A stretch of 64,000 nucleotides of DNA from an uncultured delta proteobacterium (GTDB taxonomy: Bacteria; Desulfobacterota; Syntrophia; Syntrophales; UBA2185). Both the position numbers and the translations under genes were made by a program. The number at the start of each line of letters is the position of its first letter. The stretch's first letter is position 1. Where the stretch lies: the NCBI GenBank assembly GCA_963695875.1, contig CAVOID010000011.1, positions 224,001 through 288,000 of the forward strand, given 5' to 3'. The notes beneath the pieces were generated by a model. The model was not told the origin of the DNA. It saw nothing but the letters and a program-made list of their open reading frames with translations, and did no database searches. This document shows positions 1 through 64,000 of the stretch, in pieces.

Positions 1-19
1 TAAGGCCTCCAGATGTCAA

Positions 20-543
20 TAGATAAATTTATCCATCAACGAAATTTTTTTCTTCCGCTCTTTCAAATAACGAACCATCTGGCTATTGGCAGCAATTCTG
101 ACTTTGTTTCAACATAGGCGTCGGGAGAATGATCCCGCACCATACACTTATAGAGGTTCAACTACCTATTCAATCTGCCCAGGGGAAAAGAGAGAGTCCG
201 CCGGGCATCAGGCAGCTGCAAGGCGAAATCATCACCTTGCGACCTGGAAAATATACCGTACCCTCATGCCGTCCTAATCAAATAACGGGGTATGGGAATC
301 ATCCCCAGTAAGTAGCAGGTTCGGTTGAGGAGCAGAACCTTTCCAACGAGCCAAAGAGCACGTTATGGAAAATTGTAGGAGCGGAACGGACCTCCAATCA
401 AGTCAAGGGAATATCGGGTTTATTCGTCATATCATCGAATATGCGTTCATGGACGCAAGGGTTTTCTTCTCCCTCGATGCGGACACATGCTCGTACCCAT
501 AGTTGTTCCATTAGGTGCTCGGGCTGATCCGTTCCCTCCATAA
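20..543 (-). ncRNA. Putative bridge/seek RNA in the IS downstream non-coding region (boundaries approximate)
   Basis: Located 3' of an IS1111-type transposase. Long-range stems (378-390 with 528-539; ~262-273 with ~318-330) and hairpins (218-240, 341-370, 443-456). Segment 397-404 is identical to the insertion-junction sequence 1668-1675. Confidence 0.7.
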
Positions 544-1587
544 TCATAGGCTTAACAATTTGTCTTGGTCGAAAGCCTCCTTGTTCTTGAGCATGAAATA
601 TACGGCCCGTCCCAATTTATGGGCAAGGATAGACAGGGCTTTTGCTTTGCCGTGTTTCCTGGTAAGCCTGTCTACATATTTCTTTGCCGGATCATTGCTT
701 TTGAGAAAGAAGACGGCGGCCTCGGAGAAGGCCCACTTGAGGTGAACGTTTCCTATTTTACTGCCGCCGGAGCCGCATTTTTTCCCATTGGATTCTTTGG
801 CGCATTTTACGAGGCGGCTGTATGAGGCAAAGTCCTGCACACTGGCGAAGCGGCGGATATTTTCTATTTCGTACAGCATGATCAGGGCGATGATTTTTCC
901 AACTCCCGGGATGGTCTGGAGTAAGGCATAGGAAACCGGGTCGTGGTTATTGGCCAGTTTAATGATGGATTTTTCGAGTTGCGATAAGATGCCATCATAG
1001 GTCCTGATCATTTCAATATCCACGGCAATGCTTTTCTGCACGGAAGGATGTTCAAATTGCTCGGCAATGCCGTTCCTGTTCTGATGTCTTGCGATGGGGC
1101 CAAAGGAATCAGGCAGGTTGTACTGGCTGTTGGTGTTCTGGATATGAGCGTAGAGTTCGGAGCGTTTTCTCATCAGGTGATTCCGGCGTCTCATGAGGTC
1201 ACGCGTGGCTCTCATCTTTGCTGGATATACATAGGCCATGGGGATCATGCCTCCTCTGAGGAGTGCGGCGATCTTTTGGGAGTCGATCTTGTCGTTTTTT
1301 GCTTTGCCGCCATGGATTGCCTTCATGTAGAGGGCATGTCCGAGGACAAAGGGAATGCCTTCGTTGTGGCAAAGATCGGCTACCCAGTACCAGGTGAAGA
1401 TGCATTCTACGGCAACGACGATATCCTCACGAAAGGGAGCGATGGCTTTGAGAAAGGCATCACGGTCGGTTTTCAGGTTGCGATGTTCCCTGATTTCTCC
1501 TTTTTCATCGAGGATGCAGATATACATTTTTCTTGTGTGTAGATCGATTCCGCAGTAATACTTGTGCTGATTAGTGTAAAATCTCAT
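544..1587 (-). CDS. IS110-family transposase / bridge recombinase
   Basis: DEDD RuvC-like motifs GIDLH, VAVEC and KNDKIDS; C-terminal Transposase_20-like region with TIPGVG and ESNGK. Confidence 0.95.
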   Translation of the reverse strand: MRFYTNQHKYYCGIDLHTRKMYICILDEKGEIREHRNLKTDRDAFLKAIAPFREDIVVAVECIFTWYWVADLCHNEGIPFVLGHALYMKAIHGGKAKNDKIDSQKIAALLRGGMIPMAYVYPAKMRATRDLMRRRNHLMRKRSELYAHIQNTNSQYNLPDSFGPIARHQNRNGIAEQFEHPSVQKSIAVDIEMIRTYDGILSQLEKSIIKLANNHDPVSYALLQTIPGVGKIIALIMLYEIENIRRFASVQDFASYSRLVKCAKESNGKKCGSGGSKIGNVHLKWAFSEAAVFFLKSNDPAKKYVDRLTRKHGKAKALSILAHKLGRAVYFMLKNKEAFDQDKLLSL

Positions 1588-2119
1588 GGGGCTTCCTCCT
1601 TCTTCTGGTATTATTTGGCCCTACTCAATTCCAAATATACCATGCTTTGGGGGAGGCCTTAAATAGTATCAAGTCTTTGCTCTGAGGTATCTTTCTTTTT
1701 TAATGATTACGGAAAGAAAGGGTGAAGACAAATATGCAATAATGGAATAAGGATTACAAGAAGAAACGGGTTAGAAAAGTGGTTATTTCTTCCGCTTACT
1801 AATGTTGACAGCCTTTATGTGATAAGCTGGCAAAATTCTGGGGTGACATGGAATAACATAGAATCCAGAGTCCAGATGTTTCAGGATATCTCTGATTGCG
1901 TCCTCATTTTTAATAACACTTATGAAATGCACGGTTTCCTGATACTTTAGACAGACCTACGTATTGAACTCTTAAATGTCTGATAGACTGCGGAAACAAT
2001 TTTTATTATTGCGCCTTTCCATCATCCCCTCAGCATGAGCATTAGGCTACAGATGAACTGGTGATTCCTGTCGCCGTTAGCCTATCGAACGGCTATTGAC
2101 AGAAACTGCGCATTCAGGC

Positions 2120-2602
2120 CTACCATTCATAGTCGTTCCGCATATCCAACGCGGCATCCTTGCTCAGCCTCCTTCCGTATTCCGTCAGCCTGGAGCTGAC
2201 AAGAGCTGCCAGATTCTTCATGAATACATAGCCTATATGCGGAACCTGATCGAAAAGCTTAAACAGATCCGCCCTTCTCAGGTAGATATCCTCCGTATTT
2301 TCCGCGCAGATCGCCGTTGCCGTATATTGGTAGGGTTCCACTAGGGCGGACCATCCTAAGGCTTCTCCCCCCACGGCGGTATGGATCTTTACATGTATAG
2401 TCGGGGCCTCGAAGTGCTTGACAACAATGTCCACTTTACCATTCCGGCAAAGATGCAACTCGCTCGCCGGAGTTCCCTGCAGAAAGCAGACGGCTCCTTT
2501 CTTCAGGCTTCGCTCCTGGCACAGTGGTACAATCCTGTTCAACTCGTCATCATTCAAGCCATGGAATAGATTGAATGCTTTCAACTCCTGAATTGCCGTC
2601 AT
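2120..2602 (-). CDS. Stand-alone cNMP-binding-fold protein (no HTH)
   Basis: LFHGLNDDEL, FLQGTPA and GEALGWSALVEPY motifs; 160 aa; RBS at about 2608-2613. Confidence 0.85.
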   Translation of the reverse strand: MTAIQELKAFNLFHGLNDDELNRIVPLCQERSLKKGAVCFLQGTPASELHLCRNGKVDIVVKHFEAPTIHVKIHTAVGGEALGWSALVEPYQYTATAICAENTEDIYLRRADLFKLFDQVPHIGYVFMKNLAALVSSRLTEYGRRLSKDAALDMRNDYEW

Positions 2603-2669
2603 ATTTTCCTCCTTTCCTTGGGGTGCATTAATTGGCTGCCGTTTGAAACTTTAAAGATGGAACGGCTGT

Positions 2670-3089
2670 TCAGATGACCTCCTTGTAACTCTTAATAAGC
2701 CGTGTAGCGATGACCCCTGCCAGACGCTTCATGATCGTCAGACCCTCGGCAGGATGCTTTTGAAACACGCGCATCAGGCGATCTGCGTCAATTTTTATCA
2801 CCCTGCTTTCCTTTACACATTCCGCTTTAGCCGTGTACAGATTCGGCTCTACAAGTGATGACCAACCAAATACAGAACCTGTCTTATCTACTGAAAAGGA
2901 GAGTTGTTTATCCCTCTTAACGGTAAGATCAAGATCTCCTTCTTCAAGAATATAAAGATAATCTGCAAAATCGCCTTCTCGAAACAATACATGTCCTGCC
3001 GGGTGACTTTCCTGAGTGACGAGTTCTGCAATTTCGTCAATGATATGTGAGGGAATCCCTTTGAAAAGCTCTACTTCTTGTATGAACAT
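2670..3089 (-). CDS. Stand-alone cNMP-binding-fold protein
   Basis: LFKGI, LFREGDFADYLYILEEG and VFGWSSLVEP motifs; GGAGG RBS. Confidence 0.88.
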   Translation of the reverse strand: MFIQEVELFKGIPSHIIDEIAELVTQESHPAGHVLFREGDFADYLYILEEGDLDLTVKRDKQLSFSVDKTGSVFGWSSLVEPNLYTAKAECVKESRVIKIDADRLMRVFQKHPAEGLTIMKRLAGVIATRLIKSYKEVI

Positions 3090-3127
3090 CGTAGTTACCT
3101 CCTTTATGATCTATCCTTCATCACGTC

Positions 3128-3607
3128 TCATTCAAGGGTAGACAGTCCCCTCTCACCAACCAATATGATCTGGGTGTGGGTCAGACGGGCGGCTATTACC
3201 CGCGCCGTGGCCTGCATAAAATTAAGTCCTAAAGCACCGTCTTGAATTAGTAGTTCCCTGAGTTTCTCTGCATCAAAAGCAATGGCCTTTGAATTGTCAA
3301 TGCACAGGGCCCCTAAGGTATAAGCGTAAGGTTCAACAACAGCGGACCATCCCATGGCATCGCCCTTTGTGACGATATCCACGGTCACCTGCATGGGGGG
3401 TTTAGCGGTGCCCATGTAACTCTCCATGAGCATGACAAATTTTCCCTCTTCCACGAGATAGAGTTTTTTTGCCGGATCACCTTTCTTGTAAACCTGGGCA
3501 CCTGCTTTAAACGATTCTTCAGAAGCGAAACCTGACAGTTTCTTTAAATCACCCTCATCAAAACCTTTAAAAAACGCGAATTGTTTTAAGAGATCTGCGG
3601 AAACCAT
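3128..3607 (-). CDS. Stand-alone cNMP-binding-fold protein
   Basis: FFKGF, YKKGDPAKKLYLVEEG and GDAMGWSAVVEPY motifs; GGAGG RBS. Confidence 0.88.
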   Translation of the reverse strand: MVSADLLKQFAFFKGFDEGDLKKLSGFASEESFKAGAQVYKKGDPAKKLYLVEEGKFVMLMESYMGTAKPPMQVTVDIVTKGDAMGWSAVVEPYAYTLGALCIDNSKAIAFDAEKLRELLIQDGALGLNFMQATARVIAARLTHTQIILVGERGLSTLE

Positions 3608-3714
3608 GTGTGTTACCTCCTTTCAGAAAAAGTGAGATAATTTTTTGGCTCTGTTGCTTTTTACCGGTTTCTTAATGTCGCAGAGTACGCCGTCTTAATG
3701 TAAACATAATCTGC

Positions 3715-3924
3715 TCAGGCACGTGCATGATACTTGAATGAGATATTGAGCCTTACCCTGAAGGATGTTATTTTTCCATTATCAACAGTAACATCCTGTT
3801 TTACAACCTCCGCTATTCTAAGATCTTCGAGAGTCTTGGAAGCAGTTGCCAGGGCGCTTTGGGCAGCATCTTCCCACGATGTCGGGCTGGTCCCCACGAT
3901 GTCAATAATACTGTACACTGACAT
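3715..3924 (-). CDS. Dodecin-family flavin-binding protein (69 aa)
   Basis: SVYSIIDIVGTSPTSWEDAAQSA...LRIAEV...FRVRLNISF pattern; start moved to the ATG at 3924 behind a GGAGGG RBS. Confidence 0.9.
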   Translation of the reverse strand: MSVYSIIDIVGTSPTSWEDAAQSALATASKTLEDLRIAEVVKQDVTVDNGKITSFRVRLNISFKYHARA

Positions 3925-4230
3925 AATAATCCCTCCTTTTTTCTCAATTGTTCTATTTCCTGGAAATTTATTAGAGATCACCACAAAACCGGCTTACTGA
4001 TTTCCTACTGTACTAAGGTAATAATTCTTTATCCTTTGCCTGATAAGAACTCGCTTTTTTGAAACATATTTATCTGTCCTATAAAAATATCTTATAATAT
4101 TCGCATTGTGAATATTACCAATCTAAACGCCTTATTTGCTATTATATTAACTGCCTACTTTTCATGGTTCTTGGGATAGTGTCGGCGTGTGCAATCCATG
4201 GTTTTTACTTATAAACATCAGTACAAATGA

Positions 4231-4665
4231 TCAGCTCTCCGGCCTTGTAGGTTGAGAGATAAAGGTTTGCGGATCCACCTCGTATACGCCACTGCAAATG
4301 ATCAAGTTATCTACTTTCTTAAAATACACAGTCTTAGGCAGAACTTCTTTTGTTGTCGGGTGGTGCCATTTGTATTTTACCCAGCCGCTACCTTCTTTAT
4401 TGGCAGTGTCGAGGATTTCTTTGATAAACCTCTTGCCGTCAATATCTTTGAGGTCAGCGAAGTCATGCCCCACAAACCTTTCATTAACTCCGTGTGCAAG
4501 CATAATCCCTTTGCTGTCCAATACAAAAATATACAATTCGCCTTGGACAAAATGTCCGGTTGGATTCGAATATTCAGCCAAAGCGATTTTTTTACCGGAA
4601 TTTTTATAAAAGACTACAGCCTTATCTACCCATTCCTCGGCATTTTCTTTGAATTGTTTAAGCAT
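4231..4665 (-). CDS. Stand-alone single Cache domain protein, no signal peptide
   Basis: ELYIFVLD..G.MLAHG, DIDGKRFIKE, GSGWVKYKW.HP and IICSGVY motifs. Confidence 0.88.
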   Translation of the reverse strand: MLKQFKENAEEWVDKAVVFYKNSGKKIALAEYSNPTGHFVQGELYIFVLDSKGIMLAHGVNERFVGHDFADLKDIDGKRFIKEILDTANKEGSGWVKYKWHHPTTKEVLPKTVYFKKVDNLIICSGVYEVDPQTFISQPTRPES

Positions 4666-4757
4666 ATTGCACCTCCTTTTTTATTTTAAAAGGATAAGCA
4701 AACTTGGTTACTCATTAATTACCTCTTCATTTACACTACCGACATTATCCCACAGTA

Positions 4758-4844
4758 TTATTCTATATCCGCCAGTTTCTTGATCTGTTCCTCACTGAAC
4801 CCTTTGAAAAAAGTGTATTGCCTTAAGAGATCTACCGAAACCAT
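4758..4844 (-). pseudogene. Truncated 5' copy of the cNMP-fold gene at 3128-3607
   Basis: Translates as MVSVDLLRQYTFFKGFSEEQIKKLADIE* versus MVSADLLKQFAFFKGFDEGDLKKL; the upstream GTTACCTCCTTTC leader is also shared. Confidence 0.75.
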
Positions 4845-5032
4845 GAATCGTTACCTCCTTTCTGAAAAGGTGATATACTTGTAGTACTCAGAGAGTCCAT
4901 CCTTTCCTCTATTAGCAAGCGCCGCTGGGACACTTGCCATGTTCTCTAAGCTTCAAGAGTAGCCCATGTGCTGATGACTTTATGTTTGTTTATCTTACCG
5001 TCCTTTCCTGCCTATATTCGGAGAACCCACTA

Positions 5033-5455
5033 TTAAACACAGCTGAACTTTAAGGGGTGAACAACATGCTTATAGACGCCGCTGCAGATAATTAGGTCAT
5101 CGACCTTCTCAAAATACACAGTTTTTGGTAGCACCTCTTTGGTTACCGGGTTGGACCATTTATATTCCACCCACCCACTACCTTTAGTGTTGGCGGTGTC
5201 GAGCATCTCTTTGATAAAACTCTTTCCATCAGAATCCTTGAGGTTACTGAAATCCTCTCCTACAAATCTTTCATTGACGCCGTGTGCAAGCATGGTCCCC
5301 TTGGGATTCAACACAAAAAGATACAGCTCGTCTTGGACAAACCGTCCATTAGGATTTGTGTATTCTGCCAAAGCGATTCTTTTACCGGAAGCTCGGTAAA
5401 AAGCTATGGCATCTTTCACCCAGCGCTTTGCATCTTCTTTATCTTGTTTACCCAT
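5033..5455 (-). CDS. Stand-alone single Cache domain protein, paralog of 4231-4665
   Basis: Same Cache motifs and long near-identical stretches (SGK.IALAEY.NP, HGVNERFVG, KEVLPKTVYF). Confidence 0.88.
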   Translation of the reverse strand: MGKQDKEDAKRWVKDAIAFYRASGKRIALAEYTNPNGRFVQDELYLFVLNPKGTMLAHGVNERFVGEDFSNLKDSDGKSFIKEMLDTANTKGSGWVEYKWSNPVTKEVLPKTVYFEKVDDLIICSGVYKHVVHPLKFSCV

Positions 5456-5998
5456 ATTGCACCCCTTTATAAATGGATTGCTTATGGACTCCTGACCAGC
5501 CTCTCTATAGTTTTATACCTTATTTTAAAGTTTATGCTTGTTAAGTGCTTCAAGCATGAACTCGATGTCATATTTTTCAGCGTCTACGATTAAGATATCC
5601 GGTGCATCTTCAATCATATATGCTTTCTTTTGAATGATTCTCCCCTTATAGTTTAATATAGAATCTACTGCCAAGTGTCGTCCATCAGGCATAATCTTAT
5701 TTCAGCGGTCTAAATGCCTTAGTCAATAGAAGTTAGAGGATAGACTGAGAGTTCTGACAAGATACCTATGAAAATCCTATACGAATAATCGTGGGTATAA
5801 ACTGACGGTGTGACTTTTGTTTATTTTCACATGAAATGTTGTATGGATGGGCGGATTTATAAAAACAAGATTTCAGGAAGGAAGAGATAACTTTTTTGAA
5901 ACGTCTTTACTTAGAATGAATAATAAAACTGGGCTCCGGCGGATACCTTTTTGATTCTTTTTCCCCAGATTACCATCTTTCTTCCAACTTTTATGAAA

Positions 5999-6144
5999 TG
6001 ATGGACTTGTAAAAAGTCAAAAAAGACGTCATTGCGAAGGGAGTGAAACAATCTTATGACACATGACTATACGTATTTATTAGATTGCCGCGTCGCTTCG
6101 CACCTCACAATGACTGGCTGAATATCTTTTTTACAAAGTCGTCA
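5999..6144. repeat. MITE-like element with imperfect terminal inverted repeats and an internal palindrome
   Basis: TGATGGACTTGTAAAAAG at the left and TTTTTACAAAGTCGTCA at the right; internal GTCATTGCGA...TCACAATGAC arms; a related half-copy lies at 34450-34499. Confidence 0.6.
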
Positions 6145-6245
6145 ACTTTTGTTCTTTTTGAAAAGTGTTTTTTGGTTTCCCTGTTTCTGGAGCATCCTAA
6201 GGGCATTGTGCTGGAAGAACAGGAGGAAGAGAATTTCTTACACGC

Positions 6246-6725
6246 TCAGTCGGCCTTCCCTTTTTCCCTGCCTTCCCGCTTCTGCGGCGACTCCGGGAAG
6301 AGATCAAAGATCGACTTGAAGGGACTGATGGTCGGAATCGATCTCTTCGCCTGATCGACAAGGCTTGTACTGAGGTCAAGCCACTTTTTGAACTGTTCGT
6401 CTACCGACGACTTATGGGCCAGATAATTCCGGATGATCTGCTGCAGGTATTTCTCAAAAAATTCGCTGAGAACCGTCTCTCCGAACTGGATCATCAGGTG
6501 GAGCAGGGGAACGGGCAAAAGGAAGTTTTTCTTCTTTGCCTCTTCCAGGATAATCTGGGTCAGGATGAACGCCGTCACATCCTCCCTGGTCTTTGCATCG
6601 ATGACTTCGACCTGCCGGCCCTGCTTGATCATAGCAGAAACCTGGCTCAAGGTTACATAGGTGTTGTTTTCCGTATCGTACAACCGCCTGTTATTATATT
6701 TCTTGATGATCAGTACATCGCGCAT
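6246..6725 (-). CDS. phaR: Polyhydroxyalkanoate synthesis repressor
   Basis: IIKKYNNRRLYDTE..TYVTL, VIDAKTREDVT.FILTQII and LPVPLLHLMI motifs; divergent from the PHA genes; likely start 6725. Confidence 0.9.
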   Translation of the reverse strand: MRDVLIIKKYNNRRLYDTENNTYVTLSQVSAMIKQGRQVEVIDAKTREDVTAFILTQIILEEAKKKNFLLPVPLLHLMIQFGETVLSEFFEKYLQQIIRNYLAHKSSVDEQFKKWLDLSTSLVDQAKRSIPTISPFKSIFDLFPESPQKREGREKGKAD

Positions 6726-6762
6726 ATCCCGTCCCCTTAATTCACCTTGATAGCCCAAATTA

Positions 6763-6777
6763 TGTTACAAAGCAACA
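6763..6777. promoter_or_regulatory. Candidate PhaR operator 1 (TGTTACAAAGCAACA)
   Basis: Near-palindrome TGYTRC-N3-GCAACA just upstream of phaR; a second copy is at 6884. Confidence 0.55.
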
Positions 6778-6883
6778 AAAAATATTCTCCCCAGTACGTT
6801 GCGGAGTCATTGATAAAATTCAATTAATATTAATATATTACAATATTGCCACTTTTCATCATATCAAACGATCAAAAAATTAT

Positions 6884-6933
6884 TGCTGCAATGCAACATT
6901 TTTCTTGACAAGCGAAAAATCAACGTGTATTTT
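6884..6933 (+). promoter_or_regulatory. Candidate PhaR operator 2 (TGCTGCAATGCAACA) next to a sigma70 promoter
   Basis: Box at 6884-6898; TTGACA at 6905-6910, 17-bp spacer, TATTTT at 6928-6933. Confidence 0.6.
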
Positions 6934-6983
6934 AGATAAAAAGATTTACAATGCATAAAAAATTTAAGCAGGAGGCTATTAGC

Positions 6984-7265
6984 ATGGATCCCAAGAGAAT
7001 TGCAAAGCAAACATTTGATTTTTACAAGTCTACATTTAACAACACTTTCAATGCCATGACAATGCTACAGGAACAGACCCAAAAAGTGATGGACATGTAC
7101 CTGGAGCAGATATCCGGATTCCCGGAAGAGGGGAAAAAAGCGATCAGTGAGTGGATTAATGCCTACAAAAAAGGCAGCCAGGACTTCAAAAAAGCAGTTG
7201 ACGAAAGCTTCAAGAAGGTTGAGGACTTTTTCTCCGAGGCCGGCAAACCAGCAAAAAAAGAATAA
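6984..7265 (+). CDS. Phasin-like small helical protein
   Basis: Amphipathic helical 93-aa protein, first gene after the candidate PhaR operator; GGAGG RBS before ATG 6984. Confidence 0.65.
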   Translation: MDPKRIAKQTFDFYKSTFNNTFNAMTMLQEQTQKVMDMYLEQISGFPEEGKKAISEWINAYKKGSQDFKKAVDESFKKVEDFFSEAGKPAKKE

Positions 7266-7299
7266 ATAAAATTCAAAAAGGTGTAAGGAGGGTTCGATT

Positions 7300-7569
7300 A
7301 TGATGATGCAACCAAAACAGATGCTGAAACAGATGATTGATTTTAACAAAGCCGCCTTTGACAATGCTTTCAATAATATGGCAATGCTCCAGGGGCAGAT
7401 GGAAAGTATCATCAATACCTTTGTTGATCAGTCAACGGGAACGACGGAGGAAGGGAAAAAGGCTACCAAAGAATGGGCTGCGATTTATAAAAAAGGATTT
7501 GAAGACTTCAAGCGGTCCGTTGACGATAATTTTAAAAAAGTTGATTCTTTTTTCCTGCAGGGCAAATAA
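7300..7569 (+). CDS. Phasin-like protein, paralog of the previous gene
   Basis: Shared KQ..DF.K..F.N.FN.M.MLQ and EEGKKA..EW...YKKG..DFK..VD..FKKV..FF motifs. Confidence 0.65.
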   Translation: MMMQPKQMLKQMIDFNKAAFDNAFNNMAMLQGQMESIINTFVDQSTGTTEEGKKATKEWAAIYKKGFEDFKRSVDDNFKKVDSFFLQGK

Positions 7570-7639
7570 GCGAAGCGTTCCGCCCCAGGGGTTATGACAT
7601 TGCACGCCATCGCACCGCTTATCAAGCGGGACTTGGCGA

Positions 7640-7707
7640 TGAATCCGGTGGCGAGCGTAAACACCTTCGCTTGCTGCGGGGTAAGCGAGCGAAGCGGAGA
7701 ACTTCAA
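7640..7707. repeat. Dispersed palindromic repeat, copy 1 (TGAATCCGG...TTCAA family)
   Basis: Shares TGAATCCGG..GCGAGCG and GCTT.CTGCGG.GTAAGCGAGCGAA with 45290-45438. Confidence 0.7.
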
Positions 7708-7738
7708 TTATTTCATAGATAAATATATAGATAAATAT

Positions 7739-9328
7739 ATGGAAGAACGAAACATGAAAGAGCTGCCCATGTCCAGTGCATTCCTGGATCTGTGTAATGC
7801 AGTGACATCTCTCCCCTACAGGTTGATGGACATGAACATAAAAACGATCATGTCCTCGGCAGAACTAATGAAGGCAACCCAAGCATACGCGAATGGCCTT
7901 TACAGCTACTACTTCAACTTCATGGCTCCTTACTGGGTCGCGTTAAACTCCTTTCAAGCCATGGAGAAAGTAAAGCTCATCAATCATGGGCCTGATGAAA
8001 CAGCCAGGGATTATCTTGAGCTTTTCCGATTCAACCTCGAGATTGCAAAAAAGGGGTTACTCAGCACGCTGCGGACGGTGAATCATTTTCATGCCCGGGA
8101 ACTGGAAAGAACCATTTCGGCATGGATAAATACGGTCCTCGACCGAAAAGGAGAAGATATATCATCATACACGCAACGACTGTCCAGGCTCATGGAAATG
8201 CTGACCTATCATTACCCGGAAGTAATTCGCGACATCGAACCAGAATTCGGTTTCCATTTTGACGATGGCGGATATCTCAAGGTGGCTGAGACGGATCGCT
8301 TTTATCTCTATCAGGTTTTACCCTGGAAGAATAAGACGCGGGTGAGGCAGAAAAGCAAACCGATCCTCATTATTCCCCCCTATGTATTGGGCGCATCCAT
8401 TGTTGGCTTCTTGCCGGGCGAGGATAAAAGCTATACCCACTGCTTCGCGAACCAGGGCATTCCAACGTATATCCGGATTATGAAGGATATCAATACCACC
8501 CCGGCGGTGCAAATCACGACAGGAGAGGACGACTGCCTCGACACCCGACATTTCTGTGAAATCATTAAGGCAAGACATGGAAAACAGGTGACCCTGAACG
8601 GTTTCTGCCAGGGCGGTTTTGTTGCATTGCTAAGCTTGCTCTCCGGGAAACTGGACGGCCTGGTTGATGCCTTTATTACCTGTGTGGCGCCGATTGACGG
8701 CACACGCAGCACGGCACTCGTGGAGTACCTCGAACACATCCCGGACCGATTTAGGGATCTGGGGTATGCTTTGAAAGCCATGCCCAGCGGGAATCAGGTT
8801 GTTGATGGGAAGGTCATGAGCTGGGTTTACAAGCTGAAAAGCATGGAGCGAGAGGCGCCCATTTTTACGTTCTACCGTGATCTCAAGATGTTTGATGCAC
8901 CAAACGTCGATGAGGTGAAAATCAGCAAGACAGCTGCAGCTCTTAATTACTGGCTTACTTATGAACGCAATGATCTTCCCCGCGACATTTGCCAGTTGAG
9001 CTTTGACTCTTTTACAAAACCGATCACCAGTGATGGAACCCTGCCTGTTAAGCTCTTCGGGCAGGAACTGAACTTCAAGCGATTAAAAGAAATGAATATG
9101 AAGTGGCTCCTCTGCTATGCGGAGGAGGATGACCTCGTGGATAAAGAAGCTGCTCTGGCACCGCTGGATTATGTTGATGTGGAGGTTACGGTATTTCCCA
9201 AGGGTCACGGCGCCATTGCGACATCCTGGTCTCTCCCGACATCTGAATGCGCGCTCCATACATGTTTCCGAGGTGGATACCGTGGTCCAGTGCGCTACCA
9301 GTTAGACCTCGATAAGGGAACCGCGTGA
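7739..9328 (+). CDS. Divergent PHA synthase (PhaC)-like alpha/beta hydrolase
   Basis: PILIIPPY, Cys-lipase box GFCQGG, VAPID, Asp in EEDDLV and His in KGHGA; sits inside the PHA locus. Confidence 0.7.
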   Translation: MEERNMKELPMSSAFLDLCNAVTSLPYRLMDMNIKTIMSSAELMKATQAYANGLYSYYFNFMAPYWVALNSFQAMEKVKLINHGPDETARDYLELFRFNLEIAKKGLLSTLRTVNHFHARELERTISAWINTVLDRKGEDISSYTQRLSRLMEMLTYHYPEVIRDIEPEFGFHFDDGGYLKVAETDRFYLYQVLPWKNKTRVRQKSKPILIIPPYVLGASIVGFLPGEDKSYTHCFANQGIPTYIRIMKDINTTPAVQITTGEDDCLDTRHFCEIIKARHGKQVTLNGFCQGGFVALLSLLSGKLDGLVDAFITCVAPIDGTRSTALVEYLEHIPDRFRDLGYALKAMPSGNQVVDGKVMSWVYKLKSMEREAPIFTFYRDLKMFDAPNVDEVKISKTAAALNYWLTYERNDLPRDICQLSFDSFTKPITSDGTLPVKLFGQELNFKRLKEMNMKWLLCYAEEDDLVDKEAALAPLDYVDVEVTVFPKGHGAIATSWSLPTSECALHTCFRGGYRGPVRYQLDLDKGTA

Positions 9329-9428
9329 TTGAACCTGTGACGGTTTACCTGAGGGCCCCGGTTCCATTGCGTTGCCGGGCTTGGTTTATCCAGGAACGGA
9401 ACATGCCTGGCATTTTTGAACAGGAGAA

Positions 9429-9932
9429 ATGGTGATGGACAAAAAATTCCTTGAATTCTGGGGGACTTTCCTGCTGAATGCAGCCAAGGGACAGGAGCAT
9501 CTGGAGAACATGACCCAATGGTTCAGCGAGGGTTTCAAAGGCTTTGAGCAGCAAATGAGTCTTTTCCGGAAGTGCTATGGCCTCGACCGTGAACCCGAAT
9601 CGTCTCCCAATTACATGAAGATGTGGTCAAAGGCAACATCTGATTTTCAGAATTCCTATAAGGAATTACTGGGCCTTATGGGATTGGTTCCAAAAGAGGA
9701 ATATCTTACCCTGGCAGAAAAATATGAAGCATTGAAGGAAAAGCTCGCTTCCCAGGATGAAACGATCCGTCATCTGAAGATGAAGAGCACTGCAGGGGAC
9801 ATCGATCAGGGCGAGGTCGTAAAGGGATTCGAGGTGCTTATGAAAAACCAGGCCGAGCAGTTCCAGGAAGTGATGAAGTCCTTTGGTCAACTCTATAAGG
9901 AACCCCAGAAGAAAAAGAACACGAAAAAATAA
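9429..9932 (+). CDS. Coiled-coil hypothetical protein, possibly granule-associated or PhaE-like
   Basis: Trp-rich helical N-terminus and LGLVPKEEY..L.EKYEALKEKL coiled coil; PHA context. Confidence 0.6.
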   Translation: MVMDKKFLEFWGTFLLNAAKGQEHLENMTQWFSEGFKGFEQQMSLFRKCYGLDREPESSPNYMKMWSKATSDFQNSYKELLGLMGLVPKEEYLTLAEKYEALKEKLASQDETIRHLKMKSTAGDIDQGEVVKGFEVLMKNQAEQFQEVMKSFGQLYKEPQKKKNTKK

Positions 9933-10312
9933 TTTAATGTTTCACCCGGAAATGCCATAAGAATTATGAATCAAAGAACAAGACACCGGGTGCAGAGTAA
10001 GGATTCGGGTACTGATCCGGACTTCCAATTTCTGAATATATACTTTACGCCGCCGGCGTGTTTCCCAGGAAGAAAGAAACATGATTCGGTGGGTGCTCCA
10101 CATCTTCCTCCATCTCAAAGTGCGTAACTGCGGACGTCGCTCCAGCTACTATGAAATTCAATCGAATCTGTCAACGCCAACCCTGAACATTCGAATTCGG
10201 ATATTGATCATTCTTCAAGATTAACGTTTCTCAAAAACGCAGCCGTTCAGAAGAGTCTGTATTTCTGATATGTACTACAAAATAAACATCTCATTAAAAA
10301 AAGAGGGGAAAC

Positions 10313-11218
10313 ATGAATAAGGAAGAAAAAGAAAAGAGTATGCCACAAGACGCCCTCCTTGAATCCTGGATCAAGACTTCCACGGATTTATGGAAATCTA
10401 CAGCATCCATGTGGCCCGCCCCCTTTGGGGGGATTTCACCGGTACCTGGCGAAGCAGGGAAAGAAGGGGGGGATAAAAGCACCGAGGATTCATGGAACAT
10501 GCTTTCTGAAATATGGCAGGTGCTTTTCAACCTCATCAACAAACCCGTGACGGGCGAATTTCACCCTTTAAACTCTCTCCCCGAATGGATGCTGAAGGCC
10601 TCCCAGCCCCTGTGGTCCGGATATCTTCTGTTCCAGAAACAGTGGATGGAGGGGGAGGAAAAAGTCTCCGCGGGGGAGCTTGAAGGCTTTGCAAACATGG
10701 CCCAGAAAATGAAGAAGGCGTGGCTTGAAATGTACGAAAAGGAGTTCGGGCAAATCCTGAAAATGCCTCAGCTGGGACTGACACGTTTCTACCAGGAGAG
10801 GATGAACCAAACTATTGAAAAATTTACCCAGTTTCAGGGAGCGTTGACCGAATTCATGCAGATTTTATTAATTCCTATGGAGAAAGCCTATAATGAGGTG
10901 GGGACGGAAATTAAAAATTTAGAGAAACAGGGAAAAGAGGCTCTCAAGGATTCCAAGGCATATTATCAATTCTGGATTAAAAAAATGGAAGAGAACTATA
11001 TGGTTCTCCTAAAGTCTCCCGAATATACCGAAACACTGGGGAATACCGTAAAAGCCCTGCACGATTTCCGTATAGTGAGATCGCATCTTTTCATGGATAT
11101 CTTGCAGGACTTACCCATCCCGACAAACAAGGACATGGATGAACTTTACAAGGATCTGTACCTTTTGAAAAAACGGGTCAAAGAACTCGAGAAGAAGGTG
11201 AAGAGCTATGAAAGATGA
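10313..11218 (+). CDS. phaE: Class III PHA synthase subunit PhaE
   Basis: PQLGLTRFYQE, YQFWIK..EE.Y and LPIPTNKDMDELYKDLYLLKKRVKELEK motifs; overlaps the phaC start. Confidence 0.9.
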   Translation: MNKEEKEKSMPQDALLESWIKTSTDLWKSTASMWPAPFGGISPVPGEAGKEGGDKSTEDSWNMLSEIWQVLFNLINKPVTGEFHPLNSLPEWMLKASQPLWSGYLLFQKQWMEGEEKVSAGELEGFANMAQKMKKAWLEMYEKEFGQILKMPQLGLTRFYQERMNQTIEKFTQFQGALTEFMQILLIPMEKAYNEVGTEIKNLEKQGKEALKDSKAYYQFWIKKMEENYMVLLKSPEYTETLGNTVKALHDFRIVRSHLFMDILQDLPIPTNKDMDELYKDLYLLKKRVKELEKKVKSYER

Positions 11219-12407
11219 AAAGCAAGTCAATCTAAGCGATATGATGGGTCCTTTCAAAATGGCCGGCGATCTTATTTTTGCGGGGCTGGCAGGGGATACG
11301 GCCAAGCTCTACAATTATTTAAGAGATGCCCGGAATGTGCTGCTCAGTCCGATGAAAACGGACATCGCCACGACCCCTTACGAAGTGGTTTACGAGGAAG
11401 ACCGGGTAAAGTTGAAATACTACAAGCCTGACACGGAAACCCGGCTCAAGCATCCCTTCCTCATTGTTTATGCCCAGGTAAATCGAGAGACCATGCTGGA
11501 TCTCCAGCCGGGAAGAAGCGTTGTGGAGACATTCCTCAGGGCGGGGCTCGATTTTTACATGATTGACTGGGGGTACCCGACCCGGAAGGACCGGTACCTT
11601 ACCCTTGATGATCATATCAACGGATATATTGACAATATCGTGGATTTTATTCTCGAGAAGCACAATATTTCCAGCCTTCACCTGATGGGCATCTGTCAGG
11701 GAGGAACTTTCTGTGTCATCTATGCAGCTTTGCACCCAGAGAAGATTAAGAACTTCGTAACCACCGTGACGCCAACCAACTTTGACACGGACGCAAGCCT
11801 CTTAAATATCTGGGCAAGGTCCCTCAATCCGGATGAACTGGTGGAGGCTTATGGAAATATCCCAGGAGACATCATGAATCTCGGATTTCTCCTCCTCAAT
11901 CCGGCCCGCCTGATGATTGACAAATATGTAGGCTTTCTCGAGAATGTGAATAACTTTGATTTCGTGGAGAACTTTGTCCGCATGGAGAGATGGATCTTCG
12001 ACAGTCCCGACTTACCGGCGGAGACATTCCGGGAATTCATCACGAATTTCTATAAAAAGAACCTTCTGATAAAAAACGAGTTGGAAGTTGGCGGCAAGAA
12101 GGTGGATCTCAAGAAGATCACCATGCCTGTGTTAAACATCTATGGGAAGTACGATCACCTTGTCCCGCCCGCCGCGTGCGATCAGTTCATCGGTAAAATT
12201 GGAAGCAAAGACAAGGAAGATCTCTGCCTCGACACGGGGCACATCGGCATCTATGTCAGTTCGAAAACTCAGAAAGAGTTTGGACCGAAGATTATCCGCT
12301 GGCTGCTGGAAAGGGACGGTGTGGTAGAAAAGGCACCGCAAAAGCCGGTGGCCAAGAAGCCTGTTGCGAAGAAGAGTCAGGCCAAGGCGAAGGCGCCAGG
12401 CAAATAG
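11208..12407 (+). CDS. phaC: Class III PHA synthase subunit PhaC
   Basis: TPYEVVYEED, LDLQPGRS, IDWGYP, GICQGG, MERWIFDSPD, DHLVPP and TGHIG motifs. Confidence 0.95.
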   Translation: MKDEKQVNLSDMMGPFKMAGDLIFAGLAGDTAKLYNYLRDARNVLLSPMKTDIATTPYEVVYEEDRVKLKYYKPDTETRLKHPFLIVYAQVNRETMLDLQPGRSVVETFLRAGLDFYMIDWGYPTRKDRYLTLDDHINGYIDNIVDFILEKHNISSLHLMGICQGGTFCVIYAALHPEKIKNFVTTVTPTNFDTDASLLNIWARSLNPDELVEAYGNIPGDIMNLGFLLLNPARLMIDKYVGFLENVNNFDFVENFVRMERWIFDSPDLPAETFREFITNFYKKNLLIKNELEVGGKKVDLKKITMPVLNIYGKYDHLVPPAACDQFIGKIGSKDKEDLCLDTGHIGIYVSSKTQKEFGPKIIRWLLERDGVVEKAPQKPVAKKPVAKKSQAKAKAPGK

Positions 12408-12441
12408 AAATTCCAAAAAGTGAGGAGAAGGGGAGAACCAT

Positions 12442-13488
12442 ATGGCTGAAAAAAATGACTATTTCAAAGCGATGAGTAAAATTTGTAAGGCTTTCGGACT
12501 GACGGGGGACAGGGATGAACTCCTCAATCTCGTTGTTCTGAGTGCCGTGGAAACGATTAAAGCCAAGGCAGCATGCCTCTATATGAAAGGCAAGGAGAAA
12601 AATAAATATGTAGTCGTTGCTCAGACAGGACTTTCCAAGAACTACCTTCAGGCGGCACAGAAGCGTGTCGGGCACGTCATGAAGCTTCTAAAAGAAAAGG
12701 ACTATATTCATTATCGTGACGCGAAGACAGATCTCAGGCTCCCGAACCATGAATCTATCATCTCTGAGGGAATCGGTTCCATTTTAATTGTTCCGGTCAT
12801 GGTAAAGGGGCAGATGATTGGTAGCCTCGCCCTTTACACATCCGACATCAAAGACTTTTCCAAAAAGGAGATTGAATTTCTCTCCATCCTTGCCGAACAG
12901 GGAGGCACAGCCATTGAAAATACTAGCTTGATAGAAAAAATGAGAGAACAGACGAGAATTTTCCTCGAACTTGCCGCGAGTATTATGGAGAGTCAGGATA
13001 TAAAGAAGATTTTGCATACGTTGACTGCTGATGTTGCAAAGGCTATCGGAGTAAAAGCAGCCTCCATTCGCCTCCTGGATGATGCTAAGGTCACATTGAA
13101 ACTCGCTGCGAGCTTTGGTCTTTCCGAAAAGTATATCAACAAGGGACCCATATCAGCGGAAAAAAGTATCGCAGAGGCACTCAAGGGGAAGCCGGTTGTC
13201 GTCAAAGACGCTGCGAAAGACGGTGGTGTCCAGTACAGGGAAGAAAAGAAAGAAGAGGGGATTGTTTCCATTCTCTGTGTTCCCATCAAGTCGAAGGAGG
13301 AAGTATTCGGTGTCCTTCGGCTGTACACTGAAACGGAGCGGGAGTTCACGGATGATGAAATCCAGTTCGTGACGGCGCTTGCCTATCTGGGAGGTGTGGC
13401 CATTCAGAACGTAAACCTCTATTCGATGTTGAAGAGCGACATCAAAGATCTGAGAGACGATTTCTGGATATTCAAGTCTTGGTTTTAA
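12442..13488 (+). CDS. Tandem GAF-domain protein without output domain
   Basis: Two repeats, each with GLS..Y and EGI.SIL.VP.......G.L.LYT.....F...EI.F...LA..GG.AI.N. Confidence 0.85.
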   Translation: MAEKNDYFKAMSKICKAFGLTGDRDELLNLVVLSAVETIKAKAACLYMKGKEKNKYVVVAQTGLSKNYLQAAQKRVGHVMKLLKEKDYIHYRDAKTDLRLPNHESIISEGIGSILIVPVMVKGQMIGSLALYTSDIKDFSKKEIEFLSILAEQGGTAIENTSLIEKMREQTRIFLELAASIMESQDIKKILHTLTADVAKAIGVKAASIRLLDDAKVTLKLAASFGLSEKYINKGPISAEKSIAEALKGKPVVVKDAAKDGGVQYREEKKEEGIVSILCVPIKSKEEVFGVLRLYTETEREFTDDEIQFVTALAYLGGVAIQNVNLYSMLKSDIKDLRDDFWIFKSWF

Positions 13489-13517
13489 TGCAGAGATCAG
13501 ATAAAAGGAGGGTACTT

Positions 13518-13946
13518 ATGATCGGAAAAACAATGAACGAGCTGAACGTCGGAGACGCGGCTGAATTTTCCAAGACCGTCTCCGAAGCCGACGTTTACCT
13601 CTTCGCCGGCGTAACCGGCGACCTGAACCCGGCCCATATCAATGAGGCATACGCGCAGAAGACCTTCTTCAAGACGCGGATTGCTCATGGCATGCTTTCG
13701 GCAGGTTTTATATCGGCCGTCCTCGGCAACCAACTTCCGGGACCCGGCACCATATACATTCGACAGGAACTCAATTTCCTGGCACCGGTGCGGATCAGGG
13801 ACACCGTCACGGCCCGGGTCGAGGTCATAGAAAAGATCACAGAAAAAAACCGTGTCAGGTTCCGGACGACATGCGTAAACCAGGAGGGTACAATGATCAC
13901 GGATGGGGAAGCCCTCGTAAGTCCTCCAAAGGATCTAAAATCCTGA
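13518..13946 (+). CDS. phaJ: MaoC-family (R)-specific enoyl-CoA hydratase
   Basis: FAGVTGDLNPAH, RIAHGML and LPGPGTIY motifs; last gene of the PHA locus; RBS before ATG 13518. Confidence 0.85.
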   Translation: MIGKTMNELNVGDAAEFSKTVSEADVYLFAGVTGDLNPAHINEAYAQKTFFKTRIAHGMLSAGFISAVLGNQLPGPGTIYIRQELNFLAPVRIRDTVTARVEVIEKITEKNRVRFRTTCVNQEGTMITDGEALVSPPKDLKS

Positions 13947-13968
13947 TATGATATCCTGTTTCATTTGA

Positions 13969-14100
13969 GTCGAGTAGGCCGGTTTCTCCCGATACTGCAG
14001 GTTAAGGTTTGTTTTCTCCGTTTGCCGCCTGGTTTCCCGGCGGTGCCACAATATTTCAACCATATATCCGTTGGCCCCAGCCCCTCATAAAACGGTTATC
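13969..14100 (-). ncRNA. Group II intron 3' remnant (extended domain VI, eroded domain V)
   Basis: Minus strand reads ...GTTTTATGAGGGGCTGGGG...GGCACCGCCGGGAAACCAGGCGGC...GGCCTACTCGAC, ending in an intron-type CTACTCGAC; recognised from memory of such introns. Confidence 0.6.
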
Positions 14101-14187
14101 CAAATTTCCATCATGCATATCATAGTGATCGAGGAATTAACATCAATGATTTCAGGTTGATCTTTACCCAAAAAAGTGGACACCCAG

Positions 14188-15050
14188 TTAAGCTTCACAT
14201 GCTTTCTTTTCGAACTCAACAGGAGAACAATAATTAAGCGAGGAGTGTCTTCTGACCCGGTTATAAAATACTTCGATGTATTCAAAAACACTTCCGTGAG
14301 CCTCCCGTCTCGTCCGATATTTCTCAAAGTAAATGAGCTCCGTTTTCAACGTATGAAAGAACGATTCCATTATGGCATTGTCGTAACAATTACCCGACGA
14401 ACTCATGCTCTGTAAAAAACCGCATCGATCCATCAGATCCCGAAAGGCATAACTGGCATACTGAGTCCCCCGATCGGAATGGAATATCAGACCAGCATCG
14501 GGTTTCCTCTCCCTGAGCGCCTTGTGCAGGGCATCAGCAAGAATTCCATGATTTAACCTGTCACTCATCGACCATCCAACAATCTGCCGGTTGAAGGCAT
14601 CAAGGATCGCTGCCAGATACATCCAGCCTTCCTTTGTCCAGATAAAGGTAATGTCAGAGAACCAGACCTCGTTGGCAGCATCTGTCGAAAACTTCCGCTT
14701 CAGAAGATTCTCAGCCACCAGCAGATCGTGACGGGATTTCGTCGTTGCCTGTGAACCTGCGTTTTGTTTTTGCCTTTATCCCATTCTCTTTCATCAGCCG
14801 GGCAATGCGATTCTTCCCGCACTGAATCCCGTTATCCCTGAGTTCCGCTGTGATCCGGGGACTTCCATAGGTCCCACGACCCCTTATGTAAGCCTGCTGA
14901 ATATACAACAGCAACCGCTCATTCTCCTTCTGGCGGAAACTTGTGTTATGCTTTGCCCATGAATAATAACCGCTCCTGGATACATCCAACACCTGGCACA
15001 TCTTCTTCACCGCAAATTCGGAACGGTGTTTGTCAATGAACTGATATCTT
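14188..15050 (-). pseudogene. IS3 OrfB DDE transposase split by a +1 frameshift near 14750
   Basis: VSRSGYY and [10 protein letters not shown] in one frame; WFSDITFI, HSDRGTQY, NCYDNAIMESFF and YNRVRRHSSL in another. Removing one base gives [20 protein letters not shown]. Confidence 0.85.
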
Positions 15051-15351
15051 ACCTTGGGTGCTTTGAGAAGATGGCCAAGGCTTTTTTTAAGATCTCCTTC
15101 TCCTCCTTTAAATCTTCATTCTCCCGCTGTAACCGTCGTATCTCTTCCTCCGGGGACTTCATATGACCCTTCCCAGGAAAGGCATGCTCCATATCCGCTC
15201 GATATTTGCGCCTCCACTGATGAAGTACATTCGGATGAATATCCAAATCCTTGGCTATGTCTCTCACAGAACGCTTACCCTCATCCATCAAGCGAATAGT
15301 CTCATACTTGAACTCCCGATCAAAATACCTCTTGTCCTTACTCGCAACCAT
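15049..15351 (-). CDS. IS3 OrfA (HTH plus leucine zipper)
   Basis: [18 protein letters not shown] and [23 protein letters not shown] motifs; A7G slippery site near 15080-15090. Confidence 0.9.
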
Positions 15352-15749
15352 GACACACCCCCATCTTCTCTTTAATAACTGAAACTCTTCGGTGTGTCCA
15401 CTAAATCGGGGGAAGACCAGCTTGTAACCCTCAAAACATCTTTTCTAGCCATAATTAGCTCTATAGTTTCCCAAAAATTCCTTGACAATCCTGCGAATAA
15501 GCTTAAACTACTAGATATTATAGATATTTTCAGTTAATTCGTTAAAATTTCAAACCAACCACCTGGATAGATCTGACTACAGCACGTGCTCTCTTTCTCT
15601 GAAGCACGAGAAAGCCAGTGAGTGCATCTCCCATGCAATTGAGGACTTTGAAAAGTGCGAGGCGGATGTCTTCCTGAAACAAGCAAAGGAAACATTGGCG
15701 GATTTGGGTTAAACTATCATTCCGCTATTCCAATATGAAGGAGGAAATC

Positions 15750-16142
15750 ATGAACCGAAAATCATATTACAAATGGTTATTCATTATTGGTGCCCTATGG
15801 AACTGGGGAGCAGCCGTATTATTTTCATTTTGGCATGATCCAATTTTTGCCCGGTTCGGTTTGAAGGCTCTAAATTATCCCGCCGTCATGCAACTGGCTA
15901 TGGCGTTGGTGTTTGCTTTCGGTATCGGGTATTACTGGGTTTCAAAAGACCTCTCTACGAATCATGACATCGTAAAGTTGGGAATCATCGCCAAGACACT
16001 CGTGTTTGTAGTGCTGTTTTACCATTACCTTGTCGGGAACATTCCTCTGGCACTGGCTTCATGTGGTGTGGTTGACCTTATTTTTGCGATTCTTTTCATG
16101 GAATTTTTAAAGAGTGTAGCTAGTGTTAAGGTATGTTCATAG
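15750..16142 (+). CDS. Small multi-pass membrane protein
   Basis: About 4 hydrophobic segments; GGAGG RBS before ATG 15750. Confidence 0.75.
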   Translation: MNRKSYYKWLFIIGALWNWGAAVLFSFWHDPIFARFGLKALNYPAVMQLAMALVFAFGIGYYWVSKDLSTNHDIVKLGIIAKTLVFVVLFYHYLVGNIPLALASCGVVDLIFAILFMEFLKSVASVKVCS

Positions 16143-16244
16143 GTGTAATAGTTGCCAGTAAAAAAGTGGAATGGCCCCTGTATGTTTCTGGTACACATAT
16201 TCCCTGTGTAAAAGTACAAGCAAATAAAAAAGGAGGACACGAAC

Positions 16245-16379
16245 GTGAAGAAAAATAATTTACTGCTCATTGCGATTGCGTCATTTCTTTTACTGCCGGT
16301 GATTGGTCAGGCGAGGGCGATTTTAGGGTATCTGGTTTATCGTAACAAAAAACGTAAAGAAAAAGATCACGGGGAGTGA
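16245..16379 (+). CDS. 44-aa ORF: signal-peptide-like start joined to a basic tail (possible deletion remnant)
   Basis: AAGGAGG RBS, GTG start, MKKNNLLLIAIASFLLLPVIGQARAILGYLVYRNKKRKEKDHGE*. Confidence 0.4.
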   Translation: MKKNNLLLIAIASFLLLPVIGQARAILGYLVYRNKKRKEKDHGE

Positions 16380-16684
16380 CCTGCCCACCAAATATGTACC
16401 TACCACATTAAAAGTTAGAATTCTCTGTTTTTCAATTGTTTCTATTTGAAATAGTGCATATGGAAGGAAATATCATTTTCATTGATAACAGGAAGAACGA
16501 GATAAAAAGGAAGTTGTTGAGTTCACCTACGAGTCCTTGAACCCGGCTTAACGATAAAAGTGAAGATTACCGATACAAAGCTCGTATTCTCGACTTGATT
16601 GTTATATTCGATTTGCAATCACCCATTTTCATACATTTTTCTTGATATAACGATAGGTCAGTGTATTATAATTGCAGGCATCGA

Positions 16685-16828
16685 ATGAACCGTCCGTATC
16701 GACCTGCTTTGGGAATCGATGCAGCATTAGATGAGATTGCCAAGAACAAGAGTATACTCTATGACCCTGAAGTAGTGGATGCATGCTTGCAGATTTTCAA
16801 TGAGAAGGGCTATAAGCTGGTAGATTGA
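16685..16828 (+). pseudogene. C-terminal fragment of an HD-GYP phosphodiesterase
   Basis: RPYRPALGIDAALDEIAKNKSILYDPEVVDACLQIF with no upstream HD domain. Confidence 0.75.
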
Positions 16829-16987
16829 CGATTACCATCGGAGAGAGAGCAGCTGTTTCAAAATCTTGGGATTCTCCATTTCAGGAAGGTCGTGAATAAG
16901 ATACAATCAATCGGATTTACTGATATTATTTGTCAACCATGTGGCGTCCCAAAAATGAGTATCACGTTGGATTAGAAAGGAGTCGAT

Positions 16988-17185
16988 ATGCATAATAGCA
17001 TCATAAGGGTAACAGGGATAGTATTGCTGTGCGTAATGGCGCTGTTATGTCAGTCATGCGCAACTTTAAAATGCGAAACAGAAAGACAATCATGTAAATG
17101 GGATTGTCCACAGACAGTGGTAATAAAGCAAGCTTGCGAACAAGCGTGTAACATTTCATATGACATTTGCAGAAGCAAAGAATGA
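16988..17185 (+). CDS. Small Cys-rich secreted protein or lipoprotein
   Basis: AAGGAG RBS, hydrophobic N-terminus ending LLCQSC, six regularly spaced Cys after it. Confidence 0.65.
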   Translation: MHNSIIRVTGIVLLCVMALLCQSCATLKCETERQSCKWDCPQTVVIKQACEQACNISYDICRSKE

Positions 17186-17502
17186 AAGAGGAATTGGGTC
17201 GCATTGGAACAACCCGACATTTGAGATGCGCACACTTTTTTACCGTAAGGCAGGATTAATGGATCTCAGCGTAGGGTAAGGTGAGCATCTGAACACCGGT
17301 AATTAAACATGATCACTTAATCTCTGCCATGCCCGTGTTCGCTGCATACTTAGGTTGTGCTTTGCCATATTTGGTAGCCGGTGTAATAACTCTGCGTTAC
17401 AGACGGAAAGAAAGCAATTCTGCAAATCACTTGGCGGATCTCTGTTGATTTGGCCCTTTTCGGCATATTTCAGACATGCCTCACCGGCAAATTTCGAAGG
17501 CG

Positions 17503-17802
17503 TCATGCCTGGATATAGTCATCCCAAAAATATTCTGGATCCCGATAGAGGTGATCGTCGTTCATTTCGAATTGAAACGGAACATGAGCGAACTGATTGG
17601 GAGAAACAACACTAACAGGAAGGAAGCGGTAAATAGGGTAGCGTTGAGTTGACCTACAACTAAATGATTTTAGAAAGCTGCTACTCCGGATTTCTATTTG
17701 AAAGTTACAATGCTCGTAGAAGACGGTGGTGTGGGTGGTTGAAGAAAAAATGGAGATACTGAGAAATAAAACAATGGTTGAGGTTAGAATTGATTTCCTC
17801 AT
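17503..17802 (-). CDS. Hypothetical protein with signal-peptide-like N-terminus
   Basis: ORF only, MRKSILTSTIVLFLSISIFS. Confidence 0.4.
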   Translation of the reverse strand: MRKSILTSTIVLFLSISIFSSTTHTTVFYEHCNFQIEIRSSSFLKSFSCRSTQRYPIYRFLPVSVVSPNQFAHVPFQFEMNDDHLYRDPEYFWDDYIQA

Positions 17803-17809
17803 GGGAAGT

Positions 17810-18067
17810 TCATCTATTGGCGTCTCGAATATTCCTTTCTCTTAAATCTGGGTGAACACACTTATTCCAGTCGTAAATCGTATTGACCCCATTTCTTTTG
17901 CCGACACCGCATTCCATGTTGTGATCGCAATCTATATCTACGATAGCTCTTCCATCTACTTTATCTGTTAAAGCGTTTCTATGAAGGAAAACTTGACGAG
18001 TAATCGTCACTTCAGCACCTATTTTTGAACACTCAAATTCTTCAAATTCGATATCGCTTTCTGGCAT
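17810..18067 (-). CDS. Small hypothetical protein with 4 Cys (possible metal binding)
   Basis: FECSK...IDCDHNMECG...KCVHP. Confidence 0.55.
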   Translation of the reverse strand: MPESDIEFEEFECSKIGAEVTITRQVFLHRNALTDKVDGRAIVDIDCDHNMECGVGKRNGVNTIYDWNKCVHPDLRERNIRDANR

Positions 18068-18409
18068 TTTTTATACTTTCGCTTCTTTCAACACCAAGAC
18101 GTTTCCAATCTCATCTCGGAACACTTCATCTGTTAAGGTTGTGACCCTTTACTGCGTTCCTTGCAAGAATTACCCTTTTTTCTGTTTGGATCTTATAAGT
18201 CTTTATTGCATCTCCAATCTTTAAAGCCGAAGATTCAACACCATCCGCCAAATTCAATTCATCATATTCAAAATAAATTAATTCTTTAATATCGAACTTC
18301 CAAGATTCTTACATGCCTTTAACCACTACTTATAAAAGTATTTCTCCACAAATCGTTCATTTTCTGCCACTTCCAATTTGGGGTTGGATTGTTGGCTGTC
18401 TGAGGAGGG

Positions 18410-18925
18410 TCATTTATTTGGCCAGTCAGAAAATGCTGGTGACGCAATAATTGTAACTTGCGGAGGTGTGGCTACTTGAAGTTCGTGACCTGGGGGCAGT
18501 GCGGCACCGAATAAGAATTCCTTGCCGTCTTGTGATTGATAAAGGGGTTTCACATATTGTTGGCCTATGGGGAAATTGAAAACTGAAGTGGTAGTGGGAT
18601 GTGTAGATGATGCGGAAATGATGACGTAGTTGGGATGTTCGGTGTCAGTATTGCGAGCTTCGAGAGTGTTCTGGTTCTTGCCGAGGAGTCTATCTGATAG
18701 AGAAGGCGTTTTTAAATCAACCTCAAACCATGCAACTTTTGCATGAAGGTGTGAGCCAGGATTCGCTAAAGAAGCGGTCAAAAGGGCAAAAAAGACGCAG
18801 GCAACGAAAGTGAAGGTAAGAATCAGGGGGGGTGATTTTTTATAAACGGCTGAGGCAAGGCATATGAATGATACGATAAAACATAGAGAAAAGAGCACGG
18901 TGATGGCAGACAACGATGGCATCAA
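18410..18925 (-). CDS. Hypothetical protein with two N-terminal TM helices
   Basis: 171-aa ORF with GGAG RBS. Confidence 0.55.
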   Translation of the reverse strand: MMPSLSAITVLFSLCFIVSFICLASAVYKKSPPLILTFTFVACVFFALLTASLANPGSHLHAKVAWFEVDLKTPSLSDRLLGKNQNTLEARNTDTEHPNYVIISASSTHPTTTSVFNFPIGQQYVKPLYQSQDGKEFLFGAALPPGHELQVATPPQVTIIASPAFSDWPNK

Positions 18926-19266
18926 ATCTCCTTTGATGTTGCAAGGTGAGATTGTGAAACATCACGTTTTTACGTAAGCATGCTCTAACTATGCATGGCA
19001 TCTGATGCATAGTTTAATTCGTCAGAAATATTCTGACTACTTCTGCACGCGTTTTTTCATTATCACGATTTCAAAAAGAAATCTATTATGAAAAAGGAAA
19101 TCAAACGATTACAGCTTTCAGGAAGAAGCAAAGTGTCGGCACAAGGGGCGGTAGGGTAGCCAACAACCGAAAGATGCAATTGATAAAGAAATATTATGGT
19201 AGGTGGTCAGATTGAAATTATGAAAAAATATTTAAACATTTACAAAAATAGTGATATACGGAAAAC

Positions 19267-20019
19267 ATGTGGTATTCATTCTGCAATTTACTATCTCGTG
19301 TTTGGAATAATTTGATTTATGCTCTTGGAACCACAACGCTTTCTATTTGTCTTTTCTCTTTTATAATTCCAATATTCATCTTTATCATCACACTTGTTTT
19401 TAATTACCGTGAGCATAGGAAAAAGGGAATTGAGATGGCGCAATTAATTAAAGATTCCCTATTATCATGGAAAACCATTATTCCCTCCCTCATTTATATC
19501 ATAGTATGGATATCGTTATTTGTTTGGGGTCTTACAAGCACCATCTATAACGATCACAAGTCGTTAATTGACAGGATTAATCAATTAAGCAAGCAAATCG
19601 AAAGCAATGAAAGAATCATTTTAGATAAGGATGTAGAGATTAAAAGCCTTAAAGAAAAACTGACTGATATAAAGTTCGCCGACGATGATCATGACAAAAA
19701 AGCACAGAAAAAGAGGCAAATTATGGATAAACTCGCAGCTTTTCTCAGTAGTGCAACAGTTCTTCAAAATCAATGTGCCGGGATTGGACCACCACTTCCT
19801 CCGGGGAAAAGTGCTTACCAGGTGTATGAAGATTTCCAAAAAGAGTTATACGATTACGTTAATAAAGAAATAGGTCATTCATATGCGCAACAGATGGTTG
19901 ATAGTCTTTCAATACGAGTTCCTCGACCAGATGGTTTATCGGAAATCAATGCAAATACTTGGATGTTGACAGAGCAAACAAAGAAACGCATCAGAGAACT
20001 TCTTGGAAAGTTTGAGTGA
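19267..20019 (+). CDS. Hypothetical membrane protein (2 TM plus coiled coil), AT-rich
   Basis: 250-aa ORF with hydrophobic segments followed by a heptad-rich region. Confidence 0.7.
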   Translation: MWYSFCNLLSRVWNNLIYALGTTTLSICLFSFIIPIFIFIITLVFNYREHRKKGIEMAQLIKDSLLSWKTIIPSLIYIIVWISLFVWGLTSTIYNDHKSLIDRINQLSKQIESNERIILDKDVEIKSLKEKLTDIKFADDDHDKKAQKKRQIMDKLAAFLSSATVLQNQCAGIGPPLPPGKSAYQVYEDFQKELYDYVNKEIGHSYAQQMVDSLSIRVPRPDGLSEINANTWMLTEQTKKRIRELLGKFE

Positions 20020-20173
20020 TACATTATTTAGTTAATTCTATAATTTCTTCCAACAACCATACATGATCAGTAATCCCTGCTTCCATTGCTGCTGTTATTC
20101 TCAGTGACCACTCATAATGAACCAGGACAATACATTTTAAAGAGATACGATAAGATTATTTAAGGAGGGCAAA

Positions 20174-20542
20174 ATGAAAAAATTATTATTGGTGGCGATT
20201 GCCGTCATAGTTGTTTTGCCAATTCCGTCATTATGCATTGCACAAAAATTTTTGCCAAAATGTTATGAGATAACACAGAATGTATTTATATTTGCATCAC
20301 CTTACGATGCACATCGGTGGGCTACTATTGGTGACAAAGAAATAGCTTGGAATTTTTTAAGGAGTTTGGAAGAAAGCAAAAAAGCCATTTTTGGAGGAAA
20401 GGGTTTTAAGGTCTATAAGGTTAAAGAAAAACTTTTTTCTTATGGTTTCTCTATGTATGCTCTTGCCGATTTCAGCACGAAGAAGTCTATTGGTTGGATT
20501 TCAATGTTGGATGTTAAAGAGCATCTAAAGCCATGTAAGTAA
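20174..20542 (+). CDS. Hypothetical secreted protein
   Basis: TAAGGAGG RBS and MKKLLLVAIAVIVVL signal peptide. Confidence 0.7.
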   Translation: MKKLLLVAIAVIVVLPIPSLCIAQKFLPKCYEITQNVFIFASPYDAHRWATIGDKEIAWNFLRSLEESKKAIFGGKGFKVYKVKEKLFSYGFSMYALADFSTKKSIGWISMLDVKEHLKPCK

Positions 20543-20575
20543 GGTAGTCTAACAATTAAATTGCATGAGGGCAAA

Positions 20576-20746
20576 ATGGATAAACGGAAATTCTTATCAA
20601 AGCTCTATATCGTATTACTCACCTCTTTACTAATATTACCCTGTTCAAAGGATGTGAACGGTGCGGACTGGATATGGTTCGATACAGGATTAAATAATTC
20701 ATCATTTTTTTATGACGCAGATATCTTGTCGTTGCCGACTTCTTAA
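20576..20746 (+). pseudogene. Probable truncated secreted protein gene
   Basis: Signal peptide then ADWIWF...SFFYD, then an early stop; same GAGGGCAAAATG start context as 20174. Confidence 0.4.
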
Positions 20747-20858
20747 AGGGTTTGTGAAAGCTCAATTGGATATTGATTGAAATCGCTATAACCATGGCTT
20801 ACAATGAAAGACAAAGCCTGATTCAGGTTGGATAATTATCCGGGGGGAGACTGAGGCT

Positions 20859-21833
20859 ATGAAAGTGTTCATCACTGGGGGCACTGGGTTTGTCGGCAGC
20901 AGTTTGACAAGGGAACTTGCTCATAAAGGGCACAAAGTAACGGTACTCGACCGGACCATTAAGGCTGAAAAAGAATTCCCGTCGACAGTCTCATTTATAG
21001 AAGCTGATAGCAGTGTAAAGGGTCAGTGGCAGGACAGAGCCGCCGAGCATGAAATCTTCATCAATTTGGCCGGCGCCTCAATCTTCAGTCGCTGGAATGA
21101 AAAGACCAAGCGGGCAATCCGTGAAAGCCGCATGCTGACGACAAGTAACCTTGTCGAGGCTATATTCTGGAGTAAGAATGAAGGGGTTCGCCTTTTCAGC
21201 GCGTCGGCCGTCGGTTATTACGGCTTTCATGAAGATGAAGAGCTGACGGAAGAAGCGCCATCGGGCAATGACTTTCTTGCCTCCCTGGCGAGGGATTGGG
21301 AGGCTGCTGCCAACCGGGCCAATGCTTTCCATGCGAAAGTTATCATCTGCCGCTTCGGCATTGTACTGGGCAGGCGAGGTGGTGCGTTGCAGCAGATGAT
21401 TCCAATCTACAAGGCTTATCTGGGGTCTCCCTTGGGCAGCGGCAGGCAGTGGTTTTCCTGGGTCCATGAGCAGGATCTCGTCAATATCTTTCTATTCCTT
21501 ATTGATCAGAAGGATATCGAGGGGCCAATCAATTGCACCGCTCCGCAACCGGTGCGCAACTCCGAAATGACCAAAGCCATAGGTGAAGCATTGGGTATAC
21601 CGACATGGCCTTTTGGTGTTCCCGCTTTTATGATGAACCTCATCCTGGGAGAATTCGGGAGTGTCCTTTTAAAAGGTCAGAGGGTTATTCCTGGGAGACT
21701 TAAAAAATTAGGCTTTCAGTTCAAGTTTCCAACAATTCGTGAAGCATTGAATGATCTTTTGAAAAATAAACCTGTCTCGTACTCGATGCGGGAAAGGCAT
21801 GGAGGGACTGTCAATTGCATCTGCAAAGGCTGA
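20859..21833 (+). CDS. TIGR01777/YfcH-like NAD-dependent epimerase family protein
   Basis: ITGGTGFVG, INLAGASI, SASAVGYYG and GSGRQWFSWVH motifs. Confidence 0.9.
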   Translation: MKVFITGGTGFVGSSLTRELAHKGHKVTVLDRTIKAEKEFPSTVSFIEADSSVKGQWQDRAAEHEIFINLAGASIFSRWNEKTKRAIRESRMLTTSNLVEAIFWSKNEGVRLFSASAVGYYGFHEDEELTEEAPSGNDFLASLARDWEAAANRANAFHAKVIICRFGIVLGRRGGALQQMIPIYKAYLGSPLGSGRQWFSWVHEQDLVNIFLFLIDQKDIEGPINCTAPQPVRNSEMTKAIGEALGIPTWPFGVPAFMMNLILGEFGSVLLKGQRVIPGRLKKLGFQFKFPTIREALNDLLKNKPVSYSMRERHGGTVNCICKG

Positions 21834-21853
21834 AAGTATTTGGAGGTTGACTC

Positions 21854-22802
21854 ATGGGAAAGATCCGTATCGGCATAAGCACCTGTCTTCTGGGGGAGAA
21901 TGTCCGCTACAACGGCGGGCATGCGCTGGACCGCTTCCTGCGGGATACCCTGGGTAAGTATGTCGATTATGTGCCTGTGTGCCCGGAGGTGGAATGCGGT
22001 TTTGGTATTCCGCGAGAAACGTTCCGCCTGATGGGTGACCCGAAACAACCGCGCCTGGTGACGAGCCTCACGGGCGTAGATCATACGGACCGGATGGAGG
22101 CCTGGGCCAGGAAGCGTGTGGACGAGCTCGAGAATGAGGACCTCTGTGGGTTCATTTTTAAAAGCGACTCTCCATCGAGCGGGATGGAGCGTGTGAAGGT
22201 ATACGACGACAAGGGGGTGCCCCGAAAAATCGGTGTGGGAGTCTTCGCCCGGATCTTCATGGAGCACTTTCCACTGATACCCGTCGAAGAGGACGGCCGG
22301 CTCCACGACCCGATCCTGCGGGAGAACTTCATTGATCGCATCTTTACCTACAGGCGCTACCGTGAAATCATGGAGAAAAAGAAACGTATCCGGAGTCTCG
22401 TGGATTTTCACACCAGGAACAAACTTCTTCTCATGGCGCACAGCCCAAAGCATCTTAAGCAGATGGGATACCTTGTGGCACATGTCAGGGAACTCTCACC
22501 AAAGTGAACTGATCAGTCAGTATGAGAAACTCCTTATGGAGGCAATGGCGCTCAAGCCTTCAACAGCGAAGCATGCCAACGTCTTGCACCACGTGATGGG
22601 CTACTTTAAGAAAAACCTCTCCACTGATGAGAAACAGGAGCTCCTGGATGTCATTGACGAATACCGTCAGGGACTCATTCCTCTGATTGTGCCGTTGACT
22701 CTCATGAACCACTATGTAAGAAAATACGATGAGTCCTATCTGAAAGAGCAGACCTATCTCAATCCCCACCCGCTGGAGCTGCAACTTCGCAACCACGTGT
22801 AG
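21854..22802 (+). pseudogene. DUF523 (2-thiouracil desulfurase-like) plus DUF1722 YbgA-family protein, +1 frameshift near 22501
   Basis: GISTCLLGENVRYNGGH, VCPEVECG and SPSSG motifs; continues in another frame with HANVLHHVMGYFKK...YLNPHP. Confidence 0.85.
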
Positions 22803-22926
22803 GGTAAGGGGTTTAAAATAGCTTATCGGAAGCTTTTGAGATTACCTGGCTGACCTTCACGCTTCACTCGAGGTTTCAGTTCATCGTAATGACAGAAACT
22901 AATTGTGCAGAGGTTTTTCTCCATCT

Positions 22927-23268
22927 TTAAGGATTCAATCCTCTTCTATTCAGTTCCATACGGACATCGATTCTTCGCTGCCTCAAATCATCGGCTGTGT
23001 ACTCTGTGGCGCCCGTGCTCGCGCCGATACCGACTCCGGTCCTATGACCAAAAGTGCCAATTCCGAAACCGATTTCGGGTCCCTGCGGTTTTTCCTGACG
23101 TTCGATTTCGTCGTTCAACTGATAGAAATAGCGAAGGAGTTCTTCATTACTCATTTTATTATAATCCTGGGCCAGCAGCATTTTCGATCTCTCCGCGCAT
23201 CCCAAAACGAAAAGCACGACTGCGATACCGAGAATCAACACAGTAATCTTTTGATCGGTTCTCATCAT
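22927..23268 (-). CDS. Lipoprotein of unknown function
   Basis: Lipobox VLGC and a Gly-rich IGFGIG...GVGIG segment. Confidence 0.7.
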   Translation of the reverse strand: MMRTDQKITVLILGIAVVLFVLGCAERSKMLLAQDYNKMSNEELLRYFYQLNDEIERQEKPQGPEIGFGIGTFGHRTGVGIGASTGATEYTADDLRQRRIDVRMELNRRGLNP

Positions 23269-23508
23269 ACATTCCCCATTTTGTATGCCTCTTTTGTTAT
23301 CATAGTCTGCATTGGAAATCTAATGCAAGGCAAAATATTAGGATTAACAACATGTCATCTGCACTTTTCAACACATATGCGTGGTAAGGACTTGTACAAA
23401 GGAATCCTGTTGCAAACTCCAATAGAATAGTTTATCTCTCGCTGAAAAGAATTAAGAAAAGTTCCGGTCTGTACGCACAAAGAACAATTCAGGCAAAGCA
23501 ATGAGTCG

Positions 23509-25882
23509 TTGGAAATGAAAACCTTTATACTCTCTCTCCTGGCCTGGCTTTTTATTGTACCATCTGTGCTGGCAGGTGACAATTTATCTCCGTCTTCCTT
23601 ACTCAATGAAAACAAACTGGCATCGATAACCGGGATTGTCGAAAAAGCAATCAGCGACGGCAAGACACCGGGAGCGGTCGTACTGATCGGGAATGGCGGT
23701 CAGGTCGTTTATCGCAAGGCCTTTGGCTACAGCTCGATCGAGCCAAAAAAGATCGCCATGACCGAAGACACCATCTTTGATATAGCCTCTCTGACAAAGG
23801 TGGTTGCGACGACCACCGCCGTGATGCAGTTGTTAGAAGACGGGAAACTCCGTCTTGATGCCCCCGCGGCAAAATACTGGCCTGCATTTAAGAAGAAAGG
23901 CAAGGCCCGAATAACAATACGGCATCTCCTCACACACTATTCGGGGCTGCGGCCTGAACTCCGCATGAATCCTAAATCGCGCGGATACAAAATAGCCATG
24001 AACAAAATAATTGCGGAAAGGCCGATTTATCTTCCCGGGCGCAGTTTTACGTATAGTGACATAAATTTCGAAGTCCTCGGTGAAATCGTCCGCCGTGTAA
24101 CAGGACAGCCGCTCGACAAGTATTGCAATCAGCACATCTTCAAACCGCTGGGAATGAAAGACACTGTCTTCAATCCGTCAGCCGCTTTAAAGTCACGCAT
24201 CGCAGCTACCGAGTATCGCGGCAGTAAGATGCTGTGCGGCGAGGTTCATGACCCTTCGTGTTATAACATGGGCGGGATAGCCGGTCATGCCGGCCTCTTT
24301 TCCACCGCCGACGATCTCTCCATTTTTGCCCGGATGATGCTTAATGCGGGCAGTATGGGAAGTGTGAAGATATTAAAACCCGAGACGGTCGATCAGATGA
24401 CAATTCCACAGTCTCCGCCGGGTACAAACAGACTGCGCGGGCTTGGCTGGGACCTCGATGCCCCTTTTGCCTCTAACACGGAAGAAATTTTTCCCGTCGG
24501 TTCTTACGGCCACCTCGGCTATACAGGCACAGCACTGTGGATCGACCCTGTGACGGAAACATACATAATAGTCTTAACAAACCGGGTGCATCCTGCCGGT
24601 GGCGGGGACGTAAAGGCGCTCCGGGCTGAAATAAAGAAGGCGGTTTCAGATGCGCTCGGGCCCCTCTCAAACAATCAGATACTCAGTAGACGGCCGTCAC
24701 TGGCTGCCGGTTTTGTGAAAAAGGAACCCTGCACTTCAGACAGCAACGGCACAGGCAGATTATGCACCGGAATTGATGTCCTTTATAGTGAACGATTCTC
24801 GGCGCTGGCCGGCATGCGCGTAGGGCTTGTAACCAACCACACAGGCATCGATGCAGCAGGACGGCGCACTGTGGATCTTCTTTATCATGCCCCCGGCGTC
24901 AAGTTAAAGGCCATCTTCAGTCCGGAGCACGGGCTGGATGGAAAGGCCGACAGAAAAATACCTTCTTCCAGAGACAGCATTACAGGATTACCCGTGTATA
25001 GCCTATATGGTAAAAGCAAAAGGCCGGCGGACTCGGATGCTCAAAGGACTTGATGTGCTGGTATTCGATATACAGGATGCCGGTGTCCGCTTCTACACTT
25101 ACATCACGACAATGGGTTATATGATGGAGGCGGCAGCGAAGAAGGGCATCAAGTTCTATGTACTTGACAGGCCCAATCTCATCACCGCGTCCTTTGTTCA
25201 GGGGCCGGTGATGGATAAGGATCTGAAATCATTCACCGGATATTTCCCTTTACCTGTCAGGTACGGAATGACGGCAGGTGAGCTTGCAGGGATGTTCAAT
25301 GCCGAGTATGGGATAGGTGCGAAACTCACTGTAATCAGGATGTCCGGCTACAAGCGGACGCAATGGTATGATGAAACGGGCCTGGTCTGGGTAAATCCCT
25401 CGCCGAACCTCCGTAGCCTCACTGAAGCGACACTATATCCGGGAGTGGCGATGGTGGAAGGCGCAAATGTGAGTGTCGGTCGCGGGACGGCGGAACCTTT
25501 TGAGGTCTTAGGTGCGCCGTGGATAGAAGCGGAGAGCCTGTCAGCATACCTCAACAACCGCAACATTCCCGGCGTACAGTTCATGCCGGTGGATTTTACA
25601 CCCAAGAGCAGCAGCTTTGAGAATCGCTTATGTCACGGAGTCAGGATTGTCCTTACAGACCGCCAGGTGCTTGATCCCACATTCCTTGGGGTGGAGATCG
25701 CCTCTGCACTTTATCGGCTGTATCCGAAGGACTTCAAACTCGACGATACCGTCGATATTATAGGTGCATGGTGGGTTCTCGCCGCGATAAGGAAGGGGGA
25801 AGACCCGAGCGCTATCGCACTCAAATGGCAGAAGCCGCTTGATCGGTTTCTCGATCTAAGGGCCAAATATCTTCTCTATTAG
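23509..25882 (+). pseudogene. Serine hydrolase (beta-lactamase-like) fused to DUF1343/NamZ exo-N-acetylmuramidase, +1 frameshift near 25045
   Basis: SLTK, YSD and GHLGYTG in the N-domain; VTNHTG and FSPEHG, then FDIQDAGVRFYTY, VLDRPN and NPSPNL in a shifted frame. Confidence 0.85.
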
Positions 25883-25983
25883 TTCTGAAATCGCCCTCGC
25901 CCCGGAGCGGTGATGATTTGGAACCGCCTGCCGCTAACTACCTTTCTGACGGATTCATAGTGTTCTTATCGGCATGATTGCTT

Positions 25984-28149
25984 TTAACGGGCAGACGTGC
26001 CTTTAATATTCAACATAATGTCCAGATTTCTTTTTGCCTCCTCGTAATCCGGTTGTATCTGCAACGCTTTCCGCAGATGGTCGATAGCTTCATCCGTTCT
26101 GCCTTTTTGCGCCAGGGCTACAGCAAGGCTGTTGTGTGCTTTCGCAAATTTTGGATTGATCCGGAGCGCCTTTTCAAAATGGGTAATGGCCTCATCAATC
26201 TGTCCCTTATGCGTCAGGGCCACGCCAAGGCTATTGTGAGCTTCCGGAAGGTCAGGTTTGATCCGGAGTGCAGTGCGAAAATGATCGATTGCTCGATCGA
26301 GGTCGCGCTTCCGTGCCATGATCAAACCTAATGAAATGTGGGCTGCCGCAAGGTTCGGGTTTAGCCGCAGTGCTTCTTTAAATTCAGGGATGGCCTCATC
26401 AAACCGGCCCTTCTGAAAGAGAGACAATCCTGCTTGCATCCGGCCTTCGGCACTTTTCGGGTCTGCCGGCTGCTTAACTGCTATTTCGGGAATTTTCTGT
26501 TTTGGTTTCACCTGCCTGTTAAGTGCTATTTTCAGGTTCGATTCCGCGTCATGAAAATCCGGTTTTAATCTCAGTGACTCACGAAACCGGATAATTGCCT
26601 CATCCGTTCTTCCCAACTGAGACAATGCAATACCCATATTGTTATAGACTGCCGCAGCACCGGGTTGAATCCGCAAGGCTTCGGCATACTGAGAAAGCGA
26701 CTCTTCTATTTTCCCCTGCCTAGCTAGCGCATTGGCAAGGTTGTAGCGGGCTTCAAAATCATCAGGCTTAATTCGCAATGCCTCCGCATAATGAAGAACG
26801 GCATCGTCATATTTGCCCTGCTCCGCCAATGAAGCCCCCAAATTGCTGTGCATCACATAATTATTTTTTGTAACGCTGATGGCATGTTCAAAGAGGGTAA
26901 CGCTGTCATGCCAATGGCGGACCTGAAACATCGATACGGTCATTAAAACCCCGATAACGCATGCTGCCGACAAAGCGAGGGCAACACGGCGGTAGCGCCA
27001 TCTGGCCAGGAAATCCGGCATCGCCCAGGCGATTATCATGAATAGACCTATCAGAGGTATATAGGTGTACCGGTCAGCCATGGACTGATTTCCGACCTGC
27101 ACCAATCCGATGACCGGAACAAGGGTTCCCAGGTACCATAACCATCCGGTCATCACGTAGGGATAGCGCCGCACCGAGCGTATAGCAATTAATGTAATCA
27201 GAATCAGCAGCAGAATGGAGCCGCCGACCTGCCATATGGGCATTATGTCCGGATAGGGATAAAAAACTGCCAGACTTTCCGGCCAGACCATCTTTGCCAT
27301 GTAGGAAGTATAGGAGACAAGGGCATTACTGATCCTGGTTCCGAATGGCAGGGATTGGATAGGGGCAATACCGGTCCATTGCGCATATAGAGTGATGCCG
27401 ATAGATGCGGCTGCGATGATCAAGAGGGGGATCTTTTCAATAATCAGTCCGACGTTTGATTTTATTTCATCCCACTTCGCGGCGGTTTGCATACTGGTTT
27501 CGCTTATATTCAAAATTGACTTTCTAAACTGCAAACGGCCAAGAGGCCAGAAATCCAGGAGGAGCAGGACAAACGGGAGGGTTACCAGCATAGGTTTAGA
27601 CATGAGGCCGAAGGCAAAAAATAAAATAATCGGCAAATATCTATAAATTCCCGGACATTCTACATAACGGACATAAGCCGATAATGATAACATAAAAAAC
27701 AGGGTGCTCAGCACATCTTTGCGCTCCGCCACCCAGACCACAGATTCAATGTGAAGGGGGTGTATGGCAAAAAGTGCGGCCACAAAGGCACTCTGCCAGA
27801 TAAAGCCTGTCATCCGCTTTAAAATAAAGAAGAGTAAAAGCGTATTTACAATATGAAGAAACAGGCTGGTCAGATGATGACCGGCTGGATTTGAACCGTA
27901 GAGTTGATAGTCGAGCATATGAGAAAGCCAGGTCAGCGGATGCCAGTTGCTCACGTCTACGGAAGTGAATGCCCAGACAATGCCATCCTTCGTCAGCCCT
28001 GACTGTACATGATGATTCTCGGTGACATATTTGTCATCATCATAACGAACGAAGTCAAAATTATGCACCTGCCAGAAGACGGCAAGGGTAATCAAAGCAA
28101 GAAAAAAGGAAATAATAAAATTGCGGCCTTTGAAATTTAGTTTATGCAT
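25984..28149 (-). CDS. TMTC-like GT-C membrane glycosyltransferase with C-terminal TPR repeats
   Basis: YDD, WHPLTWLSH, HPLHIESVVWVAERKD and ADRYTYIP motifs, then multiple TPRs. Confidence 0.85.
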   Translation of the reverse strand: MHKLNFKGRNFIISFFLALITLAVFWQVHNFDFVRYDDDKYVTENHHVQSGLTKDGIVWAFTSVDVSNWHPLTWLSHMLDYQLYGSNPAGHHLTSLFLHIVNTLLLFFILKRMTGFIWQSAFVAALFAIHPLHIESVVWVAERKDVLSTLFFMLSLSAYVRYVECPGIYRYLPIILFFAFGLMSKPMLVTLPFVLLLLDFWPLGRLQFRKSILNISETSMQTAAKWDEIKSNVGLIIEKIPLLIIAAASIGITLYAQWTGIAPIQSLPFGTRISNALVSYTSYMAKMVWPESLAVFYPYPDIMPIWQVGGSILLLILITLIAIRSVRRYPYVMTGWLWYLGTLVPVIGLVQVGNQSMADRYTYIPLIGLFMIIAWAMPDFLARWRYRRVALALSAACVIGVLMTVSMFQVRHWHDSVTLFEHAISVTKNNYVMHSNLGASLAEQGKYDDAVLHYAEALRIKPDDFEARYNLANALARQGKIEESLSQYAEALRIQPGAAAVYNNMGIALSQLGRTDEAIIRFRESLRLKPDFHDAESNLKIALNRQVKPKQKIPEIAVKQPADPKSAEGRMQAGLSLFQKGRFDEAIPEFKEALRLNPNLAAAHISLGLIMARKRDLDRAIDHFRTALRIKPDLPEAHNSLGVALTHKGQIDEAITHFEKALRINPKFAKAHNSLAVALAQKGRTDEAIDHLRKALQIQPDYEEAKRNLDIMLNIKGTSAR

Positions 28150-28240
28150 AATCGTCTTGAGTTATATACAAGTTTCTTTGCAACTGTCTCTTCTTTAAAA
28201 ACTCTATTTCATCTTTTAATATGAAAATAGAATTTACTCA

Positions 28241-28420
28241 CCCCCTTTTTTAAAGGGGGCAGGGGGCTGTCCCCCGCTGGCGGGGGTTGGGGGTGGTCCT
28301 ATATCATCAAAATCCCTCTAAATCTCCCTTTATAAAAGGGAGACTTAATAGTTCTTTCGCGGTTCGCCGCTTCCACGGGGACAAGCTTCATGCCTTCGTG
28401 GTGCCCCCACGGGGCATGGC
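28241..28420. repeat. Cluster of GC-rich REP-like palindromes
   Basis: CCCCCTTT-TTT-AAAGGGGG, CCCCCGC-TG-GCGGGGG, TCTCCCTTT-ATA-AAAGGGAGA and CATGCC...GGCATG. Confidence 0.6.
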
Positions 28421-28455
28421 GATTAGTAAGAATTAAATAATGGCTGGTTTGAGAT

Positions 28456-29633
28456 TCACTTCGGCAGCATCATCTCCACCAGGGTCGCCCAGTAGCTGGC
28501 GCCTATGGGCAGGATCCGGTCGTTGAAATCATACAGGGCCTGGTGCAGAAGGCCGTTTATCCCTTGGCTTCCCGGCGCCGATCCCCATGTACGCCCCGGG
28601 TCGTTCCTTCAGCAAGAAGGCAAAATCCTCTGACGTCATGACCGGCGTAATGTCGGTGATGACCCGATTACTTCCCACGACCGCGGTTGCGGCACGGACT
28701 GCCGCGTCTGTCTCCTTATCCGTATTGACCAGCGTGGGATAGCGCCGCTCGTAGGACACGTCGACGGCAACATCAAAGGATTTGGAAAGACCGGCGCATA
28801 TCTCCCGCATGCGAGATTCCACCCGGTCCTGCGCTGAGGAGAGGAAATGGCGCGTTGTTCCCCGTAGCCTGACTGTATCGGGGATTATATTGTAGGAGGT
28901 GCCGCCATGGATCTCCGTGACACTGACTACTGCCGCCTGCGTGGGATTTACGTCGCGGCTCACGATGCTCTGGAGAAGATTGACTAAATAGGCCGATGCC
29001 AGAATGGGATCCTTCACATTCTGGGGAGTAGCGGCATGACCGCCCTTGCCGGTAATCTGAATGTCAAAGACATCGTATGCTGCCATCATGGGGCCCTTGC
29101 AGATGGCGAAAGTCCCTTCCGGCAGGACGGGAAAGTTGTGCAGGGCGAAGACAGATTGAACCGGAAAAAGGTCGAATAGCCCTTCCCGAACCATTCTTCC
29201 CCCTCCTCCCTCGTTTTCCTCGGCAGGCTGGAAGATGAAGTGAACCGTCCCGCGGAACGTATCATTCCCGGCAAGATACTTCGCCGCCCCTAAAAGCATA
29301 ACCATGTGGCCGTCATGGCCGCAGGCATGCATCTTTCCCTTGTTAAGGGAAGCGTAAGGAAGACCGGTGGCCTCTGTAATATCGAGGGCATCCATATCAG
29401 CCCGGAGGCCTATGGCCGGGGACTTGCCTTCTTCCCCTTTGTATGGTTGCCACGATGCCGGTGCCCGCAAGGCCCCGATGGATATCAAGACCGAAGGAGG
29501 TCAGCTTTTCGGCTATGTAGGCTGATGTCCAATATTCGGAAAAGGCTGTTTCCGGTCGGGCGTGAAGCTCATGACGCCACCGGGTCATTTCCTCGATCAT
29601 TGCCCCGATCTTTTCATGAACCGCCATCGTCAA
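28456..29633 (-). pseudogene. M20D amidohydrolase (hippurate hydrolase-like) with two +1 frameshifts (near 29440 and 28560)
   Basis: WRHELHARPE, LRADMDAL, MHACGHDGH, QPAEE and SEDF motifs; the true C-terminus LHQALYDFNDRILPIGASYW is in a third frame. Confidence 0.88.
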
Positions 29634-30041
29634 GTTCCTCCCTGATTAATGAATGTTTGACACGGACCAAAAAATAAAAATGGATATAAAATTTTAAAGT
29701 GGCACACGATAAACAAATACACTAATGATGTCAAAGGGAAAGTGATAATTTTTGTACTATTTTTTACTTAGAATTTCTATACAGTTGCAGCGGTTAAGCC
29801 TGTAATAATGTTGGAAACTGTTTGGATCTGCCGTCAGTTTTCCTTGCTCAAAATATCCAACCTTAAAAATCATTGACATAATCAGCCCGGATAACTTATA
29901 TTATTTTTACTTTTAGAGCCGGTTTTGGCCATATCCGTATGTCCCCAGAGCTTGGGAAAGGTTGCTGGGGATTTCTTTTGTACCTGATAAAAGCTGATTT
30001 CATAAGAGGCATGGGCCATTGCGGGCGAAGGCAGGTGACGT

Positions 30042-30206
30042 ATGGCAAGGCAAAGTCAAAATAAGTTTATCAAGCGGCAAAAGGAGCTTGAGCGCATGCG
30101 AAAGGCGAAGGAGAAAATGTCGAGGCGACAGGGCAAGAAGGATAAGATGGTTGAGTCCGATGAACCCCTGACATCGGATCAGTCCCCGGAGACCTCAAAT
30201 AATTGA
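30042..30206 (+). CDS. Small basic protein (54 aa), not in the ORF track
   Basis: AGGTGA RBS; MARQSQNKFIKRQKELERMRKAKEKMSRRQGKK...; upstream of the RRM gene. Confidence 0.7.
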   Translation: MARQSQNKFIKRQKELERMRKAKEKMSRRQGKKDKMVESDEPLTSDQSPETSNN

Positions 30207-30507
30207 ACACTGAAAATCAATTACTGTTATGAGAAAGAAGGGTCGGAGTTATGACCGGCCCATATATAGAAAAAATACCGGAAAAGCCACTGATGCGATA
30301 TGGTCTCATTTACTCGCTGCTGGTTCAAACTGCTTCAGGGCTCAGGATGGAATCGCGATATCTTTAAAAGATAGCGTCTATCTTCAGTTAATCTCGATTC
30401 AAATCACAAAGGTCCGGCAGTATTTTTTGATCTTCAATATAAGAAATAAATTGTACAAACTAAGAAAAAATCTGGTATAGTACCAAAAATTTAATGAAGG
30501 AGAGGTT

Positions 30508-30807
30508 ATGAACATCTACGTAGGCAATTTGTCTTACACCGTCACGGAAGAAGATTTACGTCAGGCTTTTGAGGCTTTTGGGCAGGTGGCGTCCGCGTCC
30601 ATCATTAAGGACCAGCACAGCGGTCAGTCCAAGGGATTTGGGTTCATCGAGATGCCTGTGGCAGAAGAGGCTCAGGCGGCGATCAGCGGGATGAACGGCA
30701 AGGAGATCAAAGGACGGAAGATGAATGTGAATGAGGCTAGACCCCGCTCCGATGATCGCCGGGGTGGTGGCGGCGGTAGGCGGCCCGGAGGCAGACCGCG
30801 TTATTAG
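30508..30807 (+). CDS. RRM RNA-binding protein with Gly/Arg tail
   Basis: RNP2 IYVGNL and RNP1 KGFGFIEM. Confidence 0.95.
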   Translation: MNIYVGNLSYTVTEEDLRQAFEAFGQVASASIIKDQHSGQSKGFGFIEMPVAEEAQAAISGMNGKEIKGRKMNVNEARPRSDDRRGGGGGRRPGGRPRY

Positions 30808-30880
30808 CAGGCGGTTGTGCTTATAAAGAAGTGCTGTACCCATAAACGCAGTTAATTTTTATAGCTTGATATATGAAGAT

Positions 30881-30926
30881 ACTGAGACGGTTCTGATTCC
30901 TCAGAAGAATATAGAACCGTCTTAGT
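30881..30926. terminator. Stem-loop downstream of the RRM gene
   Basis: ACTGAGACGGTTCT ... AGAACCGTCTTAGT; no clear U-tract. Confidence 0.4.
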
Positions 30927-30950
30927 CATCACCCCAGATTACCTGATGCC

Positions 30951-31409
30951 ATGAATAAGCACCGACATTTATTTATTTTCATTTTACCGGTCATTTTTAT
31001 AACCAGTCTATTTCTGATTTCCTGTATGGAAGGAGGGCAAGTAATTTCCAAGCCCGATGAATTCACACGCGTCTATGAGGCCAGCGAGGATATAATCCTC
31101 AAGGCTTTAGCACAGGTCTTTAAAGAGAAGGGTTTTGGAAATGCATCGATAAATTACGAAAAGAAGCAGGTGGAATCCGATTATCTCATCCAGGATGATT
31201 GGAGAAGCAAAAGCCTCGCACGGGTAAAAAAGATCAACTGGAAAGAATGTGAAGTCGCCCTTTCCGTCAATACGGAAAAAAAGACCTCATCAGGCTGGGA
31301 AATGCGAAGGCTCCTCGAAAAAGAACAGTACGACAAGTTGTTTCTTGCCATTGAGCTTCAGATTTATCAGGAACAATATAAACTCAAAGAAGACAGGAAC
31401 AATCGTTAA
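30951..31409 (+). CDS. Lipoprotein of unknown function
   Basis: Signal peptide ending LISC. Confidence 0.7.
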   Translation: MNKHRHLFIFILPVIFITSLFLISCMEGGQVISKPDEFTRVYEASEDIILKALAQVFKEKGFGNASINYEKKQVESDYLIQDDWRSKSLARVKKINWKECEVALSVNTEKKTSSGWEMRRLLEKEQYDKLFLAIELQIYQEQYKLKEDRNNR

Positions 31410-31425
31410 CTTTTCTGTATCAAAC

Positions 31426-32442
31426 TCATCTATCACCACACCGTGTTTTGAGTGCGGCAATGTCAGCCGGGGCAAGTTCGATTGAATCTGATTGGTTCAG
31501 CCGGTACATAATCGCCTCGCGGTTATTGTTGTGGATCAGTCCCAGTGCGTGGCCGAATTCGTGAGCGAGTACCCGCACGAGTCTCCCGCCATTATCAAAC
31601 TGATAGATTGTTATCGTCTGCCTGCCGTCCTTGCTGGTATAATTCCCCTCGCAGAACTCAGTACCCAGCCTGGCGCCCTCATCCCGGTAATTAACCACCT
31701 CAAAGTTATAGTTGGATGCAATCTCATTTATAACGACCACCATGCTGTTGATTGTATCAGCCATCCTTTTCATTCCTACCTGTCGCTCTTGTAGATTTTG
31801 GTGAATGGAATTTAATTCATCCTTTTCCTCCATCAGCCGCTTGTAGCTGTGTTCGGAAACTCCGCCCCGTTGATGCCCGGATTGGATGCCGGCATTAAAG
31901 GCACTCACCCGTGCATTGTAGGCGTTAAACTCACTCGCAAGTGCCGCATTTTTTTGTTCATACTCTGATTTCAGATTCTCAAAGTGGAACTTTAAGTCGT
32001 CATAGGAACTTTTGGTATTTTCAATTTTGTAGTTCAGATTCTTCAGCCTGTCCGATGCCTCCTGCCGATAGTCATATACGAGATTGACCTCGATAATGCC
32101 TTTGGGATCCTCCCGGAAGAAGTCACGGGAAAAAGATTTTCCCCATATTGATGCGGCTTTTCCAACCGCCTCTGCAAATTCCTGGCGGCTCAGGCCGAAC
32201 CTCTCATCTATCGTGCCTATGTGATATGTCAGCGGCTCCTGGCATGGGCGGGGTGTCCGGAAAAAAATTATGACGAGAATAATCAACGTGATAAGAAGGA
32301 AGAGGATCCTTAATCGAGATGTCCCTGATGTGTCCAACCTGCCTGGGTGTTTGATTGCCGGTTTCATGTACTTAAAAAGAATGTCTTTCTGATTCCCTTC
32401 CTCTGATGGGTAAGGTCGGACCAAAATGTTTCCGCTGATCAC
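31426..32442 (-). CDS. Matrixin-like (metzincin) metalloprotease with coiled-coil insert
   Basis: HEFGHALGLIH zinc motif, AIMY Met-turn and N-terminal TM; start uncertain. Confidence 0.85.
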   Translation of the reverse strand: MISGNILVRPYPSEEGNQKDILFKYMKPAIKHPGRLDTSGTSRLRILFLLITLIILVIIFFRTPRPCQEPLTYHIGTIDERFGLSRQEFAEAVGKAASIWGKSFSRDFFREDPKGIIEVNLVYDYRQEASDRLKNLNYKIENTKSSYDDLKFHFENLKSEYEQKNAALASEFNAYNARVSAFNAGIQSGHQRGGVSEHSYKRLMEEKDELNSIHQNLQERQVGMKRMADTINSMVVVINEIASNYNFEVVNYRDEGARLGTEFCEGNYTSKDGRQTITIYQFDNGGRLVRVLAHEFGHALGLIHNNNREAIMYRLNQSDSIELAPADIAALKTRCGDR

Positions 32443-32571
32443 AAATATTTTACTTATAACAAACCCGATGATAACGTCTCCGTCAAGTTTTCATTCATAA
32501 TTCATCTTCCGGCAAGTCTTAAATAATGTAACTAGATAAACATGAGATTGATACCAGGGCAGGTTTCAAAA

Positions 32572-33363
32572 TCAGGTGCGCCAATATTTTCTGTTATGCA
32601 AGCGCATTTGATCGACAATATATTCCATTTCCAGGGGAGTGACAATATTTTGATTGACGAAGAAGCTGCCGATCCGCGGTTGCAGCATTTGCTGTCTTAC
32701 GAGTAAAAGGGATTGCTGATAGGAACGGATATAGCCGCAGCGAAGGGCGCATTCACAGAATTTCTCACCGGGGCTTCTCAAAGTGAGAATGGAACGGATA
32801 TCATCCTGTGAGAGCCAGTCCCATTGGACGGCAATGCTGCCGATCATTGGCCGCTGCCTTTTTTGCCACACAATAGCTTCTATCAGGCTTCTCATGGAAA
32901 TGATGCGGCTGTAGTAGAGATACCGGCCAAGAAAAAGTTTGGTTTTTGGAAGATTTCCCTGCCAGAAATGTTCTTTCAAGCCGTGGGATCTGCCATGGCG
33001 GTAATCATTTCCTGGATTTCTATGATCCTGCGTTCTTCTGGTCCTTCCGGTTGAGTCGGGTCTGGCGGCTCTCTGGAAGGCATTATTCCACAAAGAATAT
33101 TTCCGGGGGCTTTCAATAAATGCGCTCAACTGCTCATAGGCGAGTGTCACCTCTTTGAAGCGTTCTTCAAGGCTTAAGGCAGGTTCGGAGAGAGCTGCGG
33201 CCCTGTCGGGGTGGGTCTCAAACGCCCGTTTACGATAGGCTGCCCTCAGCCCCGGCACTTTGAGGTATTTCAGAAAATCGGCGGAACCGGTTATATCGGT
33301 TCCGAATAAAACAGAGCAGGCGTTAAACAGGTCTGCTGGTGCGGATACCAAATTATCCTGCAT
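32572..33363 (-). CDS. J-domain protein with C-terminal MshEN-like repeats
   Basis: AYRKRAFETHPD...FKEVTLAYEQL. Confidence 0.85.
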   Translation of the reverse strand: MQDNLVSAPADLFNACSVLFGTDITGSADFLKYLKVPGLRAAYRKRAFETHPDRAAALSEPALSLEERFKEVTLAYEQLSAFIESPRKYSLWNNAFQRAARPDSTGRTRRTQDHRNPGNDYRHGRSHGLKEHFWQGNLPKTKLFLGRYLYYSRIISMRSLIEAIVWQKRQRPMIGSIAVQWDWLSQDDIRSILTLRSPGEKFCECALRCGYIRSYQQSLLLVRQQMLQPRIGSFFVNQNIVTPLEMEYIVDQMRLHNRKYWRT

Positions 33364-33512
33364 TTTTTCTCCTTGATCGCCACCTTTTGACTCTTATTTA
33401 GAAGCAAGAAAAATGCCACTTATGCGTAGCCAGATCCGGTAATTGCAATCATATTGTATAACATTTTTACCATGAATTGAATACAAATCACAAGAAAGAA
33501 AGGTGGTGGTTC

Positions 33513-34433
33513 TTAAGATAAATACGCCTTCCATCCTGTCAGAATTGAACCTGGCTGTAAATCCAGAGCACCCGAAGCCTCTGCCACAGGTGTGAAACCG
33601 CACTCCCGGCAATTGACCTTACCCCTGTTTTTCACGTAACATCCCTGGGTCAGCTTTCCATCCGGATCGACATTGATCAACACATCATCATGACAGCGCC
33701 AGTTGTTCCCGATCATGGCCTTCAGGCATCGCTCAGAATTGATAATAGGGTAGGACTTTTTCAGCCGGATGACGTTTTCCAATGCGCTCTTCCGTTCGTT
33801 CGGTAAAAGAGCAAGGGAGGATTCACCCTGGTCGTACGGGTAGAATAGCTGTACGGATAATCCCTTCACGGCAGGTACATACTTCAGTTTTTCCGCCAGT
33901 TGATCAAGTTCGCGCCAGTTGAGCCGGTTCATAGTGAAATGTACCAGCACCCGGGGATGCTCGGCAGACTTCAGGTTCGACCATATCCGTTCGAAGGAGC
34001 CGCTTCGCAGGCGGTCATGAGTCCCGTTCAGTCCGTCTATGCTTACCCAGACGACATCTGCCGGGACATCCAGGGGAAACGTGCCGTTTGTAGTAACTGC
34101 CACACGAAGAAAGCGCTTCTTTGCGTAAACGACCAGATCATGAAGACCATGGTTTCCATCCCGCCAGAGAAAGGGCTCTCCTCCTTCAAATACTACAATT
34201 CTTGTACCGCGCGATTTCAGGGCGTCTAATGCGTCTACGGCGCCATCCCATGTTATGTGGGAATTGTTTTCTGCGGCTCTTCCATGAAAAGGACAGGCGC
34301 TGCAGGACAGATTACAGCGATAGGTAAGCTTGAAACTGGCAAGCAGAGGTATTTTCTGCCTGAGTATCTTCCTGCGGAAGTAGAAATCAAGCAGATCGAA
34401 TGCCCAGGGGGGACGGCGAGTTCTTTTCAACAT
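33513..34433 (-). CDS. Radical SAM protein with Cys-rich C-terminus
   Basis: CNLSCSAC, GGEP and TTNG motifs; C-terminal GCY...NCRECG. Confidence 0.9.
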   Translation of the reverse strand: MLKRTRRPPWAFDLLDFYFRRKILRQKIPLLASFKLTYRCNLSCSACPFHGRAAENNSHITWDGAVDALDALKSRGTRIVVFEGGEPFLWRDGNHGLHDLVVYAKKRFLRVAVTTNGTFPLDVPADVVWVSIDGLNGTHDRLRSGSFERIWSNLKSAEHPRVLVHFTMNRLNWRELDQLAEKLKYVPAVKGLSVQLFYPYDQGESSLALLPNERKSALENVIRLKKSYPIINSERCLKAMIGNNWRCHDDVLINVDPDGKLTQGCYVKNRGKVNCRECGFTPVAEASGALDLQPGSILTGWKAYLS

Positions 34434-34582
34434 GATGTATTACAGAACACGTCATTGCGAGGCGTCCCGAACGTAGTGAGGAGCAGCCACGGCAATCTTA
34501 TGGATTATCAATGTATAATTAAAAAACTCAGTGGACTCATATGTCACAGCAGATGCTTTTTATCAAGCCCATTTCTCACCTG

Positions 34583-35719
34583 CTATATCAATGCCAGGCT
34601 GTCAGCTACGGCAAGTCCTTTGCGGCTAGGCCTCAGATAACCGTCTACGATTTCTATAAACCCGTCTTCCTCCAATTTTGTCAGGATAGCCTTTTTTTCA
34701 GACAAGTCATAAAAGGTATACTTCTTCGAAAAATCGTCCATGTGGATACCTTTTTTCGTACGAAGGCCCAAAAACAGGGCCTCCAGACACAACTGCTCCG
34801 GACTCAGCGTCTCCGAAAGATCAACAGGCGGCTTGCCCTCTTCGGTATCTTGAATGTATCGTTCGATTGAGGCATGGTTCCACCACCGCCTGTCTTCCCG
34901 GAAGGAATGGGCGGCGGGACCGAGACCGAGGAACGGGGTCTGGTCCCAGTATTTTTGATTATGCCTTGATGCGAGTGCCATGCTTTTTGCGAAGTTGGAT
35001 ACTTCATAGTGGATGTATCCGGATGACTCCAGCATGAGGGACGTATTCAGGAAAAAATCGATCTGCATGTCCTCATCAGGAATGGCGAACTCACCTGCAG
35101 CATGGCGGCTTTTCAGAGCTGTCCCGGGATCTATGCTGAGCTGGTAACAGGACAGATGTTCGACGTCAAATGGTTTGATTGCCTCAACTGTATCCATCCA
35201 GGATTTCATGTCCTGTCCTGGTATTGCATAAACAAGGTCAATACCGATATTCCTGAATCCGGCTTCCCTGGCCGTTTCGATGGCCGATATGCCCTGCGCA
35301 ACTGAATGCCTGCGTCCGAGGAATCTCAGGATATTTTCATCAAGGGACTGGACACCGATATTGAGACGGTTTACCCCTATAAGATTCAGGGACTTTAGGT
35401 AATCGAGATCGACATCCGCCGGATTGACCTCGATGGTGATTTCCGCATCCTCGGCGATTGTGAAGCATTGCCGGACCCGGGTAAACAGCTCCTCCACCTC
35501 CTTCACCGTAAGCACAGAAGGCGTTCCCCCGCCGATATAAATGGTATCAAACCGGTCGAAGGCATCCCGGTACATGTTCATTTCCCTGGACAGTGCTGTG
35601 AGGAAACCGGGCTTCTCCGCGAGAGAGGTGACGGAGAAGAAGCTGCAGTATGGGCATTTACTACGGCAGAACGGAATATGGATATATAGGCCGGGGAGGG
35701 GGTTATTTGTTTTTTTCAT
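34583..35719 (-). CDS. hemW: Radical SAM heme chaperone HemW (HemN-like)
   Basis: LYIHIPFCRSKCPYC, GGGTPS, YEVSNF and HNQKYW motifs. Confidence 0.88.
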   Translation of the reverse strand: MKKTNNPLPGLYIHIPFCRSKCPYCSFFSVTSLAEKPGFLTALSREMNMYRDAFDRFDTIYIGGGTPSVLTVKEVEELFTRVRQCFTIAEDAEITIEVNPADVDLDYLKSLNLIGVNRLNIGVQSLDENILRFLGRRHSVAQGISAIETAREAGFRNIGIDLVYAIPGQDMKSWMDTVEAIKPFDVEHLSCYQLSIDPGTALKSRHAAGEFAIPDEDMQIDFFLNTSLMLESSGYIHYEVSNFAKSMALASRHNQKYWDQTPFLGLGPAAHSFREDRRWWNHASIERYIQDTEEGKPPVDLSETLSPEQLCLEALFLGLRTKKGIHMDDFSKKYTFYDLSEKKAILTKLEEDGFIEIVDGYLRPSRKGLAVADSLALI

Positions 35720-35970
35720 TTTTATTTAAGACAATACTCACTCTTTAAAGAAATTAATTATCATATGCGAATGTCCTGAGCAATACTCTATCTGTGAGTA
35801 CAATCAAATGTACTTCCTGTTATCAATAAGAAACGATTTTCCCAAAATTATCACCCTTTCATCCAGAAATCATTATCTACAGACATCTGTAGACGTGATC
35901 CCTTGGCCTGAACATTACCGTGCAAAATTAATCGTCTATCTGCTTTTTCTTATGGCCTTAAAAATTTCTC

Positions 35971-36020
35971 TTGACATCAAAAACAATCTCTGATTTAATG
36001 TGAGCAACCATTCACATTAA
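35971..36020 (+). promoter_or_regulatory. Sigma70 promoter overlapped by a TetR-type operator
   Basis: TTGACA at 35971-35976, 17 bp, TTTAAT; palindrome TTAATGTGA-N8-TCACATTAA at 35995-36020. Confidence 0.75.
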
Positions 36021-36024
36021 TGAT

Positions 36025-36615
36025 ATGACAGAAAAGAAAAGCACGCATATAAGAAAAGAAGAAATTGTCGAGGCCGCCTTTAAAGTATTAGGCAAAGGAG
36101 GGACAAAGGCACTCACTATTGCCGCTATCGCGAAAACGGCCGGGATGAGCCAAGCAAACATTTATCGGCATTTTGGCGGTAAAGACGACATCTATACTGC
36201 CCTTGTAGACTTTATCGGGATGTCCGTTATGGGAAAGGCAGCAACCATTGCAGCGGGAAGCAGGAGGCCTCTGGAGAAACTCGAGAACATCTTCTTTTCC
36301 CATATAGCACTGATAGAGGAACACCCTGGCATGCCACGTCTGATTTTTTCCGAGAACATCCGCCTTGGTAATAGAAAGCTGGGAGAGAAAATCTCCTTGC
36401 GCTTGCGAGGCTATGTGGAGACACTTGCAGGCATCATTGCCGCGGGCATTAATGAGGGAGATTTCCGTCAAGGCCTGTCCCCACGAGAGACGGCACTGAC
36501 TTTTCTCGGGTTGATACAATCTACGGCGCTGCGTTGGACTATCGGCAGCGAGTCATTCGAAATCCGGGCAGAAGCAAGAAAACTATGGAGCAATTTTATG
36601 CAGCTCGTTTGCTAA
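36025..36615 (+). CDS. TetR/AcrR-family regulator
   Basis: RKEEIVEAA...LTIAAIAKTAGMSQANIYRHFGGKDD. Confidence 0.93.
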   Translation: MTEKKSTHIRKEEIVEAAFKVLGKGGTKALTIAAIAKTAGMSQANIYRHFGGKDDIYTALVDFIGMSVMGKAATIAAGSRRPLEKLENIFFSHIALIEEHPGMPRLIFSENIRLGNRKLGEKISLRLRGYVETLAGIIAAGINEGDFRQGLSPRETALTFLGLIQSTALRWTIGSESFEIRAEARKLWSNFMQLVC

Positions 36616-36631
36616 ATTTTTTTTGCTATAT

Positions 36632-36651
36632 ATGTGAATATTCATTCACAT
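36632..36651. promoter_or_regulatory. Second TetR-type operator, upstream of the VKOR gene
   Basis: ATGTGAAT-ATTC-ATTCACAT, same half-sites and spacing as the box at 35995. Confidence 0.75.
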
Positions 36652-36770
36652 TATTATATTCAGATTCAATATGAGCGAATATCGATAACCATACACCATT
36701 TTACACAACACAGAATCAGATGTGTTCGTATAACGCATAATAATTGGTTTACCAGTAAGGAGGTAGCTAA

Positions 36771-37295
36771 ATGAAAAAGGGGAAAACAATCTTTGCACCG
36801 TATCTCATGCTCGTGTTCGCGGTCATCGGAATGGCCATCGCATCTTATGATGTAATTGGGATATATAACAATTGGTTGCTGTGGTGTCCGCCCCCCATCG
36901 ATGGATGCAACACCGTGGCCTACAGTCCGGACGGGCGTATTTTCGGCGTGCCGATAGGGGTTTATGGCCTGATCTTTTATTTTATCATGATCGTATTGGC
37001 CGTACTCCTCGCGTTCTTCAGGTCCTCATACCGCTTGCGCTTGATAGGCCTTCTCTACGCTGTGACAGGTGTGCTCTTTTCAATATACTTCTTTTACCTT
37101 GATCTCGCTCTCATCCGCGCATTCTGCATTTACTGTCTGATATCAGCCATCTTGACGGTTCTTCTTCTCATATACGCAATTGCACACTTTAGAGTATGGA
37201 ACGACGGTCTAAGCCGACCGCAAATGAGGGGTAAGAGTTGCACGTCTAACTCTGCGAATGGAATAGGAATGGCATTTAGTAAAAGACAAGCATGA
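36771..37295 (+). CDS. Vitamin K epoxide reductase (VKOR) family protein
   Basis: Loop Cys pair WCPPPIDGCNTV, FGVP and active-site FCIYC. Confidence 0.9.
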   Translation: MKKGKTIFAPYLMLVFAVIGMAIASYDVIGIYNNWLLWCPPPIDGCNTVAYSPDGRIFGVPIGVYGLIFYFIMIVLAVLLAFFRSSYRLRLIGLLYAVTGVLFSIYFFYLDLALIRAFCIYCLISAILTVLLLIYAIAHFRVWNDGLSRPQMRGKSCTSNSANGIGMAFSKRQA

Positions 37296-37308
37296 AAAAA
37301 AGCTTAAG

Positions 37309-37339
37309 AGGGGCGCGACAAAAAAATCGTCACGCCCCT
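37309..37339. terminator. Hairpin after VKOR
   Basis: AGGGGCGCGAC ... GTCACGCCCCT. Confidence 0.45.
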
Positions 37340-37571
37340 TAGCTCCAGCGTTAACAGATTTCCACCCGTAATCTTCAATTTTATTCATGCCGTGAGGTTG
37401 TGGAGTTGTAGGTGAAACAGATTTTTTTCGTTACACACAGAATCCCACCCTTAGTTTCAAAATAACATCACAGACTAATCTAAATATTGTATTCATTTTT
37501 TCTTGACAAATGAGAAAAAGTTATTGAACATTTAAGCGTTATCATTACTTTCCGACAAAAAGGAGTTTAAG

Positions 37572-38072
37572 ATGCTTCGTACCAGATTTATTGTCGTCTG
37601 TCTCGCGCTTCTGGGCATCATTTTCCTGTACATACCCGCGAATGCGCAGGAGACTTTGAGCGTCCAGGTTAAGGAGGGCGAGCTTCGCGCTACGCCATCT
37701 TTTCTGGGTCAAATTGTCACCCGTGTTGCTTATGGCGACCGGGTAAGTGTAATTGAAGACCGCGGTACATGGAAAAAAATTTCTGTCAGGGGCGGCAAAC
37801 AGGGATGGATACACACATCGGCCCTGACGACAAAGAAGATTGCCTTAAAAGCCGGTCAGACCAATGTACAGACCGGCGCCACCCAGAATGAGCTGGCCCT
37901 TGCCGGCAAGGGGTTTAACGAACAGGTGGAATCGTCGTTCCGGAAACAAAACAAGAACCTCGATTACACCTGGATCAACAGGATGGAAACATTCAAAGTG
38001 TCTCCCGACCTGATGCGTAATTTTCTCGTTCAGGGCGACGTGACTCCGCCTTCGGAAGGAGGCAAGCCATGA
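37572..38072 (+). CDS. Secreted bacterial SH3-domain protein
   Basis: Signal peptide; ELRATPS...YGDRVSVIE...W.KI...GWIH. Confidence 0.8.
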   Translation: MLRTRFIVVCLALLGIIFLYIPANAQETLSVQVKEGELRATPSFLGQIVTRVAYGDRVSVIEDRGTWKKISVRGGKQGWIHTSALTTKKIALKAGQTNVQTGATQNELALAGKGFNEQVESSFRKQNKNLDYTWINRMETFKVSPDLMRNFLVQGDVTPPSEGGKP

Positions 38073-38983
38073 AAAAACACCTTTGGATAACAGGACTGAT
38101 CATGTCGGCCATCCTGACTATCACGGCCTGTGCGGCTGTCGAAACGGCAACTACAATCGCCACAGCGGTGGGTCAGCAAGCAGGCGTCATAAACCAAACG
38201 CAGGGGGAAGCCATCCGCAAAAGTACAGTGGCCGTTTCCAAGAGCCTGGAAGACTTTACGCCGGAGCAGGAATACTATATTGGCCGGGCTGTTGCGGCAG
38301 TCGTCCTGTCCAAATATCCGGCCTATGCGAATACTCAGGTCAACCAATACATCAACACACTCGGACAGACACTCGCAGCAGCCTCGGACAAGCCGGAGAT
38401 ATTCGGCGGTTATCATTTCCTCGTTCTGGACTCCGATGATATCAATGCCTTTGCCACACCCGGCGGACATATTTTTGTCACGAGGGGACTTATCCGCTGC
38501 TGCCCGTCGGAAGATGCGCTGGCAGCCATTCTGGCTCATGAGATCGGCCATGTCCGGTTGCGGCATGGCATGCAGTCCATCGAAAAAGCGCGGATAACCG
38601 AGGCACTTACGGTTCTTGCCGCGGAAGGAGCTAAAAGCTTTGGCTCCCGGGAAGTCGCTCAATTGACGCAGACCTTTTCCGGTGCGATATCCGACATAGC
38701 CAATTCCATGATCAACAACGGCTATTCCCGTACTTTTGAGTATCAGGCCGATCAGGCCTCAGTCGTCCTCGTCCAGCGAGTCGGCTACAACCCCGAGGGT
38801 CTGATCGACGTACTTAAGGTTATGGAAAAGAAACTGAAACCGGGCGGGCATGATTTTGCCAAAACCCATCCAGCGCCTCAGAATCGGATCGCAGAGATTA
38901 AGGATCACAACCGGGCTTTCACATCTGTCGCCGCTCCGCAGGTCCGGCAGGAGCGTTTCCTTAAAGCCGTCGCCCGTATATGA
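38069..38983 (+). CDS. M48-family metallopeptidase lipoprotein
   Basis: Lipobox ITAC; INAFATPGG, HEIGH, EYQAD and THP motifs; ATGA overlap with the SH3 gene. Confidence 0.9.
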   Translation: MKKHLWITGLIMSAILTITACAAVETATTIATAVGQQAGVINQTQGEAIRKSTVAVSKSLEDFTPEQEYYIGRAVAAVVLSKYPAYANTQVNQYINTLGQTLAAASDKPEIFGGYHFLVLDSDDINAFATPGGHIFVTRGLIRCCPSEDALAAILAHEIGHVRLRHGMQSIEKARITEALTVLAAEGAKSFGSREVAQLTQTFSGAISDIANSMINNGYSRTFEYQADQASVVLVQRVGYNPEGLIDVLKVMEKKLKPGGHDFAKTHPAPQNRIAEIKDHNRAFTSVAAPQVRQERFLKAVARI

Positions 38984-39046
38984 ACACAGAGGCTTGCTGA
39001 AAGTGTGTTTTTTAACACTGTCTGAAGACTTTATAAAAAGGTCACC

Positions 39047-41194
39047 GTGAATATTCCAACCAGTCTCATAAAAAAATTAGCGCTTGGTCTGATCGCCGGT
39101 GTAGTCGGGGCGTCTCTGGCGCTTCTTCTTTTCCTGCCGGGCTGGCTGGATGTCTGGGAGGCAAAGACCTGGGACTGGCGGGTTAATGCAATGGCGAAAC
39201 CGGCAAAAACCACTGATAATATCCGCCTCATTCTTCTTGATCAAAACAGCCTGGATTGGGCCAAAGAAGAAAACGGTCTCTCCTGGCCCTGGCCTCGGGA
39301 AGTTTACAATGCGATCATCCAGTTCTGTAAGCGGAGCGGGGCCAAAGCACTGGCCTTCGATGTGCTCTTCACGGAGCCTTCCAAATACGGGGTGGATGAT
39401 GATCGGGCTTTTGCTGCCGCGATTCATGAATTTAAATATTTTGTCGGAGCCGCGGCCTTAAGTCAGACTGAGGGCAGTGCTGAGCGGTGGCCCGCTTTTG
39501 CCCGGGAGCCGGTATTCAAGATCCTTGGTTTCGACCAATGGCTGTCGGCTACAGGCGCAAGCGACATCGTTTTCTCCCGGGCCGCCTTTCCCATCCCGGA
39601 GATATCAGCCGGCGCCGGCATCCTGGCTGATGTTCACCTGAACCCGGACCGGGATACCGTCTATCGCCGGGCGGCCCTCTTCCATGTATTTGACGGCAGG
39701 GTACTGCCGTCGCTTGCCCTGGGATGCTATATGGTTGTGCATGAGGACATCCCTCTGAAAATGACTACGCGATATTTTTCCATAGGTGACAGAGAGGTTC
39801 CGATCGATCACAAGGGCAATGCCATTCTCAATTTCCGTGGGCCCGCGGGGACACATAAAACATACAGTGCCGCGTCCGTCATTCAGAGCGAACTTCGAAT
39901 TCAGAAGGGAGAAAAGCCAACAATTACCGACCCTGATGCCTTTAAGGATGCCTATGTATTTTTCGGTTTCTCCGCTCCCGGTTTGTATGATTTGCGCCCC
40001 ACACCAGTATCTGGCGTTTATCCCGGCGTGGAGATCAACGCCACCATGCTTGATAACCTGCTGGCCAATGATTTTATAAGGCCCGTTCCCGCGGCCGTCG
40101 TCATCGTCATGACCCTGCTGATCGCCATCCTGGCAGGGCTTGCGACGTCTTCCGTATCCGGCATCTTCAAGAGTGCTTTGGTCTACGTCTTTTTTATCGC
40201 CGCGCCGGTTATCATTTGCCTGATTGCCTACCGTGAGGGGTTCTGGCTGCCGCTGGTCGTTCAGGAAACGGGTGTTGTTCTCACACTCTTCAGCGCCGGC
40301 CTCATTTATTATACCACGGAAGGCCGCCAGAAGATGTTCATCAAGAATGCTTTCAGGCAGTACCTGAGTCCGGCCGTCATCGAGGAACTCATTCAACATC
40401 CCGAACATCTGAAGCTGGGGGGTGAACGACGAATGCTCTCCATCTTTTTTTCGGATCTGGAAGGATTTACCGGCATCTCCGAGGGGCTGGAACCGGAAGT
40501 GCTCACGGCCCTGCTGAACGATTACCTCACAGCCATGACCGACATCATTCAGGAGGAAGGCGGCACCGTGGACAAATACGAAGGGGATGCGATTATCGCC
40601 TTCTGGAATGCCCCACTGCTGCAACCGGATCATGCCCGTCGCTGTGTCCGCGCCGCCATGCGGTGCCAGAGCCGGTTGTCCGAGATGCGTCCCATGTTCC
40701 GGGAACGCATCGGTAGGGACTTGAAGATGCGTATCGGCATCAACAGCGGGCCGGCCATCGTCGGGAACATGGGCTCCCACAACCGGTTTGATTATACGAT
40801 GATCGGTGATGCCGTCAATCTGGCGGCGCGTCTGGAAGGCATCAATAAGCAGTTCGGCACCTACACAATGATTTCGCAATCCACGATGGAACAGATGGAT
40901 GGTGCCTTTCCCGTACGCGAGCTTTCAAGGGTTGCTGTCGTCGGCCGCAAGGAGCCGGTTGTCGTGTATGAACCCCTAATGCCGGAAGAAGTCGAGGGCC
41001 GGCAAAATCAGCTTGCCCGTTTTTCCGATGGCCTCACGCTATTTTACCGGGGTGATTTTCCGGGAGCGGAAGCCGTCTTTTCCGAGCTTGCCGATGCCGA
41101 CCCGGTAGCGCGCGCCTACCTGACCAAATGCCGCAATCTGATCGACCAGCCGCCGGCAGACTGGCAGGGCGTCTGGGTGATCACAACAAAATAG
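39047..41194 (+). CDS. CHASE2 - 3TM - class III adenylate/guanylate cyclase
   Basis: WPWPR, AFDVLF and PGVEINA in CHASE2; FFSDLEGFT, DKYEGDA, RIGINSG and GDAVNLAARLEG in the cyclase. Confidence 0.93.
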   Translation: MNIPTSLIKKLALGLIAGVVGASLALLLFLPGWLDVWEAKTWDWRVNAMAKPAKTTDNIRLILLDQNSLDWAKEENGLSWPWPREVYNAIIQFCKRSGAKALAFDVLFTEPSKYGVDDDRAFAAAIHEFKYFVGAAALSQTEGSAERWPAFAREPVFKILGFDQWLSATGASDIVFSRAAFPIPEISAGAGILADVHLNPDRDTVYRRAALFHVFDGRVLPSLALGCYMVVHEDIPLKMTTRYFSIGDREVPIDHKGNAILNFRGPAGTHKTYSAASVIQSELRIQKGEKPTITDPDAFKDAYVFFGFSAPGLYDLRPTPVSGVYPGVEINATMLDNLLANDFIRPVPAAVVIVMTLLIAILAGLATSSVSGIFKSALVYVFFIAAPVIICLIAYREGFWLPLVVQETGVVLTLFSAGLIYYTTEGRQKMFIKNAFRQYLSPAVIEELIQHPEHLKLGGERRMLSIFFSDLEGFTGISEGLEPEVLTALLNDYLTAMTDIIQEEGGTVDKYEGDAIIAFWNAPLLQPDHARRCVRAAMRCQSRLSEMRPMFRERIGRDLKMRIGINSGPAIVGNMGSHNRFDYTMIGDAVNLAARLEGINKQFGTYTMISQSTMEQMDGAFPVRELSRVAVVGRKEPVVVYEPLMPEEVEGRQNQLARFSDGLTLFYRGDFPGAEAVFSELADADPVARAYLTKCRNLIDQPPADWQGVWVITTK

Positions 41195-41703
41195 AATCGA
41201 CTTCAATTATAATGGACTATTGCCATCTGCTCAAGAACTGAGCCTGTGATACTTTTTCAGACCATGCGCAGCCGTATGATTTTTGGACGCATCTTGCCGT
41301 AATGTTATTTTCCTGATTCAGCCTGTCCATACGACATTTCGAAAGGTCATGAATAAGCTAACTAACTGTAATAAAAAGAGGCTCTTTTTTTATTCATTCT
41401 TTTAATAAATCTCATATATTTTTTTGAAATATAGTGTATAACTTTTCAGAGACCAGATGGAAGGCGATGAAATCAGGACATATTTTCTATATACTTGAAA
41501 TTATTATATATATTAGTGCTTATATTTTGTGCAATCAGGTGGAAATTCAGATCAGATAAGCGACTGTGATATTTGTCAACATAGTTATCAACAAGCCTAT
41601 CCACACTAAAGTTAATATCTTAATCCAAAGGATGTCAACTTGTACTCTTCAGGATTAGCCGGGGCATTTTTCAGAAGATGGTTGATGATGATAAAAAGGG
41701 AAA

Positions 41704-42273
41704 TTGGGCGTGAAATTCATTTCCTATGACAGCATCGAAAAGATTGAGACTGAAACTGAAATAAGAAATGCAGATTCAGATACTATTCGCGATTTCAGCT
41801 TGACATGGGACCCGTATGTTGATGAAAAAATTTTGAGGGAAAAGGATAAAGATTTTAACTATCGTATTTTTGAATGGGATAGGATAATCCTTATGTCACT
41901 CAATATAAAATATGATGACAATTGTTTTGCGGCTTATACCGGCAAACGATTGGATGGTTTATTGTCTTTGCGGCATCAAAATAATTTTTATCTCGATTTT
42001 TTTGCCTCGGCTCCGTGGAATTACTATGGTACTTCTGGTAGAATGAGGAGAATAGGGTCCGGTCTTGTTTATTTTACTATTAAAACAAGCCTGTCTTTAG
42101 GCTTGGATGGAGAATTTTTTCTTTATGCAATCAAGGATGCAGAGAAATATTGCGAGACGATAGGGATGGTTCACACAGGTCATTTCAAATTTGGCCTGGA
42201 AAAGTATCACATGCTAAAAGATAAGGCAGCAATGTTTGAGAAGGGGTTCAGAAAGTACATTATTAATGCTTAG
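41704..42273 (+). CDS. GNAT-fold-like hypothetical protein
   Basis: YLDFFASAPWN...RRIGSGLV...AEKYCETIGM resembles GNAT motifs A and B. Confidence 0.6.
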   Translation: MGVKFISYDSIEKIETETEIRNADSDTIRDFSLTWDPYVDEKILREKDKDFNYRIFEWDRIILMSLNIKYDDNCFAAYTGKRLDGLLSLRHQNNFYLDFFASAPWNYYGTSGRMRRIGSGLVYFTIKTSLSLGLDGEFFLYAIKDAEKYCETIGMVHTGHFKFGLEKYHMLKDKAAMFEKGFRKYIINA

Positions 42274-42368
42274 ATTATGTAGGGCAGCAGATGTAACAAT
42301 CTGTTGTTCATGTCCATTCAGGCGTCATGGAGCCGTGAAAATTCTCCGCAGTCTAAGAAGCAAGCAGA

Positions 42369-42947
42369 TTGCGCCCGTCGAAAATGGAAACCACTAAAGT
42401 CAATCATCGATATCCTGTAGAACATGAAAATTGGATTACCCTTCGGGATGGTTCTGCGGTCTTCCTTCGACCGATCAAGCCGACAGACGGCCCGCTGCTT
42501 CTTGATTTCTTTCAAAAACTTTCCCCGGAGACCATTTACTTTCGTTTCTTAACGCGTTTAAAAAGTCTGCACCCGGACCTTCTCAAACATTATGTGGAGA
42601 TCGATTATGAAACGCATTTTGCCCTTACGGCTGTCATCGAAGAGGAGAAAGCAGAATCCATCATCGGTACATGCCGTTACATCATCAAAAATAAAGCAGA
42701 TCATGCAGAGCTCACTATTGTGTTGAGAAATGACTGGCAGAGGAGGGGCTTGGGTAGAATCATGGCCAAAAGAGTGGTGGACATAGCCAAGTCAAAAGGA
42801 ATATCCAGCATAGAAATACTTTTTGATTACCGAAATGAAGGGATGATGCGACTTTTTGCTTCACTCGGATATCCTGTGAAATACGAACCATCCATTCTCG
42901 ATATAGCCGACCGCATGGAGATTTTTCTCAAGGAAATTACAATTTAA
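42369..42947 (+). CDS. GNAT N-acetyltransferase (acyl-CoA synthetase-associated type)
   Basis: TLRDG..V.LRPI.P.D, LSPETIYFRF and WQRRGLG motifs. Confidence 0.88.
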   Translation: MRPSKMETTKVNHRYPVEHENWITLRDGSAVFLRPIKPTDGPLLLDFFQKLSPETIYFRFLTRLKSLHPDLLKHYVEIDYETHFALTAVIEEEKAESIIGTCRYIIKNKADHAELTIVLRNDWQRRGLGRIMAKRVVDIAKSKGISSIEILFDYRNEGMMRLFASLGYPVKYEPSILDIADRMEIFLKEITI

Positions 42948-43049
42948 TAAAACCTGAATCTTTACTTCCAGCGGATGAATACTGTGATTCGATCCTTCCT
43001 GAAAGAGAGATTTCTTATCCGGCAAGCTTCGTCCCATGGGCGACGGGTG

Positions 43050-43760
43050 TCACATTGCATTTTTTCTCAATTTTTTTTTGTCCTTTTCCACGCTGAGGGG
43101 TGATTTTTTTTCCGACACCGAATATGTCCGATGAAACTTCTGAAATCCTTTTTTGTCATAAGCCCTTCTATCGATCAAATATTCACCTTTGAAAGTGTCT
43201 AAATATTTTGCCTGTCCATTGTCATAATAGGTTTTACAAATTTCATTTACAGGTTCAGACTCACTTAATGGTTCATTATCCCATTTGCACTCCCAGGCTA
43301 AAGACCCATCCTGATAATTTCCTTTTACCGCGCCGTTCAGGATCGCCTCTGATGATTTCTCTTTGAATCCGCTTCCGAAAGAAAACTCATAAGTTATCTG
43401 CTTTTTTATATTCTGATCCCATGTTAGATCACCCATCGGGTATTTTTCATATCTCTTTTCATAGATTTTGATCGAAGCCGGTATCTCCGCGTCAGAACGA
43501 ATGATACGATCCTTGGCACTATAAAAAACATTGACTGTCTCTTTCTTGGCAGGTGACCCACTGAACTTCTCCTTAAAATCGCTGGTTTTCTCTGCATAAG
43601 TGGTTTCGTAAACAACTTCCTTGGGATGCTTATTAGAATGTCGGTTGATGATCTTTCTCGTTATTTGATGATCAGTAACTATATCCTTATGAAAGAATGA
43701 TGAACCAATATAAAGGATAATAATAAACAGAATCAGAATATAAGGCCAATATTTATTCAT
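43050..43760 (-). CDS. Membrane-anchored hypothetical protein
   Basis: N-terminal TM; MORN-variant-like YYDNGQ near the C-terminus. Confidence 0.65.
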   Translation of the reverse strand: MNKYWPYILILFIIILYIGSSFFHKDIVTDHQITRKIINRHSNKHPKEVVYETTYAEKTSDFKEKFSGSPAKKETVNVFYSAKDRIIRSDAEIPASIKIYEKRYEKYPMGDLTWDQNIKKQITYEFSFGSGFKEKSSEAILNGAVKGNYQDGSLAWECKWDNEPLSESEPVNEICKTYYDNGQAKYLDTFKGEYLIDRRAYDKKGFQKFHRTYSVSEKKSPLSVEKDKKKLRKNAM

Positions 43761-44091
43761 TTTTTCCTGTCCTCATTCAATGTTACCGAAAATTAGCAAT
43801 TAGTCATCTTTGCCGAATCTTAAATTGACGCATTTGGAGGAAAAAGTCTTCTCATTGCATATAAAGGATACGAAGTCCTCAAAGTCTAACCAATTGCCAG
43901 GTTCCCGGACACCCCTTTAGTGCCACGGATTCTGCGGGCACGTCATAGGGATGACCTGATCTAAATTATCAAGTTCTGTCACGCATCATTTTGTATACCG
44001 TAGTGACAGTTTTGTCAATATGGCGGATATATCCCTTTAAGGATTCTTCCATTCATCTAATATAAACAGATATGATCTTGAGATAAATAGA

Positions 44092-44586
44092 TTACATCAG
44101 GTATGTCTGTAGTTCCTTATAGCTGTGTGAGGCGTCATCAGTGAAGGATGCTCCAACACGAATACTTTCTTTGGAATCAACAACTCTGCGCGGTTCACAT
44201 GTCATATATATAGGCCTGTTATCATTGGGCAGGGTGAAAACTACTTCAAATCTGGACTTTTGTGGAGCAACTGATATCTCATGTTTCGCATCTTTGGGAA
44301 TTGTAATTTGTATGCCGCCAAGAGAAATATCCGTTATTACTGCCGTATCCAGCTTTGTTCCTCCGGGACTGTATTGTTTAATTAAAGCAGGGGCTAAAAC
44401 GGCTTTTCTTCTATGATTACGTCTCTCGACATTTGTCTCCTTGATCATTTTTCGCATTTGTAAGTAATTGGTCAGTACAATTTCAATTATTGACGTTAGA
44501 GACCGTCTTTCATCTAAAGAAATTGTCACGAGGGATTCTTGGAGGTCTCTGTTCACACGAAAACATATAAGACTATCTTTTTTCAT
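44092..44586 (-). CDS. PilZ-domain protein with N-terminal ribbon-helix-helix-like segment
   Basis: PilZ motifs ERRNHRR and DISLGG; N-terminal ICFRV...ERRSLTSIIEIVL. Confidence 0.8.
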   Translation of the reverse strand: MKKDSLICFRVNRDLQESLVTISLDERRSLTSIIEIVLTNYLQMRKMIKETNVERRNHRRKAVLAPALIKQYSPGGTKLDTAVITDISLGGIQITIPKDAKHEISVAPQKSRFEVVFTLPNDNRPIYMTCEPRRVVDSKESIRVGASFTDDASHSYKELQTYLM

Positions 44587-44825
44587 GATGATCACCTCAT
44601 GCCTCAACATATGGTGTTATTTACATTTTATTCCACAATATATTGTGACTGTCAAGAAAAAAGCTATTTTCGATCCGGAAGGACATGTTTGCACACCGGA
44701 GGCTGGGTCCAAAAATAGTAAGACAAAAGAATGTTTAAATCTATCCTGAACTGAACGTGACTGGGAGCAAATCCCGCAAGCCCGACCCTGCGGGTGGGGA
44801 GCTCCACTTTGCAGACAGTAGTGAG

Positions 44826-45158
44826 TTACTTCAGCACTGTCCGAAGAGGACGAAGCGGCTCGGGCATAAACGGTGAGGGTCCCCAGACCTCGATGCGAAG
44901 ATTTATGGCAAAAGTATTTTGCAATGTATTGATGAGCGAATCCCACGGTTCACTTTGAGAAAACTTCGTCCAATCCTCCGGGTTCTTCCATACGCCGGTT
45001 ACCAGTACTGCGGGACTTTCCTTCATGTTACGGCCTGCTCGTATCTCAACAATCCCATCGGATTTGAGAGCGGGGACGATGGCTTTCTTTATCCAGTCGA
45101 AGTATGCCTTCTCGTCGATGCCCGGCATAAGGTCATAAGCAAGGTGGACTTCGATCAT
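44826..45158 (-). CDS. ABM/dimeric alpha-beta barrel-like protein
   Basis: GGAGGTGA RBS before ATG 45158; GIVEIRA...VWKNPEDWTKF.QSE.W pattern. Confidence 0.65.
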   Translation of the reverse strand: MIEVHLAYDLMPGIDEKAYFDWIKKAIVPALKSDGIVEIRAGRNMKESPAVLVTGVWKNPEDWTKFSQSEPWDSLINTLQNTFAINLRIEVWGPSPFMPEPLRPLRTVLK

Positions 45159-45289
45159 CGGTATCACCTCCCGGTAATTGAATGGATAACAGGCTGATTT
45201 TTCATGGATACAATACGAAGGAAGACCGCTTGATGTCAAATCATTTTTAGACATTCTTTGTCATTCTTAAACTCATTAACCGTCCAATT

Positions 45290-45438
45290 TGAATCCGGCA
45301 GCGGGCACAAACACATTCGCTTGAATCCGGCAGCGAGCGCATTCCCCGTAGCTTACTGCGGCGTAAGCGAGCGAATGGGGAACAATATTATTCCTTGTGG
45401 ATCGAAGATTCTCCGCAGTAAACCGCGGAGAGCTTCAA
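45290..45438. repeat. Dispersed palindromic repeat, copy 2 (longest)
   Basis: TGAATCCGGCAGCG occurs twice; palindromes CCGTAGCTTACTGCGG and CTCCGCAGTAAACCGCGGAG; ends in TTCAA. Confidence 0.75.
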
Positions 45439-45869
45439 TAACAGCAATGAAAAGCAGGAATTTGCATGAACGGTCACACTTCTTCTGGAATGTGTTTTTC
45501 ATATTCCGCCTATTCATTAAACATTTCACTGCCGGTGGAAATAGTCAAAGGAGCTGCCGATATAGGCGGCATCCCTGAAATAAAACATCAGAACTTTCCA
45601 TTAAAATATGATACAAATATAGAAGGAGGTCGCGAAAACGTTTCAAATCTTCAATTTCGATAAAAAGAAGAACATGATGCGGGGTGCAATGATCTGTGAA
45701 TGTGCGGACCAATGCGATGAAAGTCATGCAGATGAAGGAAAACAAAAGACCTTAGCATCGATCAATCTTTTCACATGGTCGTCGCCGTTCATTTCAAAGA
45801 TCAATGATAGGAAGTAAATCTTGGACTATCACAAAAAAAATTTCTAAGATGAAAAAGGAGTGAAACGAA

Positions 45870-46274
45870 ATGGTAAGATTTCCATCAGCGGAATGGGTAG
45901 AAAAATTTAAAGATGCCGTGAATAGCAGTAAAAGCTATGCGGAATCTGCAAAGACATGGGAAGGTGATTTCCTGTTCGAAATCAAGGCCGATGGCGCTCT
46001 AAAACAGGACTTCTTTATTTACATGGATCTGCACCACGGCGAATGCAGAAAAGCCCATGTTATAGAAAATCCCGCTTCGGTTAAAACAGAATTCGTATAT
46101 TCAGGGATGTATTCGAGCTGGCTGAAGCTTATAAACAAGGAGATCGATCCGATAAAGGGGCTTATGACGGGTAAATTCAAGCTTACAGGCAACATGGCCA
46201 AGGTCATGAGGTATGTAAGAGCAGCCAAGGAACTAGTGAATTGCACAACGATGGTCGAAGCCGAGTATTTGTAG
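45870..46274 (+). CDS. SCP2 sterol/lipid-binding domain protein
   Basis: FPSAEW...WEGDF...IDPIKGLMTGKFKLTGNM. Confidence 0.88.
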   Translation: MVRFPSAEWVEKFKDAVNSSKSYAESAKTWEGDFLFEIKADGALKQDFFIYMDLHHGECRKAHVIENPASVKTEFVYSGMYSSWLKLINKEIDPIKGLMTGKFKLTGNMAKVMRYVRAAKELVNCTTMVEAEYL

Positions 46275-46316
46275 TCCGGAGAATTCACTAGAAAGGAAAA
46301 TTTGGGAGGAATATTG

Positions 46317-47483
46317 ATGTGGTGGTTCCGCTCTCCTGAGGTGCGCTTCGGGCAAGAAGCATTAGATTCGCTTTCCATGCTCGAAGGTAACCGGATATTC
46401 TTTGTTACGGATAAAAACATGGTTGAACTCGGTATACTGGATCTGGTTCTAAGCAAATTAGAAAGTGAAAAAATCATTTTCGAGAAGTTCGCCAATGTCG
46501 AACCGGAACCCACCCTGGAAACCGTTCTCGAAGGACTGGAAAAGGTCAAGGAATTCTCTCCTGACTGGATTATCGGACTAGGCGGCGGGTCATGTCTTGA
46601 TGCGGCCAAGGCGATTTCGGTCCTTTATGAGAACCCGGAGATTGCGGCGGAGGATATCTCGCCGTTAAACCCGGCCATTCAATACCGAAAAAAGGCAAAG
46701 ATGATCGCCATCCCTACGACAAGCGGTACTGGATCTGAAACGACTTGGGCGACTATCCTTACAAGCAAACAGGAACAGCGTAAATTATCTTTGGCCCATC
46801 CTTCGATAATCCCGGATATCGCTATTGTGGACCCTCTGCTTGCAGTAGGTCTCCCGCCGAGATTAACCGCGGCTACTGGTTTCGATGCACTGGTCCATGC
46901 CATTGAAGCGTATTCATCTGATTGGAAGAATGATTTTTCAGACGGTCTGGCGCTGTATGCGATGAAACTTATCCTCGATAATATATCGACAGCCTGCAGC
47001 AACCCCGAGGATATCGTAACCAGGGAAAAAATGCATAATGCGGCATCGATCGCCGGACTGGCCTTTGGCAATTCACAGGCCGGGCTCATCCACGCGATCG
47101 GTCATACACTGGGCGCAGTCTTCAAAATACCGCACGGCGAATCGCTATCTATAGTTTTCCTTAACACCATTAAGTTCAACTCAAAGACCTGCCTGAACCT
47201 GTTCGCCGATATGGGCAGGTTTGTCGGAATTTTCAAGGAGGCCGATGCTGAGGTTTTCGACGAGTTCTTTTCGAAAATAGACAGGCTGCTGACAAGCCTC
47301 AAACTGCCAAAATCGCTTAAGGCTTTCGGGATATCTAAAGAAACTTTTGAAAGCAGCCTTGAACTTCTGATCGATAACACCGCCGCTGACCCATCGAGCG
47401 TCACTACGATCAGACCGCCAAGTAATGACGAACTCAGGGAGCTGCTTGTGAACATCTATGAAGGAACAATTGCTGATATTTGA
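46317..47483 (+). CDS. Iron-containing alcohol dehydrogenase
   Basis: GLGGGSCLD, IPTTSGTGSE, DALVHAIE and HAIGH...PHG motifs. Confidence 0.93.
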   Translation: MWWFRSPEVRFGQEALDSLSMLEGNRIFFVTDKNMVELGILDLVLSKLESEKIIFEKFANVEPEPTLETVLEGLEKVKEFSPDWIIGLGGGSCLDAAKAISVLYENPEIAAEDISPLNPAIQYRKKAKMIAIPTTSGTGSETTWATILTSKQEQRKLSLAHPSIIPDIAIVDPLLAVGLPPRLTAATGFDALVHAIEAYSSDWKNDFSDGLALYAMKLILDNISTACSNPEDIVTREKMHNAASIAGLAFGNSQAGLIHAIGHTLGAVFKIPHGESLSIVFLNTIKFNSKTCLNLFADMGRFVGIFKEADAEVFDEFFSKIDRLLTSLKLPKSLKAFGISKETFESSLELLIDNTAADPSSVTTIRPPSNDELRELLVNIYEGTIADI

Positions 47484-47639
47484 ATCGCGCTAATTCTTTG
47501 TCAAAAAATTAAAACCAACTGCTATAATACAAAATAACACCATTCAGTAAACCGATGACACCGATATGACGTTAATAAATATATTCGGGTATTTCATTAT
47601 ATTTGGTGGATAAACAAAAATATCAGAGGGTGATAGATC

Positions 47640-49514
47640 ATGTTCGGTTACAGGAATAAGGTGCTTTTTATAGATCTGACCAATAGAAAATATCATACAG
47701 AAGAATTGAACAAGGAGTTTGTCGAACATTATCTCGGCGGTACGGGCCTGGCTGCAAGATACTTGGCGGAAATCATAAAAGATATGCCGGGACCGGTCGA
47801 CGCGTTTAATGAAAGGACCCCGCTTATTATCATGACGGGGCCCCTGTCCGGGACGAAGGCCTCAGGGTCTGGAAAGTTCGAGATATGTTCCCTTAGTCCA
47901 AGAACGGGACTGTGGGCAGAAAGTAACATCGGCGGAAAATTCGGTCCGGAACTGAAACTGCTGGGGTATGACGGTATTATCATAACCGGAAAAAGTGACA
48001 AACCCGTGTCGATATTTCTGGAGAATGATGGTGTGAAGTTCCTGGATGCCTCGCACCTGTGGGGTTTGAACAACAACGAGACTTGGAAAGCTTTCGATAA
48101 CGAATACCCTGAGAAAAAATTGAAGATACTCAGTATAGGCCAGGCAGGGGAAAATCTGGTCTTGTTCGCCAATATACGGAACAACGACGGCAAATCGGCA
48201 GGCCGGGTGGGTCTTGGTGCAGTTATGGGTTCCAAGAAACTCAAGAGCCTTGTCCTGGTCCGGAAGCATGAAAAAAGTTCCCGCGAATTCCCTGTAAGCG
48301 ACCCGGGGAAGTTCAGAGAGGCCGTAGTAAGCTCCCTGAAGACCATACAAGAGACCATGATGTTTCAATTGATGAAATCGCTCGGGACGTCCGGTTACAT
48401 GGGTATGGGCAATGAATGGGGCGATACTCCGTGCAAATACTGGACCCAAGGGTCGTTTGAGCCTGTAGAAGAAATAAGCGGGTCCGCAATGGCCGATAAA
48501 TATCTGGTAGGGCGCAACCCCTGTTATGCATGCAGTATCGGGTGTGCCCGGGTCATAGAGGTCAAAGAATCGGGCGATCCGCGTTTCAATGTAGGCCGGA
48601 CCCACGGACCTGAGTACGAGACGCTGGCGGCCTTTGGAGGGTTGATCCTGAATAAAGATATTGAATCTATCTTTTATGCCAATCAATTGTGCAACGAATA
48701 CGGGCTGGATACAATCTCCTGTGGCAGCGTCATTGCGTACTGTTATCTGTTGTTCGACAGGAAACTTCTCAAGGCCGAGGACCTGGATGGGCTTCGGCCG
48801 GAGTGGGGCGCGATGGAACCGGCGTTCAAGCTGATCGAAAAGATCGCGAAGAGAAAAGGGATCGGCGAACTGCTGTCCCGGGGTGTCGATGCGGTAGGTG
48901 CGTATTTTGGGCCTGAGGCCGAACAACTGGCAGTTCACGTCAACAAGAACGAGATCCCGATGCATGACCCCAGGGCGCTGTTTGGCAGTGCCGTCATGTA
49001 TGCAACCTCACCGCGAGGCGCCTGTCACCTTCAGGGAGAGATGTACAATGTCGAGCTTGGCGGTCAGCGCCCGGATATCGGTATCGAGACCGAGGACAGG
49101 TTCCAGGATACAGGTAAAGGTCGGGTCTGCGCCCTCTCCCAGAATTTGACCACGATCTACAGCTCGATGATTCTTTGCCATTTCCATCTTCCCGACGTTC
49201 AGCAGATGTGTGACTTGCTTACCTTCGAGACGGGCAAGGAATACTCCTGGGAAACGCTTAATACTATCGGCGAACGGATATTTAACCTCAAGAGGTTGAT
49301 AAACCTGAAGCAGGGATATGCCCCTCTACATGAACGACTGCCGCACCTGCTGACACAACCTCTGGAAGGAGGGACTGAAGGCAATGTTCCGGATATAGAA
49401 ACACAATTGATCGACTACTATGACTTCCGTAAGTGGGATAGGAGGACAGGGCGGCCGACGGATGAGAAACTCGTGGAGCTGGGGTTAAGAGAACTTGCTG
49501 AGGTATTGAAATAG
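47640..49514 (+). CDS. aor: Aldehyde:ferredoxin oxidoreductase (AOR family)
   Basis: IGQAGE, GRVGLGAVMGSKKLK, CYACSIGC, EYET, DTIS and RGACH motifs. Confidence 0.93.
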   Translation: MFGYRNKVLFIDLTNRKYHTEELNKEFVEHYLGGTGLAARYLAEIIKDMPGPVDAFNERTPLIIMTGPLSGTKASGSGKFEICSLSPRTGLWAESNIGGKFGPELKLLGYDGIIITGKSDKPVSIFLENDGVKFLDASHLWGLNNNETWKAFDNEYPEKKLKILSIGQAGENLVLFANIRNNDGKSAGRVGLGAVMGSKKLKSLVLVRKHEKSSREFPVSDPGKFREAVVSSLKTIQETMMFQLMKSLGTSGYMGMGNEWGDTPCKYWTQGSFEPVEEISGSAMADKYLVGRNPCYACSIGCARVIEVKESGDPRFNVGRTHGPEYETLAAFGGLILNKDIESIFYANQLCNEYGLDTISCGSVIAYCYLLFDRKLLKAEDLDGLRPEWGAMEPAFKLIEKIAKRKGIGELLSRGVDAVGAYFGPEAEQLAVHVNKNEIPMHDPRALFGSAVMYATSPRGACHLQGEMYNVELGGQRPDIGIETEDRFQDTGKGRVCALSQNLTTIYSSMILCHFHLPDVQQMCDLLTFETGKEYSWETLNTIGERIFNLKRLINLKQGYAPLHERLPHLLTQPLEGGTEGNVPDIETQLIDYYDFRKWDRRTGRPTDEKLVELGLRELAEVLK

Positions 49515-49642
49515 CGAAAACAAAAAGCTTCCGATTGAACATAGGCACTTTTTTATTTATTTGTATATCAGAAGCCTTGTTTTTTTCTTAATGTTCGCCT
49601 TTTTAAGCAGCTCCCAGATGTTCCTCCACGGACTCCAATCGA

Positions 49643-51256
49643 TTATCCATGATTAGAATTTTTCATATCTTCAGCATAGTCCGCGATATTCTGGCAGTGA
49701 TCAGAAATCCTCTCCATGTTGATGAGCATTTCTATAAAAACAGGACCCGCCTGTACCTGGCAGACCCCTCTGTAGAACCGTTCCTGATGTCTTTCTCTTG
49801 ACTCTTTAACCTTCTGATCCACAACTTTCTCACGCTCCGTGATTGCCCTTATTTTCACCTCATCCGTTTTATCCATAAGAGAAATGGCGTCATTGAGATT
49901 ATCTAAGACCAGTGCCACAATCTCATTCAGGTCCTCATGGCCCCACTGTGTAAATGAAATTTTCCGTTCATGTTTCTGTTGTATCAGATTGGCCAGATTG
50001 ACGGCATGATCGGCAATACTTTCAATGTCATCAACCATGGCCGAATAGGAAAAAAAGACCCTGGATAAATCCGCTGAAAGAGAATCATCGGGAACTCTGC
50101 ATAGATAACGGCCCACCTCTCTCCTCAGATTCTTGACCACCAGTTCCACATAGAGGATATCCTTTCTGACACCTTCCTTAAACTCTTTCAACAGATCCAT
50201 TGTCTTCAAAAACATACCCCGGGCAAGCACCAGTTCTCTTTTCAGCTCTTTCCTCACACACTCCAGGGCATCTTCCGCCTTTGATAAACACTTTTCATCG
50301 AGAAATTCAGGCCAGATCGGCAGTATATCCGCCTTACCGGGGAGCAGATATTCGACCAGATAGGAAAAAGGCTTGAGCAGAAAAATAAAGACAACGGCGA
50401 TCACCACATTAAACAGAAGGTGTCCATAAGCGATCTGCTGGGGTACATCGTTAGTAGTGAGTCTCAGCACCTTGATGAATACCGTTGCGGCCAAGATGCA
50501 GATCAATGCCCCAAATAGTTTAAACAGAAAGTGGGAGAGGGCGCTTCTCTTTCCGTTGATATTTGACACGAAGCCCGCCATTAGGGCAGTTACAGCGGTA
50601 CCGATATTGGCGCCATAAACGATGGGCAAGGCATTGTCGAGGGTGATCAAATTCTGCTGGGCCATAATAACCAGGATGCTGATGGGAATGGCGGAAGAGT
50701 GGATAATAAAGGCAAAAAGAAGCCCAATTAAAACCCCGGTCACCGGATTTCTTGTCTCCTGAGAAAACTGGAGGAAGGACTGACTATTTTTTAGAGGTGC
50801 TGTTGCCTCGGACACCAGGCTTAAACCAAAAAACAGCAAGCCGAAATAAAAGATCCCCTCACCGAATGATTTCCATTTCTCTTTGCCGAAAGACCACAAG
50901 AGGCCACCGATCATGATAAAAGCCGGTGCGGCATCCGTTATCTTCCAGACCACAAGTTGAACGGTAAAGGTTGTTCCGATATCGGCCCCCAGGATGATCC
51001 CCAGGGAACGATAAAAGCTCATCAGCCCGGCGCTTACCATCCCTACGGTTAAAACGGATGTGGCCGTGCTGCTTTGAAAGAGAACGGTAGTTACAATACC
51101 GGTGATCAATCCGTAGAACGGGTTTTTAACGGCAAACTGAAAATATTCACGGATACGTACATTGCTGAATTGCTGCTGTACTTCCGTACTCAATCTGATC
51201 ATTCCGTACAAAAACAGGGCTATACCGGTAGAAAATAGCAGAATCCCTTTTACCAT
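49643..51256 (-). CDS. Na+/Pi cotransporter family protein with PhoU-like C-terminus
   Basis: QSSTAT, GADIGTT, GANIGT and ERISDHCQNIA motifs. Confidence 0.92.
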   Translation of the reverse strand: MVKGILLFSTGIALFLYGMIRLSTEVQQQFSNVRIREYFQFAVKNPFYGLITGIVTTVLFQSSTATSVLTVGMVSAGLMSFYRSLGIILGADIGTTFTVQLVVWKITDAAPAFIMIGGLLWSFGKEKWKSFGEGIFYFGLLFFGLSLVSEATAPLKNSQSFLQFSQETRNPVTGVLIGLLFAFIIHSSAIPISILVIMAQQNLITLDNALPIVYGANIGTAVTALMAGFVSNINGKRSALSHFLFKLFGALICILAATVFIKVLRLTTNDVPQQIAYGHLLFNVVIAVVFIFLLKPFSYLVEYLLPGKADILPIWPEFLDEKCLSKAEDALECVRKELKRELVLARGMFLKTMDLLKEFKEGVRKDILYVELVVKNLRREVGRYLCRVPDDSLSADLSRVFFSYSAMVDDIESIADHAVNLANLIQQKHERKISFTQWGHEDLNEIVALVLDNLNDAISLMDKTDEVKIRAITEREKVVDQKVKESRERHQERFYRGVCQVQAGPVFIEMLINMERISDHCQNIADYAEDMKNSNHG

Positions 51257-51274
51257 TTCACTTACTCTCTTTAA

Positions 51275-52495
51275 TCATCCCTTCTCTTTCCTTTTATCCA
51301 ATTTTCGTTTCATAATATCGCCCAATGAACCGAGCGATGCAGGGGCTTTGTCGACATATTCGCGGTAATCTTCTCTGGACTCTTTTTCTGTCGTGTGTGA
51401 TGCATCCCCCTGTGATTCTGCTTCCGGTATGGACAGGGATATCCTTTTTTGATCACCGTCTATGGCATCAATCCGAACCTCGATGGTCTGACCCACATTC
51501 ACGGCCTCACCGGGATGAGCGATTCTCTTGCCCTTACCAAGTTTAGAGATATGTATAAGACCGTCTATTCCCGGACCAAGGTTGATAAAGGCGCCGAACT
51601 TCGTAAGACGCACCACTGTTCCCACATGAAAGGTCCCTTCGGGATATTTTGCCGGTACTTCATTCCAGGGATCGGACAATGTTTTTTTCAGGGACAAACT
51701 GATACGATTTTCCTGCCAATCAAGCCTGGTAATGGCTACATCTAACGTTTGGCCGACGGACAGACGCTCGTAAATATCCTCCACCCGATCCCAGCCGATC
51801 TCCGAGATCGGAAGGAGCCCCTGAAGACCGCCGATATCCAGAAAAGCGCCAAAATCCCTGATGGAAACGACGATTCCCTTCACGATCATCCCCTCATGCA
51901 GTTCGGATTTCCTTGCTTCTTCCTCTTTTTTCTTCTGCTCCTCCAGAATAGCCCTGCTGGATAGAATGATGTTGCGCCCCCGCTCTCCATATTCGGTAAT
52001 TCTGAAAGACAAGCGACGGCCGATATAGTCTTTCGCATTCTCAATACGCTGGAGGTCCATCTGTGAATATGGGCAGAAGCCCCGCATATCGCCTGCCAGC
52101 TTGATTTCGAACCCTCCTTTTATCTCTTTCTCTACAACACCCTCAATGGGGATCCCGCTCCGCCAGACCTCTTCTATATAGGTCCGTGCGGAATCCCCTG
52201 CACCTATCCTGGTCGTAAAAAGTTTCTCATTATGCTTCGATGACAGGAAATAGGCTGTAATAGAATCGCCCTCTTTTACGGAAAGATTGCCGCTTTCATC
52301 GGTCAATTCTTTTTTGTCGAGATAGCCTTCGCTCTTCCCTCCCAGATCGAGGAAAATCCAATCTTTGGTAATTTTGACTATGACAGCTTCAATCTTCTGC
52401 CCGGGCTTCAAAAAATCCCTGCGCACCTGGGTTTTTTCGAACAATTCCTCAAAACTTTCTCCTTCAGTTAATTCACTCTTTTTTTCTTCGACCAT
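51275..52495 (-). CDS. rpsA: 30S ribosomal protein S1-like, four S1 domains
   Basis: DLGGKSEG, GFCPYSQ, FGAFLDIGGLQGLLPISEI and FGAFINL..GIDGLIHISKL. Confidence 0.85.
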   Translation of the reverse strand: MVEEKKSELTEGESFEELFEKTQVRRDFLKPGQKIEAVIVKITKDWIFLDLGGKSEGYLDKKELTDESGNLSVKEGDSITAYFLSSKHNEKLFTTRIGAGDSARTYIEEVWRSGIPIEGVVEKEIKGGFEIKLAGDMRGFCPYSQMDLQRIENAKDYIGRRLSFRITEYGERGRNIILSSRAILEEQKKKEEEARKSELHEGMIVKGIVVSIRDFGAFLDIGGLQGLLPISEIGWDRVEDIYERLSVGQTLDVAITRLDWQENRISLSLKKTLSDPWNEVPAKYPEGTFHVGTVVRLTKFGAFINLGPGIDGLIHISKLGKGKRIAHPGEAVNVGQTIEVRIDAIDGDQKRISLSIPEAESQGDASHTTEKESREDYREYVDKAPASLGSLGDIMKRKLDKRKEKG

Positions 52496-52552
52496 GTGCC
52501 ACTTTTCCTATTCTTAATCTATGTAATTACGTATGGCTGAATTTTTTTGATG

Positions 52553-52624
52553 TTATCCACGAAAAAGACCCAGGCATGTATCAATGACACCTGCATCATA
52601 AACTGTTCTCTTTTATTTTTCAAT
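52553..52624 (-). pseudogene. Eroded HD-GYP C-terminal fragment
   Basis: IEK*KRTVYDAGVIDTCLGLFRG*, similar to the 16685 fragment. Confidence 0.45.
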
Positions 52625-52727
52625 TGTATAAAGCCTCGGTGATTTAGATTTTATCCACTTTCTAAACTTTCGCATGACTTTTTCAAGATCGATTAAAAAT
52701 AAATCTGAGAAGCGGGATGGTTCTTGC

Positions 52728-52758
52728 AAAAAAGAAGGGGAGACTTGAGGTCTCCCCT
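52728..52758 (-). terminator. Intrinsic terminator
   Basis: Stem AGGGGAGAC/GTCTCCCCT followed on the minus strand by TCTTTTTT. Confidence 0.7.
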
Positions 52759-52863
52759 AGTTAAGGAGGGATGGAGGGATGTTTCAACCTTATGAGTTTT
52801 GTGTATCCTATCAGTTAATCATGCTTGTTTTAACCGATTATATGACAGCAAACAAAGAGTCTC

Positions 52864-53019
52864 TTAATCCCGATGGAACTTAACTTCCATCATGAGCAGA
52901 ACAATGCCGACAAGAAATAAAACAGCGAGTATTATACTTTCTGGTGTATTGAGCGGGGCCTGGTGAGGGTGAAATTCTGCAAGCAGCGCCATGATCTGCG
53001 TTGATATCAATGTTTCCAT
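52864..53019 (-). CDS. Small membrane protein (51 aa), not in the ORF track
   Basis: AAGGAG RBS; METLISTQ...ESIILAVLFLVGIVLLMMEVKFHRD*. Confidence 0.5.
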   Translation of the reverse strand: METLISTQIMALLAEFHPHQAPLNTPESIILAVLFLVGIVLLMMEVKFHRD

Positions 53020-53243
53020 ATCGATGCTCCTTCTGTCACAGGGAAGACATGTTGATAATGTTGCTTTGGTTTAACCTTAACGACATGCCGGGAAAAATGC
53101 TGTGACATCGATCACAAAAAATTTATTTATTATCGTTGCATCACGATAAAGAATGACTTTCTCATGATGATAGATTTTCCTGTGGCAAAATTCTTTTAAT
53201 GATGTAATATACCGCCGAGGAAAGAAGAAAAAGCAACTTATAA

Positions 53244-55145
53244 ATGAGTCGGGGAAATGCATCAGCAGGATGTAAAGTGAAAGCAGAAAAATCTCAAGGT
53301 AGTCAGGCAGAGGAATTGCATAAGGAGAATCCACCGCAGATTCTGGTCGTTGATGATTTTCCGGATATTCTGAATTTGCTGACGGAAATTCTTACCTACT
53401 ATGGCTATCAGGTTCGCTCTGCCTCCAGCGGGCACATGGCTTTGAAATCGGCGGCAGTTGATCCGCCGGACTTGATCCTGCTGGATGTAAAATTACCGGA
53501 TATGAGCGGCTATGAGGTATGTCGTCATTTGAAGTCCAACGAAGAGAGTCGCAGAATTCCTGTGATGTTTATAAGCGGCCTTGATGAAACCGTTGAAAAA
53601 ATCAAGGGCTTTGAAGCAGGGGGTATTGACTACATCACCAAGCCGTTTCAGGCAGCGGAGGTTTTGGCGCGGGTTGAAACGCACTTGGCTCTGCATCGCG
53701 TGCAAAAGCAACTGGAGGAGCAAAATATCCGACTCCAGCAGGAAATCGCCGAGCGCGAGCGGGCCGAAAGGGATTTGAGAAAGCACGAAGCCAGCCTGGA
53801 AGAAATTGTTGCCGAGCGCACTGCAAAACTTAGCGTTATCAACGAGGAACTGCAAGGGGAGATAGCCGAACGTAAGCAGGTGGAAGAAGCACTGCGGAAA
53901 TCGGAGGAGAAATATCGCTCCCTGGCAACCACTGCGGATTTAATGTACCTCGTGGATAGGAATTACAGGTATCTGTTAATTAATGAAGGACATCGATCGA
54001 GGCTGGGCATCCCATTGGACAGGGTCATAGGTAAGCATTATGGCGAGTTCCATTCCGAGAAGGCCACAAAGCACTTTGTCGAGATAATTGATCGCGTATT
54101 CGAAACAGGAATATCAGTCATCCAGCATGAATATAAAAGTGATAGAGATGGGCGTTATTTCCTGCAAACGTTCAGTCCCGTTACAGATCATGATGGAAAA
54201 ACAACAATGGCTGTAACAGTGGTGTCAAAAGATATCACGGAACGTAAACTGGCGGAGAAAGCACTTCAAGAGAGTGAGGAACTTTACCGTCTTCTGGCTG
54301 AGAAGTCGTTCGCCGGTGTCTATGTGCTGCAGAATGGAAAATTTTGTTTCTTCAATTTTCATGCAGCCTCTTATACCGGGTACACTCCGGAGGAACTGGT
54401 TGGAATGGAATCGATGAGTCTTGTCCATCCTGAAGATAGGGCGCAGCTTAGAAAGAATGTCACGGATATGCTTCATGGAGAGCGGACTTTGCCGTACGAG
54501 TTCAGATTAATAACCAAGGAAGGGCAAATCAGATGGTTAATGGAAACGGTAACTCCCATCCTATGGGAAGGGAAACGTGCCATTCTGGGGAATTGCATGG
54601 ATCTCTCAGAGCGCAAGAAGATGGAGGAAGAGATACATTCTCTCTCGATTACCGATCCTCTGACAGGTTTGCATAACAGGCGGGGTTTTTTAACCCTTGC
54701 GGAGCACCAATTGAAAATATCTAACCGGGGTGAGGGAGGTATGTTGCTCTTTTTTGCTGACCTTGATGGGATGAAGTGGATTAACGATACGCTGGGCCAT
54801 GAAGAGGGTGACAGGGCACTTATTGATGTGGCTGTGATGTTCAAGGAGACCTTCAGAGCCTCAGACATCATTGCCCGCGTCGGTGGAGACGAATTTGCGA
54901 TTCTCACGATAGATACCTCTGGAATATCTCCCGAAATTATCATGGCAAGATTGAAGGATCAGATTGATAAGCACAACAGCGAAAAAGGCCGCCGTTACAA
55001 AATCTCAATAAGCATGGGCACAGCATACTACAATCCTGAAAACCCCTGCTCTCTTGATGAGCTCATATCACGTGCAGATAAATTAATGTACGATCAAAAG
55101 AAAAGTAAAAGTCAAAGCAGGCTCACATCGGATGAAGCAGCTTAG
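53244..55145 (+). CDS. REC-PAS-PAS-GGDEF diguanylate cyclase
   Basis: ILVVDD, LLDVKLP and KPF in REC; VHPED in PAS; DPLTGLHNRR, RASD I-site and GGDEF; start uncertain. Confidence 0.93.
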   Translation: MSRGNASAGCKVKAEKSQGSQAEELHKENPPQILVVDDFPDILNLLTEILTYYGYQVRSASSGHMALKSAAVDPPDLILLDVKLPDMSGYEVCRHLKSNEESRRIPVMFISGLDETVEKIKGFEAGGIDYITKPFQAAEVLARVETHLALHRVQKQLEEQNIRLQQEIAERERAERDLRKHEASLEEIVAERTAKLSVINEELQGEIAERKQVEEALRKSEEKYRSLATTADLMYLVDRNYRYLLINEGHRSRLGIPLDRVIGKHYGEFHSEKATKHFVEIIDRVFETGISVIQHEYKSDRDGRYFLQTFSPVTDHDGKTTMAVTVVSKDITERKLAEKALQESEELYRLLAEKSFAGVYVLQNGKFCFFNFHAASYTGYTPEELVGMESMSLVHPEDRAQLRKNVTDMLHGERTLPYEFRLITKEGQIRWLMETVTPILWEGKRAILGNCMDLSERKKMEEEIHSLSITDPLTGLHNRRGFLTLAEHQLKISNRGEGGMLLFFADLDGMKWINDTLGHEEGDRALIDVAVMFKETFRASDIIARVGGDEFAILTIDTSGISPEIIMARLKDQIDKHNSEKGRRYKISISMGTAYYNPENPCSLDELISRADKLMYDQKKSKSQSRLTSDEAA

Positions 55146-55221
55146 AATAAAACTTACCTTTAGGTTTCTCCAATCTCTTGTCTATTAGCTCATTGACTGA
55201 AAACGTTAACCGGAAAACCCA

Positions 55222-55482
55222 ATGGGGCAGTTTAGAGCGATCATGAAAAAAAATCTGGACGATTATAGGAAAGAGATGAAAATACGAGAGGCAAAGCCCG
55301 AGTCGCTGCATAAAAGAGTGACTTCAGAAGACAATCGTGTTAATTACCAAAAGAGAGAAGGGCGTTTCATGGCCCTGTTTTCTGATAAATGGGTCAAATT
55401 GATGCCTGGGTTGATGGCTATTCTTTTGGCTGTTCTCACTCTTATTTTTCTCATAATTTCTGAAGTCCTGAAAAAAGACTGA
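55222..55482 (+). CDS. Small hypothetical protein with C-terminal TM
   Basis: ORF with a hydrophobic tail. Confidence 0.4.
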   Translation: MGQFRAIMKKNLDDYRKEMKIREAKPESLHKRVTSEDNRVNYQKREGRFMALFSDKWVKLMPGLMAILLAVLTLIFLIISEVLKKD

Positions 55483-55748
55483 GTATTGATATATCTGATA
55501 AATTGAAAATAATCGTTGTAATAATCATAGTCGTATTGCTTATAATTCTTCTACGGCTGAAAAAAGGCGGTAATTGAATCGTTCGATCAAATTCAATTCA
55601 TCATTTCCCAATCCGGGCTTTTTTGATGATTACTCTTCGAGATGTTGTTTTGCTGAATCTACGAATCTGTATAGTATGCGCAGTCAAATCAATAACCGCT
55701 TAGCTCATCCCGGGAAAACAGTATCAATTCAATAAGAGTGGTAAGTTT

Positions 55749-56951
55749 ATGGAACGAAGGGAATTTCTGAAGGTTGTAGCAGGGGTGTCGGCAATGGCAC
55801 TTTGTTCGTGCACAGGTGACGCGGATAAATCTCAGTCTCACCAAAGGGACAGGATGCTTAAAGCAGGACATGATACAAAAGTATTTCTGGCTGGGGTAAA
55901 TGGTGGAGCTTCCGAACAGGAAGTAAAATCGGCAGTTCGTGCTGCAGCCGAAGCAGCCACGGATTTTTCCTGGTTGTCCAAAGGCGATTCTGTGTTCATA
56001 AAACCTGCCCTTAATTCAGGTTACCCCTATCCGGCCACAACGAGTCCCGTAGCTATCGGAGCTATGGTCGAACTCCTCAAGAAGAAGGGAGCGCGTCGGG
56101 TGATTGTGGGAGATATGTCCGGCATCGAACACGTAAAACTTACACCACAGGGACTCTCCGGAAGCACCCGCCAGTTGATGGATGCAGCCGGCATGACCAA
56201 AATTGTCCAGGCGGCAGGTGCGGAAATACACTTTTTTGAAGAAGCCGGATGGAACGCCTTTTATGAAGACATACCGGCCATAGGCTCCCACTGGAAGCGC
56301 GGTCTGATGATGCCTGTTATACTTAAGGATGTTGACCACATTATCCTCATGCCTCGTTGCAGCCGCCATGTGCTTACGGGAAGCACACTGGGGCTAAAGG
56401 CTGCTGTAGGCTATTGGCGAACCGACACAAGACTGGAATACCATCGGGATGCGCATACCTTACAGGAGAAGACAGGTGAAGGCAATACTGTTGAAACCTT
56501 GGGCAATAAGCAGCGGCTGGTGCTGACCGCGGCAGATAAGATACTCACAACATTCGGTCCTGATCGGGGCCATGTTTACCAGCCGGAGAATGGACTGATA
56601 ATCGCGACGGAGTCGGTGATAGCACACGACATGGTGTCTCTGGCCTGGCTTCTGGATAACAAACGTCATATCTCACCATCGGGAGTGGATGAGTTTGTGG
56701 ACAGCAGTCAGTTGGTAGCAGGGCTCGGCAATCGCTGGGTTGTCAGCAAATTGGGTGGATGGGGATCGGCCATGGCCTCCGAAAGATTGACCAAAAACAA
56801 ACTCAATACCATCTGGGATGATCGGGTTCTCAACCATGCGTACCGGGTCTTCGGCGGTGTGCCTAAAATTATTCTTGAAGCAGCAAATGGAGCCATCCAG
56901 GAAGATTTGAAAAAGCGACTGGGTGAGATGACCACCTTTTCCGCCGGTTGA
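55749..56951 (+). CDS. DUF362-domain protein with Tat/lipoprotein signal
   Basis: MERREFLK...LCSC; VFIKP, TTSP and TLGLK motifs. Confidence 0.8.
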   Translation: MERREFLKVVAGVSAMALCSCTGDADKSQSHQRDRMLKAGHDTKVFLAGVNGGASEQEVKSAVRAAAEAATDFSWLSKGDSVFIKPALNSGYPYPATTSPVAIGAMVELLKKKGARRVIVGDMSGIEHVKLTPQGLSGSTRQLMDAAGMTKIVQAAGAEIHFFEEAGWNAFYEDIPAIGSHWKRGLMMPVILKDVDHIILMPRCSRHVLTGSTLGLKAAVGYWRTDTRLEYHRDAHTLQEKTGEGNTVETLGNKQRLVLTAADKILTTFGPDRGHVYQPENGLIIATESVIAHDMVSLAWLLDNKRHISPSGVDEFVDSSQLVAGLGNRWVVSKLGGWGSAMASERLTKNKLNTIWDDRVLNHAYRVFGGVPKIILEAANGAIQEDLKKRLGEMTTFSAG

Positions 56952-57085
56952 TGAACAGGTGGATTCTTCATCTTCAGGATTAACTTGTTCCTTGATTTCA
57001 AATTTCCATTGTTCTACTCTGATTTGGACAAATCGACTAATAGCGAAAATATGTCGAAATAAAACAGATTCAAGGGGCCCCTGCT

Positions 57086-57823
57086 TTGGCGATTTCCTCT
57101 CAGTCATTCCCTACCTGGCTGACCTCGTGGATGCAAACACAGAAAATTCTGCTCTGGGGCGCCGCAGACCTCCGCGGGTTCTCCACACCTGATGATGCAA
57201 CAGGGCAGGGATTTCCATTCGCCATTTCATGGGCTGTTCCCATGAACCCCCTGATTATGGCTGGTATTAGACACGGCCCGAACCAAGCCTATGCTGATGA
57301 GTATGCCGGGATGAACTCCCTTATCAACGACCTGGCAGAGAAGCTGGCAGCCGAGATCAGGGCACGGGGCTTTAGAGCCGAACCGTTGGCTGCTTCTGAA
57401 CGCACCGATTCCGTAAATATCAAGGGGGACTTTCCACACAAAACCGCGGCCACCCGTGCAGGCCTGGGTTGGATCGGCCGCCACTGCCAGCTTATAACCC
57501 GCAAGTATGGCTCGTGGATTCGCCTGGGGACCGTTTTCACAGATATGAAACTCCCCTGTGGACCGCCGGTAGAGCGTAACTTTTGCGGCCGCTGCACCCG
57601 CTGCGTTGATGCGTGCCCTGCCGGGGCATTGAAAGGAATGGCCTGGTATCCGGGACTGCCGCGTGATGATATTTTGGATGTCCATGCATGCGATAGTTGG
57701 AAAAAAGAACACTACTTCCAGTACCACAGGGGGCACACCTGCGGCATTTGCTCGGCAGTGTGTCCTTATGGTTTGAAAGTGTTAAAAACGAAGCCGACTA
57801 TAAAATCAGATGTACATAATTGA
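57086..57823 (+). CDS. Epoxyqueuosine reductase-like 4Fe-4S protein
   Basis: HKTAATRAGLGWIG, CGRCTRCVDACP and CGICSAVCP. Confidence 0.85.
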   Translation: MAISSQSFPTWLTSWMQTQKILLWGAADLRGFSTPDDATGQGFPFAISWAVPMNPLIMAGIRHGPNQAYADEYAGMNSLINDLAEKLAAEIRARGFRAEPLAASERTDSVNIKGDFPHKTAATRAGLGWIGRHCQLITRKYGSWIRLGTVFTDMKLPCGPPVERNFCGRCTRCVDACPAGALKGMAWYPGLPRDDILDVHACDSWKKEHYFQYHRGHTCGICSAVCPYGLKVLKTKPTIKSDVHN

Positions 57824-57858
57824 TGAACACAACCTGCGATGCCTCGATCACAAACACC

Positions 57859-59190
57859 CTATACTCTTAGAATGAAAGCCCCAATTAAATAACCAATAAC
57901 CGTCGCGCTTCCGACGCCGATGAGTCCCGGAATCATGAAGCTGTGATTCAGGATGTATTTGCCTATGCGCGTCGTGCCGGTACGGTCGAAGTTGATGGCG
58001 GAAAGATCGCTCGGATAAAAACAGAAAAAGAAATAGGCGTAGCACGCAGGAATCATACCTATCAGGAGATTGATGGGAATGCCGAGCACAAAACCAACCG
58101 GGACCATGATAAGAAGTGTTGCCGCCTGGCTTTTCACGAATGCCGAAACAATAAACATCGAGACTGCAAAAAGCCATGAGAAGTGACTGACCATCGCCTG
58201 CATATTGCTGACCAGCTCTGTTTTATGCGCGTCGATAAAGGTATCGCTCATCCAGGCTATGCCCATAATGGCGAGCACCGCCGCCATTCCTGCTGTGAAA
58301 ATGGAAGACGAAGCGATCTGCGCGGCCTTCACTCGCGTGTAAAGCAAAAGGACAGCGCCTGTGGAAAGCATGACAATCTGTACGATGATCGTCATAGATA
58401 CCGGCTTACCCTCAACGATAGGGGCCAGCCTGAAAATGGCGATAAGAACAATTGTGACAACTCCTAAGAAAAATAGCAGAACCGACCGCTTGGCCTTCTT
58501 GGAAATGCTTTCGTCGAGCAACGTCGCGCCTTCATCCAACTGGCAGCGGAATCCCTCGTCTTTCATCCGCTCCTGAAACTCCTCATCTTTGTCGAGGTCT
58601 TTGCCGCGCCTGAGGCTCCAGAGTGCGGCGAGAAAAACGCCGATTGCAGTCGAGGGAATTGTGACACAGAGAATATTGAACAAAGTAACAGTGTGCCCCG
58701 CCTTCAGGGCCATGGCAAGAAAGCTTGTTACTGCCGCAGCAATCGGGCTTGCGGTGATGCCCATCTGCGATGCAATGGAGGACACGGCCATCGGCCGTTC
58801 CGGCCGTATGCCCGTCTTGTAGGCAACGTCGGCGATAATCGGCTGCAACAGATAGACCGAATGGCCGGTTCCGACAGACATGGTCAGCACGTAAGTGCAA
58901 AGAGGCGCAAGAAAAGTGATATACTTGGGATGCCTGCGGAGCAGCTTTTCTGCCAACTGTACCATGTATGTCAAACCGCCTGCTGCATGGAGGGTGGCGG
59001 ATGCCGCGACAACGGCCACGATGATGAGCATGACATCGATCGGCGGAGAGCCCGGTTTCATACCGAAAGCAAAGGTGAAGACGGTCACGCCGGCGCCGCC
59101 GATAAGGCCCAGGCCAACACCACCGACGCGGATTCCAATATAGATTGCTAATAAGAGAATTCCAAAGTGTACCCAAAACATATCAGACAC
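57859..59190 (-). CDS. Anaerobic C4-dicarboxylate transporter (DcuA/DcuB family)
   Basis: GIRPERP, ITASP, SQAAT and FDRTGTTRIGKYILNHSF motifs. Confidence 0.93.
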   Translation of the reverse strand: MSDMFWVHFGILLLAIYIGIRVGGVGLGLIGGAGVTVFTFAFGMKPGSPPIDVMLIIVAVVAASATLHAAGGLTYMVQLAEKLLRRHPKYITFLAPLCTYVLTMSVGTGHSVYLLQPIIADVAYKTGIRPERPMAVSSIASQMGITASPIAAAVTSFLAMALKAGHTVTLFNILCVTIPSTAIGVFLAALWSLRRGKDLDKDEEFQERMKDEGFRCQLDEGATLLDESISKKAKRSVLLFFLGVVTIVLIAIFRLAPIVEGKPVSMTIIVQIVMLSTGAVLLLYTRVKAAQIASSSIFTAGMAAVLAIMGIAWMSDTFIDAHKTELVSNMQAMVSHFSWLFAVSMFIVSAFVKSQAATLLIMVPVGFVLGIPINLLIGMIPACYAYFFFCFYPSDLSAINFDRTGTTRIGKYILNHSFMIPGLIGVGSATVIGYLIGAFILRV

Positions 59191-59363
59191 CTCCTTGTGC
59201 AGTATAAGGTCATATATATGAGATTATAAATCCAAGTTCAGAAACTGCTATTAGCGTAAAGAAATTATTAGCACGAATCAGGCAGAAAAGTAAACCTATT
59301 GATTGGTCAAAATGTCTTCCAATGATGGAAGGTTATGTACCGCTATATTCTTTTCATAGTTTT

Positions 59364-59441
59364 TGAATCCGGCAGCGAGCGCATTCCCCGCAGTTTACTG
59401 CGGAGATTCAAATACTGGGTTCCTGCTTTCGCAGCAATGAC
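59364..59441. repeat. Dispersed palindromic repeat, copy 3, plus an adjacent REP-like half
   Basis: TGAATCCGGCAGCGAGCGCATTCCCCG identical to copy 2, then CCGCAGTTTACTGCGG and TTCAA. Confidence 0.75.
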
Positions 59442-59600
59442 AAGACGACTGATTTTAACTTATTTATCGGAACATTTTAACGTTCCATTTTCACATGATT
59501 TGTGGTACTTATTTCTATATTTTCCCAAGATACGTTTTGGGCATTAAACGTTTCAAACATTTTCCTTACTTGAAAGAATCCATGAGAGGAGACGACAAGA

Positions 59601-60104
59601 ATGAAGTTCAATAGACCTATAGTAGCAATCTTCATTTGCTTCTTGATTGTAACCTCGGTGAATGCCCAGCAGCGAGGAACTCCTATCGAAGCGAAGAAAC
59701 TGGTAGAGCAAGCCGTCGCGTACGTGAAAGCAAACGGCGAGGAGAAGGCATTGAAGGAATTCAGTACTCCCAGGGGCAAGTTCTTCAAGGAAGAAGAGTA
59801 TCTCTTTGGTTATGACCTGAAAGAAGTTTTGAAGGATGACCTGTATGTCTTTGCCTACGACTTGAAAGGAGTCCTGATGGCTAATCCGATGGCTCCAAAG
59901 CTCGTCGGCAAGAATCTCTACAATGAGCCGGACAGCAAGGGAAAGCTATTCAGGAAGGAAATTGTTGATCTTACCAACAGCCGTGGTTCAGGATGGGTAG
60001 ACTATACCTATATGAACCCCGTGACCAAACAGGAAGAAACCAAGATCACCTACTGCCAAAAGACAGGCAATCTAATAGTTTGCTGCGGTGCCTACCTGCC
60101 ATAG
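59601..60104 (+). CDS. Secreted single Cache domain protein
   Basis: Signal peptide (VNA); LYVFAYD, DSKGK.F and GSGWVDY...NP motifs. Confidence 0.9.
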   Translation: MKFNRPIVAIFICFLIVTSVNAQQRGTPIEAKKLVEQAVAYVKANGEEKALKEFSTPRGKFFKEEEYLFGYDLKEVLKDDLYVFAYDLKGVLMANPMAPKLVGKNLYNEPDSKGKLFRKEIVDLTNSRGSGWVDYTYMNPVTKQEETKITYCQKTGNLIVCCGAYLP

Positions 60105-60152
60105 GAAAAACTGAACCTGCATGCAGGTAGTCACTCAGGAGGGATAGAATTT

Positions 60153-61049
60153 ATGCGACTTCGAAAGACAGGAAGGATTGAGGATCGTCTCTGGTACCTG
60201 GGGCGTGAAGAATCCGGGGTTTATATCCTCGAGGGACGAGACACTGCAATCTTGATCAACGGTGGAATGAGCTACATACTCGCCGATGTACTTCAACAGA
60301 TGAAGACGTTTGGGATCGATATGGAAAAGATCGGAAAGATCCTGATCCTTCATTCGCACTTCGATCATGTGGGTATTGTCCCATATTTCAAACGGACGTA
60401 TCCCAAGATAGAGATATATGCATCAGGGCCGGCATGGAAGATCTTCGCCATGCCCAAGGCCATCGAGGTCATGAACAACTACAGCAGGCTCAGCGCACAA
60501 CAGGTTGGGGATGAAAATGTTCTCAAGACCTACGATCTCACTTGGCGCGATGATATTACAGGTACAACCCTTGCCGAAGGAGATAAGATAGAACTTGGCG
60601 GTGTCGCCCTTTCTATTTATGATACCCCCGGCCACTCCAACTGTTCCATTACCGCCTACGAGCGCGACATGAAAGTTATGTTTGCATCCGATGCCGTAGG
60701 GGTTCCTTACAGGAACGCATGCTTCCCCTCGATGAATACGAATATCACGCAATTTCTCGAAAGCCTGGAGAAGCTGAGGCCTTTGCCGGTTTCCTGCCTC
60801 TGTGCAGACCACTATGGATATATTACCGGGGAGGAGGCGGCGCGCTTCACTGAACTGACCATCGAGGAAGGCCGCAAATGGAGGGTCATGATGGAGGATT
60901 TATATCACCGGCATGGCGGAGACATCGACCTTGCAGGAAAGGCCATCACGGACTATCTATTTCAAAAGATGCCTGATTATTTTGTCGCAAGAGACATTAT
61001 GGAGGGGGTCTTCAGGCAGATGTTAAAGTTCATCTCTAAAAATCAGTAG
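60153..61049 (+). CDS. Metallo-beta-lactamase-fold hydrolase
   Basis: HSHFDH, TPGHS, ASDA and ADHYG motifs. Confidence 0.9.
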   Translation: MRLRKTGRIEDRLWYLGREESGVYILEGRDTAILINGGMSYILADVLQQMKTFGIDMEKIGKILILHSHFDHVGIVPYFKRTYPKIEIYASGPAWKIFAMPKAIEVMNNYSRLSAQQVGDENVLKTYDLTWRDDITGTTLAEGDKIELGGVALSIYDTPGHSNCSITAYERDMKVMFASDAVGVPYRNACFPSMNTNITQFLESLEKLRPLPVSCLCADHYGYITGEEAARFTELTIEEGRKWRVMMEDLYHRHGGDIDLAGKAITDYLFQKMPDYFVARDIMEGVFRQMLKFISKNQ

Positions 61050-61208
61050 AAAGGAATATCAAATTAATACTTCCTGGAATGTTATTTTTTTTAAGTCAGT
61101 GCGCACATGCAACATTTCACATAGCCATCTATAACATATCTTATGGGTTTTTTAGGTTTGGTATATTAGTATATAAGAAGACAATCGTTTATTAAAAAAA
61201 GGGCGGAC

Positions 61209-62021
61209 ATGTCGATGAAACATACTTTTATGCAAATTATCCTGATCTTTTTTCTGTTTGTATTATTCATTCCCAATTCATCCTTGGCGGTTGATGAAAA
61301 AGTCCTTACCAGCCCCACCATTGGAGCAAAATTCGTCTTAATCCCTGCGGGGACGTTCGCGATGGGCTCTCCCCCCGATGAGCCGGGGCGGGGCAGTGAT
61401 GAAACCCTGCACCAGGTAACAATCAGCAAACCCTTTTACATACAGACCACTTTGGTGACCCAGGGACAGTGGAAAAAGGTCAAAGGGAGTAATCCATCTA
61501 CCTTTAATAAATGCGGCGATGACTGTCCGGTGGAGAGCGTTTCCTGGGATGATGTCCAGGACTTCATCAAGAAGCTTAACCAGCAGGAAGGTACTAATAA
61601 GTACAGGCTTCCCACGGAGGCGGAGTGGGAGTATGCAGCACGGGCGGGAACAACGACGCCTTATTATACGGGCAAGTGTCTTTCGACAGATCAGGCTAAC
61701 TACGATGGAAATTATACCCTTTCAGGCTGCCCAACAGGGAAATATCGAAAAAAGACGGTTCGGGTGGGAAGCTTTGCCGCCAATGCCTGGGGTCTCTACG
61801 ATATGCATGGGAACGTCTTCGAATGGTGTCAGGACTGGTACGGAGATTATCCATCGGGGCAAGTGACTGATCCCGTGGGCCCTTCAATAGGCTCGGGCCG
61901 GGTACTCCGGGGGTGCTACTGGAGCTGCCAAGCGAGGTACTGTCGTTCGGCGTATCGCGATACCATCACCCCTGACAGCAGGAAAGATATTGTCGGGTTT
62001 CGCCTCGTCAGGACCCCGTGA
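61209..62021 (+). CDS. Secreted formylglycine-generating-enzyme (FGE-sulfatase) domain protein
   Basis: IPAGTFAMGS, RLPTEAEWEYAAR, NAWGLYDMHGNVFEW and GFRL motifs. Confidence 0.93.
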   Translation: MSMKHTFMQIILIFFLFVLFIPNSSLAVDEKVLTSPTIGAKFVLIPAGTFAMGSPPDEPGRGSDETLHQVTISKPFYIQTTLVTQGQWKKVKGSNPSTFNKCGDDCPVESVSWDDVQDFIKKLNQQEGTNKYRLPTEAEWEYAARAGTTTPYYTGKCLSTDQANYDGNYTLSGCPTGKYRKKTVRVGSFAANAWGLYDMHGNVFEWCQDWYGDYPSGQVTDPVGPSIGSGRVLRGCYWSCQARYCRSAYRDTITPDSRKDIVGFRLVRTP

Positions 62022-62571
62022 AATAATTCTAAATCTCCATATAAATTCTTGACGATTTGATAATTTATGATGATAAGGCGGAGTACTTATTGGTTCAAGG
62101 TGTGGGATCATATGATTTTTGTAAAGAATAATTGCACACCTGATAGATGACAATCGGTTACAGCAGTTTGCTTTGTAACTGCTGGCCCTTCACCGTTGCC
62201 GATCAATCATTCCATACAAAGGGACGTATTCCCTTATTTGATCGATTCATTTATTGCCATGTGAAAACGTGCAAATCTTGAAGATTTGTTTTCTCTGCTA
62301 AAAGGACGCACTCATCCTTCCTGTTAGAGAGATTTCTCAAGTCTTCCTGTAGACGCAACATTTCTTCAGGAAATCAACAGATATTATCAGTTTTCAAATC
62401 ATATACTTTTTTTCTGTAAGTTATGCCGATTCCATATAAATAATGTCCGTTTATCAATATGCTGAATTATTAAGTTGTTTCCCATGCTTTCATTTCGCTT
62501 GACATAGATATTTGTTTGATATTTCATAGGATATAAAAATAACTATTGGAGCATAAGAATAAAGGACCAAC

Positions 62572-64000
62572 ATGAAAATTGCAGATTTCATGACACTGCT
62601 CGGCAAACAACTAGAAGAGTTGATGAAGCAGTATCCGGGGCAACTCAATACACCTGAAAGGGCCTTCATCGCCTGGACACTCATGCGTATTGGAACGGAC
62701 GACATTACACCAGACGAAGCTGTTGATGCCATCGTCGACGGGGGACAAGAAAAGGGTATCGATGCCATCTACGTTCCGGATCGTGCGGGGCGGATCATCA
62801 TCCTTCAGACAAAATACCACAAGAACCCGGAGAAACATGGCATAAAAAAGAACGACCTCGTCAAGCTCTTCGCCGGCGTAGACTGGCTCTTGCGTGGAGA
62901 TTTGTCGAAGATCACTGGCAATCCGGAGTTCACAGCGAAGGCCGAAGAGTTCCGTGATGCCTATGTCAACTTTGATTACAGCGAAATTTTTGTTGTATTG
63001 GCGGCGACGTCAGCAAAGGGCCCGGGTAAGGAGGAAAGAGACGAGATTGATCATGAACTCGTTAAATTACGCGATACCGGGGCCGCATTTGATATCAAGA
63101 CACTCACGGCCGATCATCTTCACGACGCACTCATCAGTGCCGTGCACGATAGATATCAGTTGGCAATCGAAATCAGCTTCGCAGGAAAACCGTTTCAGTA
63201 TGAGCGCGCCAAAGGTGGGGCAAGGGCGCTAGTCGGGGCGGTCAAAGGTTCAGAACTCTCCAACCTGTTTCGCAAACGCAGCTTTCGGATTTTCGACGCC
63301 AACATCCGCAACTACCTCGGACTAGGAAAAATCAACCAGACCATTCAGCGCACGGCCACCGACAAGAATGACGCCTCGAACTTCTGGTTTTACAACAACG
63401 GCGTTACCTTCGTATGTGACGAGTATTTCTTTCGTAGCCTAGAAGATACCGTCGTTAAGATGCGAAATGCTCAGATTATCAATGGTTGCCAAACTGTCAT
63501 GAGCCTTTATAACGCGGGTAGGGATCTGAGAGATGATGTTGAAGTTCTTGTGAGGGTCATTGAGAAGGAGCAGGATCTTGACTTCTTTCGGCGGATTACG
63601 CTCTTCGCGAATTCTCAAAATGCTGTACGCGCTGCTGACTTGGTCGGAACAGACACATTGCAGCTGGAGTTGAAAAGGGTACTGCTGAAACAAGGCATCT
63701 ATTATGAAACACGCAGAGGTGACTATAAGGCCGAGAAGGACTCTCTTTCGCCAATGCCACGCGAAGTCATGACGATGAAAAGAGCATCCCAGGCAATCGC
63801 GACCGTATTCTTACAGAAGCCTGGCATAGCCAAAAAAGACACTTCTCGTCTTTTTCTGGGAAGCACGGATGGTGGTCTCTATGACAGTCTGTTTACAGCG
63901 TCTACGATCCCTGAGCAGATTATCGCTGCATACAGAACCATGGATGCGATTGAAGCTGAGAGAAAACGGCGAGAAGCTGAAGCATTTGCGGCAGGAAGGC
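62572..64000 (+). CDS. AIPR-family protein, 3' end off the window; not in the ORF track
   Basis: Open frame from ATG 62572 to the edge: DGGQEKGIDAIY...ILQTKY, then IFDANIRNYLG, FWFYNNGVTFVC, QIINGCQT and NSQNAV. Confidence 0.9.
   Translation, partial: MKIADFMTLLGKQLEELMKQYPGQLNTPERAFIAWTLMRIGTDDITPDEAVDAIVDGGQEKGIDAIYVPDRAGRIIILQTKYHKNPEKHGIKKNDLVKLFAGVDWLLRGDLSKITGNPEFTAKAEEFRDAYVNFDYSEIFVVLAATSAKGPGKEERDEIDHELVKLRDTGAAFDIKTLTADHLHDALISAVHDRYQLAIEISFAGKPFQYERAKGGARALVGAVKGSELSNLFRKRSFRIFDANIRNYLGLGKINQTIQRTATDKNDASNFWFYNNGVTFVCDEYFFRSLEDTVVKMRNAQIINGCQTVMSLYNAGRDLRDDVEVLVRVIEKEQDLDFFRRITLFANSQNAVRAADLVGTDTLQLELKRVLLKQGIYYETRRGDYKAEKDSLSPMPREVMTMKRASQAIATVFLQKPGIAKKDTSRLFLGSTDGGLYDSLFTASTIPEQIIAAYRTMDAIEAERKRREAEAFAAGR

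Follow-up and report, generated by a model that had tools for sequence, protein, structure and literature searches.

Bridge and seek RNAs are under engineering as programmable recombinases, and to our knowledge every such RNA described so far has one target loop and one donor region. The locus analysed here raises the question of whether an insertion sequence can carry a second, differently programmed target loop, and of what such a loop would do. The window is a stretch of 64,000 nt of an uncultured delta proteobacterium, located by match to its source genome (G000:C11:224001-288000). A first-pass annotation, made from the letters alone, had proposed that a non-coding region at its beginning specifies an IS1111-type bridge RNA in which one architecture occurs twice on the minus strand (modules 1 and 2), one loop spelling an integron attC-like site and the other a different target.

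Window positions 1-1669 are most of an IS1111-type insertion sequence; its final 4 nt fall outside the window on the left, as do the core and the right target TAGGTGT (L001 1488-1500). The features are collected in Table 1. The IS110 family is recognised by a RuvC-like DEDD domain and a C-terminal Tnp domain, and the recombinase scored above the curated cut-offs of both DEDD_Tnp_IS110 (PF01548, E = 3.2e-15) and Transposase_20 (PF02371, E = 6.9e-18). By published description, IS1111-type elements combine subterminal repeats and a 3' non-coding region with a transposase of 330-350 aa (PMC11187229); the repeats of the group are inverted, 7-17 bp long, with short extensions beyond. Here the repeats TAAGGCCTCC and GGAGGCCTTA are 10 bp long, with 9 nt and 6 nt beyond them to the core, the non-coding DNA measures ~550 nt downstream of the recombinase gene (stop codon to right end) versus 82 nt upstream, and the protein of 347 aa falls inside the published range (PMC11187229). 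We assigned the element to the IS1111 type because of this organisation, that is, the subterminal repeats, the long 3' non-coding region and the transposase size. In relatives, too, the spacing between TTGACA and the right end is constant; no good -10 element was present at 17±1 nt across the predicted circle junction, ..CCTTATAAG-TG-ATACTATTTAAGG.. An Rfam search of window 1-2000 returned nothing relevant even at E<=10. In a plasmid collection, the 25 matches listed of 589 records included no characterised close relative: the best recombinase, on one Candidatus Manganitrophus plasmid, was 66.5% identical, and the other 24 listed were at most 34% identical.

Table 1. Features of the element, its predicted RNA and the neighbouring genes, in window positions.
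Feature	Position	Strand	Basis
Right end: subterminal inverted repeat GGAGGCCTTA (10-1), conserved TTGACA (19-14)	1..19	-	
Predicted donor-binding domain, long-range closing helix GGUUCUG 339-333 / CAGAAUU 100-94	94..339	-	
Predicted donor-binding 3' strand: CUAUAAG 153-147, putative core UG 146-145, putative handshake UA 144-143, UGG 142-140	140..153	-	
Predicted donor-binding 5' strand: candidate right-donor guide GGUAUAUUUUC, C247 opposite core G	247..257	-	
Module 2, conserved target-loop look-alike, stems P1-P4	256..337	-	covariance model, structure counts, alignment
Module 2 3' loop: GUUAUU 286-281, UG 280-279, AU 278-277, within ..CCCCGUUAUUUGAUUAGG (290-273)	286-277	-	
Module 2 5' loop: GCUACUUA 316-309, then C 308, within ..CUGCUACUUACUGGGG (316-305)	316-308	-	
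Module 1, probable target-binding loop domain	378..539	-	guide/flank co-variation
Module 1 outer stem	539-528/390-378	-	
Module 1 left-target guide GACU 404-401, putative core UG 400-399, putative handshake AU 398-397, within ..CUUGACUUGAUUGGAGG (GACU-UG-AU 404-397)	404-397	-	
Module 1 right-target guide CACCUA, within ..GAGCACCUAAUGG..	517-512	-	complementary to TAGGTG
Recombinase (transposase) gene, 347 aa	544..1587	-	ORF + Pfam
Left end of element, 5' UTR with GGAGG ahead of ATG	1588..1669	-	both copies identical up to 1675
Subterminal inverted repeat TAAGGCCTCC, left end	1661-1652	-	sequence
Right-donor arm ATACTATTT	1669-1661	-	left end
Outside the element: putative core TG (1671-1670), left target flank GACT (1675-1672)	1670..1675	-	
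Three tandem small cyclic-nucleotide-binding-domain proteins	2120-2602, 2670-3089, 3128-3607	-	
Dodecin	3715-3984	-	after cyclic-nucleotide-binding trio
Single-Cache-domain protein	4231-4665	-	after dodecin

A second copy of the element in the same genome (L002, G000:C7:30011-31686) was 99% identical, the identity starting 12 nt left of window position 1. Owing to a 1-bp insertion near window 1293, its recombinase gene is broken into two parts; the three RNA modules all persist, with changes there only at window 519 and 543. Related elements have also left decayed remains in the genome: at G000:C10:79672-79818 a right end is joined to a fragment from inside the gene, and at G000:C14:57458-57573 there is a left end with the first codons. 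A second IS1111-type element was found in L009 (G000:C7:1-2926) and L010 (G000:C8:1-2926). Its recombinase is 30-32% identical to that of the window, its inverted repeats, AAAAGGCACCT, are its own, and its non-coding region measures ~420 nt. The target-loop syntax is the same (AUAUUAU-UG-AU-UGG), the donor strand reads GAUGGG-UG-AC-UGG, and no module 2-like loop was seen in its non-coding region.

Relatives of the subfamily number at least 307 in one genome collection and range over Syntrophales, Nitrospirota, Binatia, Gemmatimonadota, Acidobacteriota and others. Within the same family 13 of 22 genomes matched, and 79 loci came from other phyla. We aligned the non-coding regions in 65 rows, which represent 61 distinct places (4 loci were fetched twice) and whose recombinases are 55-96% identical; the clade of the window is called the W clade below. 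For the association tests, we removed 4 rows in which a locus picked up by two tools was present a second time, and 7 further metagenome rows, misaligned or truncated, were removed from the pooled count. A usable non-coding region was obtained from 19 of 80 metagenome loci taken from the matches listed, the remainder being solo right ends, chance matches and short contigs. Among the relatives there were also unusual forms: one locus (L023, G001:C26) is a non-autonomous miniature of ~100 bp consisting of the two ends only, and in a Nitrospiraceae copy (L068:3066-3311) the right end is directly followed by a second partial non-coding region, which starts just past the right-donor guide and extends to another right end; the two units are in tandem or nested and meet at a TG.

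The junctions of the relatives were compared to locate the core. The left junction read N-TG-ATACT.ATTAAGGCC in every relative where it was found, and the right junction read GGCCT(T/C)ATAAG-TG-TA.. in the W clade and -TG-TT.. elsewhere, TG being invariant at both. An orthologous empty site (G014, L026; ..GAACTCG followed by TAGGTGTTAAC..) aligned to the occupied site without indels only when TG was taken as the core. We infer that the core is TG; TA or a single T also fits the two copies, and it is the empty site and the loop syntax that favour TG. A first reading with TA as the core was dropped, given the junctions of distant relatives and the indel-free empty site. With this core, the target would be GACT-TG-TAGGTG (predicted sequence of target 1, GACTTGTAGGTGT), and the donor junction would read ..TATAAG-TG-ATACTATT..

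On its right, copy 1 is flanked by a promoter-like motif, AGGTGTTAACAAGTGTTGCAAGAATTCTTTCACG.., which also stands ahead of other genes at 7 further loci in the source genome and four relatives. The motif is ~60 nt long (AGGTGTTAACAAGTGTTGCAAGAATTCTTTCACGAATACCGATTAT.TTTAAGATAAT; L001:1430-1494) and lies just left of window position 1; the element sits at its 5' edge. Its other copies (G000:C7:14695-14721, L024, L025, L026, L032, L039 and L040) are followed by different genes, and it looks like a shared promoter or operator. In L009 the second IS type occupies the other edge of the same motif. An exact 12-nt copy of the target, GACTTGTAGGTG, is unoccupied at G000:C11:223725-223736, on the opposite strand ~276 nt left of the window start. 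The flank of copy 2 is unrelated to the motif, and neither insertion site is an attC, at odds with the proposed insertion into integron sites.

Module 1 spells the DNA on both sides of the insertion. Its 5' strand carries the complement of the right target, and its 3' strand, GACU-UG-AU, is the left target, the putative core and the first two donor bases. The noted identity of ATCAAGTC at 397-404 with 1668-1675 was confirmed, and identity with copy 2 ends exactly at 1675. The target as first read, CCTAA-CA-AGTC on the plus strand, was right in that the two guides spell the flanks, and wrong by one A in excess of the actual CACCTA-CA-AGTC. The bases preceding TAAGGCC likewise were predicted as ...CCTAACACTTA and turned out to be ...AACACCTACACTTA, in agreement except for one extra A in the prediction. 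The attC reading fails because its RYYYAAC box rested on this A, which is unpaired in the module 1 guide and has no counterpart in the real target.

Across relatives, the guides of module 1 change with the flanks. The right guide matched its own flank at 3.60 of 7 positions and the flanks of others at 2.64 of 7 (n=55, permutation p<=0.0002), and the left guide matched at 3.34 versus 2.58 of 8 (n=41, permutation p<=0.0004), as claimed for a target-binding loop. When 19 metagenome elements were pooled, the right guide scored 3.68 for cognate and 2.69 for non-cognate flanks (n=65). Column scans for target match peaked at window ~510 and ~399, and a position-by-position scan gave co-variation diagonals for module 1 only (n=38). 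Several relatives have been retargeted naturally: CACCUA guides accompany TAGGTG at four distinct sites (L014, L027, L017, L018), CAAAUA guides accompany TATTTG flanks (L016, L019), and in the metagenome element L159 the guide matches the flank at 8 of 8 positions. Matches of the left guide cover few positions (4 nt in the element of the window), and those of distant elements are often off by one T. One exception was found within the W clade, L015, which has a CACCUA guide and a right flank, TGATGTG, that fits no guide. The right flank of L015 / L042 (G019:C12), TGATGTGTC, fits neither loop, and this copy may be rearranged or mis-assembled. We consider it very probable that module 1 is the target-binding loop, jointly with the donor-strand assignments that follow.

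The predicted donor-binding domain contains module 2, both donor strands and three hairpins. Its long-range closing helix was 84% paired in register among 62 distinct arm pairs, versus 40-46% when slid, with at most 5 pair types per position. Identity to the left donor plus TG peaked at window ~145 (6.85/9; 41 elements), the UAUAAGUGU segment was conserved in 65 of 65 aligned rows, and the left-donor guide co-varied with the right end of relatives through AAG, AGG, ACG and AGA variants. The best Watson-Crick complement of G plus right donor was 247-257 (mean 6.29/9; 41 elements), which pairs at 7-9 of 11 positions in 31 of 52 elements and shows some compensatory changes (L099; two positions in the W clade). 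Support for this candidate right-donor guide is weaker than that for the left-donor guide, informative changes being few. The earlier placement of the donor loop at 145-170 was half right: UAUAAGUG is a donor guide, and AAUAGGUA is not the other one. We rejected AAUAGGUA (160-170) as the right-donor guide, as it varies without a change in the donor, falls within an inner hairpin in the lowest-energy fold and fits less well than 247-257. The UG of the donor strand is followed by UA in the W clade, whose right targets start with TA, and by UU in other elements, whose right targets start with TT. This dinucleotide may be a handshake guide, a concept that comes from work on the IS621 bridge RNA (PMC11208158); the assignment is based on one clade-level change and on L029.

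Module 2 is a genuine loop of long standing. The sequence features of both modules are where they had been placed, and both are present in 65 of 65 aligned rows from many phyla. The stem, internal loop and stem of module 2 were paired in 90% of 733 cells, 10 of 15 pairs had changed on both sides, and none of 500 shuffles equalled this. Its loop follows the syntax of module 1, with a 5' strand ending in ..(A/U)A-C-UGG and a 3' strand of N6-UG-A(N)-U(A/G)GG; the letter at -2 behaves as in module 1, being U within the W clade and A outside it. From 49 members we built a covariance model, which scored 79.6 bits on both copies and detected nothing else in the genome, with no match to module 1 or to the loop of the second IS type. 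The architecture is therefore repeated in its loop syntax, as had been noticed, but not as homology of whole modules, and module 2 is not a recent copy. Within the donor-binding domain, whose closing helix is 333-339/94-100, it forms one arm.

To place the loop letters of module 2 on a scale, we compared 73 element pairs with non-coding regions 75-97% identical, 42 of which gave the value for 4-fold codon sites. The fraction differing was 0.35 and 0.45 for the two guides of module 1, 0.20 and 0.165 for the variable letters of the two strands of module 2, and 0.03-0.05 for its constant letters. It was 0.015 for the donor 3' strand, 0.10 for the donor 5' strand, 0.16 for the rest of the non-coding region and 0.44 for 4-fold sites of the recombinase gene. 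Judged by these rates, the loop letters of module 2 lack both the fixity of a donor guide and the turnover of a target guide, and their constraint is moderate. This constraint leaves room for an unsampled partner and speaks against plain decay.

The proposal that module 2 is a working second target-binding loop predicts a target of about GTTATT-TG-TAAGTAGC (CGTTATT-TG-TAAGTAGC; longer form CGTTATTTGTAAGTAGC). It draws on the constant target-loop features kept in all 65 rows, on the -2 letter that switches with the right-target dinucleotide of the clade, and on variable letters that are more conserved than 4-fold sites and yet differ between clades. In one metagenome element (L138) the module 2 guide resembles the right flank, fitting it at 5 of 7 positions (6 if a wobble pair is counted). 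The flanks as a whole did not bear this out. Against right flanks, module 2 scored 2.12 for cognate and 2.14 for non-cognate pairs (p=0.57), and 2.19 versus 2.22 of 7 in the pooled set (n=68); against left flanks it scored 2.90 versus 2.75 (41 elements, p=0.17). No co-variation diagonal appeared for module 2 (n=38), and the predicted right flank TAAGTAG was found at none of 13 TA-type right-end junctions of the W clade. Among unrelated pairs, a guide matched a flank at 5 or more of 7 positions in 1.9% of cases for module 2 and 8.7% for module 1. Module 2 guides considered as copies of the module 1 guides of other elements seldom fitted any real site.

The predicted second site was also at control level in four host genomes. 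There were 19 matches at <=3 mismatches in the source genome (82.6% complete) versus a shuffled median of 22, 0 versus 4 in G022, 5 versus 4 in G024, and 5 versus 2 in G023, where 4 of the 5 were one repeat inside another IS. A search for the target within the element itself or its near flanks returned only the module's own DNA. A mini-element without tnp, L021 (G007:C297), joins the left end to module 2, the donor domain and the right end. It keeps module 2 but occupies a site fitting the module 1 guide that an L019-like helper would supply, which counts against a targeting role, as does the lower diversification of the variable letters (0.17-0.20 versus 0.35-0.45 for module 1). These results gave no support to a natural two-target recombinase, since the letters of module 2 track no insertion site. 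We regard a second target loop as unlikely; such a loop might act on a site of another replicon that is seldom sampled, or serve a deletion, inversion or replicon fusion reaction. If it were real, a widespread IS1111 subfamily would possess a multiplexed bridge RNA addressing, besides the donor, two DNA partners that are programmed independently, and the position of the loop inside the donor domain would couple the second site to the ends of the element.

Alternatively, module 2 may pair with a partner outside our sample, such as an RNA, a host factor site or a DNA site carried by another replicon, that co-evolves with it by clade. The loop letters, constrained ~2.3-fold relative to 4-fold sites but different between clades, are what one would look for in such a pair. 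However, a column scan of the non-coding region returned no co-varying partner except the module's own stem, and no consistent complement occurred anywhere in the element. Candidate RNA-RNA partners, complements of the loops such as UAGGUAGU and GUCAGAUGGU, were confined to the W clade, and a 7-nt match in the 5' UTR of this copy, CAAAUAA, did not co-vary in L017-L019. An unsampled partner appears improbable on the present evidence.

The remaining two explanations fare worse. A decaying, functionless duplicate of the target loop would account for guides that match nothing observed, but it is very unlikely in view of the presence of module 2 in 65 of 65 aligned rows across many phyla, stems that stay paired via compensatory changes, constant letters that differ by 3-5% where 4-fold sites differ by 44%, and a module 2 model that misses module 1. 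That module 2 is itself the donor-binding loop is scarcely credible: it does sit within the donor-binding domain, but donor identity and complement peak outside it, at 143-153 and 247-257, its 3' strand has a target-type handshake (A, matching the right donor) rather than a donor-type one, and its letters are variable, unlike the nearly constant donor ends.

Our preferred explanation is that the ~550-nt 3' non-coding region encodes, on the minus strand, a bridge (seek) RNA of two domains. In domain 1 (module 1, 378-539), the 5' strand would pair with the top strand of the right target TAGGTG, and the 3' strand GACU-UG-AU would carry the left target, the core and the first two donor bases; reading right target and left target plus core in this manner would select GACT-TG-TAGGTG. 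Domain 2 (94-339) would be multi-branched and donor-binding, strand 247-257 pairing with the right donor ATACTATT and strand 143-153 spelling left donor, core and handshake as UAUAAG-UG-UA. Module 2 would form an arm of domain 2, an internal loop with invariant target-loop letters (..AC-UGG, ..UG-A.-U(A/G)GG), whose most likely role is to bind the recombinase in an auxiliary, scaffolding or decoy capacity, with no part in choosing insertion sites. Three observations stand against the auxiliary role: the partial fit of the module 2 guide of L138 to its right flank, and two features of the letters. The variable letters of module 2 differ by 17-20% versus 44% at 4-fold sites, and its -2 letter changed from A to U in the very clade where the handshake and the right-target dinucleotide changed, as for a DNA-pairing loop. 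We therefore put forward the auxiliary, non-targeting role tentatively, as a reading whose chances fall slightly short of even, and hold the explanation as a whole, with module 1 as target loop, the two donor strands and an auxiliary module 2, to be somewhat more probable than not. The anatomy, the conservation and the co-variation of guides with DNA for module 1 and the donor strands are observations; the roles of the TG core, the handshake letters and module 2 are our interpretation.

The claim of an IS1111-type bridge RNA is itself supported, as the target-loop guides co-vary with the flanks and the donor guides match the ends of the element. Six metatranscriptome runs contained small shares of the element, and contigs from four of them, 88-95% alike, cover the non-coding region. 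One contig of 446 nt (X17 record 17) spans window 109-544 and so holds modules 1 and 2 and the donor strands in one piece, and another of 621 nt joins the 3' end of the gene to module 1. These contigs indicate presence only, being strandless and without ends or level, and RNA libraries can carry DNA.

What is new here is a predicted three-loop bridge RNA whose third loop has target-loop syntax. We found no published description of a three-loop bridge RNA or of a second target-like loop, although Extended Data Fig. 10c and Supplementary Table 5 of Durrant et al. could show one; section 2.4 of bioRxiv 10.64898/2026.10.21.760802 makes no mention of a second target-like loop. The subfamily has long kept this loop, and the two-loop model has no such design feature, be the loop a scaffold, a decoy that limits transposition or a latent second guide.

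In most respects the element resembles ISEc11, ISKpn4, ISPa11 and ISPst6, the seekRNA elements described in PMC11187229, which have a DEDD recombinase of ~340 aa, subterminal inverted repeats and a long downstream non-coding region. The guide order reported there for IS1111 seekRNAs, a top-strand complement 5' of a top-strand match, is also found here, and in both cases the two guides overlap at the insertion point; close relatives of those elements are naturally retargeted as well (PMC11187229). Unlike them, the non-coding region here is ~550 nt, compared with ~205 nt deleted in ISEc11, the predicted RNA is far longer than the long seekRNA of 145-170 nt, and an extra conserved target-like loop lies inside the donor domain (PMC11187229). 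The locus is at the same time a clean natural case of retargeting, with handshake letters that co-vary with the target, in the IS1111 branch.

Like the IS621 bridge RNA, once the orientation of the DNA is flipped, the RNA predicted here has one target loop and one donor region with two opposite-strand guides each, a shared core dinucleotide, and two-letter handshake guides beside the core that match the non-cognate partner (PMC11208160, PMC11208158). It differs in lying at the 3' end, in a guide order reversed relative to the gene, in a putative core of TG instead of CT and in having a third loop where IS621 has two (PMC11208160, PMC11208158). Its donor guides are placed in a multi-branched junction, unlike those of IS621 (PMC11208160), and such a junction is reported as common in IS1111 orthologues (Durrant et al. 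2024, PMC11208160). The two-RNA pathway of CazIS110-1 likewise employs more than one target-loop unit, a truncated target-loop RNA accompanying the full bridge RNA (bioRxiv 10.1101/2025.10.25.684509). There, both target loops have identical guides and derive from one gene via truncation, whereas the element described here encodes two adjacent loops with different programming, the second matching no flank (bioRxiv 10.1101/2025.10.25.684509).
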